Positions 1 to 64,000 of a stretch of 64,000 bases of DNA are shown here, piece after piece; positions within the stretch are counted from its first letter, which is position 1; every line of letters begins with the position of its first letter. Where the stretch lies: contig OX597825.1 of assembly GCA_951406725.2 (NCBI GenBank), forward strand, positions 9,362,001 through 9,426,000, read 5' to 3'. This DNA is from Octopus vulgaris. Lineage: Eukaryota. The position numbers were made by a program, and so were the translations under genes. The notes beneath the pieces were generated by a model, which searched no databases, was not told the origin of the DNA, and saw only the letters and a list, made by a program, of their open reading frames with translations.

Positions 1-579
1 AATTCTGGCTTCCCAACGCTAGCTCCCAAATATTCTTCTTGTGGCATACCTTTTTTTTATATATATATTCGATAGTAATTATATTTGCAGACATCAACTC
101 CGGAGTGTATAAATAAAGACACACACACAGATATGTATGTCTGTAATATCTCTGTACTATTTTCAACTTGCTTTCTTATTGACACATCAACAATCCAAGT
201 GAATTAAACAGTCTTCATCCATCATCTATTTACACTTTCTCTATGATGTTTTCTTATATTCTGGTTCTCTCCGTCCTTGCACAGTATCGGAAGTCATATT
301 AGTTCTCAAGCTTGCGAAACTTCCGAATGTGGAATTAATCATGATTCTACGCGTGCTGGCCAAAAGCACAATGGTTTTACAGGAAAGTTTTTGTAGCCTT
401 ACGAATTGAAAACAGAAACAAACAAAGCTCTTCTAACTTCTGTACGAGCAGGCTTCCTTTTGCCAGTTGAAAGTGTCAGTGCACTAACAGGTTATATGTG
501 TATGTGCGTATAAGGATGTGTGTTCGCGTTAGCATGTGTATGCTAGTATGTGTGTGAGCGTCTGTGAATATATATGGTC

Positions 580-780
580 AGTCCAAACGAGAACAAGTAA
601 GAAAAAGAAAGAACACGAGGACGTGGTACAAGTACTGTGTTATTGGACCCTCAGGAAAGGAAAGGAAAGGAAAGAAAGGGGATTTCAGGTTTCAAGCGGA
701 GTACTTCATCAGAAATATAAAAAAAGTTCAAAGAAGGGAAGACGGAGAAAGAAAATCGCCAATGAAACACACACGGTTAC
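580..780 (-). mobile_element. Penelope-like terminal-repeat fragment with degenerate minimal hammerhead motif (682-716)
   Basis: Minus strand of 682-716 reads ATTT-CTGATGA-A-GTACTCCGCTT-GAA-ACCT-G-AAAT: stem I ATTT/AAAT and intact CUGAUGA...GAAA core, but stems II and III are decayed. Abuts a (TA)/(CA) microsatellite. Boundaries approximate. Confidence 0.45.
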
Positions 781-807
781 ATATGAATATATATATATAT
801 GTATGTG

Positions 808-896
<89 letters not shown>

Positions 897-976
897 TATG
901 TATGTATGTATGTATGTATGTATGTATGTATGTATGTATGTATGTATGTATGTATGTATGTATGTATGTATGCATG
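781..976. repeat. Compound microsatellite (TA)n-(CA)n-(TA)n-(TATG)n
   Basis: Directly visible; source of the spurious ORFs at 536-1227. Confidence 0.97.
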
Positions 977-1334
977 CATGTCAGATTCTGCGTGATCTCT
1001 TCTGATACTATAACATACAGCAGTTTTTTCCGCTGCATAAGTGAGTTGTCAGCGACTGCAATAGCATCCTTACTAGGCAATCCTGGTAAGAGTTTGGAAA
1101 AAGAAGCAAAACGTCTTGCGTTAAGCGAACGCATGAAGTGAGGGAAGTAACAACAACACAGAAGGTATAATGGAGGGACATGGAAATTACTATTTCTGCT
1201 TGCTTCTGAGTCATAGCAATATCGCATAGAGTCATTGAGGTCCTACGACACCCAAACTTAACATAGGATTCTGTACGGGAGTTTATGAAATTGATTTTTT
1301 ATAAAGTTCCTCCTAATAAGCGGAGAAGGTGTAA

Positions 1335-1497
1335 GTGGATTACATCGACCACAGTGTTCAGCCGGTATATTATGGGCCCCGGAAAATATGAAAAGCAAAG
1401 TCGTCAGCAGCGGAATTTGAACTCAGAGCATTAAGACGGATAAAATGGTGCTAAGCTTTATACTCAGTGAGCTGCTCATTCTTCCAGCTCACCTTCC
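1335..1497 (-). mobile_element. Degraded Meta-type SINE (family B)
   Basis: Reverse complement matches 57706-57870 (plus strand gcggaatttgaactcag = B-box; tgaaaagcaaagtcg; tacatcgaccacagtg). Confidence 0.7.
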
Positions 1498-1660
1498 ACT
1501 CTTGTAACAATAAATGATAGATATTCTGGGAAACAAAGACACCAGATTACTATCATGCATTCATGCATCGATTTACAACATAAGTATATACACATGTGTA
1601 TGTTTGAGTGTATGCGTGTACACACATGCATACATGCATACATTCATACATACATTCATA

Positions 1661-2745
1661 ATATCGATCGCAAGTGCCTTTCAATGTTGTATTACATCAC
1701 TTCGACAACATCTTTTAACCACCAAGTGTCTAAATGCATCCCTTGACCAAGTTTATATATATGAGGCTGATAACATCACAAGACTTCGAAGGCAGCTCCT
1801 TGTTTGATAACGTTAAATACATGCCCAAAGAAGTCGCACGACTCTACCACAGTATCATCAGATGAAAGAATGAGCAGATGACTATGCATGGATATGTTAG
1901 TAGAAAGCTCAGAGATGATAGGAACATCGATCATCAGAACAGCATATCATGGACCAATAACCGGATTGCTACCTCCCACTTTGAAGGGTATGCGTTTGCA
2001 AACCAGGAACAGGAAATATCAACCAAATATCTGATACCCAAAAGGAATAGAGATGCAGGAAAAGCAGTAAGATGCGACCACCGATGCAGACTTTGTGGAG
2101 TTAACACCGATGATATCACACATATCATAAGGAGTTGTCCGAAAATGTCATCGCGGTATTATCTACTGATGAGACATGATATTGTAGCTCGGACACTATA
2201 ATGAAATCTGTCGGAAGAATAAACCTGAAACAAAAAATAAGAACCCAGAGTATGGTAGAAGTCATACCCACTCAAAATAGAAAGGAGCACTGGTGGAACG
2301 TCCCAGTGAAACCCCAATAAAATGTAAGCACAACAGACCTGATATAATTATTTGGGATAGAGAAGAGAAACTATGTAGAGTTGTGGAAATTCTCTCCCAG
2401 CGGAGGATAACATAAAGCTGAAGATCAGTGAAAAAGAGAACACCTACACTGAGCCATTGAGAAATCTGCAGTTATTCTATCTAGATTATAAGTTCAGGTT
2501 TATACCTGTAATTATTGGGGATCTGAGATATGTAGCACACTGCCTAAATACCAATCTTCAGAAATTAGGCTTCTCAGAACCAGAAAGGAGAAAGCTTATT
2601 CGAAGACTACCGATCCAATCCATCACTGGAACTGCGAAAATGTCTAAAATTTTCCAGATATTTATACTTTAAGTATATATGAGCATGTCTAAATATGGAG
2701 GTGTATGCATGAGAATGTATACATAAAACAAAACATACAAATCTG

Positions 2746-2777
<32 letters not shown>

Positions 2778-2880
2778 AATATCCTGTTGTTGATGTTGAA
2801 ATTCCAATGAAGGAGCCTTGGACCTAGGTTAGAAAACGGTTCGTTCTATATCGACAAGAAATCTTAAAATAAAACTGAAT
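1661..2880 (+). pseudogene. 5'-truncated, disrupted RLE-type non-LTR retrotransposon (R4/Dong-like), C-terminal part plus 3' UTR
   Basis: Translates to QEQEISTKYL...CRLCGVNTDDITHIIRSCPKMSSRYYLLMRHDIVA (CCHC finger plus RHD). Downstream frames give HNRPDIIIWDREEKLCRVVEI and FIPVIIGDL (PD-(D/E)xK restriction-like endonuclease). Frameshifts and stops present. Confidence 0.85.
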
Positions 2881-2910
2881 AATGACATACATATAGATAT
2901 AGAGAAAGAG

Positions 2911-2953
<43 letters not shown>

Positions 2954-5322
2954 AAGTTGAGGAGAAAATAGCGGTTGCAACAAACTTGTGTTATTCAGAA
3001 AACCCATTTTCAGCCTCGCTTTCAGGAATATTCACGGTATGTTTAAAACACGATTTCCTCTGTTCTCAGAAAATATAGATCTAACAATTTTCAGCGTTTA
3101 TTTCCACTTCAGTAGTTATGGGTAGCTTATTTCATAATCTCAGAGGAAACACTGCTGTATAACTATTTATGACAAACGCAAATTCTACAATCTCTAATAC
3201 AGATTGTGAAACTAATAACATACATCACATCTTCTGGGCCACAGATAGTAAAACGTATATGTAGCACTTATGAAATGTAAGGAAATATTTTTTTTAAATA
3301 AGATATATTTTGCAGTGTTTAATAGAATATTTTACTCCAAGGTATGTCATCAAATGATTTTGTTTCCAATATTTGTTCTGTTGCTGCCCTAAGTATTTTT
3401 TTTTTACTTAAAACCGATTTTGCCCTGAAGACATACCTCAGTGAATATTGAATATATTTTAGTTATATTTCTAGCTGTTTTGTAAATATATTGGGGAGGT
3501 ACCGAACATCCATATTTATATTTACGCACACTTTTCTTTCGGATTTCTATATTGTCACTATTTACTGATTTCCCGTTAAGTGTCCCGTTAAGTATAGGAA
3601 GATATTCTTAAAATACATGAAACTTTGTAGCAAATCCTAATGAAACCCTTCCTATACGTATTTCATGTATAATCTTCGTCTCTGTAAAAATCTATGTCTA
3701 AGGCTTCGAATTTTTTAGAGATATGTGCTCATGTCAACAATGAATGTCTCCTTGACATGTTTGCCCAGGCTGAGTCGTTGTAAAGCAGAGACTTCCAAAT
3801 ATACACAATGTTATTTTTTTTACGTTGACATTGATGCTATATGAATCACTTTTCTTTTTCCAGATCAGATGCTTTAATGCCAAGCGTTCCATTAGTTTGT
3901 GGCTACTGTTCGATATTTGCATCTACTTTTCTTCTCGAAATTGATATTCCATCGTCGGAATTTGAAGACTTTTGAGATTTAAGTTTCGGAATGGCTTAGA
4001 AGATGTTTTTTGGTGAAATTTGCCGGGTTTTTAATTGCTTTTTTTAATGAAATAATTATAAACGCCTAGTGAAATATATAATTGCCATTTGAATTTTACA
4101 TTCTATCTTACTGTTTGGTTAAAGTTTAGCTGTTATGTACCGGTCTGACTCATAAATTTATCGGATTCTCAAATTGGTTATATAGATCGCTTGCTTACCA
4201 TTTCAAGAATCTGTGTGTTCTTGCGCTTCGATTCATTAAAATTAAAATTATATTTAATTCCAAAATTCCAAAAATATTTCATTGACAAAATTAAATATCA
4301 ATAGGTGACACACTGTGAATCACGTAAGTAGTTCTAGTAATACACGCATTCAATTATGTGAGTATAATGTACAAATTTGTGTATATACGCACACACGAAC
4401 ACACACACACATATATATATATATGTATAGATATTATTGATATATGTACGTATGTATGTATGTATGCAAGAATGCACGCATCTATGTATTGTAGTAACTC
4501 GAAATATACTGTTACACTTTAATAATTTACATTAGTAAAACTTTGCTGAAATGAAATATTTTCTTAAAATGAAATGAATATGTCTGCCGAATTATTTATG
4601 CAAATACTTTTAACGTCGATACGTTTATCTTAGTAGATATACTATGAAAAGATTATTTTTCTTAATACTCTTACTAAAGTTTCATCAGAAGAAAGTCTGG
4701 TTTTTGAAAAAATACATACGCTTCTGATTTTATATCAATTTTTAATATATAATCTGAGTATTATTCAAACTACTTGTTTCAGTAAATTACTTTTCTACTC
4801 GCTTCGTATTCTTCGGACGGAGCGAGTAATTGCATAAATATTTCGTCTGCTTACCCAAGAAATTTAGAACTATTCATTGTCCCTCACTGAAGTTGTTCTA
4901 TGAATCATTTAGTTTGCTAAGAGACAGTATATATATATAAAATTAACTGGTTAATATAACCGTAATACATTGTCGTAAGTTTCATTTAGCAGAAATACTT
5001 GAAAAAAATCTTGCCCAAACTCTGAAGTGAATGTTATATACATTTTGGTACTGCATGCATACGAATGATTTGGTTTATGTCTATGATTGTTTGAATTGCA
5101 TAGTAGAGGTTTTCCTCTAATTTATATATATTATATATTTATATTGTGAAATTCGATTTAATACTAAATTGAATTTTTCTCTGTAAATTTGGAGTTATAC
5201 TCCCTAATATCATTATTATTGATTATTATTATTATTATTATTATTATTATTGTTGTTGTTGTTGTTGTTGTTGTTGTTATATATGCATATATATACATAC
5301 ATATGTGTACATACCTACATAC

Positions 5323-5362
<40 letters not shown>

Positions 5363-6534
5363 GCATATATGGATCCAGGACTTCAAAAATACGTGAACAA
5401 AATGAAAAACGAGAACATAAAGAAACAAAAAACGTTGGAAAGCGAGCTTTTTTCAAACAAAGAAAGAAACAAAACAGGCCACATAAAGAACAATCCCTTT
5501 GTCAGTTGTCCCCAGTTTTATCTTCTCCAAGTTCCGAAAGTTTGAACAAGATGCGACTTCATTAAAACAGTCGCAAAAAACAACGGTAAAATTTTGGTAC
5601 GACCTGGTATGTTTTTAACAAAATAAGGACATCGTAATAGGCACATATTTATTTGTAAATATAGTTATATAGCTTTAATTGAGTTCAGAAGAAAGGAATC
5701 AAAGTTACTCACTTGTTCTATAATAGGTTTTCTAAAGTGACTCTAGCGAACTGGTCAACAGTGAAATGAATTAGACAAGTCAGGAATAAAACAGATGCTT
5801 CTTGATCATGTTGTCAAACATTTATTACAAATAGTGTCTTATCATCTCTATAAATATAACACCATCTGATATTTGCCACAAAACAAGATATCTGCTTCGA
5901 CAGTACAGTGTTGTTTTTCTTTTTCTCAGTTTTCTGTTGAAGGAATTTTATTTCCCATTTATTAAATTGCGAAACTGCATGAACATTACACAATCTCCGT
6001 TGACTTGTATCTATGGATGTGGATTTTAAACATAAGAAATCAATAAAATATTTGCGATATATATAATCAGTTAATGGAATAAGTTTGAGTAATAACAGAT
6101 AGATATTTGATTAAATAAAATAACATTAAAAAAGATACCCATTTCGCTTTTGTTTCCATCACGTCATTTATATGTATATAACTGCTATATAAAATATATA
6201 TCATTTTCAAATTTAAATGTAGTTTAGACAAGGCTATATTATACGATTATTTATAAACACACCACACGCACACGTACATACATGCATACACACACACATA
6301 AACACATGCGTACACACATACACACGCAGGCACACACACACACACGCGCACAAGCAAATACACACATATAGATATGTAGATATAGATATATTTATAGATA
6401 TACATGCGGGGTAAATATATATGATTAATTATCCTTATATCAAAATATGCTTAAAATTGTATATTTGGACGATTGCTCGTATATGCCTAGATACACATGC
6501 ACACATACAAACATACACATACACATATATGTAT

Positions 6535-6786
6535 AAATCCTTTAAAATGTTTTAGCCCGAAGGCCGCGGCCATGCTGGGGCACCACCGCTGAATGATCTA
6601 CACTAATATGTGAATCCACCTCTGATACGTGGCACTTGATCAGCAAGGGGGTTCGATGCTGTTGCCCGCATCTGCGTCTCCTGTTGTGAGGTAGGTTCAT
6701 CTGGGACTCCCGACAAGAAGAGATCCAGTTTAGTTTTAAAGAAACCCATATCTACACCATGTAAGTCTCTCAGGCATTTAGGGAGT
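6535..6786 (-). mobile_element. 3' end of CR1-group (Zenon-like) LINE
   Basis: ORF2 C-terminus ILPKCLRDLHGVDMGFFKTKLDLFLSGVPDEPT...ATASNPLADQV*, followed by short 3' UTR gcggtggtgccccagcatggccgcggccttcgggctaaaac. Confidence 0.75.
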
Positions 6787-7485
6787 ATATATACATAAAT
6801 GTACATGTATGCATGCATATATGAAACTGAAAGGAAACGCTAAAAAGCATCCTGTTATGGGGCTAATTTGATTTGATGTGTGTGTGTGTGTGTGTGTGCT
6901 TGCGTGTGTGCGTGTGTGTGTGTGCTTGCGTGTGTGTGTGTGTGTGTGTGTGTGGTGATCTTTAGAATTATTGGTCGCCGCTAACATTACACTACACCGC
7001 TATTTAATCTTACCTTGGGTATTCCGTTTTCAAGTCATTTTCACTCCACAATGAGTAGTTCGTGGCTTCGGATGTAAATCACTTTCGAATAAGAGCCCGC
7101 GAGTGAGCCCCTATTCGGTGGGTCGACCTTCTAAAAACAACAGTCGAGTGTCCGACAGTTTACCTTTCCTGATACAATGGATTATTTATTCATGGTCTTG
7201 ACTAAGTAAAATTACTTTCAATATACGTATGACGCTTAGGAATGAATGGAGGAACAAACAAAGATAAAACTATTGGTTACTAAAACAAGCCCGTCTTTCA
7301 CCAGGGTAGACCTATGCAGGATGAGAAGGCAAGGCTAATGTGTGAATATATATAAGAAAATGACAAAAGACATATTTATTTTTTTATAAGGAACAGTTTT
7401 TTTTACTTAACTGTTTCTTATGAAAAAATAAATTTCACCTATGTATGGTGAGATTTGAATCACCCTATATATAAATATATATGTA

Positions 7486-7579
<94 letters not shown>

Positions 7580-8524
7580 GAGATAGAGAGAGAGACAGAC
7601 AGATAGACAGGTAGATACATAGATAGGTATTGCTGAACCGCTAAAATTCGGTGACGTAAACATACACACAGACACACACACACATATGTATGTATGTGTG
7701 CATGCATGCATATATATATATATATATATATATAAAGGTGTGTCTGTGTCATTAAGTATATATACATACTGGTATTTACGACCGTGTGATTATATACGAC
7801 TGTGTTCCTGTGTTTGGAGATTTTCCTCATGTATTGTAACACATTGACAGTTTCGCCATTACTGTAAAATTCTATTCACAATAAAATTATTTTGAGGTTT
7901 CTTCACCAACCATTCATAAGAATTTTCGCCAAATACTTCAAGGACATCCATCAAGTCTTCGCTGCTGCTATAGCGAATCCAAGTGATTTTTCCCCTCTTT
8001 TTTTTTATTGGAGTTTAGAAAGCAGTGTGCAAATCTATATATTGTAACAAAATTGTCTTTGTACTACGTTATACATGACGTATTGAAGTGTACGTGTACA
8101 AGTATTTGTACCACTAGGAATATGTGTACGCGCACGCTTGTGTATGAGTGAGTGAGTCAGTGTATATGTGTGTCCGTGAGCGTTGCAATTTATTTCTTGT
8201 ATTCTCAATTTTCGTGTGTCGCATGTCAACCGACATGTTACGCACCGATGCCATAATCACGAAATAGGTGACCATTTCCCCTCTGAAACCATGACATATG
8301 AAATATAGAATAATATTAATTCCATTTGATCTCTTTTTTCTCAGTCACCAATTTACTATCAGAAGAATAGTTTCTTTGTCAAAAGAATAACAAAAAGCAT
8401 AATAAACTTTTGTATTTTATATTTTTTTTTAATTTTGTCTCACATAGACATTCATCTACCTGTGTGTTTATATGTATGTATGTAGTGTGTACATATACAT
8501 ATATATATATATAAATAGACACAT

Positions 8525-8563
<39 letters not shown>

Positions 8564-10391
8564 CATATACATACATACGTACATACATTTATATATACAT
8601 ACATATATATATATATATACATATATACGTACATACATTTATATATATATATATATATATACGTACATACATTTATATATCTATTTATATATATATATAT
8701 ACCTGCATATATACATACAAACATATAGTAATACATGTATATATAAACATATTTATTTACTTATTTATTCGCGTATAAATATATATATGTGTGCGTATTT
8801 GTAGCTGTGTGTCTGTTTATATATGTATATATAAATATTTATAAAAGAGTACATACGTACGAATTTATAAATACACACATATAGAGAGACACATATACAC
8901 CCACCCACACACACACACACACGCATACACACATGCATCAACGCACATATATATAAATAAATATGAGAATGTTTGTGTCAGTGCGGTTGTGAGTATTTGT
9001 GTGTGAGTGTATGCGTCACTCCATGTGTGGGCATGTGTGCGTGTTTGTATGTTTGTATGAGTGTATGTATGTGTGTGTGTGTACGTGTGTAGGTAAGGTT
9101 ATTCAGAAAGTTTTTAAAAAGCGAAGCCAAATAAATCAGATAAATCATATTTAGTTATTCTTTCCTTCATACTGCACAACTTTGATTTCTGAAACTTCAC
9201 TCCACTTCAAAGTGTGTACCGTGTATTAGCCTTTCATCTAGTAATATACTATATTGTACATCATGTGTTTGATATATGTTTTGAGCACATCATTTGTGGA
9301 AAATATGAATTTTATTATTCAAACTGAAGAGAAGAGTCTTCTCACTCTTACGACGATAATAAATTGTACAGCAAATTTTATTTTTGATGCATGTATGATT
9401 TAAACATGTATTTTACTGCAAGCGGGTCGTTTTTTATGATCACATCATCTGATTTACTATGGATTAAGCCTGATATCTATATATTAGAAGATTTAAGAGG
9501 TATATAGAATGGAAGATCGTGTGTGATAAGAGATATCCAATTACTCTAAGTCTTTGAACGCTATGATATGAATGATGTAACATTTTTGACAGTCAGTAAA
9601 TGCACTTCGTTATATATTCGCTCTTGTTGCTTCAGTATTACGAGCTATAAACACAGATCAATATTTTGATATAATTTTGTTCACACAATGATTTTGTTAC
9701 TGAAAACATATTTCACGTATTAGAGCAACAATTCTACAGCAACAACATCCTGCCTCGAAGCCGTGGTCAACAGTACAAAGGAGGACATTGGTGAAACGCG
9801 TCAATTCTCTGTAGTTGAAATTTTTTTGGGCTTAAGTGACAAATGTCTCTGACAACAGTATGAACCATATTGCCCTATAATTAATGGAAGCGAAATCCCT
9901 GTATAGGTTCAGGAAGTGACTTAAAATGAAAGAATAAAAGATTCGCTGAAATTGAGCAATAAATATAAAGTACTTACAATTTCTGCATAAAGATATTTCA
10001 CGTATGTCGTTAACACCCTTAAGAAAGGTGAAACACATTTGTACGTATCCGTTTCATTTTACCCATGATATATTGTAGCTTTGTTCTTAGTATTCATATG
10101 TATGTTTACATGTGGCTAGCTGAGCAAGAATTAAGCCTTTAGATTGTGGTGATCCATCAAGGATTCGATTTTTCATTGAGACAAACTGAGCAAGTTATGT
10201 GAGCGGTATGCTTAAGTATGCAATTCCCTAAACTATAACGCACTGATTTATCAAGAAGGAGCGAAATATAGATGTGTGTGTGGGTCTGAATGTGCTATTG
10301 TATTTGTTTATGGTGTGTGTGCGCCTGTATGCTAGTGTGTGTTTACAGATATACATGCATAAATACAGATACACAGATATACATGCATATA

Positions 10392-10458
<67 letters not shown>

Positions 10459-10665
10459 CATTTTGTCTTTGTCTTCTCACCTGGTGCTATATGAACATTT
10501 AGTGTGATTTTAAAAACAGGCTTTGACTAATATTTTCTCTAAATTATAATCTTAAAAAAATATTACCTTTGAAAGATTTTTTATTCCCATGCTGTCCACT
10601 TGATAAGATCGATATTTAAATATCGATCTTATTCTTATATATGTATATATATATATATATATATA

Positions 10666-10922
10666 TTGTTGTATTTCGGGACGGTCATTTTTAATGCCAA
10701 ATAAACACACGCACTATATACTTTTTCTTCACTCGTTTTTTACTGTTCTTAGTTTATTATATAAGTTTTAACGCACGATTTCACATCACGAATCTTGCAA
10801 AAAAAGAAATATAAGCCTCAGCCAGGCTAGCAAGACGTTGAAAAACACTATATTCTGTTGTCTTGAGAAGATTATTACAACACAACTTGACTTTGGAAAA
10901 CTAGATGTCTCCTCCAAAATTT
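10666..10922. mobile_element. Penelope-like inverted fragment within (TA)n
   Basis: 10666-10720 matches 48903-48965 (ttgtt.tatttcgg...aaacacacgcactatata). 10765-10810 matches 49296-49345 (encodes FNARFHITNLAKK). Flanked by (TA)n on both sides. Confidence 0.6.
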
Positions 10923-10923
10923 C

Positions 10924-10959
<36 letters not shown>

Positions 10960-11451
10960 GTATTTATGTGTTTTTGTATGTATATATGCTTGTATACATG
11001 TGAGTGAATGTGTGTGAGTGTGCATGTGTGTGTGTGTGCGTACAACGTTGCAGAGCTGAGTAGTAAAATTTTAGCAATGAGATACGACTACGCCTTGTTT
11101 CCGATTTTATTGTGCATGCCAACTCATTTTATTTGCACAAATGTCGATAATGATGTCAGTGAGGCCACGTAATCTTAGAATATTTCCATATACTTTAGTA
11201 CCTTAGGGAAAGATCAATTTATCAATTTTAACTATGAAATTTTTCATATTGCAACGTTATGTATGAAATGAAGCCAAAGAAAAATATATGGTTATATTAC
11301 AAGGGTGAGCCGAAACTGTTTTTAGAAGGGAAAACTAGTATTTAAGCACTACAATATATTTATCAATAACTATAAATCCAATATCTCTGTAACTAACAGA
11401 TAAACAGCATAGTTACACACATATATAAACACATACATACATACATATTTT

Positions 11452-11458
11452 GATAGAC

Positions 11459-11538
<80 letters not shown>

Positions 11539-11543
11539 GGATG

Positions 11544-11608
<65 letters not shown>

Positions 11609-11734
11609 ATAGATGGATGGGGGGGGATAGATAGATAAATAGATAGAAAGCTAGATAGACAGATAGATGGATAGATTGATAGATAGATAGATAGAAAGCT
11701 AGATAGACAGCCAGATAGATACATATATATATAT

Positions 11735-11796
<62 letters not shown>
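11452..11796. repeat. (GATA)n microsatellite array
   Basis: Directly visible. Confidence 0.97.
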
Positions 11797-11798
<2 letters not shown>

Positions 11799-12250
11799 GT
11801 ACTTATAGTTATTATAGACGGGTATAAGCTTAAATGCATAAATGGAAAATACAAATCTAATATATATATATACGTGGCGGGTGTGTACACACACACGCAC
11901 ACATATATATATATATATATATAATATAGGTGTGTGTGTAATCTATTCCAATATTTGTTATTTACATGCTGTATTTCAATGTAGTTGTGTGTTAAATTCA
12001 TGGGCTTCTTTATAAATTTTCCCTGTGATTCTTTGCCATAAATATATATGCTTGCGCATGCGCGTGCATATGTGTATGCGTCTCCTCCGCAAATGCAATC
12101 AAAAACTATAAAAATAGTTTCAAGCGTATTTTCTTTTTCAAAGATTGATTATAAACAGCGTTTCTTAACGCTCACCGGAAGTTTTAAAACCACACGTTGT
12201 CGTAATTTTATTCCTACGTTTTGAATCGTATATATATATCTGTACGTGTG

Positions 12251-12313
<63 letters not shown>

Positions 12314-12391
12314 GCAAACAGATACACACACGCACGCACACATATATATGCACATGGAGTAATATTTATTTGCCAACGTATAGTGGCATAA

Positions 12392-12549
12392 ATACGGCGG
12401 GCTTCTTTCAGTTTCCGTCTACCAAATCCACTCACAAGGCTTTGGTCAGCCCGAGGCTATAGCAGAAGGCACTTGCCCAAGGTACCTCCCAGTGGGACTG
12501 AACCTGGCACCATGTGGTTGCTAAGAAGTTACTTACCACACAGCCTCTC
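12392..12549 (-). mobile_element. SINE family A, 5' half
   Basis: Reverse complement of 15940-16100. Confidence 0.9.
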
Positions 12550-13347
12550 ATATATGTATATATAAATATATAGAAGAAAGATACAAAAGTATGTTTCCAC
12601 ATAACCAAATCTTTTGATATTGTCTTACTCAAAATCCACTAGCATATTTTTCCACAAAGTGAGTTTTATACGCACCAATATGCAGAGAATAACATATTAA
12701 TAAAAACACTTTTCATTTAATAAGCTTAAGTCTGTACTGAACCAAAATGAGCTTTTGCAGGAGGACAATATGAAATCTAAATGACCTTCTTTTGCTGTCG
12801 TGCAGCTCAGTACAATTTAATGAATATACTTCTTGAAATCAATTTAGAATATGTGGCACTAAATCTGAGAAGGATTAATTTTACATAGTCATGTCGCTTA
12901 TATCATTTCCAGTACAAGGGAAGCCAAATTTACTTGTAGTGTTTTATGCCGCTTGCGTTCGTTTGATAAATGCACATGTTGGTTAATATCTTCAGAAAGT
13001 AATCTTTCCTAAAATACAAAGACGCGCCGTAAGAGAAAGAAAGGTGTCTAATTAATATATCTGATAAAAACACGAAGTGATAAAGTTCTATTTTTAAATT
13101 AAGAAAAACAGTTTTTCTGTTCCAAGAATATGTCGAACCAGGTTTTTCTAAGTTGTTGATATTGTTACTGCAAGTGTTATGGTGGTTGGTGGTGGCTCAC
13201 GTTTTAATCAGTGCAAATTTGGGAAAATTTGCACATATCTCTTTCAACTTTAATACTTCTAATAATTTGAATTGTTCCAATCAGCACACGTTCTCCAATA
13301 TACTCGCTCACACGCATATACACATACAGATATGTGTGTGTGTGTGT

Positions 13348-13393
<46 letters not shown>

Positions 13394-13619
13394 TTCACAC
13401 ATATGTACATAATACCTGTACACATACACACACGTATATACATAGAGATACGAAGGTGTGCCAGCATACATACATTCATAGCGAAACATGCCAGGAAAAT
13501 ATAAGTATAAATATACCCAAAAATCAGTTTGTTTTCAGTCCGAGCAGCTACTGATATTCCTTTCGGCACTGATATCACTTTGTAAAAGTTTGGCAACAAC
13601 TGGAAGCACCTTATGCGAA

Positions 13620-15480
13620 CATAACCTGTATTTTGAGCTAATTAGAGTATAATGCATTACTTTTCGGTTCGTATTTGTCAATCTCGTACCGTTTAGTATT
13701 GTTTCGGTGTTGTTCTTTTGTTAAATCACAACACCGATAGAATGGGAAAACTGAATACTTTGGTACGACCTGTACTTCACAATTATCTAAATATGTTCAG
13801 AAAAGTGTACATCGGACAAACATTCATACCGGTTTCTCCAATATAATATTCTGTCCTATATTCATACCGGTTTCTCCAATATAATATTCTGACAAACATT
13901 CATACCTGTTTTCCAATATAATGTTCTCAGCAACATTCGAGGTTATGATGTTTAATAAGTTAAACGACTTTCAAGATAAAGAAGTTTTAATTTTGAAGGT
14001 AGGACTCTGTTTGAAGTGGAATTCTGGGCCCTCCAATAGCTAGCTACAACATAGTTTGGTTGGATGTATTTATTAACTTTAGGGTCCGTTGTTTTTATAC
14101 AAAGCTCTGCATTGACGGATATAGTTTTTAATGATTTCGTTTGCCTCTTGGGTTTTATAATTTCATATTTTTTTAAGACAATTTTCAGTTTCTAACCATG
14201 TTAAATATTGTTAGGCTTTTATTGATGTTGGCGAAATATTTCGGTGTTCCTTAGGCAAAAAGGTCAAATATATGTTATTATACGGTACAACATTTATTTC
14301 CCTTTCTTATTTTGCTGTTCGAAGTAATTGGATGTTAATTTGCTTTACTTTCTGGTTAGTATTTTATTTTGTCTAGACTTCGGTTTTTTGGTTCAGTTGT
14401 GCAGACGCGTTTCCTTAAGTTGAATGATATGTTGCTTTAAGAGGGTTTCTAGTGGCATGATATCAGAAGGCTGTGTTGTTTTGAGTCAGTGGGTTTAATA
14501 TGTATGCCTTCTTTTAGTATTGTCCTTTTTTAAATTAGAATGTCTAAGAAGGGGAGACTATTGTTACTGATCTTGATGATGAATTGAATGTGAGGGTTAA
14601 TGCTGTTCATAAGATTTTAAAATCGACTCATTCTCAAAATGTCCTCAATGAAATGAAATACTAGTCAAGAAACTTTCCACAATTTTCTTTCAAAAGACAG
14701 ATACGTACGTCTCAAAAGATTTGTTGGGTGGTTTTCATTGGTTATCACTTCACGGTAACCCACGGGATTTTCAGAATACGTTGGAGCAACTTACGTCCTC
14801 ATGACGGTTCATGCCTTTTGTCCGTAGGCTATGCCACCGAACATGAAGTGGTTGTTTTCTAAAGAGAGTTGCAGACATTCACAAAAACTTTCTATCTATG
14901 TCCTCTGGTATTTCATATGAACATTAATCTAGCCAATATTCTATACTTTCGATTCCATAATCAATACAGATAAGCATGTACATACCTGTGTATATTTTTC
15001 TATATATCAGCATTCATGAATGTATGTATGTATGTATGTATGTATCTATCTATCTATCTATCTATCCACCCCTCTCTCTTTCTCTCTTTCTATCTGTCTG
15101 TCTATCTATCTCTATATTTTAGATTCCATATGCTGCTATATATGCTCGCAATACCAAATTTGGCTGCATCTGTTTTTGCTTTTATTCTATCTGGTATAAT
15201 GGTGAGTTTATCAATATCATCTAGTGTAAAGATCTTTATGTCGTTCAGGAAAGTTTTTAGCAAAGTGTTTAGGAAATTATCTAAGCAGGGTGTTTCGCAG
15301 GACGAACCCGCAATAATGGGTCACAGTTTTAAATTCGTTGGTGATGGAATATTTTTCAGTTTTGTAACTGTTGGTTTCATCATAGTAAATATTAGCTTGC
15401 AGGATGTTCAGTACAATATTTATTTAATAACCTATATTCATAATAAAAAGTGAACCTCTTTCGGCAGCTCCTGGATAACT
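13620..15480 (-). pseudogene. Degraded Penelope-like element (RT plus GIY-YIG endonuclease)
   Basis: Minus-strand peptides: RPIIAGSSCETPCLDNFLNTLLK (~15320-15250), LENNHFMF...VAPTY (~14865-14775), MNSINPHIQF...NNSLPFLDILI...KPTDSKQ (~14610-14475), YYIGETG (~13850) and PKYSVFPFY (~13740). Many stops; microsatellite inserted at 15017-15115. May extend further right. Confidence 0.8.
13815..13927. repeat. Three ~38-bp tandem units (cattcataccggtttctccaatataatattct core)
   Basis: Directly visible; on the minus strand the unit encodes the YIG half-motif EYYIGETGMN. Confidence 0.9.
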
Positions 15481-15932
15481 ATATTTCTACCTAACTGTAA
15501 ATATATTAAGCGGATCCATTTCCGTGTACTGAAGTTAGATTTTATTTGCTCTTTTTTCTGTTTCTTGTCAATAGGTAAGTTTGTAATGTTCGCAAAATTC
15601 ACCGAGATCTATACTTCATGTTTTCAGGTGGTAATTTGATATTGTTTTTCACTAGAGTTTTATTTTCATCATCCCCTCAAAATATAAGTGTTCTGCTAAT
15701 TTAATTTTCCTGCAGAAATCTACTTTATAATCATTAATTTCAGACGTATCTGAATTTTGAAAGGTTATTGTGAAACTCCTTGAACATTACATTTATTTGT
15801 AAGATGGTTTTACCATTATATAAGATGGTGATTTTTTTCGCGATTCGCATCCATTTTGTGTCCCTATATTCCCGGTTTATGTTTAAGAAACAGTTCTTTC
15901 GGTTAAAGATCATTTGTATATTTTATATGAAC

Positions 15933-16331
15933 AGGCGCAGGAGTGGCTGTGTGGTAAGTAGCTTGCTAACCAACCACATGGTTCCGGGTTCAGTCCCACT
16001 GCGTGGCATCTTGGGCAAGTGTCAACTGCTATAGCCCCGGGCCGACCAATGCCTTGTGAGTGGATTTGGTAGACGGAAACTGAAGGAAGCCTGTCGTATA
16101 TATGTATATATATATATAAGTGTGTGGGTTTGTTTGTCCCCCTAGCATTGCTTGACAACCGATGCTGGTGTGTTTACGACCCCGTCACTTAGCGGTTCGG
16201 CAAAAGAGACCGATAGAATAAGTACTAGGCTTACAAAGAATAAGTTCCGGGGTCGATTTGCTCGACTAAAGGCGGCGCTCCAGCATGGCCGCAGTCAAAT
16301 GACTGAAACAAGTAAAAGAGAAAAAAGAGAG
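15933..16331 (+). mobile_element. SINE family A, full length (tRNA head, CORE-like segment, internal microsatellite, LINE-like tail)
   Basis: A-box TGGCTGTGTGG, B-box GGTTCAGTCCC, CORE-like cttgggcaagtg, tail ...gctccagcatggccgcagtcaaatgactgaaacaagtaaaagag. More than 10 copies or fragments in the window. Confidence 0.93.
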
Positions 16332-16497
16332 AGGCGCAGGAGTGGCTGTGTGGTAAGTAGCTTGCTAACCAGCCACATGGTTCCGGGTTCAGTCCCACTG
16401 CGTGGCATCTTGGGCAAGTGTCTTCTGCTATAGCCCCGGGCCGACCAATGCCTTGTGAGTGGATTTGGTAGACAGAAACTGAAAGAAGCCCGTCGTA

Positions 16498-16528
<31 letters not shown>

Positions 16529-16748
16529 GCGTGTGTGTGTGTGTGTTTGTGTGTCTGTGTTTGTCCCCCTAGCATTGCTTCACGACCGATGCTGGTGTGT
16601 TTACGTCCCCGTCACTTAGCGGTTTGGCAAAAGAGACCGATAGAATACGTACTGGGCTTACAAAAGAATAAGTCCCGGGGTCGAGTTGCTCGACTAAAGG
16701 CGGCGCTCCAGCATGGCTGCAGTCAAATGACTGAAACAAGTAAAAGAG
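16332..16748 (+). mobile_element. SINE family A, full length, head-to-tail with the previous copy
   Basis: Near-identical to 15933-16331; begins within that copy's (AAAAGAG)n tail. Confidence 0.93.
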
Positions 16749-18014
16749 TATATCAATATCTCAGCTTCAAATTCTCGTTTATAATGATTATAAACGAAAT
16801 TCTGCCATTCTCCATTTATTGTCTTTTTTTTTGGGGGGGGGTATGTTTCCATTTTAATTTCCTTTTTATTTCTTGATGAACATCGTTGTATGTTTGTTAC
16901 TGTGTTCTCAGTTTCATTCGGTCAAACTCACCTTGCATTTTACACACATAATTTTTGTTTACCGTACTGATAATTCGAATATTGTGTTCAATTGTAATTT
17001 CCTTAGCGTAAGATCATTAGCGTTGAAGATATGAAGTTATGCAACGTTTGCAGATTTCTGCTTTACAGCATATTCTTGAATCCTAATATACCTTTGTTAG
17101 AGTTTTTAGCCCAAATATAGCTTATTCGTGTTTTTATAAGAAAAGTGCATTTCGAAATACTTTCGGATATTTCCGCATGTGGTAAATTATATTCCGTTGG
17201 TCATGTTTGCACGTATGATTCAATATTTTATATAACTTTTCGATGTTGTTTTGAGATCTGAATTTTTTTCTCAATCTAATTTTTCCTTTTATTCTATGTT
17301 TTATGGTAAATACAAAAATTTGCTGAGTTTTTCGTTTAGGTTCAAAAGTTTAGTATTGATTTCTTTCAGTTTCTTGTGAATTTTCTTGTTTAAGTTTTCG
17401 TCTGTTTTCTTGGACCCAGGTGGCATTTTCAGATATTTGTAAGATGGTGGGTAGGTCGTAGTAAAAGAAAGTTTATTATATAAACACTTATCACCTTATA
17501 TAGCAAAAGATAGGAAAGTTATGAAGATTCGCTAATTGATATGTGTGCGTGTGTGTAAGTATGTGTTTTCAGTGTAATATATGGATTCATAAAACTATGT
17601 GGCCATCACAGAAAGCTTCTCTAGTGGACTTGGCTAGCAGACAACATAGTAATCTAATACGAATGTGTATAATCTAGAGTTCAATACATCCGAAGTCCAG
17701 GAGATTCTGTCGATAAGATTATTTCAAGGGAGCTGTATAAACCATCAAATGTCACAAATGTGTGAGGCGAATATATTTATTTAACTACTCATCATTTTTA
17801 GGACTACGGCCATTTTGCAACGCTTATCTTGTAATAATAATTTCAGTGTATAATAAATATGTTCACATATCTGCACAAATGTGCATGCTATGCATTATGC
17901 AATGCAATTGCGAATATACAATTCAGTGCACATGAAGAAAGCTGGCTTATCAGGTCATCAGAACACCACGGTAATACCAATGTTTTGAGTATAAGTATGT
18001 ACACTAAATAATCT

Positions 18015-18176
18015 TAGGCGGGGGCGTGACCATAAGTGCAGGCATGACCATAGGCGCAGACGTGGATATAGGCGCAGATGTGGCTGTAGGCGTAGGCATA
18101 GCTATAGACGTGGATGTGGCTATACGCGCCGACGTGGTTATAGACACAGGTTTGGCTGTAGGGGCAGAAGTGACTA
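18015..18176 (+). repeat. 9 x 18-bp minisatellite derived from the first 18 nt of SINE A
   Basis: Units such as taggcgcagacgtggata and taggcgcagatgtggctg versus SINE start (t)aggcgcaggagtggctg. The ninth unit runs on into a degraded SINE body to ~18300. Confidence 0.85.
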
Positions 18177-18506
18177 TGTGGGGACAAGTTTACTACCCAA
18201 CCACATGGTTCTAGGTTCAATATCACAGCATGTCGATTTCAATAAGTGTCGCCTGCGAGAGTCTCGGGCCGACCAAATCCTTGTAATTAATTTGGTAGCA
18301 CTCGTCATAATCGTCATTGTTTCAAACAATAATTACTTCCTCTCTTACACCTTTTGTTTTTTGTTAACATTGAGCATTGTCGATTCCCTAAACTTAGATC
18401 CAGCACCTTAATTGATATAGTAAATATAAAAAATAAGTATATAATATTCCATATAAAAATAATATGAGAAAATGATATCAATGAATTCTATACGGACAGA
18501 GACAAC

Positions 18507-18692
18507 GACTATTCAAAAGGTTGCTAGACACAACGAACATTTTAGAAAAAATAAATAAGTAAATGAGTGGAAACTGAACCGGTGAGTGTGTTAAATAATA
18601 AGGCACAAAAAGAGAATGAGTGCCCCCAGACAACAAAATATTCTTCAACACATGAATTCACATATAGAATCTTGCAAGCCAAATCCCAAAAT
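18507..18692 (+). mobile_element. Penelope-like terminal repeat (decayed hammerhead-like motif plus ORF-start tail)
   Basis: Homologous to 21979-22109 (-) and 44365-44503 (+). 18507-18545 reads gacta-TTCAAAA-G-GTTGC-tagac-ACAAC-GAA-CATT-T-tag. Confidence 0.6.
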
Positions 18693-18755
18693 TATATATA
18701 CATATATATATGTATGTTTGTATCTATGCATGTATGTATGTATATGTATACACGC

Positions 18756-18795
<40 letters not shown>

Positions 18796-18814
18796 ATGTT
18801 TACTTGTGTGTGTG

Positions 18815-19074
18815 AGTTGTGTGCTATAATCATCATTCATCAACCCTTTCTTCTGATGTACTTGTCTAGAAAATCTCCACTCTCATCGAAGACTGTTAAA
18901 ACTTCAGATATGGAGGCCGTGGTTGAAGCCAATGGCGATTTTATTGAATAAATTTACTCTTTAGTATTTCAAGGTATTTTATGTAATTTTGGTAAATATT
19001 TCTGTTAAAATGAGATTTCAATGTTATGGTTACTTTTGCGTAATTTAGACGGCACCTTATTCACCGCAACCCTG
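18815..19074 (+). mobile_element. Deleted Tc1/mariner (maT-like) element, right end
   Basis: Transposase-type C-terminus EAVVEANGDFIE*, followed ~120 bp later by a TIR-like end ttattcaccgcaaccctg|TA. Confidence 0.55.
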
Positions 19075-19322
19075 TATAGAGATGAATAAATATTTATGTA
19101 CAAATTCATATACGTATAGATGTTGATTCAGAAATTTGCTGTCGATCCGGGGATACAAAGAAAGCAATATCAGAACATGACAATAGTGGAATCCAAAATA
19201 GAAACCTTCCACCTGTAGAGCGATATTCCAACCATTCGTTGAGGTTACCATATGTGCATACACACACAAACACAAAAGAACATTTACATATACATATGTA
19301 TATAGATATACATAGTATGGAG

Positions 19323-19655
19323 CTTTGTGTAGAATATATTGTATAAAGGATTGTGAGTAAGGCCAAAACAATGCGAAGTAAATGAAAAGTAAATCACAAG
19401 AAAACAAATATATGAGTTAATATAGACTTACTTTGTATTCAATATTTCGGGGTTATAACCCCGTTTTCAAGAGAAACATTGGCAACATTCGTTTATTTTC
19501 TTGAAAATGAGGTCATAACCCCAAAATATTGAATACAAAGTAAGTCTATATTAACTCGTATATTTGTTTTTTCTTGTGATTTACCTTGCCTTACATTTAC
19601 TTCGCATTGCTTTGGCCTTACCTACGATCCTTTATACAAGATATATATACATAAG
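19323..19655. repeat. ~330-bp foldback palindrome: inverted pair of hammerhead-bearing Penelope-like ends
   Basis: Arms ~19323-19476 and ~19496-19655 are reverse complements around a ~20-nt spacer. Each inner end carries TTGAAAA-N-stem-(G/A)AA-ATAT-T. Confidence 0.85.
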
Positions 19656-19720
19656 TAAATATACCTTTGGAGATATTGATATGTGCATATATATATATAT
19701 ATATACATATATACACACAC

Positions 19721-19752
<32 letters not shown>

Positions 19753-19759
19753 GTATGTG

Positions 19760-19791
<32 letters not shown>

Positions 19792-20472
19792 AAAGAAGAA
19801 AATAGCAGGAAATGAATTTCCTATACAGAACAAAAGTTAGCGCTCATTAGATAGAACTAAATGAATATAAAGTAATATAGCTTTCAATGAAGAACCAATT
19901 TCGAAGACATTGACAAACAAAACACGTTGTTTACCTCAATATATTTTTCGAAAGATACAACGCCTCACACGAAATATATAATATATAGATACAATAATAT
20001 ATATAAAAATATATAAGTACAAATATGTAAAGATATACAAATATAAGATATTATGTATATATTTGTATATAATCGTTTGAAACCTTTCTAAAACACAAAA
20101 AGGTTATATGTATGTATATCTTTAATCATACACAAATGTTAATATCTATATATAAAATATATACATATGTACATCCATCCATCCATCAATCCATACATAC
20201 ATGCATGCATACATACATACATACATACATGCATGCATACATACATGCATGCATGCATGCATACATACATGCATGCATACATACATACATGCATGCATAC
20301 ATACATACATGCATGCATGTATACATGCATACATACATGCATGCATACATACATACATACATACATACATACCTAAATACATAAATACTCACATACATAC
20401 ATATGTAGACATAAATTCCTGAAGATTGGTGATTCGTTAAAAAAGAATAAGTCCAAGACTAAATAACGTGTA

Positions 20473-20812
20473 TACTTTTTTTTTACTTTTTACTTGTTTC
20501 TGTCATTTGAGTGTGGCCATGGTGGAGCACCGCCTTTAGTCGAGGAAATCGACCCCAGGACTCATTCTTTGTAAGCCTAGTTCTTATTCTATCGATCACT
20601 TTTTGCCGAACCGCTAATGTTACGGGGACGTAAACACACCAGTATCGGTTGTCAAGCGATGTTGGGGGGGGGGACAAACACAGACACAAACATAAACTGC
20701 GTGACACCATGGGCAAGTGTCTTCTACTATAGCCTCGGGCCGATCAAAGCCTTGTGAGTGGATTTAGTAGACGGAAATTTGAAAGAAGCCAATCACACAC
20801 ACACACACACAC

Positions 20813-20866
<54 letters not shown>

Positions 20867-20922
20867 ATGTGTGTGTGTATGTGTGTGTGTGTGTATGTGT
20901 GTGTGTGTGTGTATGTGTGTGT

Positions 20923-20962
<40 letters not shown>

Positions 20963-21124
20963 TGGGCTTCTTTCAAATTTCTGTCTACTAAATCCACTCA
21001 CAAGGCTTTGGTCGGCCCGAGGCTATAGTAGAAGACACTTACCCAAGGTGTCACGCAGTGGGACTGAACCCGGAACCATGTGATTGGTAAGCAAGCTACT
21101 TACCACACAGCCACTCCTGCGCCT
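20473..21124 (-). mobile_element. SINE family A with internal inverted duplication
   Basis: 3' half at 20473-20695 and 5' half at 20960-21124, both minus; 20696-20812 is an inverted copy of 20940-21059. Confidence 0.9.
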
Positions 21125-21978
21125 ATGTATTGTAACATTTCTATACTGCCAACGACTTACAAAACTTGATACAAAAAAATCTAACTTCTTTTTATTTCAA
21201 GATCATTCTGACGGTTTTATCAGTGCAACCTCATGGATCTCGATAAAACTAGGCGATGTATACACATTTTGTTGCAGACAGTGCTTGCGTTACTGGTTCC
21301 AGAATGTCGTTGTAGTCTGTAACAGGTCTTTTCTGCGGGGTTATCTGGGGGCTCCTGAGGCCTGTGTGAGATATAAATATATGGCTACAGAGTTTACGAA
21401 CTAAATGAGGAAATCCATTGTTAACCGAATTTTCTTTTCGTGCTAGACTCATTATGCGTGACCACACGTTTGCATTTCGCTAGAATATTCCGAATATACT
21501 CCTTTGTCACTTCCATTATGGCTTTCAAAAAATAATTGTTTAAATCGAACTGCACTCTTCAAAAGATGCACTAAGAAAAAGTAATAGGTAAAATTACTGC
21601 CTCCTTTTATAGCAAGTTGATGTAGGTAGTTTATACCCTCCTCTCCGACTTCTAGTTCATGCAATTGAAAAAATCGCATTATCTATGGGATGACCCAACA
21701 TTTCATTGTAAAGAGCCTGGTTTTTTTGCGGCATCAGCGACTGAAATTCTACATATTGTGTATATATCAATAGCAGATTATTTGGCTACCAAGCGGTGTG
21801 TAGATACCTACTGATGATGAAGTGAAAACACTAAAATCACCTGATCTAGCAATTTCACAACCGGCACTGAGCAATTCTCATTACAGCGTTCTAATAATAC
21901 ATCCACATTAAGCAGGATATTAAAATTGCCATTCTGTATTAACACCGCCTTTGTCAGCTAATATATATATATATATAT

Positions 21979-22109
21979 TTAGTTGTGTCTGGGGTGAGTC
22001 ATTTTCTTTTTGTGCCTTATAATGTAACACACTCACCGGTAAAATTTCCACTTATTTCTTATTTTTATTTTCCTAAAATTTTCGTTGCATCTTGCAATCT
22101 TTTCAATAA
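21979..22109 (-). mobile_element. Penelope-like terminal repeat with U3-A8 variant hammerhead-like motif (22072-22109)
   Basis: Minus: tta-TTGAAAA-G-ATTGC-aagat-GCAAC-GAA-AATT-T-tagg, then accggtgagtgtgtt...aatgactcaccccagacacaac; abuts (TA)n. Confidence 0.65.
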
Positions 22110-24289
22110 AGTATTGTCAGTCATAAGCTTAACAAATCATACTGACAATACCTAATACCAAAATACATTTGATAACCATATCTCCATATGATAAATATAT
22201 AGCACTTGTTTTCCTCACGATGCTGAATAGAATTTACATAAGCATCTTGACTTTTGAATCTTACTCAGCATGTGAACGTCATTAACAACGAAATCATTAA
22301 AGAAATGCCATTGAGCTAAACTCAATTTCCTTCAACTTTTGCATCAAAGGATCTCGATTGTTTTACTTAGTTTCATTAATCGTTTTACACTACACAGAGT
22401 TGATCAACTTTGAACATGTTCAACTTCAAAACATATTCGTTGAAAGAGCATCTATTAAAGGAAGGTTTCTTTTTATAGATTAATTTCTTAGATGAAATTT
22501 CTCGGTCACTGTACGCGATGCCCGAAAACACATTCTTATTGTGAGGCGGTTCCTAAATATGTATATCCTACACTACGGCACTGCGGTGTTAAAAGAGGCC
22601 AAATTCCGCCATTGAAGCAGTTTAATGACCATGTGCACCAGAAATTTGAAAACCTAAAAATTGTATCTCGAAACAATGCCGAAATTAGAATTCAGATAGA
22701 ATAGTACAAACAAAAGAAGCACATTTCTATTAATTTCTGGGTTAATATTTTACGTTTCTTTCTTTTCTCTCTCTTCAAACGTTACGAAAAAGTTACCTAA
22801 ATTGCTATTGCACACATAGTCGTGTAAAAGATTTAAATGACGAAAAATTTCAAGCAACTTCTTTTTATACTCTCGATCAGAGTTTTATGAAACAAGTGTC
22901 TCGTATTTAGCGTATTTGCGTGCGTTTGTGTGAATCAGAGAGAGAGAGAGAGAGAGAGAATGATTGAGAGAACGTGTAGTTCTTTAGCGTTTCGTCAAAA
23001 AGTGTCCAGTACATTAAAACAGTGTATTTATATTTCAAGGCGGCGTTCAAGTGTGGCCGGAGACCAATGATTGAATCCAGTAAAGCGTATGGAATCCAGT
23101 AAAACATATGTACTATTCAAATATTATGAAAATCTATACCTCTATTCAGAGTAATCTTGACTGATCCATATTTGCAGTTAGTGGTAAAAGCGTTTCTATC
23201 TTTCAATATATACGGTATTTCAGGTTATAATCTTCTGGTTTTAAACTATTCTGTATACATGCTTTAAAATTACTCCAAAATAAGTACAATGTAGTTTTAT
23301 ATATAAAGCAAACGTGTTTCTACGGAACTTGTTTCTGTCCCCTTAACAGCGAAGATAGTGAAACCGGGAAATGCATACGCCAGCATCATTATCTTATTGC
23401 GTAGATAACTTCTCCTTTAATGTGAATTTTGGGTTCCTAAAATCTAGCCGTAGGTACGTATTGGTCGCTGAGGCGGATTGAGTGCCAGATACCCGGACAA
23501 ATCCTTTGTCCAATCCTTGGGACTACGTTGCTTACCTAAGCTGGAAAATATCTTGAACAATAATGTCAGCAATTGGACACAGAGAAACCAACATCGAACT
23601 CCTCCCACAGCCCTTAAGCTGAAGTGCTGCAGTTTGATACCTCTGCACTTACTTACACCTGGCAAATTACAGAGGGCTCTCTGAGTGAGGTTGGTATGGA
23701 ATAAGTATAAGAAATGCATTAGAGGTGATCATACCAGAATGGAGGAAGCTTTTTCGGATTTAAGTCTGATGCCTAAACAAACTGAATAACGAGTTAGCAC
23801 CACCGAGTGGTTCCATCTCTAAAGTTTCTTCAAATTTGCCTCAAATACTTTTCTTGGTTTTGGAACATACGTACTCCTAGACAATTTTTCAATCTCCACT
23901 TTCTGTGGTACAATTACATCAATACTCTCCTGTATTGGTGGGATATATGGAAAAAAGCAGTAACTGATATATTAAGAATGAAACAAGGATAGTTAACACC
24001 AAATGTCTTCTCTCTAGAAAATACGTTTAGTCAAATGATGAGATAAGGGAAGTCCATCGTTAAACCAACAATTACAGCATGCACCGAAGCCACTAGAAGC
24101 TTGTACCACCAGGTAACGTATGTAGGTTGCATATCTGACTCTCTTCGTACTTGAAATATAACCAACGAATACTGAAAACAAGGAACCGATTGAAGGTCAT
24201 TTCAAAAGTTTGCAAAGGCAATCGATGAAAAGTGAAAGGTTCTACCCACCGCTCACGTTGGCATGTTTTGATATTAGAATGGAAATGTA

Positions 24290-24342
<53 letters not shown>

Positions 24343-24395
24343 CATTATTATCATTATTATTATTATTATTATCATTATTATCATTATTATTATTA

Positions 24396-24427
<32 letters not shown>
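24290..24427. repeat. (TTA)n/(TCA) trinucleotide microsatellite
   Basis: Directly visible. Confidence 0.97.
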
Positions 24428-24428
<1 letters not shown>

Positions 24429-25212
24429 GGAGAATGGGAATGTAATTATGGGTGAGAACTGAACAGAAGACTAGTTGTAGTGCTGGCAGTTCAAAGCAAT
24501 CAGTTAAATGTTTCCTCTTCAGCAGAAGTTATAGATCAAGGGCTGAGGTGCAGAGTTATGAAAGGATTCCTACGTGAAGGACAGCATGTTCATTATCGTA
24601 TTCAACTGACAAACATAAACAAGGAAAGATGTAAAAGTCAGAATGTTTCTCGCTACATATGCGTGTGTTTGTTCCATTGCTTTTATTGCATGCATTTATG
24701 TTTGCTGCTAAATAAGTAAATTAGAAGTGATATATTAACAACTTGACAGGTTGCTAATCACTTGGTCAATGTTACCACCATAAGGTGCCAATATTTACAC
24801 TTTGTTGGGTAATATTTCAGCATTGTTCAATTGTAATTTTAAATTAGCATTTGGCCTAACACACTCAGCGAATTTTAATTTGCTTTCGAGAGTTTTAATT
24901 AAAAAATTAATTATCCGCATATTTTATTTGCCTATCAGCCAATTTCAGTATTAAACTTGAGTTTCCTTGACATTCTAATCCCATACAAATGTATAATCTA
25001 ATGTATAAGAAATCGCTTAGAATCTGGAAGAGAATTAATGGAAGCCAACTTAAAGATGAACATTCCATTAGAGCAATCTAAACTTGTATATCAGAAAACG
25101 TTATCTCTACCTATCTAAATGTGAGCGTGTGTGTGTGTGGGTATATGTTTGTATGTATGTACATAAGTATATAAGTATATATGATATATGTATGTAAATA
25201 TCAATGTATATA

Positions 25213-25284
<72 letters not shown>

Positions 25285-25419
25285 CATACATATATATATA
25301 TAGACGTGTGAGGGAGAGTGTGTATGTGTGCGTGTGTGTGTGTGTGTTTAGACAAATAAAGGTTTCTGATTTGGATTTTATCTCATTCCATTATATAATA
25401 TTTAATTTTCCCTTTCAGT

Positions 25420-26296
25420 AGTCTGCGGAAGCACTGTAGAGTTGGCGAGTGTTCCTTTGGATGAACAAAGAAAGTATTTGACATCTGTTATGATGCACAC
25501 ACTATGCAGACCTATTATCATTACATTTCTGACTACCATCCATCGAAACTGATATATTTATACCCTGGCGATCATTGTTGGATAACATAAAAGCGTTTGA
25601 AAATTTGAGTATAGAGCGATTTTTTTTTATAAATCTTGTACATGTTTTGTCCCCTGCTTCGTATATTGTGAAGTCAATGTACTTTATGTCGTCTTGCTGT
25701 TGTGTCGGCTCCCCCAGACGAAGAAATAGACTAGCCCAATACGTAGATATAGAGGGAGAAGTCTAGACGTCGTGAAGCAGATAAGAGCGAAAAGCTGAGG
25801 GGAGTAGCAGTCGTAGTAGACTAGAGTACAGTAGACTAGAGAAGAGAGAACACAGGGTGGAATTCAAAGAACTGTCACCAGTAGTGGATTTAGTAGAAAT
25901 CGAACCACTAATGAAACATTACTAAAAAGTAAATAAGTATGTCAAATCGACAAGAAAAAAAGAAAAGAAAGGAGAAAAAGGAAAAAGAAAGAGTAAGTGT
26001 TTTGTGCTATGTTTTATAATATCGGAAAATAGAAGAACAATTTTAGAGAACATAAAACGGTTCAAATAATTGTAATGGTAGACGATGATTAAGTTTTAGT
26101 TCAAGACAGGATAAAAACGGACAGTTTAAAACGACTAATGGAAAAGCATGTGATGAGGGGCGCATGCAGCCATTCATAACCCCATTATTGTATAATCATT
26201 TCATCATATTCGTTCTATGTACTGTCCCCTCTGTAGTGTCCTGTCTGTCCTTGTTTGTACCCCTCTATGTTTGGGCCCTTGTGGCTAATAAAGAAA
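25420..26296 (+). pseudogene. Possible ancient, decayed ORF1-only retroelement ending in the SINE-B-type tail
   Basis: Tail 26243-26296 (tgtctgtccttgtttgtacccctctatgtttgggcccttgtggctaataaagaaa) matches the SINE B tail, but the upstream sequence is not SINE B. Weak peptide echoes of the 397-aa ORF: VELASVPLDE vs KFASKPIEGE, and a Lys/Arg tract then VFCAMFYN vs KFYVVLFHK. Confidence 0.4.
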
Positions 26297-26821
26297 CCGA
26301 ATAGAGAGAACGGATTAGTAGAAGGCATCCGAACGTGCAACATAACCGTGGCGACGAGGCTTTTGTAGCTCACACAGTCACTGTGTAGTATTGCAACATA
26401 ACACTTCCACAGAATCATGCATTTTTCATTACCTGCTATACCAAAAGGCAGGAAGTGTTTATATAATAATTATAACTAAAGCTCAAACCTGCCTGGTATG
26501 ACATAAGCGCGAACATGCGTCTGTGTGTGCCTATGTATCTTCTTTCCACGTTGATTACAGGCGATTTGAAATCCTGTTGCCTTCACTGGCACCAGGTAGT
26601 ATGGACATTTATAACCATAACACTTAATCACCTGCTTAAAACCTTCTGAAACCTATAACAGCTTTTGCTGGCCTGAAAGGTCTCGTCTACATCACTCCCG
26701 TTGCAGGAGACATGTTTTGAAGTGGGTGAGTAGACAACCAGAAACACACAAACACACATAGACACAGGTATACACACATGCACGCAAACAAACACACACA
26801 CAAATACACACACACACACAT

Positions 26822-26862
<41 letters not shown>

Positions 26863-26871
26863 CATATATAC

Positions 26872-26902
<31 letters not shown>

Positions 26903-26904
<2 letters not shown>

Positions 26905-27315
26905 CGGCTGTGTGGTAAGTAGCTTGCTTACCAACCACATGGTTCCGGGTTTAGTCCCACGGCGTGGCACCTTGGGCAAGTGTCTTCTACTATACCCTCG
27001 GGCTGGCCAAAACCTTCTGAGTGGATTTGGTGGACGGAAACAGGAAGAAACCCGTCGTTATATATGTACGTGTGTGTGTGTGTGTGTGTATGTTTCTGTG
27101 TATGTTTCTGTGTCTGTAGTTGTCCCCCCAACATCGCTTGACAACCGATGCTGGTGTGTTTACGTCCCCCTAACTTAGAGGTTCAGCAAAAAGACTTCGA
27201 TAGAATAAGTACTAGGCTCACAAAGAATGAGTCCTAGGGTCGATTTCCTCGACTAAAGGCGGTGCTCCAGCATGGCCACAGTCAAATGACTGAACAAGTA
27301 AAAGAGTAAAGAGTA
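26903..27315 (+). mobile_element. SINE family A, slightly 5'-truncated
   Basis: Aligns to 15941-16325; tail gtaaaagagtaaaagagta. Confidence 0.9.
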
Positions 27316-27321
27316 TACATA

Positions 27322-27372
<51 letters not shown>

Positions 27373-27944
27373 GTATGTTGCGTCATACAGCTTTATATGA
27401 TTTAACTCCACGTAGAAATGTCTAATCGTATTTCGTTTATAAAGAGTATTATTTTCCTATAAGTATTCATACCGATCGCTCAACCAGGAGTCACCTCATA
27501 ATTTAATACTCTCATTCTGTTTTTTTTTTTCGATACCCAACATTCAACTGTATCAACAACGAGATTCAAATTTTCCTGACAGTAAGAATATAAAAAGACC
27601 CTTCATTAGCTTTCGTGATAGAAAATTCACCCGATATTTATTGATCGTGTGCTTTTTCGCCCACATATCGACGTACTGTAGTATTTCATTGGAAAGATAA
27701 AAATGATGATAATCCCATCAAAGCAACTAATCCTTTCCAAGCACTTCATTCCGTCACGTATCAAATACGTTCTCAGCGAAATTACTCATATAAGATTAAT
27801 TTCATAAACACGGGTATCCGTGTTATATATAATTTAATACCAAGCCGAGTGTCTTTTCCATATTTTTTCTACCTGATGCCTTTCATATTATATTCTTCTC
27901 TGCTGGGATTTAACGCATCGAAATATTGCGAATACATTTGAAAA

Positions 27945-28234
27945 GGTAAGAAGATTGCTTCTAAACCACATAGTTCTGGGTTCAGTCCCATCACGTGGCA
28001 ACTTGATCAAGTGTCTTCTACAATATCCTTGGGCCGATTAATGTTTCTGAGTGACTTGGTAGATGGAAACTGAACGAAGCCCGTTGTATATTTGTATACA
28101 TGTATTGTGTGTGTTTTTGTGCGTGTGTGTGTGTGTGTTTGTGCTTTCTGCGTTTGTGTGTGCGTGCGTGTGGGTGTGTTTGTGTGTTTGTGTGTGTTTT
28201 TGAATTTGTGTTTGTGTGTGTTTTTGAATTTGTG

Positions 28235-28272
<38 letters not shown>

Positions 28273-28500
28273 TGTCGACGTTTGTCTTCACCATCACCAC
28301 TTGACAACCGGTATTGGTGTGTTTGCATTATCGTTTTCATAGCGGTTCGGCAAACGAGACCGACAGAATAAAGACACTACTTTCACAAAAGTGATAATAA
28401 AAAACGATTGCGGTTAATTTATTCAAATAAAAATTCTTCAAGGCAGTGCTCCAGCATGGCAGCAGTCTGATGATTAAAACATGTATAAAATGGAAAGAAA
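27945..28500 (+). mobile_element. SINE family A, older diverged copy with expanded (TG)n
   Basis: gggttcagtccca, caagtgtcttctac, cttgacaaccg, gcggttcggcaaa and aggcagtgctccagcatggc occur in order. Confidence 0.8.
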
Positions 28501-29540
28501 AACATACCGATTTTATACAGAACACATGCAACATTCCTTCACATTAACGATTTGATGAATTTCATCCCACACTAAGCTATTCAAATACGAAATGTTATCA
28601 AAGTCATACATTTCCATTCTGTTCTTATCTCTTCCCTAAAGCTGACAGAAGATCGTCAGCAAATAAAGTAGTGTCGGCGGCCAATCATCTAATAATACAT
28701 CAGTCTGTGTCATCGTCAGACGGGTCTTCGTTATCTCCACCTCTTAAACTATGAAACCAAAATAAACTAAAACCAGATTAGAACTGTATCCAATCGTCTC
28801 AGATCTTTGCAATAAATAGTATTATTCATTTAGAATCGTAAATTGTTATTTTCTAAATCTGAACTATTAAAGATATATAATCATACAGTTCTTGATTTCT
28901 GTGATCGTAACAGCAAATTTACCATTCGTACGTGTTTCAATAATCTAACCACTTTTCAGCTATGGACCGCTCTTTCTTCTTTGCTATAGTTGTAAAAATA
29001 ATTGAGGCAATTTCATATAGAATGTAATTTTTAATTAAGAAAACTGCCACAAATAAGGGGTTAGAGTCATTTTCTATATTTGGTATGTTTAGTTCCTATA
29101 TTACAAAGAGACGGCGATATTTCTGTGTATAGTTTAAAATAGAGAAAATATTGCCAAGACCGCACGTCGCGGCGGTTATAAATTTCTCAAATTGTTCAGA
29201 TAAAAATAAAATATAATTATAAATCCCATGTATTATCAGCCATTGTAGGAATACATACGTCACCTATTTAATAACCAGTGTTCAATTTGTTTTTCTCACC
29301 ATTTGAACTCTTTCTGTGTATGTGTGTGTTTAAGTGTATGATGTGTGAGATAATACAATATTTGTTAGTTATTTTACTAAAATTGACTTTCTGCTTCCAT
29401 CACTTTCGTTTGGTAGAAATATAATACGTCGCCTTAGCAAAATGATTACTGAATGTTGTTTCACAAATACGTAACCTCCCAAACGTCGCCACCGCCCTCA
29501 ACACGCGTGTGTATACGTGTGCATGTGTGGATCTATGTAC

Positions 29541-29549
<9 letters not shown>

Positions 29550-29588
<39 letters not shown>

Positions 29589-29755
29589 GGACAGACAGAC
29601 AGAGACAGATAGAGAAAAAGAAAAAGAAAAATTGAAAGAAAGATTGATAGATTGCCAGACAGATAAATAGGCAGGCAGGCAGACAGACAGAGAGTCAAAG
29701 AGGCAGAAGACAGACAGGCAGGCAGACAGATAGACAGACAGACAGACAAATAGAC

Positions 29756-29788
<33 letters not shown>

Positions 29789-29877
29789 TACAGAAATAGA
29801 GGCAGAGAGATAGATAGATAAATAGATAGACAGACAGACACTGACAGACAGAGAGACAGACAAACAGACAGACAAAC

Positions 29878-29950
<73 letters not shown>

Positions 29951-30050
29951 CAGACATATAGATAGATAAATACAGATAGATAGACAGACATATAGATAGA
30001 TAAATACAGACCGACAGACAGATACATAGATAGATTGGTTGGTAGATACA
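29550..30050. repeat. (GA)n/(GACA)n/(GATA)n compound microsatellite
   Basis: Directly visible. Confidence 0.95.
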
Positions 30051-30339
30051 AAATCATGCATATAATCATACAAACATCAATTGATAAAGTTGAAAAGAAC
30101 GAGTAAAATATATTCCGTGTGCCAAGGGAATAGTGTTTATCTAATAACGTTTTTACAAGACTACAATTTAAAGGGAAAAGTGAATATTTATTATCTTATT
30201 CATTATTGAAGCTTATTTCATCGATTTTGGGAGAACAATATGAAAAACAGACCCTCATTACTCTCAGAATCCAAATTTAGAAAATTTTATTGCGTCTATA
30301 AACGTTAACCATCTCAAACACAGCACTACTGTAGTAGTG

Positions 30340-30384
<45 letters not shown>

Positions 30385-30551
30385 ATGCACTCTGACAGGT
30401 TGTAAGTGCCACTTTTGTAAAGGAGGGTCATACACCTCCTCATCGATCTTCTTGTTATACTCGTTATATCGATACACAATTTGTTGATAAAGAAATAGAA
30501 GAAACCGTATTGCTTTTGGCTAGATTAAAAACCATAACTTAGAAGAATTTA

Positions 30552-30690
30552 CCGTGTTCACTCGTGTATAAGTTGCACTAGTGTATATGTCACACTCCAA
30601 ATTTTGTGCAAAGTCTAGGTACAAATGTTTAAACCTTCGTAGGTTTATATTTTTTCCATGTGTAAGTCGCGCCCATGGTTAAATACGGGA
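30552..30690. mobile_element. Possible Tc2/pogo-type DNA transposon end
   Basis: TA|CCGTGTTCACTCGTGTATAAGTTGCAC with repeated gtgta(t/a)a(a/t)gtc(g/a)c subterminal motifs; second end not convincingly found. Confidence 0.35.
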
Positions 30691-30916
30691 GACAAAATTC
30701 TCTACTTTTTCATCCGGGCATTTTAATATTTCGCCACTTTAAGGAAAACCTCCCCATAAAAATATTTCTGATAAAATGTTTTACATTTATTAAAGACTGC
30801 ATCGGCTCTAAATAAAAATGTGGTTTATGTTTTATCAACCCCGAAGGTATGAAGGAAGAATACTTTTACAAATTTTGAACAAGAATAGACAAAGAATTTA
30901 ACTAGTTGAAACAAAG

Positions 30917-31343
30917 GTCTCTTCTCGGTTTGAACGGCAGTTTTTTTAATATAATTCCCACGTAACTAAACACTTTTAAACTTCGAATACTGGTAGAATG
31001 TCTTTATAAAACATCTTTTTCTATTGGCTTTATTGAGAAAATTCTATAGTTTGTAAGATATTTGTTGTTTCTTTTCTTCAATTTCTGCAATTTCAACCAA
31101 TCAATGACGTCTATTGAGGTGAAGTCATTCTGTGCCGTATGAATATGTCCCTCGTTTAAGAAAGAGATTGGGTTTATTTATATTTCTGAAGAAAAAAAGA
31201 TACCCTTCCCCCCACCCCTAACCCTAACTTACCTTAACCCTAAAACAGATTGAAATGCAATAGATTGATACTAGGGTCACAATTATGGGTGACAATTTCA
31301 TATGACACCGCCAGAAAAACTGCCGTTCAAACCGAAAAGATCC
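30917..31343 (+). mobile_element. Merlin-like MITE with internal (CCCTAA)n, copy 1
   Basis: ~27-bp TIR (consensus GGATCTTTTCGGTTTGAACGGCAGTTTTT); 8-bp TSD aaacaaag at 30909-30916 and 31344-31351. Confidence 0.85.
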
Positions 31344-31557
31344 AAACAAAGTAGTGGGTCCCCATCTCAATCGTTTTCCCCAATCTTTCATTGTATTTTA
31401 CGGAAAATAACATTAAAAAGGTATCCAGAATAACGAGTTAGACCAGAGTTTGGGGTAAGCTAGATAATTATATAAAATGCCTATTCATTTAAGACTGGTC
31501 AGGCTATTTAAAGCAATGTTTATCGGGATAAATATTTATCAATGAGAGAGACTAATG

Positions 31558-32007
31558 GGATCTTTTCGGTTCGAACGGTAGTTTTTTCTAGCGGTGTCAT
31601 ATGAAATTGTCACCCATAATTATGAACCTAGTATCGATCTATTGCATTTCAATCTGTTTTAGGGTTAGGGTTAGTTAGGGTCAGTAAGGGTTAGGGTTAG
31701 GATTAGGGTTAGGGTGGGTGGATGGGTATCTTTTTTCTTCAGAAATGTAAATAAACCCAATCTGTTTCTTAAACGAGGGACATATTCATACGGCACACAA
31801 TGTTTTCACCTCAATAGACGTCATTGATTGGTTGAAATTGCAGAAATTGAAGAAAACAACAATAAATATCTTACAAACTATAGAATTTTCTCAATAAAGC
31901 CGAGAGAAAAAGATGTATAAACACATTCTACCAGTATACGAAGTTTAAAAGTGTTTAGTTACGTGGAAATCATTTTTAAAAAACTGCCGTTCAAACTGAA
32001 AAGATCC
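31558..32007 (-). mobile_element. Merlin-like MITE with internal (TTAGGG)n, copy 2 (inverted relative to copy 1)
   Basis: GG...CC TIRs; TSD gactaatg (31550-31557) / gactaata (32008-32015); six perfect TTAGGG units within 31659-31714. Confidence 0.88.
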
Positions 32008-32472
32008 GACTAATATGCGTTGATACTTTCTATGTAATCACACATGACAAAGCCAATGAAATGAGTTAAAGGTCGCAAGTTTTGAGTAATAAAGTGATAT
32101 TCTAACAACTCAATAGAAATAAAATATTAGTCTTGCGTCATGGTTATGATAATCAAACTAGAATATTTGTAGTTACATTTTCATGAAGTCAATTAGGAAA
32201 AGAATATAATATAAAAATAATTAAATGAAATCGCAATTAATTCTTAAAGAAAAGAAATTAAACACAACTGCCAAATCTTACTAGCATACTTTAAACATAC
32301 GCTATTCAAATAAAACAATAAACAGATTTTAATAAAAATGTCAGTTAATTCTTTTATTGTAATATTAAAAACATTTCAAACAGTACGTAAAAGATTTTTA
32401 TTCACATCACTAATAAACGAATTGAACACCGGATGGTGTAACTTTACGACTTAACAATTTACTTTTTATATA

Positions 32473-33710
32473 CAGAGGTGGGCTGGGAAGTTCATAGGCT
32501 GACTATGAAGGAGTGATGCTAGAGCTGTGAACTTTTGCATGTGTTAATTTGAACCCTTCTTGCTTATTGTTTCATTATTTCATTCCAGGTAAACTGAAGT
32601 ATAACTGTTCAAAGAAGACTTCAAATTCCACCAGTAGCGATTTTTCTTGAAAATGGACAAAATGTGGCATCGTGGTGCTATCACGTACCTGCAGAGAAAG
32701 GGTTTAGCCCCAAATGATATTCATGTTGATATGGTTGCTACATTAGGAGATAAAGCTCCAAATTTATCAACAGTGTAAATTTGGGCGGCTGGATTTAGGA
32801 AGAAAAGGGAGAGACTTGAAAATGATCCAACGTCTCGAAGTCCTGAAACTGGCACCATATGCTGAGGAATGACAGGCGATTAGCTATAAATCAAAATAGC
32901 CAATACTATTAGGATATCCATTGAGCAAGTTGAGAATATTCTGCACAATGAACTTGACATGACGAAGGTTTCTGCTCGGTCGATGCCTCGACTTCTAAGA
33001 CCAGATATAAAGAGCACCAGGCGTATCACATGAGAGTAAAGTCTAATATTGTGTCAGGCAGATCCGGCTGGTTAACCCTGAACGTTTCTTTACTCAGGAT
33101 TAGAGTTGAGTTCATAACTTTGTGGCAGAGGTGAAGAGACAATCCATGCAGTGTAAAAACCCCTTCTCACTTGCTCCAAAGCCAAGGTCGCTTCATCTGC
33201 AGGGAAAGTGATGGCCTACATTTTTCGATACAAAAGACATTGTGTTTATTGACTATCTTCAAAAGAGCCACACCTTCAATGGAGAGTAACATGCCAACTT
33301 GCTGAAGCCCTTGTGTGGCTATCAAGACCAAACACCCAGAAAAACTGACGAAAAGGTTCTTGTTTCACTATGAAAATTATCCAGCTTACAAGTTCTTTCA
33401 ATGGCTGGTGTGCGTCTGTGACCTTGAACCCTGCCAGTTCTTCTATTTTGGCTCCCATCTGACTATCATCTCAAACATATAAAAAGAAACACTTGGCTGA
33501 GAACCAATAACGACGTAATGATGACCTCATGTTATTGATTACTTTTTTTACTAACAGGATGGAAGCTTCTTCACCAATGGGATCGAAGCACTGCAACACC
33601 GATTGAAGGGGTGTGCAGATCAAAAGGGGGTCAATGTATAAAAATAAACTTAATTTGGTCGCAGTCCATGAGAGTCTTGGTTAGCCTATGAACTTTTCAG
33701 CCAACCTTTG
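32473..33710 (+). mobile_element. Dead mariner transposon (irritans-subfamily-like)
   Basis: TA-flanked ~30-bp imperfect TIRs (cagaggtgggctgggaagttcataggctgac / gttagcctatgaacttttcagccaacctttg). ATG at ~32652: MDKMWHRGAITYLQRKGLAPNDIHVDMVATLGDKAP; KVSARSMPRLL (WVPRLL motif) and LAPSDYHL (YSPDLAPSD motif). Multiple stops and frameshifts. Confidence 0.92.
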
Positions 33711-35249
33711 TATACCTTCAGCTGTCAATTTGCTTTCGACTCTGCATTTAACACAACCTGTACTGATATAAGGTAGCACGGAGCACATGCCTAATCACAC
33801 CATGTGTTACAAACATCAGTATTAAATATCAAACGGTAGTTTCTTTAGTTGATGCGAAGTCATTAGCTTTACGTTCTCTTCTAAACTTCCTGTTAGAGAA
33901 AAAAAAACAGGAAGTTGACAGCACAAATAAAACATAAGAATAGACAAGAAGAACTCTGGTTAACTACGATGGAACAAAAACATAGAAACAAGCGAAAATG
34001 GGGAAAAAATAGAAAACGGATGCATAAAACACGAAAAGCATTCAGTTTTCTGTTTTGTTCCCTTGAGAAAATAATGTGCAGGAAATACATGCAATACAAA
34101 TAACAATAATCCAAAAGAAAACATTTATTTGTTCGGTACAATCAATCTCTCATCATCAACCTCTATCGTTCTCTTATTCGTGTAACAAAACGTAGACAAT
34201 CTACTCTCCAACGTCAACATTGAAATCCCTTCGCTAATCTGTTAAGACAATTTACAGGCAATCTGCCATCTTTTCAAACGTTTGTTTATTTTTTTATAGT
34301 CTTTCTGCCAACTCTCGTCATATATACTAACACTAAATGTTGTTTTTTTATTAGCGCGTGTGACAATAGAGTGAGTGTATTTTAAAACAAGATGAACGAA
34401 ATTTACTTTCAGAGTTCAAATCTCACCCAGTTCTAATTTTGTTTGGTTTTCTATTATCATGAAAAGGATAAAATAAAAACCGGTCTAATATCGAGATTAT
34501 TGTAACTGGCACCTTTCCACACGCCAACATGCTGGATTATTTGAGAAATCATTTAGTTATAATTAATTTGTGAGTGGTAAGCGTACAATATATTCTGTAT
34601 AATCGTATAGAGTGCATGTTATAAACTTACATGGAAGATCAAATATTGTAGGAGTGTTTCAAATAAAAACGATAAAACAATAGCAGCTTACAAGAAACAA
34701 CAAAAGGAAGTAACATCGCTCAAGGAAATACAAAATACTTTCCCATTAGGTCAATCCTACTAGTGCTCAAAGATCAGAGAAATTTTACTAGTGTTACATT
34801 AAATGAAATAATTCAGATGAAAATACCTGAAGAAAATAGTCATAAACCTTCTTATAATAATAAATAAGATGTAAATATATATTTGAACGCTTATGTATGG
34901 ACAGAGAACACAACTACAAGTGAATACACATGTGTATGTACATCAACACACGTCTGAATTGCGAAACTCAAACCTTTCTAAAACAACACAGCCACTCTAA
35001 CCATTGATCCCGGTTGACTTCGAGACGCATATACCTAGTAGATGTCCAAGATACCCGCTGACACTCGCTCACGGCCAACACATTTATAACTTGTGATGTG
35101 AAGCCGCCGAGCAGGTGACTTTTTCTGATGTATCCGATGTTGGTGGAACAAAGAGAAAGCTGAGAAGAAGCGTTGTCTTATCCCTGTGCACAGACGTACG
35201 ATTCATCCTCTCGGTTATGTGTACATGTTTCCACTAGTAGATAGTTATA

Positions 35250-35448
35250 TACTCTTTGCTCTTTTACTTATTTCAGTCATTTGACTGTGGCCATGATGGA
35301 GCACCGCCTTTAGTAGAGCAAATCAACCCCAGGACTTATTCTTTGTAAGCTTAGTACTTATTTTATCGGTTTCTTTTGCCGAACCGCTAAGTTACGGGGA
35401 CGTAAACACACCAGCATCGGTTGTCAAGTGATGTTAGGGGACATACAA
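35250..35448 (-). mobile_element. SINE family A, 3' half (probably the partner of 35914-38512)
   Basis: Reverse complement of the SINE A 3' half. Confidence 0.88.
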
Positions 35449-35465
35449 ACTGTTCACATAGATTC

Positions 35466-35630
35466 AGGTGCAGGAGTGGCTGTGTGGTAAGTAGCTTGTT
35501 TACCAACCACATGGTTCCGGGTTCAGTCCCACTGCGTGGCACCTTGGGCAACTGTCTTCTACTATAGCCTCGGGCCGAATAAAGCCTTGTGAGTGGATTT
35601 GGTAGACGGAAACTGAAAGAAGCCCGTCGT

Positions 35631-35662
<32 letters not shown>

Positions 35663-35884
35663 ATGCGTGTGTGTGTTTGTGTGCCTGCGTTTGTCCCCCT
35701 AGCATTGCTTGACAACCGATGGTGGTGTGTTTATGTCCCCGTTACCTAGCGGTTCTGCAAAAGTGACAGATAAATAAGTACTGGGCTTACAAAAGAATAA
35801 GTGCCGGGGTCGAGTTGCTCGATTAAAGGCGGTTTTCCAGCATGGCCGCAGTCAAATGACTGAAACAAGTAAAAGAGAAAGAGT

Positions 35885-35885
<1 letters not shown>
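35466..35885 (+). mobile_element. SINE family A, full length, nested in an opposite-strand copy
   Basis: Aligns end to end with 16332-16748. Confidence 0.92.
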
Positions 35886-35915
<30 letters not shown>

Positions 35916-36349
35916 CGACGAGCTTCTTTCAGTTTCCGTTTACCAACTGCACTCACAAGGCTTTGTTCGGCCCGAGGCTATAGTAGAAGACACTTGCCCA
36001 AGATGCCACCCAGTGGAACTGAACCCGGAACCATGTGGTTGGTTAGCAAGCTACTTTATTTTATATAATTTGCCACTAGGGCAGCACACAGAGTAGCTGC
36101 GGGCTGGACAAGGACATTAATGGATGATGGTGGTGGTGGATGACGATGGTGATGGGAGAAGTCAGAAAGCGCCCGCCGACTTTTGCTTCTCTAAAACAAT
36201 GTTCTTCTTTTTTTTTCAATAATTTACAAAATTTCAAAAATTACAAAAAATTCGAAAAATGTTCACAAAAATTTCAATTTACAATTTACACTTTTAAAAG
36301 TCTCTTCAGAGGCAATAAACCTCTGTCACAATGTAACACAATTACAATT

Positions 36350-37543
36350 TTACGTTACCCGACCGATGAACTCTCTTGCTTTAATGACGCAATCGTCCAT
36401 CGTCAGGCTTCCGCATACAGGTATGACTTGCAAGAGATCCTCCGGGAAAGAATTCTCGATCCTGCACATATCATTTTCGAGTAGGACCTCCGCAGCCAGC
36501 TGCGAAGGCCACTCGGGATACTCCATGCAGGACCGAAGTCCCTCCCATTGGTTTCTCTTCCTCCTCTTACGTATTTCATTTTCTACAGTGCCTCCTTTAT
36601 GGAAGAGGACTACATAAAATTTCTCCGGCATCACAACCGCCGGAGGACACATGGGAGACGCCCTCTGGGTGTTACAGTCCGCTGGTGGCGTACCGTTCCT
36701 CTTTTTCTTTTTCTTTTTACGCTGGGCCTCGGGAGGTTGAGGTTCCGGTGCTATACGCACCGGGTCCTCTTTTTCTTCCGCAGCCTCCGGTTCCTTTGGT
36801 TGGTCACCATTGCTCCCCACTCTTCTTTTTCTTTTGGAGGAGGATTTTTCCACCTCCTCACTTTGTTTCTCTCCCTCCATTGGTGGGGCAGGGAGAGGCT
36901 CTGATATTAACTTCTCCAGGATCCTACTCTGGTTCCTGGGGCAGTTTTTCTTAATGTGGCCGGTCTCCGAACACAGGTGACACTTGGGGGCGCGTCCCTC
37001 AAGTATTACCGCATACTTGGACCCGGCCATCTTCAAGAAGTCCGGCAAAACCAGACTCTTGGCCGACTGGGTCCACAGAGTCAAAGTAGCCTTTGCCCCT
37101 TCCCAGTCAGCCGCAGGCTGTATCTTCACGTTCGGGATCTTGGCGCTACCGCCACTCAGACCCCGGCGGATGGAATCTTCCACCCACTCGGGCTCAAAGC
37201 CGGGCGGCAGGCCGCAGACCCATAATCGTATCAATTTTTCCCCCTTGTAGCTGGGGAGAAACAGAATCTCTTCGCCCTCAATGGGCTTACTTGCAAATTT
37301 GCAAGCTGCTTTAGGGGAGTCAAATAGCAACCAAATCGTTGCGTATTTGACTCCCCGTTGAATATGTTTAACGGCTGGCATATAGTCTGCCAGCTCGTTC
37401 ACAATGGTGTCTCTCGGAAAAACCATGATGGTGTCGAGTGACTTTGAATATGTCCTCAGCACCACGGTTCTTTCCTCGAGTTCGTGCAAATATTTTTTGG
37501 GAGGTGTTAACTCCCACACAGTGAATTTCTTTGCCTGTGCCAT
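36350..37543 (-). CDS. Gag-like ORF1 protein, 397 aa, CCHC zinc knuckle (L1/Tx1 ORF1p-like)
   Basis: Uninterrupted ORF, GC-rich relative to its surroundings. EGRAPK-CHLCSETGHIKKNC (CX2CX4HX4C), preceded by an RRM-like region and followed by a Pro/Glu/Lys-rich linker with KRKRR and RKKKKKKR tracts. Confidence 0.85.
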   Translation of the reverse strand: MAQAKKFTVWELTPPKKYLHELEERTVVLRTYSKSLDTIMVFPRDTIVNELADYMPAVKHIQRGVKYATIWLLFDSPKAACKFASKPIEGEEILFLPSYKGEKLIRLWVCGLPPGFEPEWVEDSIRRGLSGGSAKIPNVKIQPAADWEGAKATLTLWTQSAKSLVLPDFLKMAGSKYAVILEGRAPKCHLCSETGHIKKNCPRNQSRILEKLISEPLPAPPMEGEKQSEEVEKSSSKRKRRVGSNGDQPKEPEAAEEKEDPVRIAPEPQPPEAQRKKKKKKRNGTPPADCNTQRASPMCPPAVVMPEKFYVVLFHKGGTVENEIRKRRKRNQWEGLRSCMEYPEWPSQLAAEVLLENDMCRIENSFPEDLLQVIPVCGSLTMDDCVIKAREFIGRVT

Positions 37544-37820
37544 AACGTAAAATACAACAGTTCAAAATGATAAACTAAAATTAGCCACAGAAAGGAGAAT
37601 GAAAAAATGCAACAGAAGGGAAGAAATAAAATTGAAAATGGCAGTACAAAAAAGTTTTTACAAATAAATAATAGACAGAGAAAGAGAGTTCAATTCAGAC
37701 AAAGGAATTAATTTTTCTTTTTTTTTTTTTGTTCACTTTTTCGGCCAAAAATTGTATTCCAGGCCAAATACACTGTTGGTAAAACCCTTGGTAAATAATC
37801 CTTGGTAATCCGTGGACAAC

Positions 37821-38438
37821 ACAACGACAATTTCAACAATAATTTTTTTCAGACGGACTATGCCGCTTCAAAAATACAATTTCTTTTCACTCGACACAGG
37901 CAGAAAAATTATATCTGGAGCAAAGTGGAGCCTTATTATTTGCTAAAAAATATTAAATGCTAAAAAACATTCATGCAAGTAATAAAACTTCACTAAACTC
38001 GCAAAAACACAAAACGCCCACCCGCAGTCGATTCGAACGTTCAACAATTCACGTTGAAACAACGCGACATCAATACAATTTTCTTTCCACTCGACACAGG
38101 CAGAAAAATTATATCTGGAGCAGAGTGGAGCCTTATTATCTGCTAAAAATATTAAATGCTAAAAAAAACATTAACAAGTAATAAAACAACGACAATTTCA
38201 AAAATAATTTTTGCAGACGGACTACGCCACCTCAAAAACACAATTTTCTTCACACCCGACAACAGGCAGAAAAATTATATCCGGAGCAAAGTGGAGCCTT
38301 ATTATCTGCTAAAAAATATTTAATGCTAAAAAACATTAATGCAAGTAATAAAACTTCACTTCGCTCTCAAAAATACAAAATTCCTACCTTTAGTCGAGTC
38401 TCAAGATTCAATATTTCACGTTGAAACAACGTGGCATC
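37821..38438 (-). repeat. 5' UTR tandem repeats: two ~250-bp units plus a third ~115-bp partial unit
   Basis: Core acaggcagaaaaattatatctggagc...gtggagccttattat.tgctaaaaa at ~37896, ~38096 and ~38262. Confidence 0.9.
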
Positions 38439-38449
38439 TGGAGCAGCAA

Positions 38450-38473
38450 AATAACACGTCCGAACAGTTCAGA
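38450..38473 (-). promoter_or_regulatory. Putative internal Pol II promoter motif (CGGACGTG, DPE-like)
   Basis: Element 5' end reads tctgaactgttCGGACGTGtt; (A/G)GACGTG motifs are typical near the 5' ends of invertebrate LINEs. Confidence 0.45.
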
Positions 38474-39262
38474 GGTTAGCAAGCTACTTACCACACAGCC
38501 ACTCCTGCGCCTATATATTCTTTATAAATTATTTTCTTAATTGTCTCTGCAACATCTTGTTTCTTGAATTTTTTCTCGCCGTTTGTATTTCAATAGTTTT
38601 ATTTAAAGATGAATTTAACAGTTTCTAATTTTTTTTTTTTTGTGGGGGGGGGGTGATAAGATGTTGCTGTTCTTGTTCTTACTGCGTTTGACATTCTTTC
38701 CTTTACTTTGGTTGTCATTGTCCATAATGCTGATGTCGGGATGGGTGTTGGTGATAGTGGTCGCATTGTTGTTAAAATTTAATCTTTATTTTGTTGCTGT
38801 TCTTATTGTTATAGATGTTCGTTCTTGTTATAGTTATTTTTATCACCGTCACCTATTGCATTGATATCAATGGTAGTGATGCTGCTGCGACTGCTGCTGC
38901 TGCTGCGACTGCTGCTGCTGCTGCTCCTTTCACTTACAGTCACTCTTATGTTGGTGTAGGAGGTTTTAAGTCTGTCGTTTCAAATACTCATTAAATCTTT
39001 CCGGTACTCCGTCGAAAATGTCGATACCGTGACTTTTTTTCATTAGAGGATTATGCTTCAGGAGAAAAATCTTCATCGACATCCTGATCCAGGTTACCTT
39101 AGGGAACAAAACTGTGCAAAGAGCTTTTTACCTTAAATATTTTAACCGCAATTAAACCTGACAAATCTTACGATCAATTTCAGGGATGCCATGCTGATAT
39201 AAAAACAAAACAAAAACGACGATAACAACTGAAATAATAATAATAATAATAATAATAATAAG

Positions 39263-39378
39263 CCCTTCTACTGAAGGTATGTGGCCTAAAATTTGGCGGG
39301 GTGGAATAGTCGATTACATCGATCCCAGGGTTTCACTGGTATTTAATTCATCGACCCTGAAAGGATGAAAGCAAAGTT
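39263..39378 (-). mobile_element. Meta-type SINE fragment with alternative tail ending in (TTA)n
   Basis: Minus: ctttgctttcatcctttcagggtcgatgaattaaataccagt...gggatcgatgtaatcgact, then ccgccaaattttaggccacatacc...(TTA)n. Confidence 0.7.
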
Positions 39379-39415
39379 ACAGAGCTTAATTTCCTGACAG
39401 ACTATTCTGAGTATA

Positions 39416-40159
39416 AATATTTGTATCTCAATTCTCTTTTTCGCATTACGGGTCGGTTAAGATTAGTACCTGTTATGTACTTGGGCTGATCCCTTCCCTA
39501 TATCCCTTTGCGACAAATGTACGTATAAAATGAACTTTGCATTGTGATAAAGAAAATGTTTCTGAAAACAGACTACGGATCTTTTCGGTTTGAACATAAT
39601 TTCTAGGTAACTAAAACATTTTAAACTTCGTATACTGGTAGAATGTGTTTATAAAACATCTTTTTCTCTTGGCTTTATTGAGAAAATTCTCTAGTTTGTA
39701 AGATATTTGATGTTGTTTTTTCTTCAACTTCTGCAATTTCAACCAATCAGTGACGTCTATTGAGGTAAAAAAAACATTCTGTGCCGTATGAATATATCCC
39801 TCGTTTAAGAAACAGATTGGGTTTATTTACATTTGTGAAGAAAAACAGATACCCTTCCCCTCACCCCTAACACTAACCCTAAGCTTAACCCTAACCCTAA
39901 AACAGATTGAAATGCAATAGATCGGTACTAGGGTCATAATTATGGGTGACAATTTCATATGACACCGCTAGAAAAAACTGCCGTTCAAACCGAAAAGATC
40001 CAATATTTGTATCTCACTTCTCTTTTTCGTATTACGAGTCCGTTAAGATTAGTACCTGTTATGTACTTGGGTTCATCGTTTCCCTGTATCCCTTTATGAC
40101 AAATGTACGTATAAAATGAACTTTGCACTGTGATAAAAAAAGTTTCTGAAAATGATTAC
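39416..40159 (+). repeat. ~160-bp direct duplication (39416-39576 / 40002-40159) bracketing MITE copy 3
   Basis: Both copies start aatatttgtatctca and end gtttctgaaaa..ga.tac; the junctions coincide with the TIR ends. Confidence 0.9.
39577..40001 (+). mobile_element. Merlin-like MITE with internal (CCCTAA)n, copy 3
   Basis: Colinear with 30917-31343; left TIR has a short internal deletion; no 8-bp TSD. Confidence 0.88.
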
Positions 40160-40973
40160 TAAAAGTCAAGAAGAAAAATTTAATTAATACATTTCAGTAA
40201 TAGGCAATCATAACTTATATAACTTTTGCAACGAGTGTAACGACTTAAGAGAAAGGAATTATAAACAAGAGTCAAAACCGTTCAGTATATGACGTGTTGC
40301 ATTTCTTGTATAAAACAGTTCTTTGTGATTGGATTAGATACACTACAGACAAAATGGAAAAATAATTTCATGATTACCGTAATCTATGACTGTAGTTCAA
40401 AGTTTGTTCAGCATTTTGATTATATTTCCAGGTTAATTTTGTTAGCATATGTGATATCTTGTAATTTTCAACAGTGTCTTCCAAAATTCAACTTGTAAAT
40501 TTCCGCAGTCGTCTTCCAGAGACATTAAACACAGGAGATATTGGTTAATTATTCGTTCAGATAATGTGAAATATTTCCTAACTGGAGACAAAGAACAATA
40601 AAGACTTCGTAGTGTTTGTCAATTGTTTACATTACAAATAAGTATTGATAATATTTTTTTTTTTAGTACGTGTGTTTTAAATATATTTATAAAATGGTTA
40701 TAGCAGTTATTTCTAAAAGCGATGTGCTAGTTGATACTGCAGAAGAGAAATCTAGAAAAAAATAACAATATATAACATTTTTTTAGCTTCTTTTATTTTA
40801 CATAAAATAATCACGTAAAAAGATAACATGTCTAAGTAAGTTCGACGTTTGTTTAAAATGATATTATTAAGAAAACAAAGTATTATTTTCAACGTTTGTT
40901 TGTCATTTTTTCTTGCGTCAACATTATAAATATATATATATATATGTGTGTGTGTGTATGTGTGTGTGTGTAA

Positions 40974-41027
<54 letters not shown>

Positions 41028-41047
41028 GCATATACATACACACACAG

Positions 41048-41083
<36 letters not shown>

Positions 41084-42069
41084 ATGTGTGTGTATATATA
41101 TATTAGTGTAGATTTGGTGAAAAAAACTATTCAGTGTTTCAGATAAATATTTTTATAACATATTTTTTTTTTATTAAACAAATAGCTTCAAATAAACAAA
41201 TGTTCATATTGATGTTTTAGAAATTCCACAATAGCTTTCAACCCTAGATGATACGTAATACCCCGTGTGACTCGAATGTCCATTGTTGCCACCTGCTGTG
41301 TGTTCACGGTAAAGGTATTTATCTCTAATCTGCATACCGGTTCAATCAGTACAACAGTTCATCTTTGCATGCAGCATGAATATGATATAATTATGACGAC
41401 TCACGAAGCTTGTAAGGATTAGTATAAAAGCTATACGTTCACTTACGGTGGGTTGGGCTCTACCTGTCTTACGCGGCTGACGCAAAACATGAGACTTCAG
41501 GTGATAAGTCTTCGCTTAACTGAATCACATTTGAAAATGTGATGTTTGGTAAACTGTATTGCCTGATATACTTACTCTGAAGAAGTATTTAAAGAAATTC
41601 AACCAACCTTACTAAATACCTATCACAACATTGATACACTGACTGTGCAAAATTATAAAATCAAACGAATACCTATATAATACCTATGTACACACACACA
41701 CACACACATACACACACGCAAACACACACACACACACATGCACGCACACATGCATACACATATGCAGATACATAAATGCATACGCACACATGCATATAAT
41801 TTGGGAGCGAAAAGGAATCTGAATGGGAGAAAATATTTTGTAAGTTGGTGGCAAAAGGAATTTTATGACCACAGTGACACAGAATCTGTAGATCCAGTGC
41901 AGAAAAAAAACTGGCATTAAAGTTACCATAATTACGAATTCCCAATGTTGATGGGAAGATACTGCAGACTCACTGGGCATTTAACAAGAGGTAAAATATT
42001 TACCCATAATGTTGTAGACGTTATTATCATTATTATTATTATTATTATTAGTGTTATTATTATTATTAC

Positions 42070-42105
<36 letters not shown>

Positions 42106-42341
42106 GTCAGGCACTCACGTCTTTGTATCAGGGGGTGGGTAGTAGATAGTGGTATCATCATCATTATTATCATTATTATTATTATTATTATTACCATTCA
42201 GTTTCTCGTAAATATCGGTTGAAGTGACTAATATGTGTCTTTCGTATATCTACAGCGACATTTCATGCGAAACTTTTCCACTCAGTATAGAACGTGTGTA
42301 TCACGGAAAATTAATCACTCTTCACTTGCAGAAGCGAATCG

Positions 42342-42413
<72 letters not shown>

Positions 42414-42960
42414 ATCACACACATACACACACGCAGAGATGGATGGAAGGCTGACTGGCTGGCTGGCTGGCTGGCTGGATGGATGGATGGATGGATGGAT
42501 GGATGGATGGATGGATGGATGGATGGATGGATGGATATACATACACTCATACATATGTATTTCTATGTGTGTGTGTGTGTGTGTGTTAACTAAATGGACC
42601 TTGACGTTGAGAGATGAGTAAACTTCACTCGTCATTTAACACAATAACTGTCACGGCATCTGAATCGGACTCAATCTTAAATCGTTCAATACCTCATCAA
42701 CTCTAATGTTCTGTGCGTCATCCATTCGCTGGTCCAAAAGCAACCGGATAAAAATTCAGTATACTAAATTAAATTTGTTACATAAAATCAATAATTCGGA
42801 TTGAAAAAGAATAAAGGCAATGCTTCGGAATATAACTTTGCGATACAATCAGTGTTTTGACACAACATTAATAAAAACATCAGTTTTGTTATCAAAGTGA
42901 TATTTGTATTACCAGTTCTTACCAATTTCCAGGCAAAGCCACCATTTTCTCTAGAAAAAG

Positions 42961-43007
<47 letters not shown>

Positions 43008-43780
43008 GTACAAGTGTACGTAAATAAACCTATATTTTTGAATGTTTAGCTATTTTAAATGCAACAGAAAGGGGTTGATTTCCCGAGATATTGTTACTTG
43101 AAAGTTTTATTAAGTTTGTGAGGACTTCAAAAATAGATGTAAAAAATAATATTTCTTGCCTGAGTAAGAATCCAACACTGGTAAATTCTTTTTTACTCGA
43201 GTACACAAGTGCTATCTAATTAGTGCCCAAAGCTATAACAATTCCTGGAAGTTGACAAACCGGAATAAACATACTTTTACATTTTTTAATGCTGGTTCAC
43301 AAAGCAGAAATGATATTTTAGTTGATCGGAGAAAAGAAATATATTTACATCGAATCATGAGACAATCGATGTAGGCACAACAAGCTTGAAAATTGTGTTG
43401 ACGAGAGAGAAATTTGCCACACTTGATTATGGAAGATTGTCATTTTGTTGCTTATATAATTTATAACTTTGAGAAACTCTTCTCTCACACGGTGGGTGGG
43501 GAACAAAGAATCAATTCATTTCGAAATACCGTCGCAAAGGAAATTTATTTTTCCGAAGCATGATTCTACGTCCAGACAGAAGATTTTGCATGGCGTGTCA
43601 TCTCTGATAGTCTTGCGACTAATTCCGATAGGTCAAAATTCATTACTTATCTCTGTATTTCTTTACTTTTCTGTAAATACAAATAATACTTACGACCCCA
43701 GCATACAAATAAACATGCACACAAATAAACAGATGTATTAACGAATTGATTTACAATGTCTTATAATCTGCATTTTTCTC

Positions 43781-43957
43781 GGTGGTAAGTAGCTTGCTAA
43801 CCAACCACATGGTTCCGGGTTCAGTCCCACTGCGTGGCGTCTTGGGCAAATGTCTTCTGCTATAGCCCCGGGCCGACCAATGCCTTGTGAGTGAATTTGG
43901 TAGACGGAAACTGAACGAAGCCTGTCGCGGTATATATATATGTGTGTGTGTGTGTTT
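43781..43957 (+). mobile_element. SINE family A, 5' half
   Basis: Matches 15951-16120 and ends in the internal (TA)(TG) tract. Confidence 0.9.
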
Positions 43958-44238
43958 GGATCGCGGTTTCGATTCCCAGACCGGGCGTTGTGAATGTTTA
44001 TTGAGCGAAAACACCTAAAAAGCTCCACGAGGCTCCGGCAGGGGATGGTGGTGATCCCTGCTGTACTCTTTCACCACAACTTTCTCTCACTCTTACTTCC
44101 TGTTTCTGTTGTACCTGTATTTCAAAGGGCCGGCCTTGTCACTCTCTGTGTCACGCTGAATATCCCCGAGAACTACGTTAAGGGTACACGTGTCTGTGGA
44201 GTGCTTAGCCACATACACGTTAATTTCACGAGCAGGCT
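43958..44238 (+). mobile_element. SINE family C, 5'-truncated, tail type 1
   Basis: 43958-44108 matches 45192-45340; the sequences diverge after cttcctgtttct. Confidence 0.8.
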
Positions 44239-44278
44239 AAAATCTTTAATAATAATAATAATGATAATAATAATAATC

Positions 44279-44503
44279 TGTTTTGTCTGGGGAGAATCAT
44301 TTTCTTTTTGTGCCTTATAATTTAACACACTCACCGGTAAAATGTCCACTTACTTCTTATTTTTAAGAAATAAGTGGAAATTTTACCGGTGAGTGTCTTA
44401 AATTACAAGGCACAAACAGAAAAGACTCTTGCCAGACACAACAGAGTATGCTTCAACACACGAACTCATATAAAGAATCTTGTAAACCAAATCCCAAAAC
44501 GAA
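44279..44503. mobile_element. Inverted pair of Penelope-like ends plus ORF-start tail, within (TAA)n
   Basis: 44279-44361 and 44365-44444 are reverse complements; the right arm continues through RHNRVCFNTRTHIKNLVNQIP. Confidence 0.75.
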
Positions 44504-44526
44504 AAATAATAATAATAATAATAATA

Positions 44527-44567
<41 letters not shown>

Positions 44568-44595
44568 TAATATTATTATTTGTAGTAGTAGTAGT

Positions 44596-44661
<66 letters not shown>

Positions 44662-45144
44662 CCTGAAAGTTACACTCGGAACGTTTAACACGAAATCGAT
44701 ACTTTTGATCTTTTAAAAGTTTAGATATTTAGAAAATGTTATTGTTAATCGGATAGAAGAGAGAACCAGCTGTGTCTTGGAGAGTTTGTTTTAATCGTAG
44801 TTCGAACTCCACAGAGGAGTTTGCATGGCTTTAATGTTAAAATTCTACTCGGTCGAGTGTTGAATGCAAATTTTAAAATGACAATCAACAGCTTATTATT
44901 TTGAAACAGAATTCCAATACAAAGAGACTGGAGGAGAAAACACGAGAAAGCGTAAAATGTGAACGTATAAAGAGGGAAATGTGGAAATATGAAGGGAAAA
45001 TGAAAGGGAGGAACATAGCGCAGAAAAGAAAAGACAGGAGGGGAGAATGAAAAACAGAAACGAGAAAGAGTGAGAAAGAGAGCAGTAGACAAAATAAACA
45101 GCAACACCTGAAAACCAACAGTAATAACAAGAGCAGCACCATCA

Positions 45145-45528
45145 GTGGAGACGCAATGGCCCAATGGTTAGGGCAGCGGACTCGCGGTCGGAGGATCGCG
45201 GTTTCGATTTCCAGACCGGGCGTTGTGTGTTTTTATTAAGCGAAAACACCTAAAGCTCCACGAGGCTCTGGCAGGGGGTGGTGGCGACCCCTGTTGTACT
45301 CTTTCTCTCCAACTTGCTCTCATTCTTTCTTCCTGTTTCTTGTCCTCCCCGACTTCCTACGCAACCGCTGAGCCTGGACGCTTATTCATCCATCCGTCGA
45401 TGCTCTCGGTGTCGGGGTTGACCTGCTTTCTCTTCTGTGGGTCTTACGAAAAGCTAAAGGACCACGTATCGGACTTCTCCCACTCTGGGATGAAGGCCGC
45501 TTCGCTCAACAAACAAACAAACAAACAA
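45145..45528 (+). mobile_element. SINE family C, full length, tail type 2 ending (AAAC)n
   Basis: tRNA-like head with A-box TGGCCCAATGG and B-box-like GGTTTCGATTTCC; (CAAA)n 3' end. Confidence 0.85.
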
Positions 45529-48500
45529 TCAGCAGCATCAATAATGATTCGTTCTTTCTAATTTTGGCACAGGGCAAACAATTTTAAGGGACGACGACTT
45601 ATTGATTATATTGAATCCAGTATTTGACTAATACATATTTTATTAATCCCAAAGGGATGAAAGATAGAGATGAGGTTGTAACATCACTAATACTAAGAAG
45701 AAAAGCGCCAAAAGTCGCAGAGCAACCAGAAGGAAAATGGGAACGACGAAAGTTCTTCGAAGACGAATTGCCAAATTTTGATATATTCAAAAAGCAGAAG
45801 CGGCAATGTCGTCAACACAATTAAGTGTGACAGTGGTGTATGTGGGACATGCATTGAGTACGCCACCACCACTATATTAACCTCTTCCAGAGCAGTGAAA
45901 AGGAACACCAACATGGTAAAGACAACCACAGCCACTGCTGCGTACACCAGCTGTTTCAAACTGTGCAGGTATACCTTTAGACAGTGAATACTTGAAGGAT
46001 CCTAAAGCGAGAAGTCACTATCAACATTATATTGTGTAATATTATATTGTATGTGTGAGTTTGTGAGCGCAAGTGGTCAGGTCTCTTAAGAGGGCTATAA
46101 ATGATATATAACGAGTCAGACTATTGCAGAGTGGGTCGCTGGCAGCAATGCTGCCAACCCCAGGAAGTTTGCTTCGTCAGGAAGGTGTTGTTGGACATTA
46201 TAAACGATGAAGAACTAGACTTGCCAAATAACAGATATTATTGTTGTAGTCTAGAGCCATCCAATAATGTGTACATATCTGCATTTAACGTGTGACCATG
46301 TTTGTTTATTGGGAAAGTTTCATTTCATTCAAATCTAGTATGGAAGTAATCAGTAAACTACATAATTGATTCGAAACCGGTGGTAACAGTCTTATGGGAC
46401 TTTACTGCTACAGACTGGATCGTTTCCTCGTGATGGGGTAGAAGTTATGATCCAGAGCAAATATCGGAAATGATGTTTTATGGACTGAATACAGAGTTTA
46501 TGTTACTGCGAGATATGAAACCGATGAAGTTATAAAGGAGTTGAAAAGAATCATATCTTCAGCTCCCTTGTATCTTTGTCATTCTCATAAAAACTGTGTT
46601 GTCTTGATCCTATCATGCCACTGTGTATATTGTGTGAGAAAAAGAGACTGGGTTTGGTGTACACGCAGCATATTCTTACCTTTCTACATTTCAAATGCTT
46701 TGCGCTAGTCTTGAAACTCTTTCTAGCAAATCAGTGACTAAAAAGGTTGCTAGTAGCAACGGAAGAGCTTTGACAAACAAAAGCAAAACAAGGGACTTAC
46801 TGTTTAACCAAATTAAATATACAATCGATTAGTTAGTTGGATATTCGATCGGTTGACCAATAATATAGGAATGGAATTGAACCGGTACGAGTGTTAATAA
46901 TATTGGCATAATGACTCTCGGTAGCTATAACGAAAAATACAGCATCGGAGGAAGAATTTGGGTTTAGTGCTCCTGGTATATAATTGCATCTTCATTAGTA
47001 ATGTATGAAGATACCGACTGATTACGCAGTCGTTATCTTCGTACATTCCAGATGCCTGAAAGACCCTGCAGCTTCGCACTTCCGGACCATTATTTGCAAT
47101 AGTGAAGATATCACCAATATGCGACAATGAAATACCGCCATTTTGTAGCTTGAAGCGCAGAGATGTGAAATAGAAGGATGCAGTTGTTATTCTCTGCCTC
47201 TTGCATGACTGTATCTGCAATAATGTCATGAGATGCTCATACACTTACGGAAAAAAACCGATCGTGTTGTAAATTTCAACTATAAGTATGCTAAAAATAC
47301 CTTGGAGGCGTATGAAATCAAAACAATTTCATCTCCCGTGGCAAGCAATGCGACACAATTTGCGATTATCTTCTGAAAAAAATTACAGCTCAAAAATATC
47401 AATTTTTTTGAAAACAACGATTCTGTGTATTAATTCCTCTGTATATGGGGTTAAAGATGACAGTCACGGATGTTTCAACAGGAAAAAAAACTTTTTAGTG
47501 GCTGATACCATCTCCTATACATGAGAAAGAAGGTTTGCGATGAATAGTGCATAGAGAAAATTTACAGAGAGACACACAGACAGACAGGCAATGTGTGTAT
47601 GGTCGGAGATGGAGATTACTGTCAAGCAAGAGACCTAGAGAAAATAATCTACCATCAAAGTCCCAAACAGCATAAACTTATTGGTGGTGGTGCACGGTAG
47701 AAAGCTCAAACATTAGCTCTGCTATACTAACTCAGATTTAAGGGGTTTCTGTCCTCCGCAACAACGAATAATAAAGAGCACATCCAAACTTCTGTTGATC
47801 CAACATCAAAGCATATGAACAACGATAAAAAACAACAACAGTGGGAGCTAATTTCATTTTAAATCCCCTCATTTTTTATTTCCAGATCTTTTATATTTTG
47901 CTTATTCTATTTTCAGAGATACATTACCATTTGTCGAGTGTGGTGTGTAGATCAGAAGATACTTGTTTTCGGAAAAGCCTTTCATAACAATATCGTATCG
48001 ATTTGCCTTAATGTCCAAGTCTTTCTAGATTATCATATTCCCGATATTGGTTACATTCTTTCGGATATATTTTATGTTCATACAGTCTCTTTCTCTTGTT
48101 ATATCACAATGATACTGTAATTTTCTGTGCATGAAAGCTATAACCCTGGCATGTCTGTGTACATGTTTTCTATTTCGGTTACAACTGACCAGCAGCTAAC
48201 ATTATGGCAAATCGTTTGTGATGGGAAGGCTTTGATCTTATGCTGCAATCAAAATCCTTTTGTTCTAATATTCAGTCTTCGCCCTGCAACGTCTTTTTGC
48301 CAAATACTTAGCATGATATTACGAAGTTCCAGTTTCAGTTCATCTTCCTTTTAACTACATCTGGTCTTCATTCTTGTCAGAACTTCAATTTCTAAACAAT
48401 GATTTTATTTGTATCCATTTATACATTTATGCATTTATTATTTTGCTATTTTGTATTTTCTGGTTCTCTTTAGACGTTTCTATTACGAAATAGTTTTTGT

Positions 48501-48855
48501 AGTCTACAGCAGATATTTTGTAATCATTTTGTAGTTTCAGAAGACCCCGTTTACTAATAATTGTATTAAATATAATCTAATTAATTATTTAACAGCGGTC
48601 ATGTTATTGTAGTGGACTGCTTTGTAAACTGTCGGCTGCCTGTTCCTCTGTCTCCTATTTACTTACGCAGCTGGATTTTCCTTTCATTGACGGAGTCAGG
48701 TTGTCTCCAACTTTTTCAATAAGTCGATAGATGCGTTTGCCCACATTTTATCTCTCCTTTTTAAAAAAATATTTCAAGCACAGCTTTGGGAATTTATCGC
48801 TCCTGATGGATTTTAGTTGCTCAATTGTTTGTAGCAACTTAGAAGTGCCTTGAGC

Positions 48856-48902
<47 letters not shown>

Positions 48903-48907
<5 letters not shown>

Positions 48908-49345
48908 ATATTTCGGACTGATCATTTTGCCAGTTTAGCCAATAAAAACACACGCACTATATATTTGGTGTTATTTTGCTTCAGTGTTATTTATTTTTTA
49001 CATTAATCTTAATTTTATTTCGGCCAGAGTTCTTTCGTCACACTCTTGTGACCGCATCAGTGGTCCTTTGTTTTCTTCTTTCTTATTTGTGTCTCTCCTT
49101 ACTAACCGTCAGCCATTTTGTATTTCTATTGTATGTCTTCATTTGCGCATGCTTATATCTATGTGCGTCTATGTTTATTTAGTGTGTGTGTAGGGGGGGT
49201 TGCCTGTAATATTTGTATCTCCTGTTTATATACGTTCATGTAACTTGTTTTCATTGGCTAAACTGGCAAAATGACCATTCCGAAATATAACAATATATGT
49301 TTCAACACACGACTTCATATAAAAAATCTTGCACAAAAAATATAT
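48903..49345. mobile_element. Penelope-like non-autonomous insertion with inverted ends, within (TA)n
   Basis: 40-bp inverted repeat 48903-48942 / 49253-49292; internal hammerhead motif; right end encodes [22 protein letters not shown]; flanked by long (TA)n on both sides. Confidence 0.8.
49022..49066 (-). ncRNA. Minimal type-I hammerhead ribozyme motif (A9>C in this copy)
   Basis: GGACCA-CUGAUGC-G-GUCACA-agag-UGUGAC-GAA-AGAACU-C-UGGCC: perfect 6-bp stem II, stem I GG(A)CCA/UGGCC, short stem III, UC cleavage site. Confidence 0.7.
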
Positions 49346-49370
49346 AAACGTATATATATATGTGTATATA

Positions 49371-49479
<109 letters not shown>

Positions 49480-49562
49480 TATATATATATAATATATATG
49501 ATAATAACTCAGAACGTAGCGGCAGACAAATACCGCTATTTCGCCCGGCATCTAACGTATAT

Positions 49563-49622
<60 letters not shown>

Positions 49623-49677
49623 TTTGTACACACACATATATATATAAATATATATGTATATATTTATATATATAAAG

Positions 49678-49708
<31 letters not shown>

Positions 49709-51320
49709 CACATATATATATATATACATATATATATATTTGTGTATATATGTGTGTGTGAGTGCGTGTGTGTGTTTTCACAATGATAGCAGCGAAACAC
49801 CTTTTTTCTTTATCTTTCTACCTATATATCACCCTTCTCTTTACCTCTCGATATGTATGTATACATGTATACATGTATGGATGTGTTTCTTTTAATGTGC
49901 ATGCATGCATGTGTGTGCGCACGCGCGTCTGTGTTTTGGTATGTTTGTACTTAACTAATTATATCATACCACAGGTCAAATGCACTCGTATAAAAATATG
50001 TCTTTTTTAAACATTTAGAATGGTTCTTTAGTATTTCGAAAGGTTTCGCAAAAGAAAGAAATTTCTCATAAGAAAATCAATTTCCGTTTTATCGACCTAA
50101 CTCTAATATAGAGATTTCACTGAATGTTGATTAAAAACGAAAGTAAAATAAAATACCAATTCAAAAGCAGCATATTTAACATTTTGCTAGACTTTGTGGC
50201 ATATGATAAAACTACGTCACTATCTTTTATCTGAAAATCGTGTCAAAATTCTAACAGCATTCTCAAATCTTCCATTACCTGATACATAGTTAAATGACGT
50301 ATGTGAATTACAGTTGGTAATTCTGAGCGTTGTCGATAAGTGGGCGTGGTAATTACAACTCCCACCTTTGAGTGACGCAAATTTAAATACTGACATGTAA
50401 ATATTATTTAGTGAAGCAAATATAAAATTTCAAAAAATAAACACGATGAAATCATGTTCATTTTTCACTAGAGACAAACACTATAAAATTCTTATTTCAG
50501 GCACTTTTCGTTGACAGTCACTTCTAAAATGGGATTAATATTCAGTATTGAGGTGTCTGTCTTCTGTATCTAAGTTAAAGGTTGTGCTAACTTGAATCTT
50601 TTCAAAGTATCATTCATGTGACTTAGATGAGACACTCGCATGCCCAAAATGGAAATAGTGACCATCTGCTGGATTTATAGAGAAATATCCACCTATTAGG
50701 GCTATGATAGTATGGCTAGACATCGAAAATAGAAATCCTTGCTAACACAACTATATTTCAAAGTGCAGTTGATTAAAAATTCAGGCACTTTCAATACACA
50801 TATCTCAAAGGATATTCATCAACAATGAAAGAAGCCATCGGTACCCAGGGTTGTAACTTACGACGACGACATAGAGAAGGATGAAAATAATCATAGTACA
50901 TTAGAAACCACCCCAGTTTCAGAGATACCTTGATTTTTATCAGATTATTCAGGAGACTAAAAAATTAAGTCTTCTAATACTTATGACTTTCCACAGAGCA
51001 TTTAATGCGTCAGTTCCAATAACATGAGTGTAAATGTATTAAAGTATGTGAACACTTACTGGAGAATTTAATAAAATTTCGCTTCCTACTTTAAAGACTT
51101 CTTCACTATTGCATTTGGCATCGACGTCAAATATTCCTCGTTACGAAAACCTTATTTCGTCTTTTCGGTGATCATTTCGTTGTCGCAAAAATAAAGCAAT
51201 GAATAGGAAGAAAAAACTTACGACGCTTTAGTTGAGCGAATGCATATGATTGTATACAATAGGGAGTGCTTCATACACACACACGCGCGCATACACAATG
51301 TGTATGTATTCATATACAGA

Positions 51321-51382
<62 letters not shown>

Positions 51383-51510
51383 CAAAAAAACACATTTTAT
51401 CAATTCAAAATGAACAATTAGATTACACCATCCAGAAAATTAATTGATTTAGTGTTTCTAAATTGCATTTCTTTCCCTGTAAGTTCGGATTTATATTCCC
51501 TCAAATAAAA

Positions 51511-51547
<37 letters not shown>

Positions 51548-51553
51548 TATTAT

Positions 51554-51607
<54 letters not shown>

Positions 51608-51697
51608 GTATCTATGTGTATATATATTTTTTACATACACATACACATATGTGTGTACACATATATCGATATGTAATATACTATAATATAGCATATG

Positions 51698-51752
<55 letters not shown>

Positions 51753-52586
51753 CCTAAACCTACATAGCTACACACTTTCAAAATGATATTATATAACGGT
51801 TATATGTGTATTACAATATCTTTGGCATAATCTAGCTCCATAGTCTTGTATTGACAATGGATATCAAACTTCCGTGTGTAACAGTTTGAATACCTAAGAT
51901 CATACACAGAATGCTAATTTCAACGCCTGGCTGGGATAAATATAAAAATTATTCAAGTCGCAACATAAAAGCCATACATCTTTAGCATATAAACACACAG
52001 AATATTTCCATATAAGGACATATGTACATTATGAATATTTACAAAAGTTGTTGGTCATAAATTATAACTTCACTGCATATTTTAACCAAATCTCATTCAT
52101 GTGATTTTCTAATGAATTACTGACAAATAGTGAAGTCAATAATGAGAAGCGTAATAAGATTTTAATCATCACGCAATCTCACTATAACATTTACATATGC
52201 TTTACCAATGCAAATACTATGTGTATTAATAACAGTTGCATTTCTTCAAAATATGAACGTGTGTATATATGTGTACATGCATTTATGTGTATACAAAACA
52301 CACTCATGCATATATGTATTTTTGTGTGTGTTTTACTGTTCCATTAAGGTAGGATCAACAAAAGCAGTGCTCAGTCAAGTGAGAGACAAACTTCATTTAA
52401 TGTATATTGTATAAGAGCTTCTGATAGTTTCTTGCCATTGAGACACGTGGTTAGTCAGACTTTTATACAAAGCCTTGTGTCTCCAAGCAATCATCAACCT
52501 CTGGACACATGGTTTGTTCTAAGAGAACAAACTATAGCAAGGAACTATTAGTAGCTTTTATTTTAAAACAGTGTATATAATATGTA

Positions 52587-53867
52587 CTGGGTTGGCAAAA
52601 AAGTAATTTCGTTTTCCGCAAATAGTTAGTGTTAGGATTTTTTTGAATGACTTTTGTTACTGTTATGAAGTTTTTCCTTTTGACATATGATAGCCGTTAC
52701 TTTTAACTTACTTTATAAGCAAATTACGCATAAATTTGCTCACTGTTGTTAGTTCAGTGTCAATTTTAACATGGAGTGCAAAAACGAATATTTTCGCCAT
52801 ATTTTGCTTTTTTATTTCCACAAAGGCAAGAAAGCTACTAAGGCTCACAAAGCGATATGTATAGTTTATGCTATTGGTTGCTTAACAGAACGCACATGTC
52901 AGAAATGGTTTTAAAAATTCCGTTCTGGAGATTTTTGACTCAAAGATGATTAACCTTCTGGTTGATGATGACCAAATGAAAGCCCTAATTGAATCTGATT
53001 GTTATATAACTGCACGAGAGATTGCAGAGAGGTTATATGTATCATACACAACAATTGAAAATCACTTAAAATATCTTGGACTCATTAAGAATCTCGATAT
53101 CTGGGTTCCACATAAATTGGAAAAGATTCACTTAACACATTGAATCAATATTTGCGATATGCATCTCGAATGCAATGGAATCGACCTTTTTGTTGCGACG
53201 AATCATCGCTGGTGGTGGAAAATTGATTGTGTACAATAACATCAATCGAAAACGATCATGGTCCAAGCGTGATTAACTATAAACAAACCACGTCGAAAGC
53301 TGAATTGCATAAAAAAAAGGGCCTACTGTCAATTTGGTGAAATAATAAAGGTGTTGTGTAATTTGAGTTGCTTCCAAGGAACCAAACGATCAATTCAGAT
53401 GTTTAGTGTCATCAACTAAGGAAACTGGAGGAAGCAATCAAAGAAAAACTCCCAGAATTGGCATATCGTAAAGGAATCGTATTCCATCATGACAACGCTA
53501 GACCACACGCGTCTTTTCTAACTCTTGAAAAATTCTTAGAGATTGATTGGGAAGTGATGTCATATGAATGATATAGCCATGACCGTGCACCATCAGATAA
53601 CCATTTATTTCAAAGTTTGCAAAATTCTTTGAATGGTAAAACTCTCAATAACCATGATAACCTAGAAGTGCACTTGCTTCAGTTTTTGGCTGGTAAAGAC
53701 CAGAAGTTCTATTAGCGCGGAATTATGAAGTTACCAGAAAGATGGCAAAAGGTCATTGAACAAAATGGAAAATATGTAATTTTCATACAAAGTCCATTTT
53801 TTGGTATGAAAAAAAAATTACTTTTATGTCACACTAAAAAACTGAAATTACTTTCCTGGCAACCCAA
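52587..53867 (+). mobile_element. Dead mariner transposon (mellifera-subfamily-like)
   Basis: TA-flanked TIRs ctgggttggcaaaaaagtaatttc / gaaattactttcctggcaacccaa. ATG at 52771: MECKNEYFRHILLFYFHKGKKATKAH; WVPHKL, HHDNARPH, YSHDRAPSDNHLF, LPERWQKVIEQNGKY. In-frame stops. Confidence 0.95.
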
Positions 53868-55599
53868 TATCTATATGTGTGTGAGTGTGTGTGTATGTGT
53901 GTACGTGTGTACGTGTGTATATTCTTTTACTTGTTTCAGTCATTTGACTGCGGCCATGCTTATCAAGCCTCTAAAATACCCTGGATAAAGCTGAAAGCGC
54001 TTAAAGAGGCGTCACTGTAGATGCTTGAAAATCTGTTACTATAATATCTACACACATTGAATCCTGTGCATAGTACTAGATATCTCCATCTTCGGGGTAA
54101 GTAGGAATATTTTGATTGACTCCTGTTTCTCGAAGAGACGGCATACAAACATGAGTTTTGTAGGCGCGAGTTTTGTTTTCTCTCTATTTCAGTTACATTT
54201 CATCTTATGTAAGATTTAAGATGTCTATTTAGAAGGCACTCCAATAGAGTAAAGACTTGGTATTGATGATGTTTGATGCAAGTTCTGGTAGGTATGCAGT
54301 GAGACGCGTAATGCACATAGTATTTATTTTTCGATATTGGAGTATTTCAGCATTTTTGGTCTGGTTCCTTTGTACGGTTCGTCAGTATTTTAACTGCTTG
54401 TAGGGCAGTTATATAAATGATATAGATAACGCTTTGTTTGAAATATTATTTTTTTTTCCATAACGTATGATTTCGAGAGATGTTGTCTGTTTAGTTTCAG
54501 TGACTGAATTTGTGAACAACCGAAGGCTGGTCTCGTTTTAGAGTTTATAACATTGTTTATTTTTTTGTCTTCTTATTTTTCCTTTTCGTTTGTAATAAAA
54601 TATATCTTCTTTTGTTTCTCTTCATCAAATATTTTTTATAGATTTTTGGTTTTTCTTTTTTAGCCCTTTCGTATGTGCTAGGTGCGTCAATCTTTTGTTA
54701 TTTCGATCTTCTTTCCTAAATATCTACCAGTAAATTATACTTTTACATTGATACTTATTTATATTTGGTCGGAAGCTACCATTTTTTCCTTTATTTTTGG
54801 AATCACCCGTTGTCTGTGTATCCAGATGAAATATTTAGAATAGCATTCGAATCTATTTTGTTCAGTTTTTATAAAAGAAGCTTCTGTTCTTCTTTTCGTT
54901 CTTTTGCTCCAGTTGAACTCTGATCGAGCAGTCGTTTGATTAAAGGTGTTCGAACCATAACGATATCATCTGAATCGTATGTGTAGTTCATCCAGGACAA
55001 ACAAACCTCGATAAGGCAAAAGTGGCTGAGAAGAGGTTAGTGCAACAATGCACGCCTGAAAGAGATTCAAGTGTTGTGTTTGACGATATTGCAAAGAACT
55101 GACGCGAGTGCAAAGGATTTTGGGAGAAATATGATGAATGATGCAAGCGCTTTTAGCTTTTAGATACGAAATAGATCCGGCAGGGGAAAGCTGCGCAGGA
55201 GATTCCAGCAAAAGTATAAGATGCATGAAGGAAATTTTTCGTGCCTAACATATGTCTTGCATCCATTGTGATGCATTAATTGATATTCATGATCACGTCT
55301 TTGTGTGAGGATCTTCTATTTTATAACCCGCTTTAATGAGCGGTATCAATCAATAAGTTATAAGCGTTATAGAGCTCAAGCTATATCTGGATAATGACTT
55401 GCAGTCATTAAAGCAAGCCAAATAGAGCTCTAGCTGACTACCTTGGCATATGTTTACACCGATTTATGGATGTGTAGGCTAAGCCAACAAAAGTTTGGTC
55501 CCTTAATCAATGATATAGAACCTTAGCAATAACAACGTATGTACTATCGGTTTTCTTGCGAATCTACAATTCTACGTATAGATGATCATTCAAAAGATA

Positions 55600-56285
55600 C
55601 TTAATCTATCTATCGGGGTCGTCCCTCAGGAAGCCCCAAGACTGTTTCCACACATTTCCGCCCACTCATCTCGAAATTCCATAATGGTCCTCAGCTCCTG
55701 TACCCCCTTCCATACCAGTATCCTCCAGCAAGTAGTCGATATAGGTCGTCTTATAGCAAGTAGTCGATACTGCGGCGAGCTGGCAGAAACCTCTGCAGTT
55801 ACATTCTGAGTTCAAATTCCGCCGAGGTCCACTTTGCCTTTCATCCTTTCGAGGTCGTTAAATTAAATGCCAGTTACGCACTGTAGTCGATATAATCGAC
55901 TTAATCCGTCTGTCTGTCCTTGTTTGTCTCCTATGTGTTTAGCTCCTTGTGGGTAGTATAGAAATAGATATAGGTCGTCTTACTCCTTCCTCTCCTGGTT
56001 CTTCCTTCCGTTCGTTGCCAGACCTCTAGCTTGTTAGCAATCTCATCGCTATGCTTGATGCAGTGTCCAGCTAGCTTCATCCTTCTATGCTGTATCTTCA
56101 GTGCTACTTTTGGTAGTGGCTAGTATAACCCAGCGTTTGCTGCATGACTTTCAGGAGATATTGAGTGACATTCTAAGCATTCAACTGCTTCTTCAATGCT
56201 TTAGTGAGCGTCCATGCTTGGGCCCCGTATAGAAGAACAGATTCCACTGTTGCCAGAAACAACCTCACTTTCAATTTCCTTGCTA
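55600..56285 (-). pseudogene. 3' fragment of RTE/RTE-X-like LINE, interrupted by a SINE
   Basis: RKLKVRLFLATVESVLLYGAQAWTLTKALKKQL...RRMKLAGHCIKH...KTTYIDYLLEDTG...ELRTIMEFRDEW. Confidence 0.82.
55771..55966 (+). mobile_element. Meta-type SINE (family B), internally deleted
   Basis: Matches 57706-57935; TSD gatataggtcgtctta at 55738-55753 and 55967-55982. Confidence 0.9.
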
Positions 56286-56701
56286 ACTTTGAACTCCAAA
56301 CCAGTTAAAGAACTGAAATTAGTCAGTTACGGTACTAAATATATGGAAGGTTTCAGTTTTACCAGATGCCAACCTCGTAGCTTTCATCCCAACACAGCTA
56401 TAGTCTTCATCCACCTACACGATGACTTCCTTCAGCCCCGAGTCGAGGATCCCAGTTTGCCGTCACAGTTCAATGATTCTATCATAGTTGCTGGAATATT
56501 CTATTGATTATATTGCAAACCAATGGCTTCACCCTCAAATTTGATGAACTAAATATGTCTAAAACTTGAACAGGATTATGGTTATATTATGTTCTTTCAT
56601 ATCAATGTATATTCTCTTATTTCATAATCATATTTATTTTCAAATTCATAAAACAATATTAGAATATTTATATACCTACATATATGTATCAATATACATA
56701 T

Positions 56702-56803
<102 letters not shown>

Positions 56804-57705
56804 TTATATATATATATATATTTATATATGTGTGTGTGTATGGGTAGGTGTGGTGTATGTATGTATATGTGTGTGTATATTTATATATCAAACAATATTC
56901 ATACCAAGACTGAAAGGATAATTGTAAAAATATAATTTTTAAAATATTACAAGAATCTAAGAATTAGAAATACCGTTAAGATACAAAGGGGACTCATGAA
57001 TCACATTATATTATCATACTGATTATTGTTTCATACAGATAAGTCAGGCTGAAAGAAACTGGTCTAGAATTCATTATACGTTGTTAAAAATATTTACTTT
57101 TCGTTTACATTCACATTTTTAGTTTAGTTGGATTAGTCTGTGTTGTGTTATGTCATTAAATTTGAAATAGCAGAGAACGGAACACTATACTGTCGCCTGG
57201 AATTAATTTTTTATTGATATAAGCTAAAGAAGTTTAATAAACGCTCACACACATTCACACACACACTCGCTAACTGTTCAGAAAGCCAAGTTAGTTTGAA
57301 GTAAATATGAAATGGATATGGTTACTGATTTAATTCAGATCAAAGCAATTCGCACCAGTGCAAAATATGAAAATAAAATGTATGAAATGACGGAAATAGT
57401 AATAAATATACGCATACACAGTGAGACACAGACACAGAAGCAGATGCATGCCAGCAGACATACATTCGCAATTATATACACACATACGGACACAAACAAA
57501 GATATTGGTTGCGGCTTTCGTGGTAGGAAGACGATCGGTTAGAAAACAATCTGTCTTAGATTATATAATTAATACATTTGAGATGTTTTCTAAGCGATTG
57601 TAGAGTTATAACATTTTAGTAAAAAGGTGACGAAAAGTCGGGTATCTTTGGCGAATCGTTAAGTTAATGATAAAATCGGGTAATTTTGACGAATCGTTAA
57701 GTTAA

Positions 57706-57938
57706 GGCAGCGAGCTGGCAGAATCATTAGTACGCCGGACGAAATGCTTAGCGGTATTTCGTCTGCCGCTATGTTCTGAGTTCAAATTCCGCCGAGGTCG
57801 ACTTTACCTTTCATCCTTTCGGGGTCGATTAAAAAGTACCAGTTACGCACTGGGGTCGATGTAATCGACTTAATTCTTTTGTCCGTCCTTGTTTGTCCCC
57901 TCTGTGTTTAGCCCCTTGTGGGCAATAAAAAAAAATAT
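57706..57938 (+). mobile_element. Meta-type SINE (family B), full length
   Basis: A-box TGGCAGAATCA-like, B-box GAGTTCAAATTCC, Meta-like core gtcgactttacctttcatcctttcggggtcgattaaaaagtaccag; TSD tcgttaagttaa (57694-57705 / 57939-57950). Confidence 0.9.
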
Positions 57939-60900
57939 TCGTTAAGTTAAATTGACGGAAGCAAACGAAGCAGATTGTCAAAGACACACACACACTTATA
58001 TATACACATATATATATATCACTTAAAATGCATTGAATAGTCGAGTACTATAGTAGAGGTCACTTGTTCAGGGTGCTGCTTCGTTGGACTGAACATGAAT
58101 CCAACCAGCTTGAAGACGAGCTTCCTGGCGATACAGTCATGTTTGCGACCATTGAAATGCCCATGCCTGTACACACACTCACCCAAACATAGATGTATAT
58201 GTGTGTGTATGTGCACGCGCATTTGAGTATGCACGTGAGAGCGGTGTGTGAGAGAGGAAGTGAGAGAGATGTTAGTGACGGCAGTACTCTTTGTAAGAAA
58301 TATCAATAAGCTTTAAACAATATAAGCAGCCGTAATCGTCCCCATAGATAATCTCCTACAGACATTTTGTGCTAAGTAGCACAGATTACATCGGCGGGTG
58401 AAATATCGGCAATATCGGTGGCCCAATGTTAAGTCGAATGTCCGTGTGGCTACGTCACCTGCGTGTCATATATTGCGCTGTATTTTACTGTACTTAAATT
58501 TAAATCAGGCAATTATCAGAAGTTTTATTGCATTTTCCCCCTGGTGGTCATATAAAATGTATTTGCAATTCACATACGAAACATGGATACAAAAATAATA
58601 ATAAAACGAGATTAAAGGCATCAATAAACTATGCGATCTCATAATAGCTATGTCTTTATATGGCTTACTCTTCGTAGGCATACAGATATATATCTGATAT
58701 TGCTTTATACATACTATATTAATCAATTTGCAAGTATAGTACTTGGTCTGCCTGACCTGTTTATCACGATGTCAAAATTGATCACAATTTCATATCTTAT
58801 GTCGGTGGGAATCGGTATTACATTTGTTATGTTATCATTAAATTCCACAGAGATTCTATAATCTACATAGGTCGTATTTAATGATAAACTTCATATTGAT
58901 TCTATGGATCTCAACACAACATTTGTAATATTTATAAGTTATACATCTCTGTAGTTCTGCTTAGCACCCCAAAGCATATAAATCACGATCAATCTCAATT
59001 AAGTGACTGAGATTTAACATTGCTATGATAGCGTTCCTAATATTCATTGACATCCCGTCTATTTGATTATATGAGCCATACGAGTGTTAAGCATTGGGAT
59101 ATATGCAATCTGGCTTGTGATAAAGGTCTACCGCGTTATTATCTTACTATCGTGGTCTACATAACATATCTAGTTTAATATTTGAAATAGTAAATGTTCA
59201 AAATATTTATATATATTTGATACCTACTCACTAGATTTACATTTGTCGGTTTAGCAATAAATCAGTAGATATTCTTCAGAATCTAATTTAAGCGTATGAG
59301 ATTTGAAATGATGCGTGTTTCCATGCATAACTGGAATATGTTGCTCCATCTGATCACGGATCATCTTTGTTAAAATGTTTATCTGGACTTGCTTAACATC
59401 TCTGTCCCTCCTCCATCACTTCGAGAATATCCGTAGCTACATGTGACTATATACCATTCAATGCTGCTCTGTTGGACACTCATACTGACCTGCTTGCATG
59501 TCTACCTCCGACGTTGCATGTAACAGTAGCTATTATTTTGGCTTTTTCCTCATTGACGTAAAAAAGCCCCTATATATGAATCTCTTTGGGGTGCCATTTA
59601 ACATATTAGCACAAGGGGTCAGTATGGAGAGCCACTACAATTTCATGCCGCCTTTCGACGTCCCACACGAATTTCAAGTACTTTTCAGCTGGCATTGTAT
59701 AAATGATATTTGATTAAGTGTCCTTTTGGTGGTCATGCGGTGAGGATGATATTTGTATTTCTTTCGCTATTGGCGTTGGTGGTGATGTTGGTCTCCAGCA
59801 CAACTTCTATGATGCACAAACGTAGCACTCTTTCTGGTGATCCTTTTGTGGCTGTTGTAGCAAGTCCCTGTTGTTGCTATAAACTATTTTGCATTTGCAC
59901 AGATTCGATGCAACGTCATCGGTGATGAAGCTGTTAGTATGGGTTCGTGACTAACTGGCGGTGATTATGGCAGCTGTGATGGGCGTTAATAGTGCCGATC
60001 TCACATATATACATTCCTGCTTTCACTTTTTACCGCAATGGGTTTGATATTACAATATTTTCAAAACAAAAGAAATGGGATGATTTTACTAGGTTTACGA
60101 GAAAAATAGCGAGAAAATATTCATTTCATTACGATCTCTGTCTCACAACAATAATAAAATATAATTTTTTTTTAATATTTATTAGGACAAAAATAAAAAT
60201 CGTGACATGTTGTCAGAAATAAAAAATATTTTTATAATAACAAAAACTGTGACCGCATTTTTTAAAAATTAGACAAGCATTTCTCAATTCTCTAATTTCG
60301 TATCAAACTATACGTCAAGTTTTACAAAAATTTCTGGAGCACTTTGCATTAAAACTGTTTTAAAAATACTGTTACGAAGTTATTGTTTTCTGTCTTCATT
60401 CATCATACAAAATTATGAACAACACGTTTTTATATCAAATTATAAATACGTTTTTCCGTATGCTCAATGTGTTGCCTTGAATTTTTTAAGATTATATTTT
60501 CAAAAACTCGTGGCGAGTAGTTTTGAGAATCATTGCGATATTTACTGTGCTATTATTCTTTTTCGATGTGTATTTAGTATTTATAATCCCCCAGTCAAAA
60601 TTGTATACATGTATATGAATTCCTCAAGCATTGGAATTTGTGAAATGTAGGATAACTCCATCTGGGGAAGATATGAACTCAAATTTGTTATCACTAAATA
60701 GAATTTACGTATATCTGTCCTCTTTGATTGCTTTACATAAAATCCATACCAATAATAAATACGGAGTTGCCCCATGCACCGCTTCTTAAATTTGTTTAAA
60801 AATGATGAAAAGAAACATGGTTCTTATCAATACGCTTATTATACACTCGTTAGTGGGGTGATTGCAAACAACAGTCTCTTAATCTTTCTGCAAAGTAGTT

Positions 60901-61166
60901 CGCCTTCTGGCAAAATTACATCTACAGACAAGGTGATGCAGTAACTGCAACTCCGTCGGTTACCACCAAGCCACTGCATTGTTCAACAGCAACGGGCCCC
61001 TGCTTCTTTAAGGCCCTGTAAATTCATAGTCATTCCTTCACTTACTTACCAAAAAAGATCTATCCATTAGATATACACTAAGAATAAATGTACTGAACAC
61101 AACACAGTATCATAACTAAGATTTAGTAGATTTGTTTACCATCGAATCTTCTTTGTTCTTACATAT

Positions 61167-61313
61167 AGACGCAAGCGTGGTTTTGTGGTAAGATGTTTGC
61201 TTCCCCACCACGTTGTTCTGGGTTCACTCCTACGGTGTGGTATCTTGGGCATTTGTCTCTTATATGGCACATGGCTGACCACAGCCTAGTGAATGTAGCC
61301 CGTTGTATGTATG

Positions 61314-61389
<76 letters not shown>

Positions 61390-61418
61390 GACAGAGACAG
61401 AGACAGAGAGACAGACAG

Positions 61419-61480
<62 letters not shown>

Positions 61481-61493
61481 GTAGGTAGGTAGG

Positions 61494-61587
<94 letters not shown>

Positions 61588-61830
61588 TAGAGTTATAGAG
61601 GTATTTTTACGTATGGATAAATGTATCTATGTGTGTTATACCTTTGTGTTTGTACCTTGGTACCGCCTCACCACCTGTTTTAGCTAACTTGGCAGTTCGG
61701 CATACCATAGCGAAAGAGAGTGCGTAGCAAGCTTCAAAACAAGTACTAAGGTTGATTCTTTCGACTAAAGCACTTCAAGGCGGTGCCCCTGCATGGCCAC
61801 AGCCCGATGTCTAAAACAAGTAAACCATAA
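61167..61830 (+). mobile_element. Old SINE family A copy with ~280-bp expanded internal microsatellite
   Basis: Head agacgcaagcgtggttttgtggtaag, B-box gggttcactcc, tail aggcggtgcccctgcatggccacag. Confidence 0.75.
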
Positions 61831-62315
61831 AAACGGAAAGACTTTTACGCAGTTAAAATTCATTTTCTATACAATGAAAAATGTAGATGGCTGAGTCGAT
61901 ACATTGTTAACCTATTGTCACAAGTGTGGGTGTGTGTATGTGTGCTGTATGTATGTGTGTGTTCCCTATCGAGTCAACGACGCAGCAACATGATAAGGTT
62001 AAATCACTTAACTCACTGAATAAATTTAGATGTAAATAAAATATCGTTCGTACGTAGAGCTTACGGTTATAAATAACGGGAAAAAAAAAACAGAATATTG
62101 ATTTCCTTCGTAGGGACAAAACCACAATAACTGCATATTGATCAATGACTTATTGAATTTTTAAAGCTATTAGAAATATAATTCACATACTTACTAAAGT
62201 TGATGGTTTTTATCCCCCAAGTCAGCTCTGATCAAGTAAACCTATAATCAAATATGTTCCGACTGACTGTCTTCACTTCAGATAGAGTCACAAAGACCAA
62301 AGCATCTGATACCTC

Positions 62316-62725
62316 CTTTACTCTTTTACTTGTTTCAGTCATTTGACTGCGGCCATGCTGGAGCACTACCTTTAGTCGAGCAAATCGACCCCAGGACCTA
62401 TTCTTTTCTAAGCCTGGTACTTATTTATTGGTCTCTTTTCGCCGAACCGCTAAGTTACAGGGACGTAAACACACCAGCACCGGTTGTCAAGCGATGTTGG
62501 GGGGGACAAACACTGACACACAAACATATACACACACATACATACATATATACATATATACGACGGGCTTATTTCAGTTTCCGTCTTCCAAATCCACTCA
62601 AAAAGGCTTTGGTCGGCCCGAAGCTATAGTAGAAGATACTTGCCCTAGGTTCCACGCAGTGGGACTGAACCTGGAATCATATGGTTGGTAAGCAAGCTAT
62701 TTACCACACAGCCACCCCTACCCCT
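62316..62725 (-). mobile_element. SINE family A, full length
   Basis: Reverse complement aligns end to end with 15933-16331. Confidence 0.92.
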
Positions 62726-63414
62726 TCATTATGATTTTTATGACGGTGTTGTGCGATTGAGGGAAAGTTGGTGATGGCTTATAGCAGATTGTACTATGGC
62801 CTACAGGCTACCTTTGTTTCATAGTTACAGCTGTTTTTATTAAGATAATTATGCGCTTCACGAAATAAAATTAGTTCAGAGAGACCAGTTTTATTCATTG
62901 AACAACGTATAGGTTTGAAATATGCTATCAAAGGTCTTCAAGCGGCGCTTTTTACAGCGTCTGTATTCTATTGTATTCAATAATATGAAGAACCGTTAAT
63001 ATCGTAAATCTAATTGCTTGTAAAAGTACAAATATAATTTCATTTTCAATTATATTTTATTTGCCAGCTAATAAAACAGCTGGTAGATGAAATAATACTT
63101 ATTAAATGCAATTAAATTACATTAATACTTAATTAGAGTTGATTATTAATTACCCAAAAGTTACTTCAGTAAATACGATTCTGAAGTAGTACAGTTTATT
63201 TGACAATTGTCATTACCAATATAAATAAATATTAGTCTGAACCACAAACTATATATTCGTATTTGTAACAGATTGCTATTCATATACTCTGTTTGCATAA
63301 CCAACATTTCCTGGCGATTTTTTATCGCAACCAATAATTGATTTGAAAACTATGTTTTTAATGTCTGAGTAATTACGACTAAAATTGAATACATTGACAG
63401 AAACACAAAGAAGT

Positions 63415-63955
<541 letters not shown>

Positions 63956-64000
63956 TATCATTACTATGGATATTCATAATTAACACTTTGCTTTAATACG

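What the first reader, a model, noticed from the sequence alone, without database searches (positions are those of the whole stretch)
36057..36125. 3' tail of the ORF1-only element resembles the tail of the Meta-type SINEs: a possible shared parasite guild
Seen: element tail (minus) TGTCCTTGT-ccagcccgcagcta-CTCTGTGT-gct-GCCC-ta-GTGG-CAA-attatataaaata versus SINE B tail (57884-57935) cGTCCTTGT-ttgtccc-CTCTGTGT-tta-GCCCc-tt-GTGG-g-CAA-taaaaaa. The same blocks occur in the same order, both at the extreme 3' end, and both element types have 12-16-bp TSDs. Known: many SINEs share 3' tails with the LINE that mobilises them, whereas mammalian L1 is tail-independent. Inference: a tail-recognising L1/Tx1-type LINE drives both the SINE and the ORF1-only element, a three-component system.
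Basis: partly seen in the sequence, partly recalled or inferred. Interest (0 to 1): 0.75.

Follow-up and report, generated by a model that had tools for sequence, protein, structure and literature searches.

The report
Octopus retroposons share a tail hairpin
In this likely octopus genome, a short SINE and two different retroposon families that encode only an RNA-binding protein end in the same small stem-loop, which also ends complete L1/Tx1-type LINEs of another animal, so all likely borrow the copying enzyme of a tail-reading LINE whose octopus version was not found.

Summary
Observation partly confirmed, interpretation partly supported. The blocks and 12-16-bp TSDs are real, but the element-A/SINE match is modest: significant under lenient scoring (0 of 5000 shuffles), weaker under strict scoring (19 of 5000), and missed by blastn and by a SINE-tail HMM. 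The robust shared part is a 4-bp hairpin with a CU(U/A)GU loop just before AAUAAA. New: the '26243' tail is not a SINE. It ends a second, very divergent ORF1-only family (ORF1 C-terminus, stop, 370-nt UTR), and its tail is 85% identical to the SINE's. Homologous ORF1s sit directly before an EN-RT ORF2 most like LINE-1 in complete LINEs found as animal DNA mis-binned in two bacterial MAGs. These end in a hairpin with the same loop and compensatory stem changes (3 of 4 pairs), and one copy has a 14-bp TSD. They are relatives, not the partner: separate ORF1 clade, and whole-tail models do not cross-detect. No octopus ORF2 was found. The 'Meta' label is unsupported. Verdict: HAL1-like elements plus a LINE-tailed SINE, unusual in pointing to tail recognition by an animal L1/Tx1. 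Interest 0.55.

The parts
36057..38473 (-). Element A: 2417-bp ORF1-only (HAL1-like) non-LTR retroposon inserted in a tRNA-derived SINE (OK-type, name recalled)
   Evidence: multicopy contigs in 4 of 4 runs; no ORF2 similarity anywhere in the window
36350..37543 (-). ORF1, 397 aa: two predicted RRM-like domains, one CCHC knuckle, disordered basic linker, small C-terminal domain
   Evidence: Pfam zf-CCHC E 0.0011, just below cut-off; AlphaFold2 model, mean pLDDT 72; Foldseek best hits are tandem-RRM proteins; 61% to an Octopus sinensis protein
36057..36125 (-). 3' tail of element A (the finding)
36071..36083 (-). Terminal hairpin of element A: 4-bp stem, CUAGU loop, followed by an A-rich end with AAUAAA
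36041..36056 (-). 3' copy of the 16-bp target-site duplication of element A
38474..38489 (-). 5' copy of the 16-bp target-site duplication of element A
37818..38438 (-). 5' UTR of element A with a tandem duplication of about 367-bp period (86% identical over 257 bp)
25852..26298 (+). Element B ('T26'): 5'-truncated copy of a second ORF1-only family (ORF1 C-terminus, stop, 370-nt UTR, tail); probable 13-bp TSD with 2 mismatches at 25839-25851 / 26299-26311
25854..25925 (+). Last 23 codons and stop of element B's ORF1; 78% identical to the extreme C-terminus of P0012 (Octopus bimaculoides CCHC protein)
   Evidence: tblastn E 1.5e-7 in a 2-kb region, 2.8e-5 in the window; source
26242..26296 (+). 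Tail of element B, 85% identical to the SINE-57 tail; hairpin at 26274-26286 with CUUGU loop
   Evidence: blastn E 7e-12; nhmmer from SINE tails only, E 1.4e-9
57706..57935 (+). tRNA-derived SINE ('SINE B') with the shared tail; hairpin 57911-57923; 12-bp TSD 57694-57705 / 57939-57950
55772..55966 (+). Second, internally deleted copy of the SINE; hairpin 55942-55954; 16-bp TSD 55738-55753 / 55967-55982
39255..39371 (-). Decayed copy of the same SINE body with a different tail ending in (TTA)n; this tail resembles the autonomous LINE tails
   Evidence: body 84%; 0 of 500 shuffles lenient, 6 of 500 strict; top nhmmer hit but E only 0.26
47579..47788 (+). Third, decayed ORF1 remnant (region before and across the knuckle); no tail seen
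   Evidence: hmmsearch E 3.8e-4; tblastn E 3e-4

Best explanation
The stretch is the 3' end of an ORF1-only retroposon, and it shares with the window's tRNA-derived SINE and with a second ORF1-only family a terminal 4-bp hairpin with a CU(U/A)GU loop before AAUAAA, which likely is the 3'-end signal read by the reverse transcriptase of a not-yet-found L1/Tx1-type LINE. Inferred steps: L1/Tx1 LINEs lost ORF2 by internal deletion but kept the 5' UTR, ORF1 and the tail (HAL1-type). A tRNA SINE took on the tail of the element-B lineage by template switching. All are copied in trans by target-primed reverse transcription, which gives 12-16-bp TSDs and no long poly(A). The SINE tail comes from the B lineage rather than from A; A and B share mainly the old hairpin signal.
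For: (1) A descriptor that fits 12 of 12 autonomous tails (closing C-G pair, CUHGU loop, stem >=3, AAUAAA with <=1 mismatch within 25 nt) hits exactly the four tails on both strands of the window; shuffled windows give 0.66 on average, 0 of 200 reach 4. (2) Over 12 tails (4 window, 8 autonomous) 47 of 48 cells pair, 3 of 4 pairs change on both sides, covariation 0.595 vs 0.156, 0 of 500 shuffles; slid controls <=0.17. RNAalifold found the hairpin from the four window tails alone, before I read the autonomous tails; the strict version of that motif is in 5 of 12 autonomous tails vs 6 of 24000 shuffles. (3) ORF1 homology to the autonomous elements: blastp 3e-10; octopod profile vs a profile of their clade 4e-24. 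Their ORF2 has RVT_1, Exo_endo_phos and zf-RVT, best PDB hit LINE-1 ORF2p E 6e-74 vs R2 9e-24. (4) A dispersed autonomous copy (L023) has a 14-bp TSD directly after AAUAAA, like the window elements. (5) Element B joins an ORF1 stop to a SINE-like tail within 370 nt. (6) Contigs from four runs bridge A's ORF1 stop to the same non-coding sequence (depth 515, 101, 20 and 619), so lack of ORF2 there is a family trait. (7) O. vulgaris has 13 recently active L1-Tx1 families (PMC13282606 Table 1).
Against: No octopus LINE with this tail was found. The autonomous relatives are a separate ORF1 clade (97/99 support) and have a second hairpin before AAUAAA that the window tails lack. Covariance models do not cross-detect in either direction, and pairwise scores of the A, B and SINE-57 tails against the autonomous tails are at chance level. 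SINE-tail HMMs miss the A tail. The shared core is only 7 nt plus a short stem. The loop degeneracy and stem >=3 were set after seeing the autonomous tails, and these are near-copies of one lineage plus one family at 49% ORF2 identity, so they count as one or two events. None of five decayed, more distant family ends read in G002 has the exact motif; two show a variant loop (by eye). No functional test.
Confidence: 0.55

Rival explanations
1. The hairpin plus AAUAAA is a conserved 3'-end processing or stability signal read by host factors. Mobilisation is relaxed (poly(A)/A-rich), and the SINE only carries the tail as a passenger from a template switch.
For: The motif always sits next to AAUAAA and elements end a few bases after it. 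[quoted passage not shown] The Tx1-Mar/SINEU link rests on target preference and shared heads (PMC4494074 section 16).
Against: No long poly(A) is seen at the ends of A, B, SINE-55 or L023; SINE-57 has only about 9 A. Both SINE copies keep the stem, with one- and two-sided changes. A second tail type on the same SINE body also resembles L1/Tx1 tails, which fits repeated selection for such tails.
Confidence: 0.2
2. There are separate pairs rather than one guild. The SINE pairs with the element-B lineage; element A is moved by another L1/Tx1 family, and its resemblance upstream of the hairpin is largely chance among pyrimidine-rich tails.
For: A vs B 30 of 51, A vs SINE-57 34 of 52, B vs SINE-57 47 of 55. 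The upstream blocks alone are marginal. A's ORF1 is on a long branch far from the B-like P0012. A folds into a longer hairpin of its own (z -2.6) that the other three tails lack.
Against: Lenient whole-tail scores reach 0 of 5000.
Confidence: 0.17
3. The tail comes from a LINE of another clade (RTE, Dong-R4, I/Nimb) and was grafted onto L1/Tx1 ORF1 elements, so the driver is unrelated to the ORF1 donor.
For: RTE (13) and Dong-R4 (5) families are also recently active in O. vulgaris. Whole-tail models fail between the window and the L1/Tx1 relatives.
Against: It needs two grafts, onto two very divergent ORF1 families, and it leaves the same loop at the same place in ORF1-related L1/Tx1 LINEs as a coincidence (6 of 24000 shuffles).
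Confidence: 0.08

Closest known systems
HAL1 (half-L1; Smit 1999, Bao and Jurka 2010), with HeT-A and Ag-Sponge as ORF1-present non-autonomous LINEs (passages of PMC5753468 and PMC5786205; the HAL1 paper itself is not held)
   Same: 5' UTR + ORF1 + 3' tail, no ORF2, TSD, derived from an L1-group LINE, more than one family
   Different: Invertebrate host; ORF1 of the two-RRM + CCHC type; at least two very divergent families; ends in a structured tail shared with a SINE instead of plain poly(A)
Maize/sorghum ZmSINE2, ZmSINE3 with LINE1-1_ZM and Chlamydomonas SINEX-3_CR with L1-1_CR (Ohshima 2012, PMC3472496 part 1; PMC3747384 Table 1)
   Same: L1-clade 3' end of about 50 nt shared with SINEs; hairpin with conserved loop, variable stem and compensatory changes
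   Different: Those are plants and an alga, and the partner LINE is known; loop UCU there, CUHGU here; here ORF1-only members share the tail and the partner is missing
SINEU with Tx1-Mar of crocodilians (Kojima 2015, PMC4494074 passages and section 16)
   Same: An animal Tx1-clade LINE inferred to move a SINE in trans
   Different: That link rests on target preference and shared snRNA heads; here it rests on the 3' tail, and the head is tRNA-like
MetaSINEs (Nishihara 2016, PMC4824008) and CORE-SINEs such as octopus OR2
   Same: tRNA head, conserved body, exchangeable tails (two tail types on one body in this window)
   Different: No evident Meta-domain match by eye; the body looks CORE-like from recall only; the family name could not be fixed

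Membership tests
HAL1-type ORF1-only non-autonomous LINE | Encodes only an ORF1 homologous to that of an L1-group LINE | tested here: met
   no ORF2 similarity in the window
HAL1-type ORF1-only non-autonomous LINE | Retrotransposed as a unit (TSD, A-rich end) and multicopy with the same ORF1-UTR junction | tested here: met
   16-bp TSD; high-depth contigs across the ORF1 stop in 4 of 4 runs; no listed contig spans from ORF1 to the tail
HAL1-type ORF1-only non-autonomous LINE | 5' and 3' parts traceable to one autonomous parent in the same genome | not testable with these tools
   No genome held; UTRs have no blastn match of note in the fetched loci, best E 0.13
L1/Tx1 group (autonomous relatives) | ORF1 followed by ORF2 with APE endonuclease, RT and C-terminal zinc finger, RT closest to L1 | tested here: met
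   the PDB offers only L1 and R2 hits for comparison
Tx1 clade as distinct from L1 | RT phylogeny with Tx1 references; often target-specific | not testable with these tools
   No named Tx1 reference was returned; head-to-tail arrays suggest self-targeting
Stringent LINE/SINE pair | SINE 3' end matches the 3' end of an autonomous LINE of the same genome | tested here: inconclusive
   85% match to an ORF1-only LINE derivative; only the hairpin matches autonomous LINEs of another host
Stringent LINE/SINE pair | Conserved 3' stem-loop with compensatory changes | tested here: met
   short (4 bp) and not strongly stable alone
Stringent LINE/SINE pair | Tail required for retrotransposition | not testable with these tools
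   Needs a cell assay
MetaSINE | 66-bp Meta domain directly after the tRNA head | tested here: inconclusive
   By-eye comparison with the supplement's BivaMeta alignments shows no match; the Meta consensus is in a figure that is not held, and no computed comparison was run
CORE-SINE | 65-bp CORE domain | not tested

The most novel reading that the evidence does not exclude
Cephalopod L1/Tx1 LINEs are stringent, tail-reading elements. A CUHGU-loop hairpin is an old recognition signal that supports a whole guild in octopods: a long-diversified radiation of ORF1-only elements (12 octopod ORF1 rows in the tree, none yet seen with an ORF2) and a SINE that has swapped between two L1/Tx1 tails. This would be an animal counterpart of the stringent plant L1 lineage and would support stringency as the ancestral L1 state.
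Probability: 0.3. Interest if true: 0.75.

Novelty: new variant of a known kind. Interest (0 to 1): 0.55.

Why it matters
[quoted passage not shown] A covarying hairpin shared by animal L1/Tx1 LINEs, two ORF1-only families and a SINE makes the question of ancestral stringency testable in animals with a 13-nt element. Intact candidate drivers are at hand: near-identical full-length ORF2 copies in G001. It also offers a candidate motor for an octopus SINE (SINEs are 11.6% of the O. vulgaris genome, PMC13282606) and a case of ORF1-present derivatives sharing a tail with SINEs.

Tried and rejected
No whole genome for the window. Tail-pattern scans found 0 stretches in viral contigs (the pattern did not fit element A), metagenome contigs and GTDB genomes. 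ORF1 locus scans found none in viral contigs and metagenome contigs. Searches for ORF1 fused to ORF2 among longer proteins found none (weak evidence, and one search covered only 1508-4305 aa). Octopod ORF1 profile in 49 genomes of G001's family: only G001 matches, which fits mis-binned animal DNA. Covariance models: autonomous tails vs window, none of the four tails among 21 hits; window tails vs 14 loci and vs G001/G002, nothing below E 0.4. SINE B has no relative in G001/G002, and only one exact autonomous-type tail is in G002. Rfam and ARAGORN found nothing in the window and Rfam nothing in five loci. The tile hit at 52801-52871 (-) lies, by my recall, at the end of a mariner-like element and was rejected as chance. 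A 27-nt match between the UTRs of A and B upstream of the tails gave 2 of 1000 shuffles under strict and 152 of 1000 under lenient scoring: not counted. Sequencing runs: no RNA holder listed. In one search the SINE flanks swamped the joint and loose-end tables, so target preference and any ORF2 junction could not be read. At 36077 the SINE-like letter made up 93%, 71%, 65% and 12% of depth in X8, X4, X3 and X1; the origin of those contigs is unknown, so I do not count it. Earlier-findings look-ups by place, sequence and first words were empty. Literature searches showed no report of this tail, but Repbase/Dfam entries, the Zenodo library of PMC13282606, the SINEBase supplements and subscription papers (Ohshima and Okada 1994; Bao and Jurka 2010) were not seen and may already annotate it.

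Full report
Setting. No genome is held for the window. The host is likely an Octopus species: the element's protein is 61% identical to an O. sinensis protein, and other named relatives are from O. bimaculoides, O. vulgaris and Argonauta.

Element A. It spans 38473 to 36057 on the minus strand (2417 bp) and has an exact 16-bp TSD. It interrupts a tRNA-derived SINE whose intact site occurs six more times in the window (the family name OK is recalled). It holds a 5' UTR with a tandem duplication, one 397-aa ORF and a 293-nt 3' UTR. The protein has a CCHC knuckle. A predicted model gives two RRM-like domains whose best structural matches are tandem-RRM proteins, and Atlas neighbours include ZCCHC3-like clusters. 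tblastn with a related ORF2 finds nothing in the window. Contigs from 4 of 4 runs cover all 30 bins. Contigs of depth 515 (36210-36508, 2 differences), 101, 20 and 619 cross the ORF1 stop into the same non-coding sequence. So the family is multicopy and lacks an ORF2 at that junction; no listed contig reaches from ORF1 to the tail.

The observation. The blocks are there, but the strength depends on scoring. A vs SINE-57 gives 0, 0, 1 and 19 of 5000 shuffles under four schemes; A vs SINE-55 gives 34, 36, 244 and 400. blastn and SINE-tail HMMs miss the A tail, and the blocks upstream of the hairpin are marginal alone. What survives is a 4-bp stem with a CU(U/A)GU loop just before AAUAAA, which RNAalifold found from the four window tails. 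It is not strongly stable: the SINE and B tails fold no better than shuffles, and A folds into a longer hairpin of its own.

A second ORF1-only family. The tail at 26243-26296 has no SINE body upstream. Positions 25854-25922 encode 23 residues that are 78% identical to the extreme C-terminus of P0012, an O. bimaculoides ORF1 relative, with the stop at the same place. A probable 13-bp TSD with two mismatches ends just before the match begins. This is a 5'-truncated copy in which the ORF1 stop is followed by about 370 nt and the tail, with no room for an ORF2. Its tail is 47 of 55 identical to SINE-57, and an HMM from the two SINE tails alone finds it at E 1.4e-9. P0012 and A's ORF1 lie far apart in the tree. 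The strong SINE link is therefore to family B, and the weaker one to A.

The ORF1 donor. A scan of GTDB genomes gave 23 loci in two bacterial MAGs. They are evidently mis-binned animal DNA: 0 of 48 other genomes of G001's family match. I did not determine the host. There an ORF1 of about 640-700 aa is followed directly by a 1155-aa ORF2 with endonuclease, RT and zinc-finger domains, closest to LINE-1 ORF2p among solved structures (E 6e-74; R2 9e-24). The ORF1 is homologous to A's, and a profile of its clade matches the octopod profile. L1 versus Tx1 could not be separated for lack of named references. A dispersed copy (L023) has a 14-bp TSD directly after AAUAAA. In the overlapping loci L001-L022, 37 of 37 full ORF2 ends with 900 nt downstream have a hairpin with a CUHGU loop (redundant copies). 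Twelve distinct tails, including one family at 49% ORF2 identity, keep it. Their loops include CUUGU and CUAGU, the two seen in the window.

Testing the motif. On 12 aligned hairpins (4 window, 8 of the 12 autonomous; L023, L070, L071 and L074 left out as near-duplicates), 47 of 48 cells pair and 3 of 4 pairs change on both sides. The covariation score is 0.595 against 0.156 (0 of 500) and <=0.17 for slid partners; the count of covarying pairs alone is reached by 49 of 500 shuffles. A descriptor of the motif hits exactly the four tails in the window; shuffles give 0.66 on average with one mismatch allowed in AAUAAA, but 14 of 200 shuffles reach 4 with two mismatches and a 3-bp stem. The strict window-derived motif is in 5 of 12 autonomous tails against 6 of 24000 shuffles; the relaxed one is in 12 of 12 against 28 of 24000. 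Against: covariance models fail both ways; whole-tail scores of A, B and SINE-57 against the autonomous tails are at chance; the autonomous tails have a second hairpin; their ORF1s form a separate clade (97/99); and of five decayed, more distant family ends read in G002 none has the exact motif and two show a variant loop (by eye). These LINEs are relatives that show what the lineage's 3' end looks like. They are not the partner.

A side result. A decayed copy of the same SINE body at 39255-39371 (-) has another tail, and this one resembles the autonomous tails (0 of 500 lenient, 6 of 500 strict; top nhmmer hit at only E 0.26). It suggests that the SINE has carried two different L1/Tx1-type tails.

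Mechanism. Shown: the architecture, the TSDs, the ORF1 homology to L1/Tx1-type LINEs, the near identity of the SINE and B tails, and the shared covarying hairpin. Inferred: origin by ORF2 loss, tail capture by template switch, trans-mobilisation, and recognition of the hairpin by ORF2p (0.55). Rivals: a host 3'-processing signal with relaxed mobilisation (0.2), separate pairs (0.17), a tail from another clade (0.08).

What is known. ORF1-present non-autonomous LINEs (HAL1, HeT-A, Ag-Sponge) are described in passages of PMC5753468 and PMC5786205. L1-tailed SINEs were three in the 2012 survey, from maize and Chlamydomonas, with a hairpin of conserved loop and variable stem (PMC3472496 part 1 of 3; PMC3747384 passages and Table 1). 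The animal Tx1/SINEU case rests on targets and heads (PMC4494074 passages and section 16). MetaSINEs include a cuttlefish family and have unknown partners (PMC4824008 parts 2-3 of 6, supplement part 1 of 4 and passages); the SINE here shows no evident Meta match by eye. O. vulgaris has 13 recently active L1-Tx1 families (PMC13282606 parts 1-2 of 3 and a supplement search). PMC5804259, PMC4758252, PMC3531059, PMC9223172 and PMC8967140 were seen as passages only. Nine searches showed no report of this tail; Repbase, Dfam and subscription papers were not seen.

Verdict. A new variant of known kinds: HAL1-like elements and a LINE-tailed SINE, with good circumstantial evidence that an animal L1/Tx1 lineage uses a structured tail. 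The driver is missing and function is untested. Interest 0.55.

Noticed in passing
L001-L022 (G001 contigs C3-C19): Head-to-tail arrays of intact 6.45-kb L1/Tx1-type LINEs in several subfamilies (ORF2 91-100% identical, one family 49%). Each tail runs into the 5' end of the next unit, and in L021 the last unit is followed by the same dozen bases before unique DNA, which suggests self-targeted insertion.
   Followed up: partly
G001 and G002 (GTDB MAGs titled Arenicella sp. and Rhodospirillales bacterium): Both bacterial MAGs contain animal DNA (many contigs in G001; the 539-kb contig C16 in G002); 0 of 48 other genomes of G001's family have the ORF1.
   Followed up: partly
window 39255-39371 (-): Same SINE body with a different tail ending in (TTA)n that resembles the autonomous L1/Tx1 tails; suggests tail exchange.
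   Followed up: partly
window 47579-47788 (+): Third decayed ORF1 remnant, with no tail or ORF2 seen nearby.
   Followed up: partly
window 36150-36191 (-): A second predicted hairpin in element A's 3' UTR (not significant alone, z -0.5); contig depth there is about tenfold higher than in the adjacent UTR, with other letters at 36162 and 36165, so it may be shared with other families.
   Followed up: no
window 36041-36056 / 38474-38489: Element A sits in the head of an abundant tRNA SINE; Tx1 elements are often target-specific, but one copy cannot show preference (six other intact sites in the window).
   Followed up: partly
L002 17358 (-) and L023 9216 (-): A SINE-like repeat in the other host's DNA also has a 4-bp stem with a CUUGU loop about 35 nt before an A-rich stretch; either the motif is more general or less specific than assumed.
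   Followed up: no
window about 55600-56200 (-): The SINE copy at 55772-55966 sits in decayed coding-like sequence that resembles the C-terminus of an RTE-type LINE (recalled resemblance).
   Followed up: no
window about 52580-53870: Decayed mariner-like DNA transposon (recalled resemblance).
   Followed up: no
P0033 (O. sinensis gene model): A predicted protein fuses about 40 residues of an element-A-like ORF1 start to an integrase core; probably a chimeric gene model.
   Followed up: no

What the first reader, a model, noticed from the sequence alone, without database searches (positions are those of the whole stretch)
36057..38473. Young ORF1-only ('half-LINE') retroelement with an intact 397-aa zinc-knuckle protein and no reverse transcriptase
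Seen: a 2417-bp insert with a perfect 16-bp TSD, a 5' CGGACGTG motif, a repeat-containing 5' UTR, one intact CCHC ORF, a ~290-bp 3' UTR and an A-rich end; there is no room for ORF2. Known: HAL1 elements are L1-derived non-autonomous elements that keep only ORF1. Inference: this is a recently mobile mollusc HAL1-like element that supplies its own RNA chaperone and borrows endonuclease/RT from an L1/Tx1 LINE. The intact ORF, in a window where every other TE ORF is decayed, argues for youth and possibly selection.
Basis: partly seen in the sequence, partly recalled or inferred. Interest (0 to 1): 0.85.

Follow-up and report, generated by a model that had tools for sequence, protein, structure and literature searches.

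The report
SINE-targeting half-LINE hitchhiker in octopus
This is one copy of an octopus jumping-gene family that encodes only a predicted RNA-binding protein, nearly always sits at one fixed spot inside another, far commoner repeat, and likely borrows its copying enzyme from a full-size retrotransposon found at the same spot.

Summary
Observation confirmed: a 2417-bp insert (36057-38473, minus strand), a 16-bp direct repeat and one intact 397-aa ORF, with no reverse transcriptase. It is not a one-off. The genome holds at least 205 exact copies of its 3' tail motif, and 0 of 40 copies picked by ORF1 similarity continue into ORF2. Full-size endonuclease/RT LINEs use the same site (29 of 30) and share a small 3' hairpin with two compensatory pairs; they are the likely helpers. 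The ORF1-only families form their own clade (100/100), only 27% identical to helper ORF1, with dN/dS 0.15-0.37. Two corrections: there is no poly(A) tail (AATAAA straddles the junction), and only about 10 of the 16 'TSD' bases are duplicated target, the rest travelling with the element. The window copy is a mosaic and not among the youngest. It works like HAL1/HeT-A but is L1/Tx1-type and target-specific. I did not find it described; Repbase and Dfam could not be checked.

The parts
38490..38511 (-). 5' part of the host SINE head (tRNA-like, A-box region), left of the insertion site
   Evidence: 100% match to an empty SINE copy over 38507-38474; same flank in most copies
38474..38489 (-). 5' copy of the target; positions 1-10 likely true duplication, 11-16 likely carried by the element's 5' end
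36057..38473 (-). ORF1-only non-autonomous retroelement (family A), 2417 bp
38455..38462 (-). CGGACGTG 5' motif, also near the 5' end of the full-size LINE in L036
37544..38473 (-). 930-nt 5' UTR with three ~170-200-nt repeats; copies differ in length by roughly one or two repeats (about 2.04, 2.25 and 2.45 kb); likely internal promoter (inferred)
36350..37543 (-). ORF1, 397 aa: RRM (about aa 14-102), RRM (103-183), CCHC knuckle (187-202), disordered basic linker (228-305), C-terminal alpha/beta domain (305-397)
36057..36349 (-). 293-nt 3' UTR, no poly(A)
36071..36083 (-). 4-bp 3' hairpin TGCC-N5-GGCA shared with the full-size LINEs; likely RT recognition signal (inferred)
36055..36060 (-). 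AATAAA formed across the element/target junction; predicted polyadenylation signal
36041..36056 (-). 3' copy of the target (anticodon-arm region of the SINE head)
35887..36040 (-). remainder of the host SINE (B-box region and body up to the (TA)n tract)
   Evidence: 90% to an empty copy

Best explanation
The element is one copy of an ORF1-only retroelement lineage that sits at a single site in the tRNA-like head of an abundant octopus SINE and is likely mobilised in trans by full-size L1/Tx1-type LINEs found at the same site. SHOWN: many dispersed copies, one insertion site, 5'-truncated copies at that site, no ORF2, a 3' hairpin shared with the LINEs, purifying selection on ORF1, a separate ORF1 clade, mixed head-to-tail arrays. 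INFERRED steps: (1) the repeated 5' UTR drives Pol II transcription; (2) AATAAA completed by the target's first two bases would end the RNA a little way into the target; (3) the element's own ORF1p (two RRMs plus knuckle, predicted) would package that RNA in cis, which explains the selection; (4) helper ORF2p would bind the 3' hairpin, nick the SINE before AAGTAG and prime reverse transcription, the target-derived RNA end pairing with the primer to give exact junctions without poly(A); (5) a second nick about 10 bp away and about 6 target-like bases at the element's 5' end would rebuild a complete site in front of each full-length copy, feeding the arrays.
For: Family: 205 exact tail motifs, reversed control 0; 150 ORF1 matches listed (capped). 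Site: 27 of 30 top DNA hits including the window copy, 63 of 77 tails at up to 1 mismatch, 54 of 58 loci at up to 2 mismatches, 36 of 40 loci chosen by protein similarity. No ORF2: 0 of 40. Target-primed signature: 9 truncated single insertions at the same site with repeats of 2, 7, 7, 8, 9, 9, 10, 10, 14 bp. Helper: L036 ORF2, 1133 aa, Exo_endo_phos + RVT_1 + zf-RVT, best solved relative human L1 ORF2p, E=8e-66; 29 of 30 of its 3' ends at the same site, one other copy 99.9% identical over 700 nt. Hairpin: 71 of 72 cells paired, 2 of 4 pairs with compensatory changes. dN/dS 0.15-0.37 in 18 of 18 comparisons with the window copy, dS up to 1.7. Clade of 16 rows, 100/100, stem 1.59. Target variants at positions 7-10 copied to the 5' side in 3 of 3 cases, at positions 11-16 in 3 of 20.
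Against: No experiment shows trans-mobilisation, transcript ends or the nick sites. Similarity to the helper is short: 23 of 27 nt at the 3' end of one LINE and 15 of 16 nt near the 5' end of the other; ORF1 identity is 27%, so the present helper is not the direct parent. The hairpin has only four pairs, I chose it from these sequences, and the shuffle control ignores relatedness (51 of 500 shuffles matched the count of compensatory pairs). dN/dS used only the 19 copies with ORFs of 380 aa or more among 117 units. 4 of 58 loci lacked a recognisable target. The positions-7-10 test rests on three cases. The tool warned that long branches meet at the base of the ORF1-only clade, so its sister group is unresolved.
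Confidence: 0.85

Rival explanations
1. A composite SINE: the SINE head, the coding insert and the SINE body move together as one unit from a single old insertion.
For: Nearly all copies have the same SINE flanks on both sides.
Against: 5'-truncated copies sit at the same site behind an intact SINE head (9 of 53 single insertions); several ORF1-only families and two full-size LINE families occupy the site; flanking SINEs belong to different variants.
Confidence: 0.03
2. A recent internal-deletion or prematurely ended derivative of the autonomous LINE, with ORF1 intact only by youth.
For: Shared target, shared 3' tail and 5' motif with the LINEs.
Against: ORF1 27% identical to the LINE's; separate clade with a long stem; dN/dS about 0.2 across dS up to 1.7; 0 of 40 copies linked to ORF2. 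Only copies at 69% identity or more to the query were sampled, so a more distant parent is not excluded.
Confidence: 0.05
3. A domesticated host gene (like L1TD1 or ZCCHC3) whose protein serves the octopus.
For: Purifying selection; ZCCHC3-like Atlas cluster at 0.90.
Against: Hundreds of dispersed copies with target duplications; most units carry broken ORFs (19 of 117 units kept an ORF of 380 aa or more with the knuckle); selection between actively copying lineages is expected for a cis-acting ORF1.
Confidence: 0.04
4. Same element identity, but arrays arise mainly by RT template jumping between co-packaged RNAs, or by local tandem duplication, not by repeated insertion at a rebuilt site.
For: At least 13 of 58 loci are arrays although exact filled junctions (469) are about 1% of exact empty sites (53,949). 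Some neighbours differ by only 0.05-0.1%. Copies are mosaics.
Against: Arrays mix different families and subfamilies, and several units have their nearest relative on another contig; family-B units behind other elements come from both B subfamilies and match solo copies at 0-0.2%, which excludes one composite master but not template jumping.
Confidence: 0.35

Closest known systems
HAL1 (half-L1) of mammals
   Same: Non-autonomous LINE derivative encoding only ORF1p (PMC5753468, PMC5786205; passages read).
   Different: Derived from mammalian L1; here ORF1 is RRM-RRM-CCHC, there is no poly(A) tail, and insertion is site-specific. HAL1's poly(A) tail and lack of site specificity are recalled, not from a call.
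HeT-A of Drosophila (Jockey clade) and Ag-Sponge (CR1 clade)
   Same: ORF1-only elements dependent on an autonomous partner (PMC5786205, passage read); HeT-A is targeted and forms mixed head-to-tail arrays with TART/TAHRE (PMC5537684, start of abstract; array form recalled).
   Different: Different LINE clade; target is an internal SINE site, not chromosome ends; no host function is evident.
Target-specific Tx1-clade LINEs (Tx1L in Tx1D, Keno in U2 snRNA genes, Kibi/Koshi in microsatellites, Tx1-Mar in Mariner-N4) and SINEU
   Same: Endonuclease/RT LINEs with a fixed repetitive target, including other transposons, and non-autonomous passengers sharing the target (PMC4494074, passages and one section read).
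   Different: Targets listed in the passages I read are DNA transposons, LTR elements, snRNA/5S genes, satellites and microsatellites; none is a tRNA-derived SINE, and the passengers there (SINEU) are non-coding.
ZCCHC3-type RRM-RRM-CCHC proteins
   Same: Atlas cluster with RBD_ZCCHC3_1st/2nd and zf-CCHC at 0.90, 168 shared features; two predicted RRMs.
   Different: No Pfam ZCCHC3 domain hit on the protein itself; an extra C-terminal alpha/beta domain without a clear structural match.

Membership tests
ORF1-present non-autonomous LINE (HAL1/HeT-A/Ag-Sponge kind) | Encodes ORF1p only, no ORF2 in any copy | tested here: met
   0 of 40 loci with ORF2 before the 3' end; no ORF2 hit in the window
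ORF1-present non-autonomous LINE (HAL1/HeT-A/Ag-Sponge kind) | Multi-copy family with independent insertions and 5' truncations | tested here: met
ORF1-present non-autonomous LINE (HAL1/HeT-A/Ag-Sponge kind) | 3' end shared with an autonomous partner | tested here: met
   23 of 27 nt and a covarying hairpin; the shared stretch is short
ORF1-present non-autonomous LINE (HAL1/HeT-A/Ag-Sponge kind) | Mobilised in trans by the partner's ORF2p | not testable with these tools
   needs a retrotransposition assay
HAL1 in the strict sense | ORF1 derived from mammalian L1 ORF1p | tested here: inconclusive
   No L1 ORF1 Pfam family on the protein and L1 ORF1p not among the listed fold matches; absence from a list does not exclude it; named relatives are octopod proteins
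HAL1 in the strict sense | Poly(A) tail at the 3' end (recalled feature) | tested here: not met
   164 of 172 junctions end RAAATA directly at the target
Tx1 clade (helper LINE) | APE endonuclease + RT ORF2 of the L1 group | tested here: met
   Pfam; best PDB match L1 ORF2p
Tx1 clade (helper LINE) | Target-sequence preference | tested here: met
   29 of 30 3' ends at the same site
Tx1 clade (helper LINE) | RT phylogeny groups with named Tx1 elements rather than L1 | not testable with these tools
   No named Tx1 reference came back: 118 of 120 listed homologues bore no informative name or none, 0 named members in 10 clusters
tRNA-derived SINE (host) | tRNA-like head | tested here: met
   ARAGORN at a relaxed threshold (70%) calls a tRNA-Ser(GCT)-like gene on an empty copy; weak call
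tRNA-derived SINE (host) | Identity with a published octopus SINE (OK/OR1/OR2) | not testable with these tools
   No SINE library; OR2 seen named in a passage of PMC4758252, the other names recalled

The most novel reading that the evidence does not exclude
A three-tier parasite system: an old, independently evolving guild of protein-coding ORF1-only elements and their Tx1-type helpers has colonised one site in a SINE head, tracks SINE subfamily changes with a target-mimicking 5' end, uses a poly(A) signal completed by the target to read into and pair with it, and rebuilds its own landing site so that occupied SINEs become hotspots about 20-fold over chance.
Probability: 0.4. Interest if true: 0.72.

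Novelty: new variant of a known kind. Interest (0 to 1): 0.56.

Why it matters
ORF1-only LINE derivatives are reported from the L1, Jockey and CR1 clades (PMC5786205); this adds a target-specific L1/Tx1-type case with clear purifying selection, which makes the open question of why such elements keep ORF1 testable on active families. A sequence-specific endonuclease/RT that cuts one site in a SINE, leaves exact junctions without poly(A) and accepts passengers sharing only a short 3' hairpin is of interest for how LINE enzymes choose target and template. It also matters for octopus repeat annotation, where such arrays can be read as genes (a relative is annotated as an uncharacterised O. sinensis protein). 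No host function is indicated.

Tried and rejected
Rfam scan of 35400-38700: 24 matches, all below gathering scores, mostly on (TA)n; no ribozyme or snRNA head found. C-terminal domain folded alone (pLDDT 82.5): no Foldseek match at E<=0.001, best VIA Z 5.2, no Atlas hit, no profile match to the helper ORF1 C-terminus; its function stays open and novelty of fold is not shown. Profile search for relatives in other cephalopods returned only the O. sinensis protein, so the lineage's age beyond this genus is not established. Sequencing runs: no RNA holder listed; contigs from 4 of the 24 listed runs were laid but could not show expression or whether this locus is polymorphic, because every empty SINE gives the skipped form. 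Earlier scan findings: three look-ups, nothing. Literature: nine searches gave no description of this family; the Tx1L endonuclease paper was not held; the HAL1 paper and the 2004 Tx1 survey were seen only as references. My first regex for 3' ends gave 7 false positives among 37 calls; the 10 unclear loci were re-read. Single composite master for the arrays: rejected.

Full report
Observation. The insert is real: 36057-38473 (2417 bp) between two perfect 16-nt repeats at 36041-36056 and 38474-38489. It reads on the minus strand: 930-nt 5' UTR with three 170-200-nt repeats, a 397-aa ORF (37543-36350), a 293-nt 3' UTR. It is the only non-repetitive ORF among the 11 of 120 aa or more in the window, and tblastn with a related ORF2 finds nothing in the window. 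The closest named protein is an uncharacterised Octopus sinensis product, 61% identical; other named relatives are from Octopus and Argonauta, so the genome is very likely an octopus.

It is a family. A DNA search of G000 gave 66 matches from 39 scored of 2686 candidates, many nearly full length. A 22-nt tail motif has 205 exact matches, reversed control 0; a protein search listed 150 matches, its cap. Cutting fetched loci at target sites gave 117 units, falling into several ORF1-only families of about 2.0-2.5 kb (my labels A, the window's, to E) with N-terminal identities of about 40-90% to the window protein.

It is target-specific. The window copy interrupts a SINE: the head's first 22 nt lie upstream and the rest downstream. 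27 of the 30 top DNA hits have the same 3' flank. For a sample not chosen by flank I fetched 60 regions covering 77 of the 100 tail matches listed (the rest were already held or left unfetched): 63 of 77 are followed by AAGTAGCTT with at most one mismatch, and 54 of 58 loci at two mismatches. Among the 40 loci chosen by protein, 36 end at the site. An empty SINE copy scores as tRNA-Ser(GCT)-like only at a relaxed ARAGORN threshold, with the site at the anticodon arm. Exact empty sites number 26,278 and 27,671 for two variants and 3,269 for a third; exact filled junctions of the first two number 469. Family E lies in the third variant and its 5' end matches that variant, while the commonest A, B and C 5' ends match the abundant one; that E and its variant are older is my inference from their greater divergence.

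A likely helper shares the site. Arrays contain 5.4-5.7-kb LINEs. The one in L036 has an intact 1133-aa ORF2 with endonuclease, RT and zf-RVT domains, nearest to human L1 ORF2p among solved structures; its ORF1 is split over two frames. 29 of 30 of its relatives end at the same site and one is 99.9% identical over 700 nt. Passengers and helpers share a four-pair hairpin about 15 nt before the end: 71 of 72 cells paired across 18 sequences, two pairs with compensatory changes, slid controls 11-68% paired. The test is modest: four pairs, chosen from these data, related sequences.

The ORF is selected and old. AlphaFold2 gives mean pLDDT 78.6 with a disordered stretch at 228-305; the N-terminal half matches tandem RRM proteins (Foldseek E about 1e-4; VIA Z 8.8, rmsd 2.5 over 81 residues to La); the Atlas lists a ZCCHC3-type cluster at 0.90. 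Over residues 8-205, dN/dS against the window copy is 0.15-0.37 in 18 of 18 intact copies, with dS from 0.14 to 1.7; only the 19 copies with long ORFs were used. In a 33-row tree the 15 ORF1-only rows plus the O. sinensis protein form one clade (100/100) on a stem of 1.59, apart from the helper ORF1s, which are 27% identical. So this is not a fresh deletion of today's helper. The C-terminal domain is conserved across families but unmatched.

Junction anatomy. There is no poly(A): 164 of 172 junctions end RAAATA against the target, which completes AATAAA across the boundary. I infer an RNA that runs a short way into the target and pairs with the nicked primer. The 16-bp repeat is composite: truncated single insertions have repeats with median 9 bp, and in full-length ones target variants at positions 7-10 appear on both sides in 3 of 3 cases but at 11-16 in only 3 of 20. 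The last bases of the 5' copy therefore likely come with the element and rebuild a site. At least 13 of 58 loci are arrays against about 1% occupancy; sampling by tails favours arrays somewhat and exact counts understate both numbers. Within-array distances for family C average 0.65% against 1.5% between loci, with both near-identical neighbours and units whose nearest relative is elsewhere; B units behind other elements match solo copies. Sequential insertion, template jumping and local duplication remain unseparated.

Youth. The window copy has no near-identical twin (best 94% over 287-2417) and is a mosaic: at least 5% from all 27 compared copies in the N-terminal half, about 1-2% from several in the C-terminal half. 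Families B and C, with copies 0-0.3% apart, look more recently active. Whether breaks in other copies are real or assembly errors was not tested.

Comparison with the literature. ORF1-only derivatives are known from L1, Jockey and CR1 (PMC5786205, PMC5753468; passages). Tx1 elements with repetitive targets and non-coding passengers are known (PMC4494074; passages and section 15). The 2026 Octopus vulgaris annotation (PMC13282606; first third, term search of the text and of its one supplement) counts 80 L1-Tx1 families, 13 recently active, and does not mention target specificity, nesting or HAL1; its sequence library was not visible to me. PMC4758252 and PMC8869645 were term-searched without a relevant passage. 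Nine searches found no account of this family, but Repbase, Dfam, most subscription papers and bioRxiv supplements were not searchable, so prior cataloguing is quite possible.

Verdict. A real, well-supported new variant of a known kind: it works like HAL1 or HeT-A, is not HAL1 in the strict sense, and its helper is L1-group with Tx1-like behaviour but without a phylogenetic test. Interest 0.56.

Noticed in passing
L042 (G000:C4:80136750-80140999, minus) and L040 (G000:C7, about 13498500-13499900, minus): A second ORF1-only lineage: 1.72-kb units in tandem with a different ORF1 (about 27% to the window protein, outside its clade) and a 3' end with a GCCC-loop-GGGT hairpin and AATAAA, not at the same SINE site.
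   Followed up: partly
L039 oriented 1725-7016 and L038 oriented about 3300-8100: Other full-size L1/Tx1-type LINEs nested inside ORF1-only elements; in L039 the host element is duplicated over 22 nt at the break.
   Followed up: no
window 35471-36056: The host SINE abuts a second SINE copy in inverted orientation (160-nt arms, 93% complementary); a similar inverted pair lies at 15938-16653.
   Followed up: no
L062/L063 (G000:C1:223694300-223714299), L096/L097 (G000:C5:78740000-78759999), L048: Long arrays of family-C units (at least five to six in a row), some with a full-size LINE or a family-B unit downstream.
   Followed up: partly
L042, L044, L091 versus L060, L048: Module swapping: family-A N-terminal halves joined to the family-C type C-terminal half near the zinc knuckle.
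   Followed up: partly
L048, L057, L078, L090 3' ends: A few copies repeat the last 5-9 nt of the tail, suggesting slippage at the start of reverse transcription.
   Followed up: no
window 31659-31715 and 39865-39900: Short interstitial TTAGGG/CCCTAA-like tracts.
   Followed up: no
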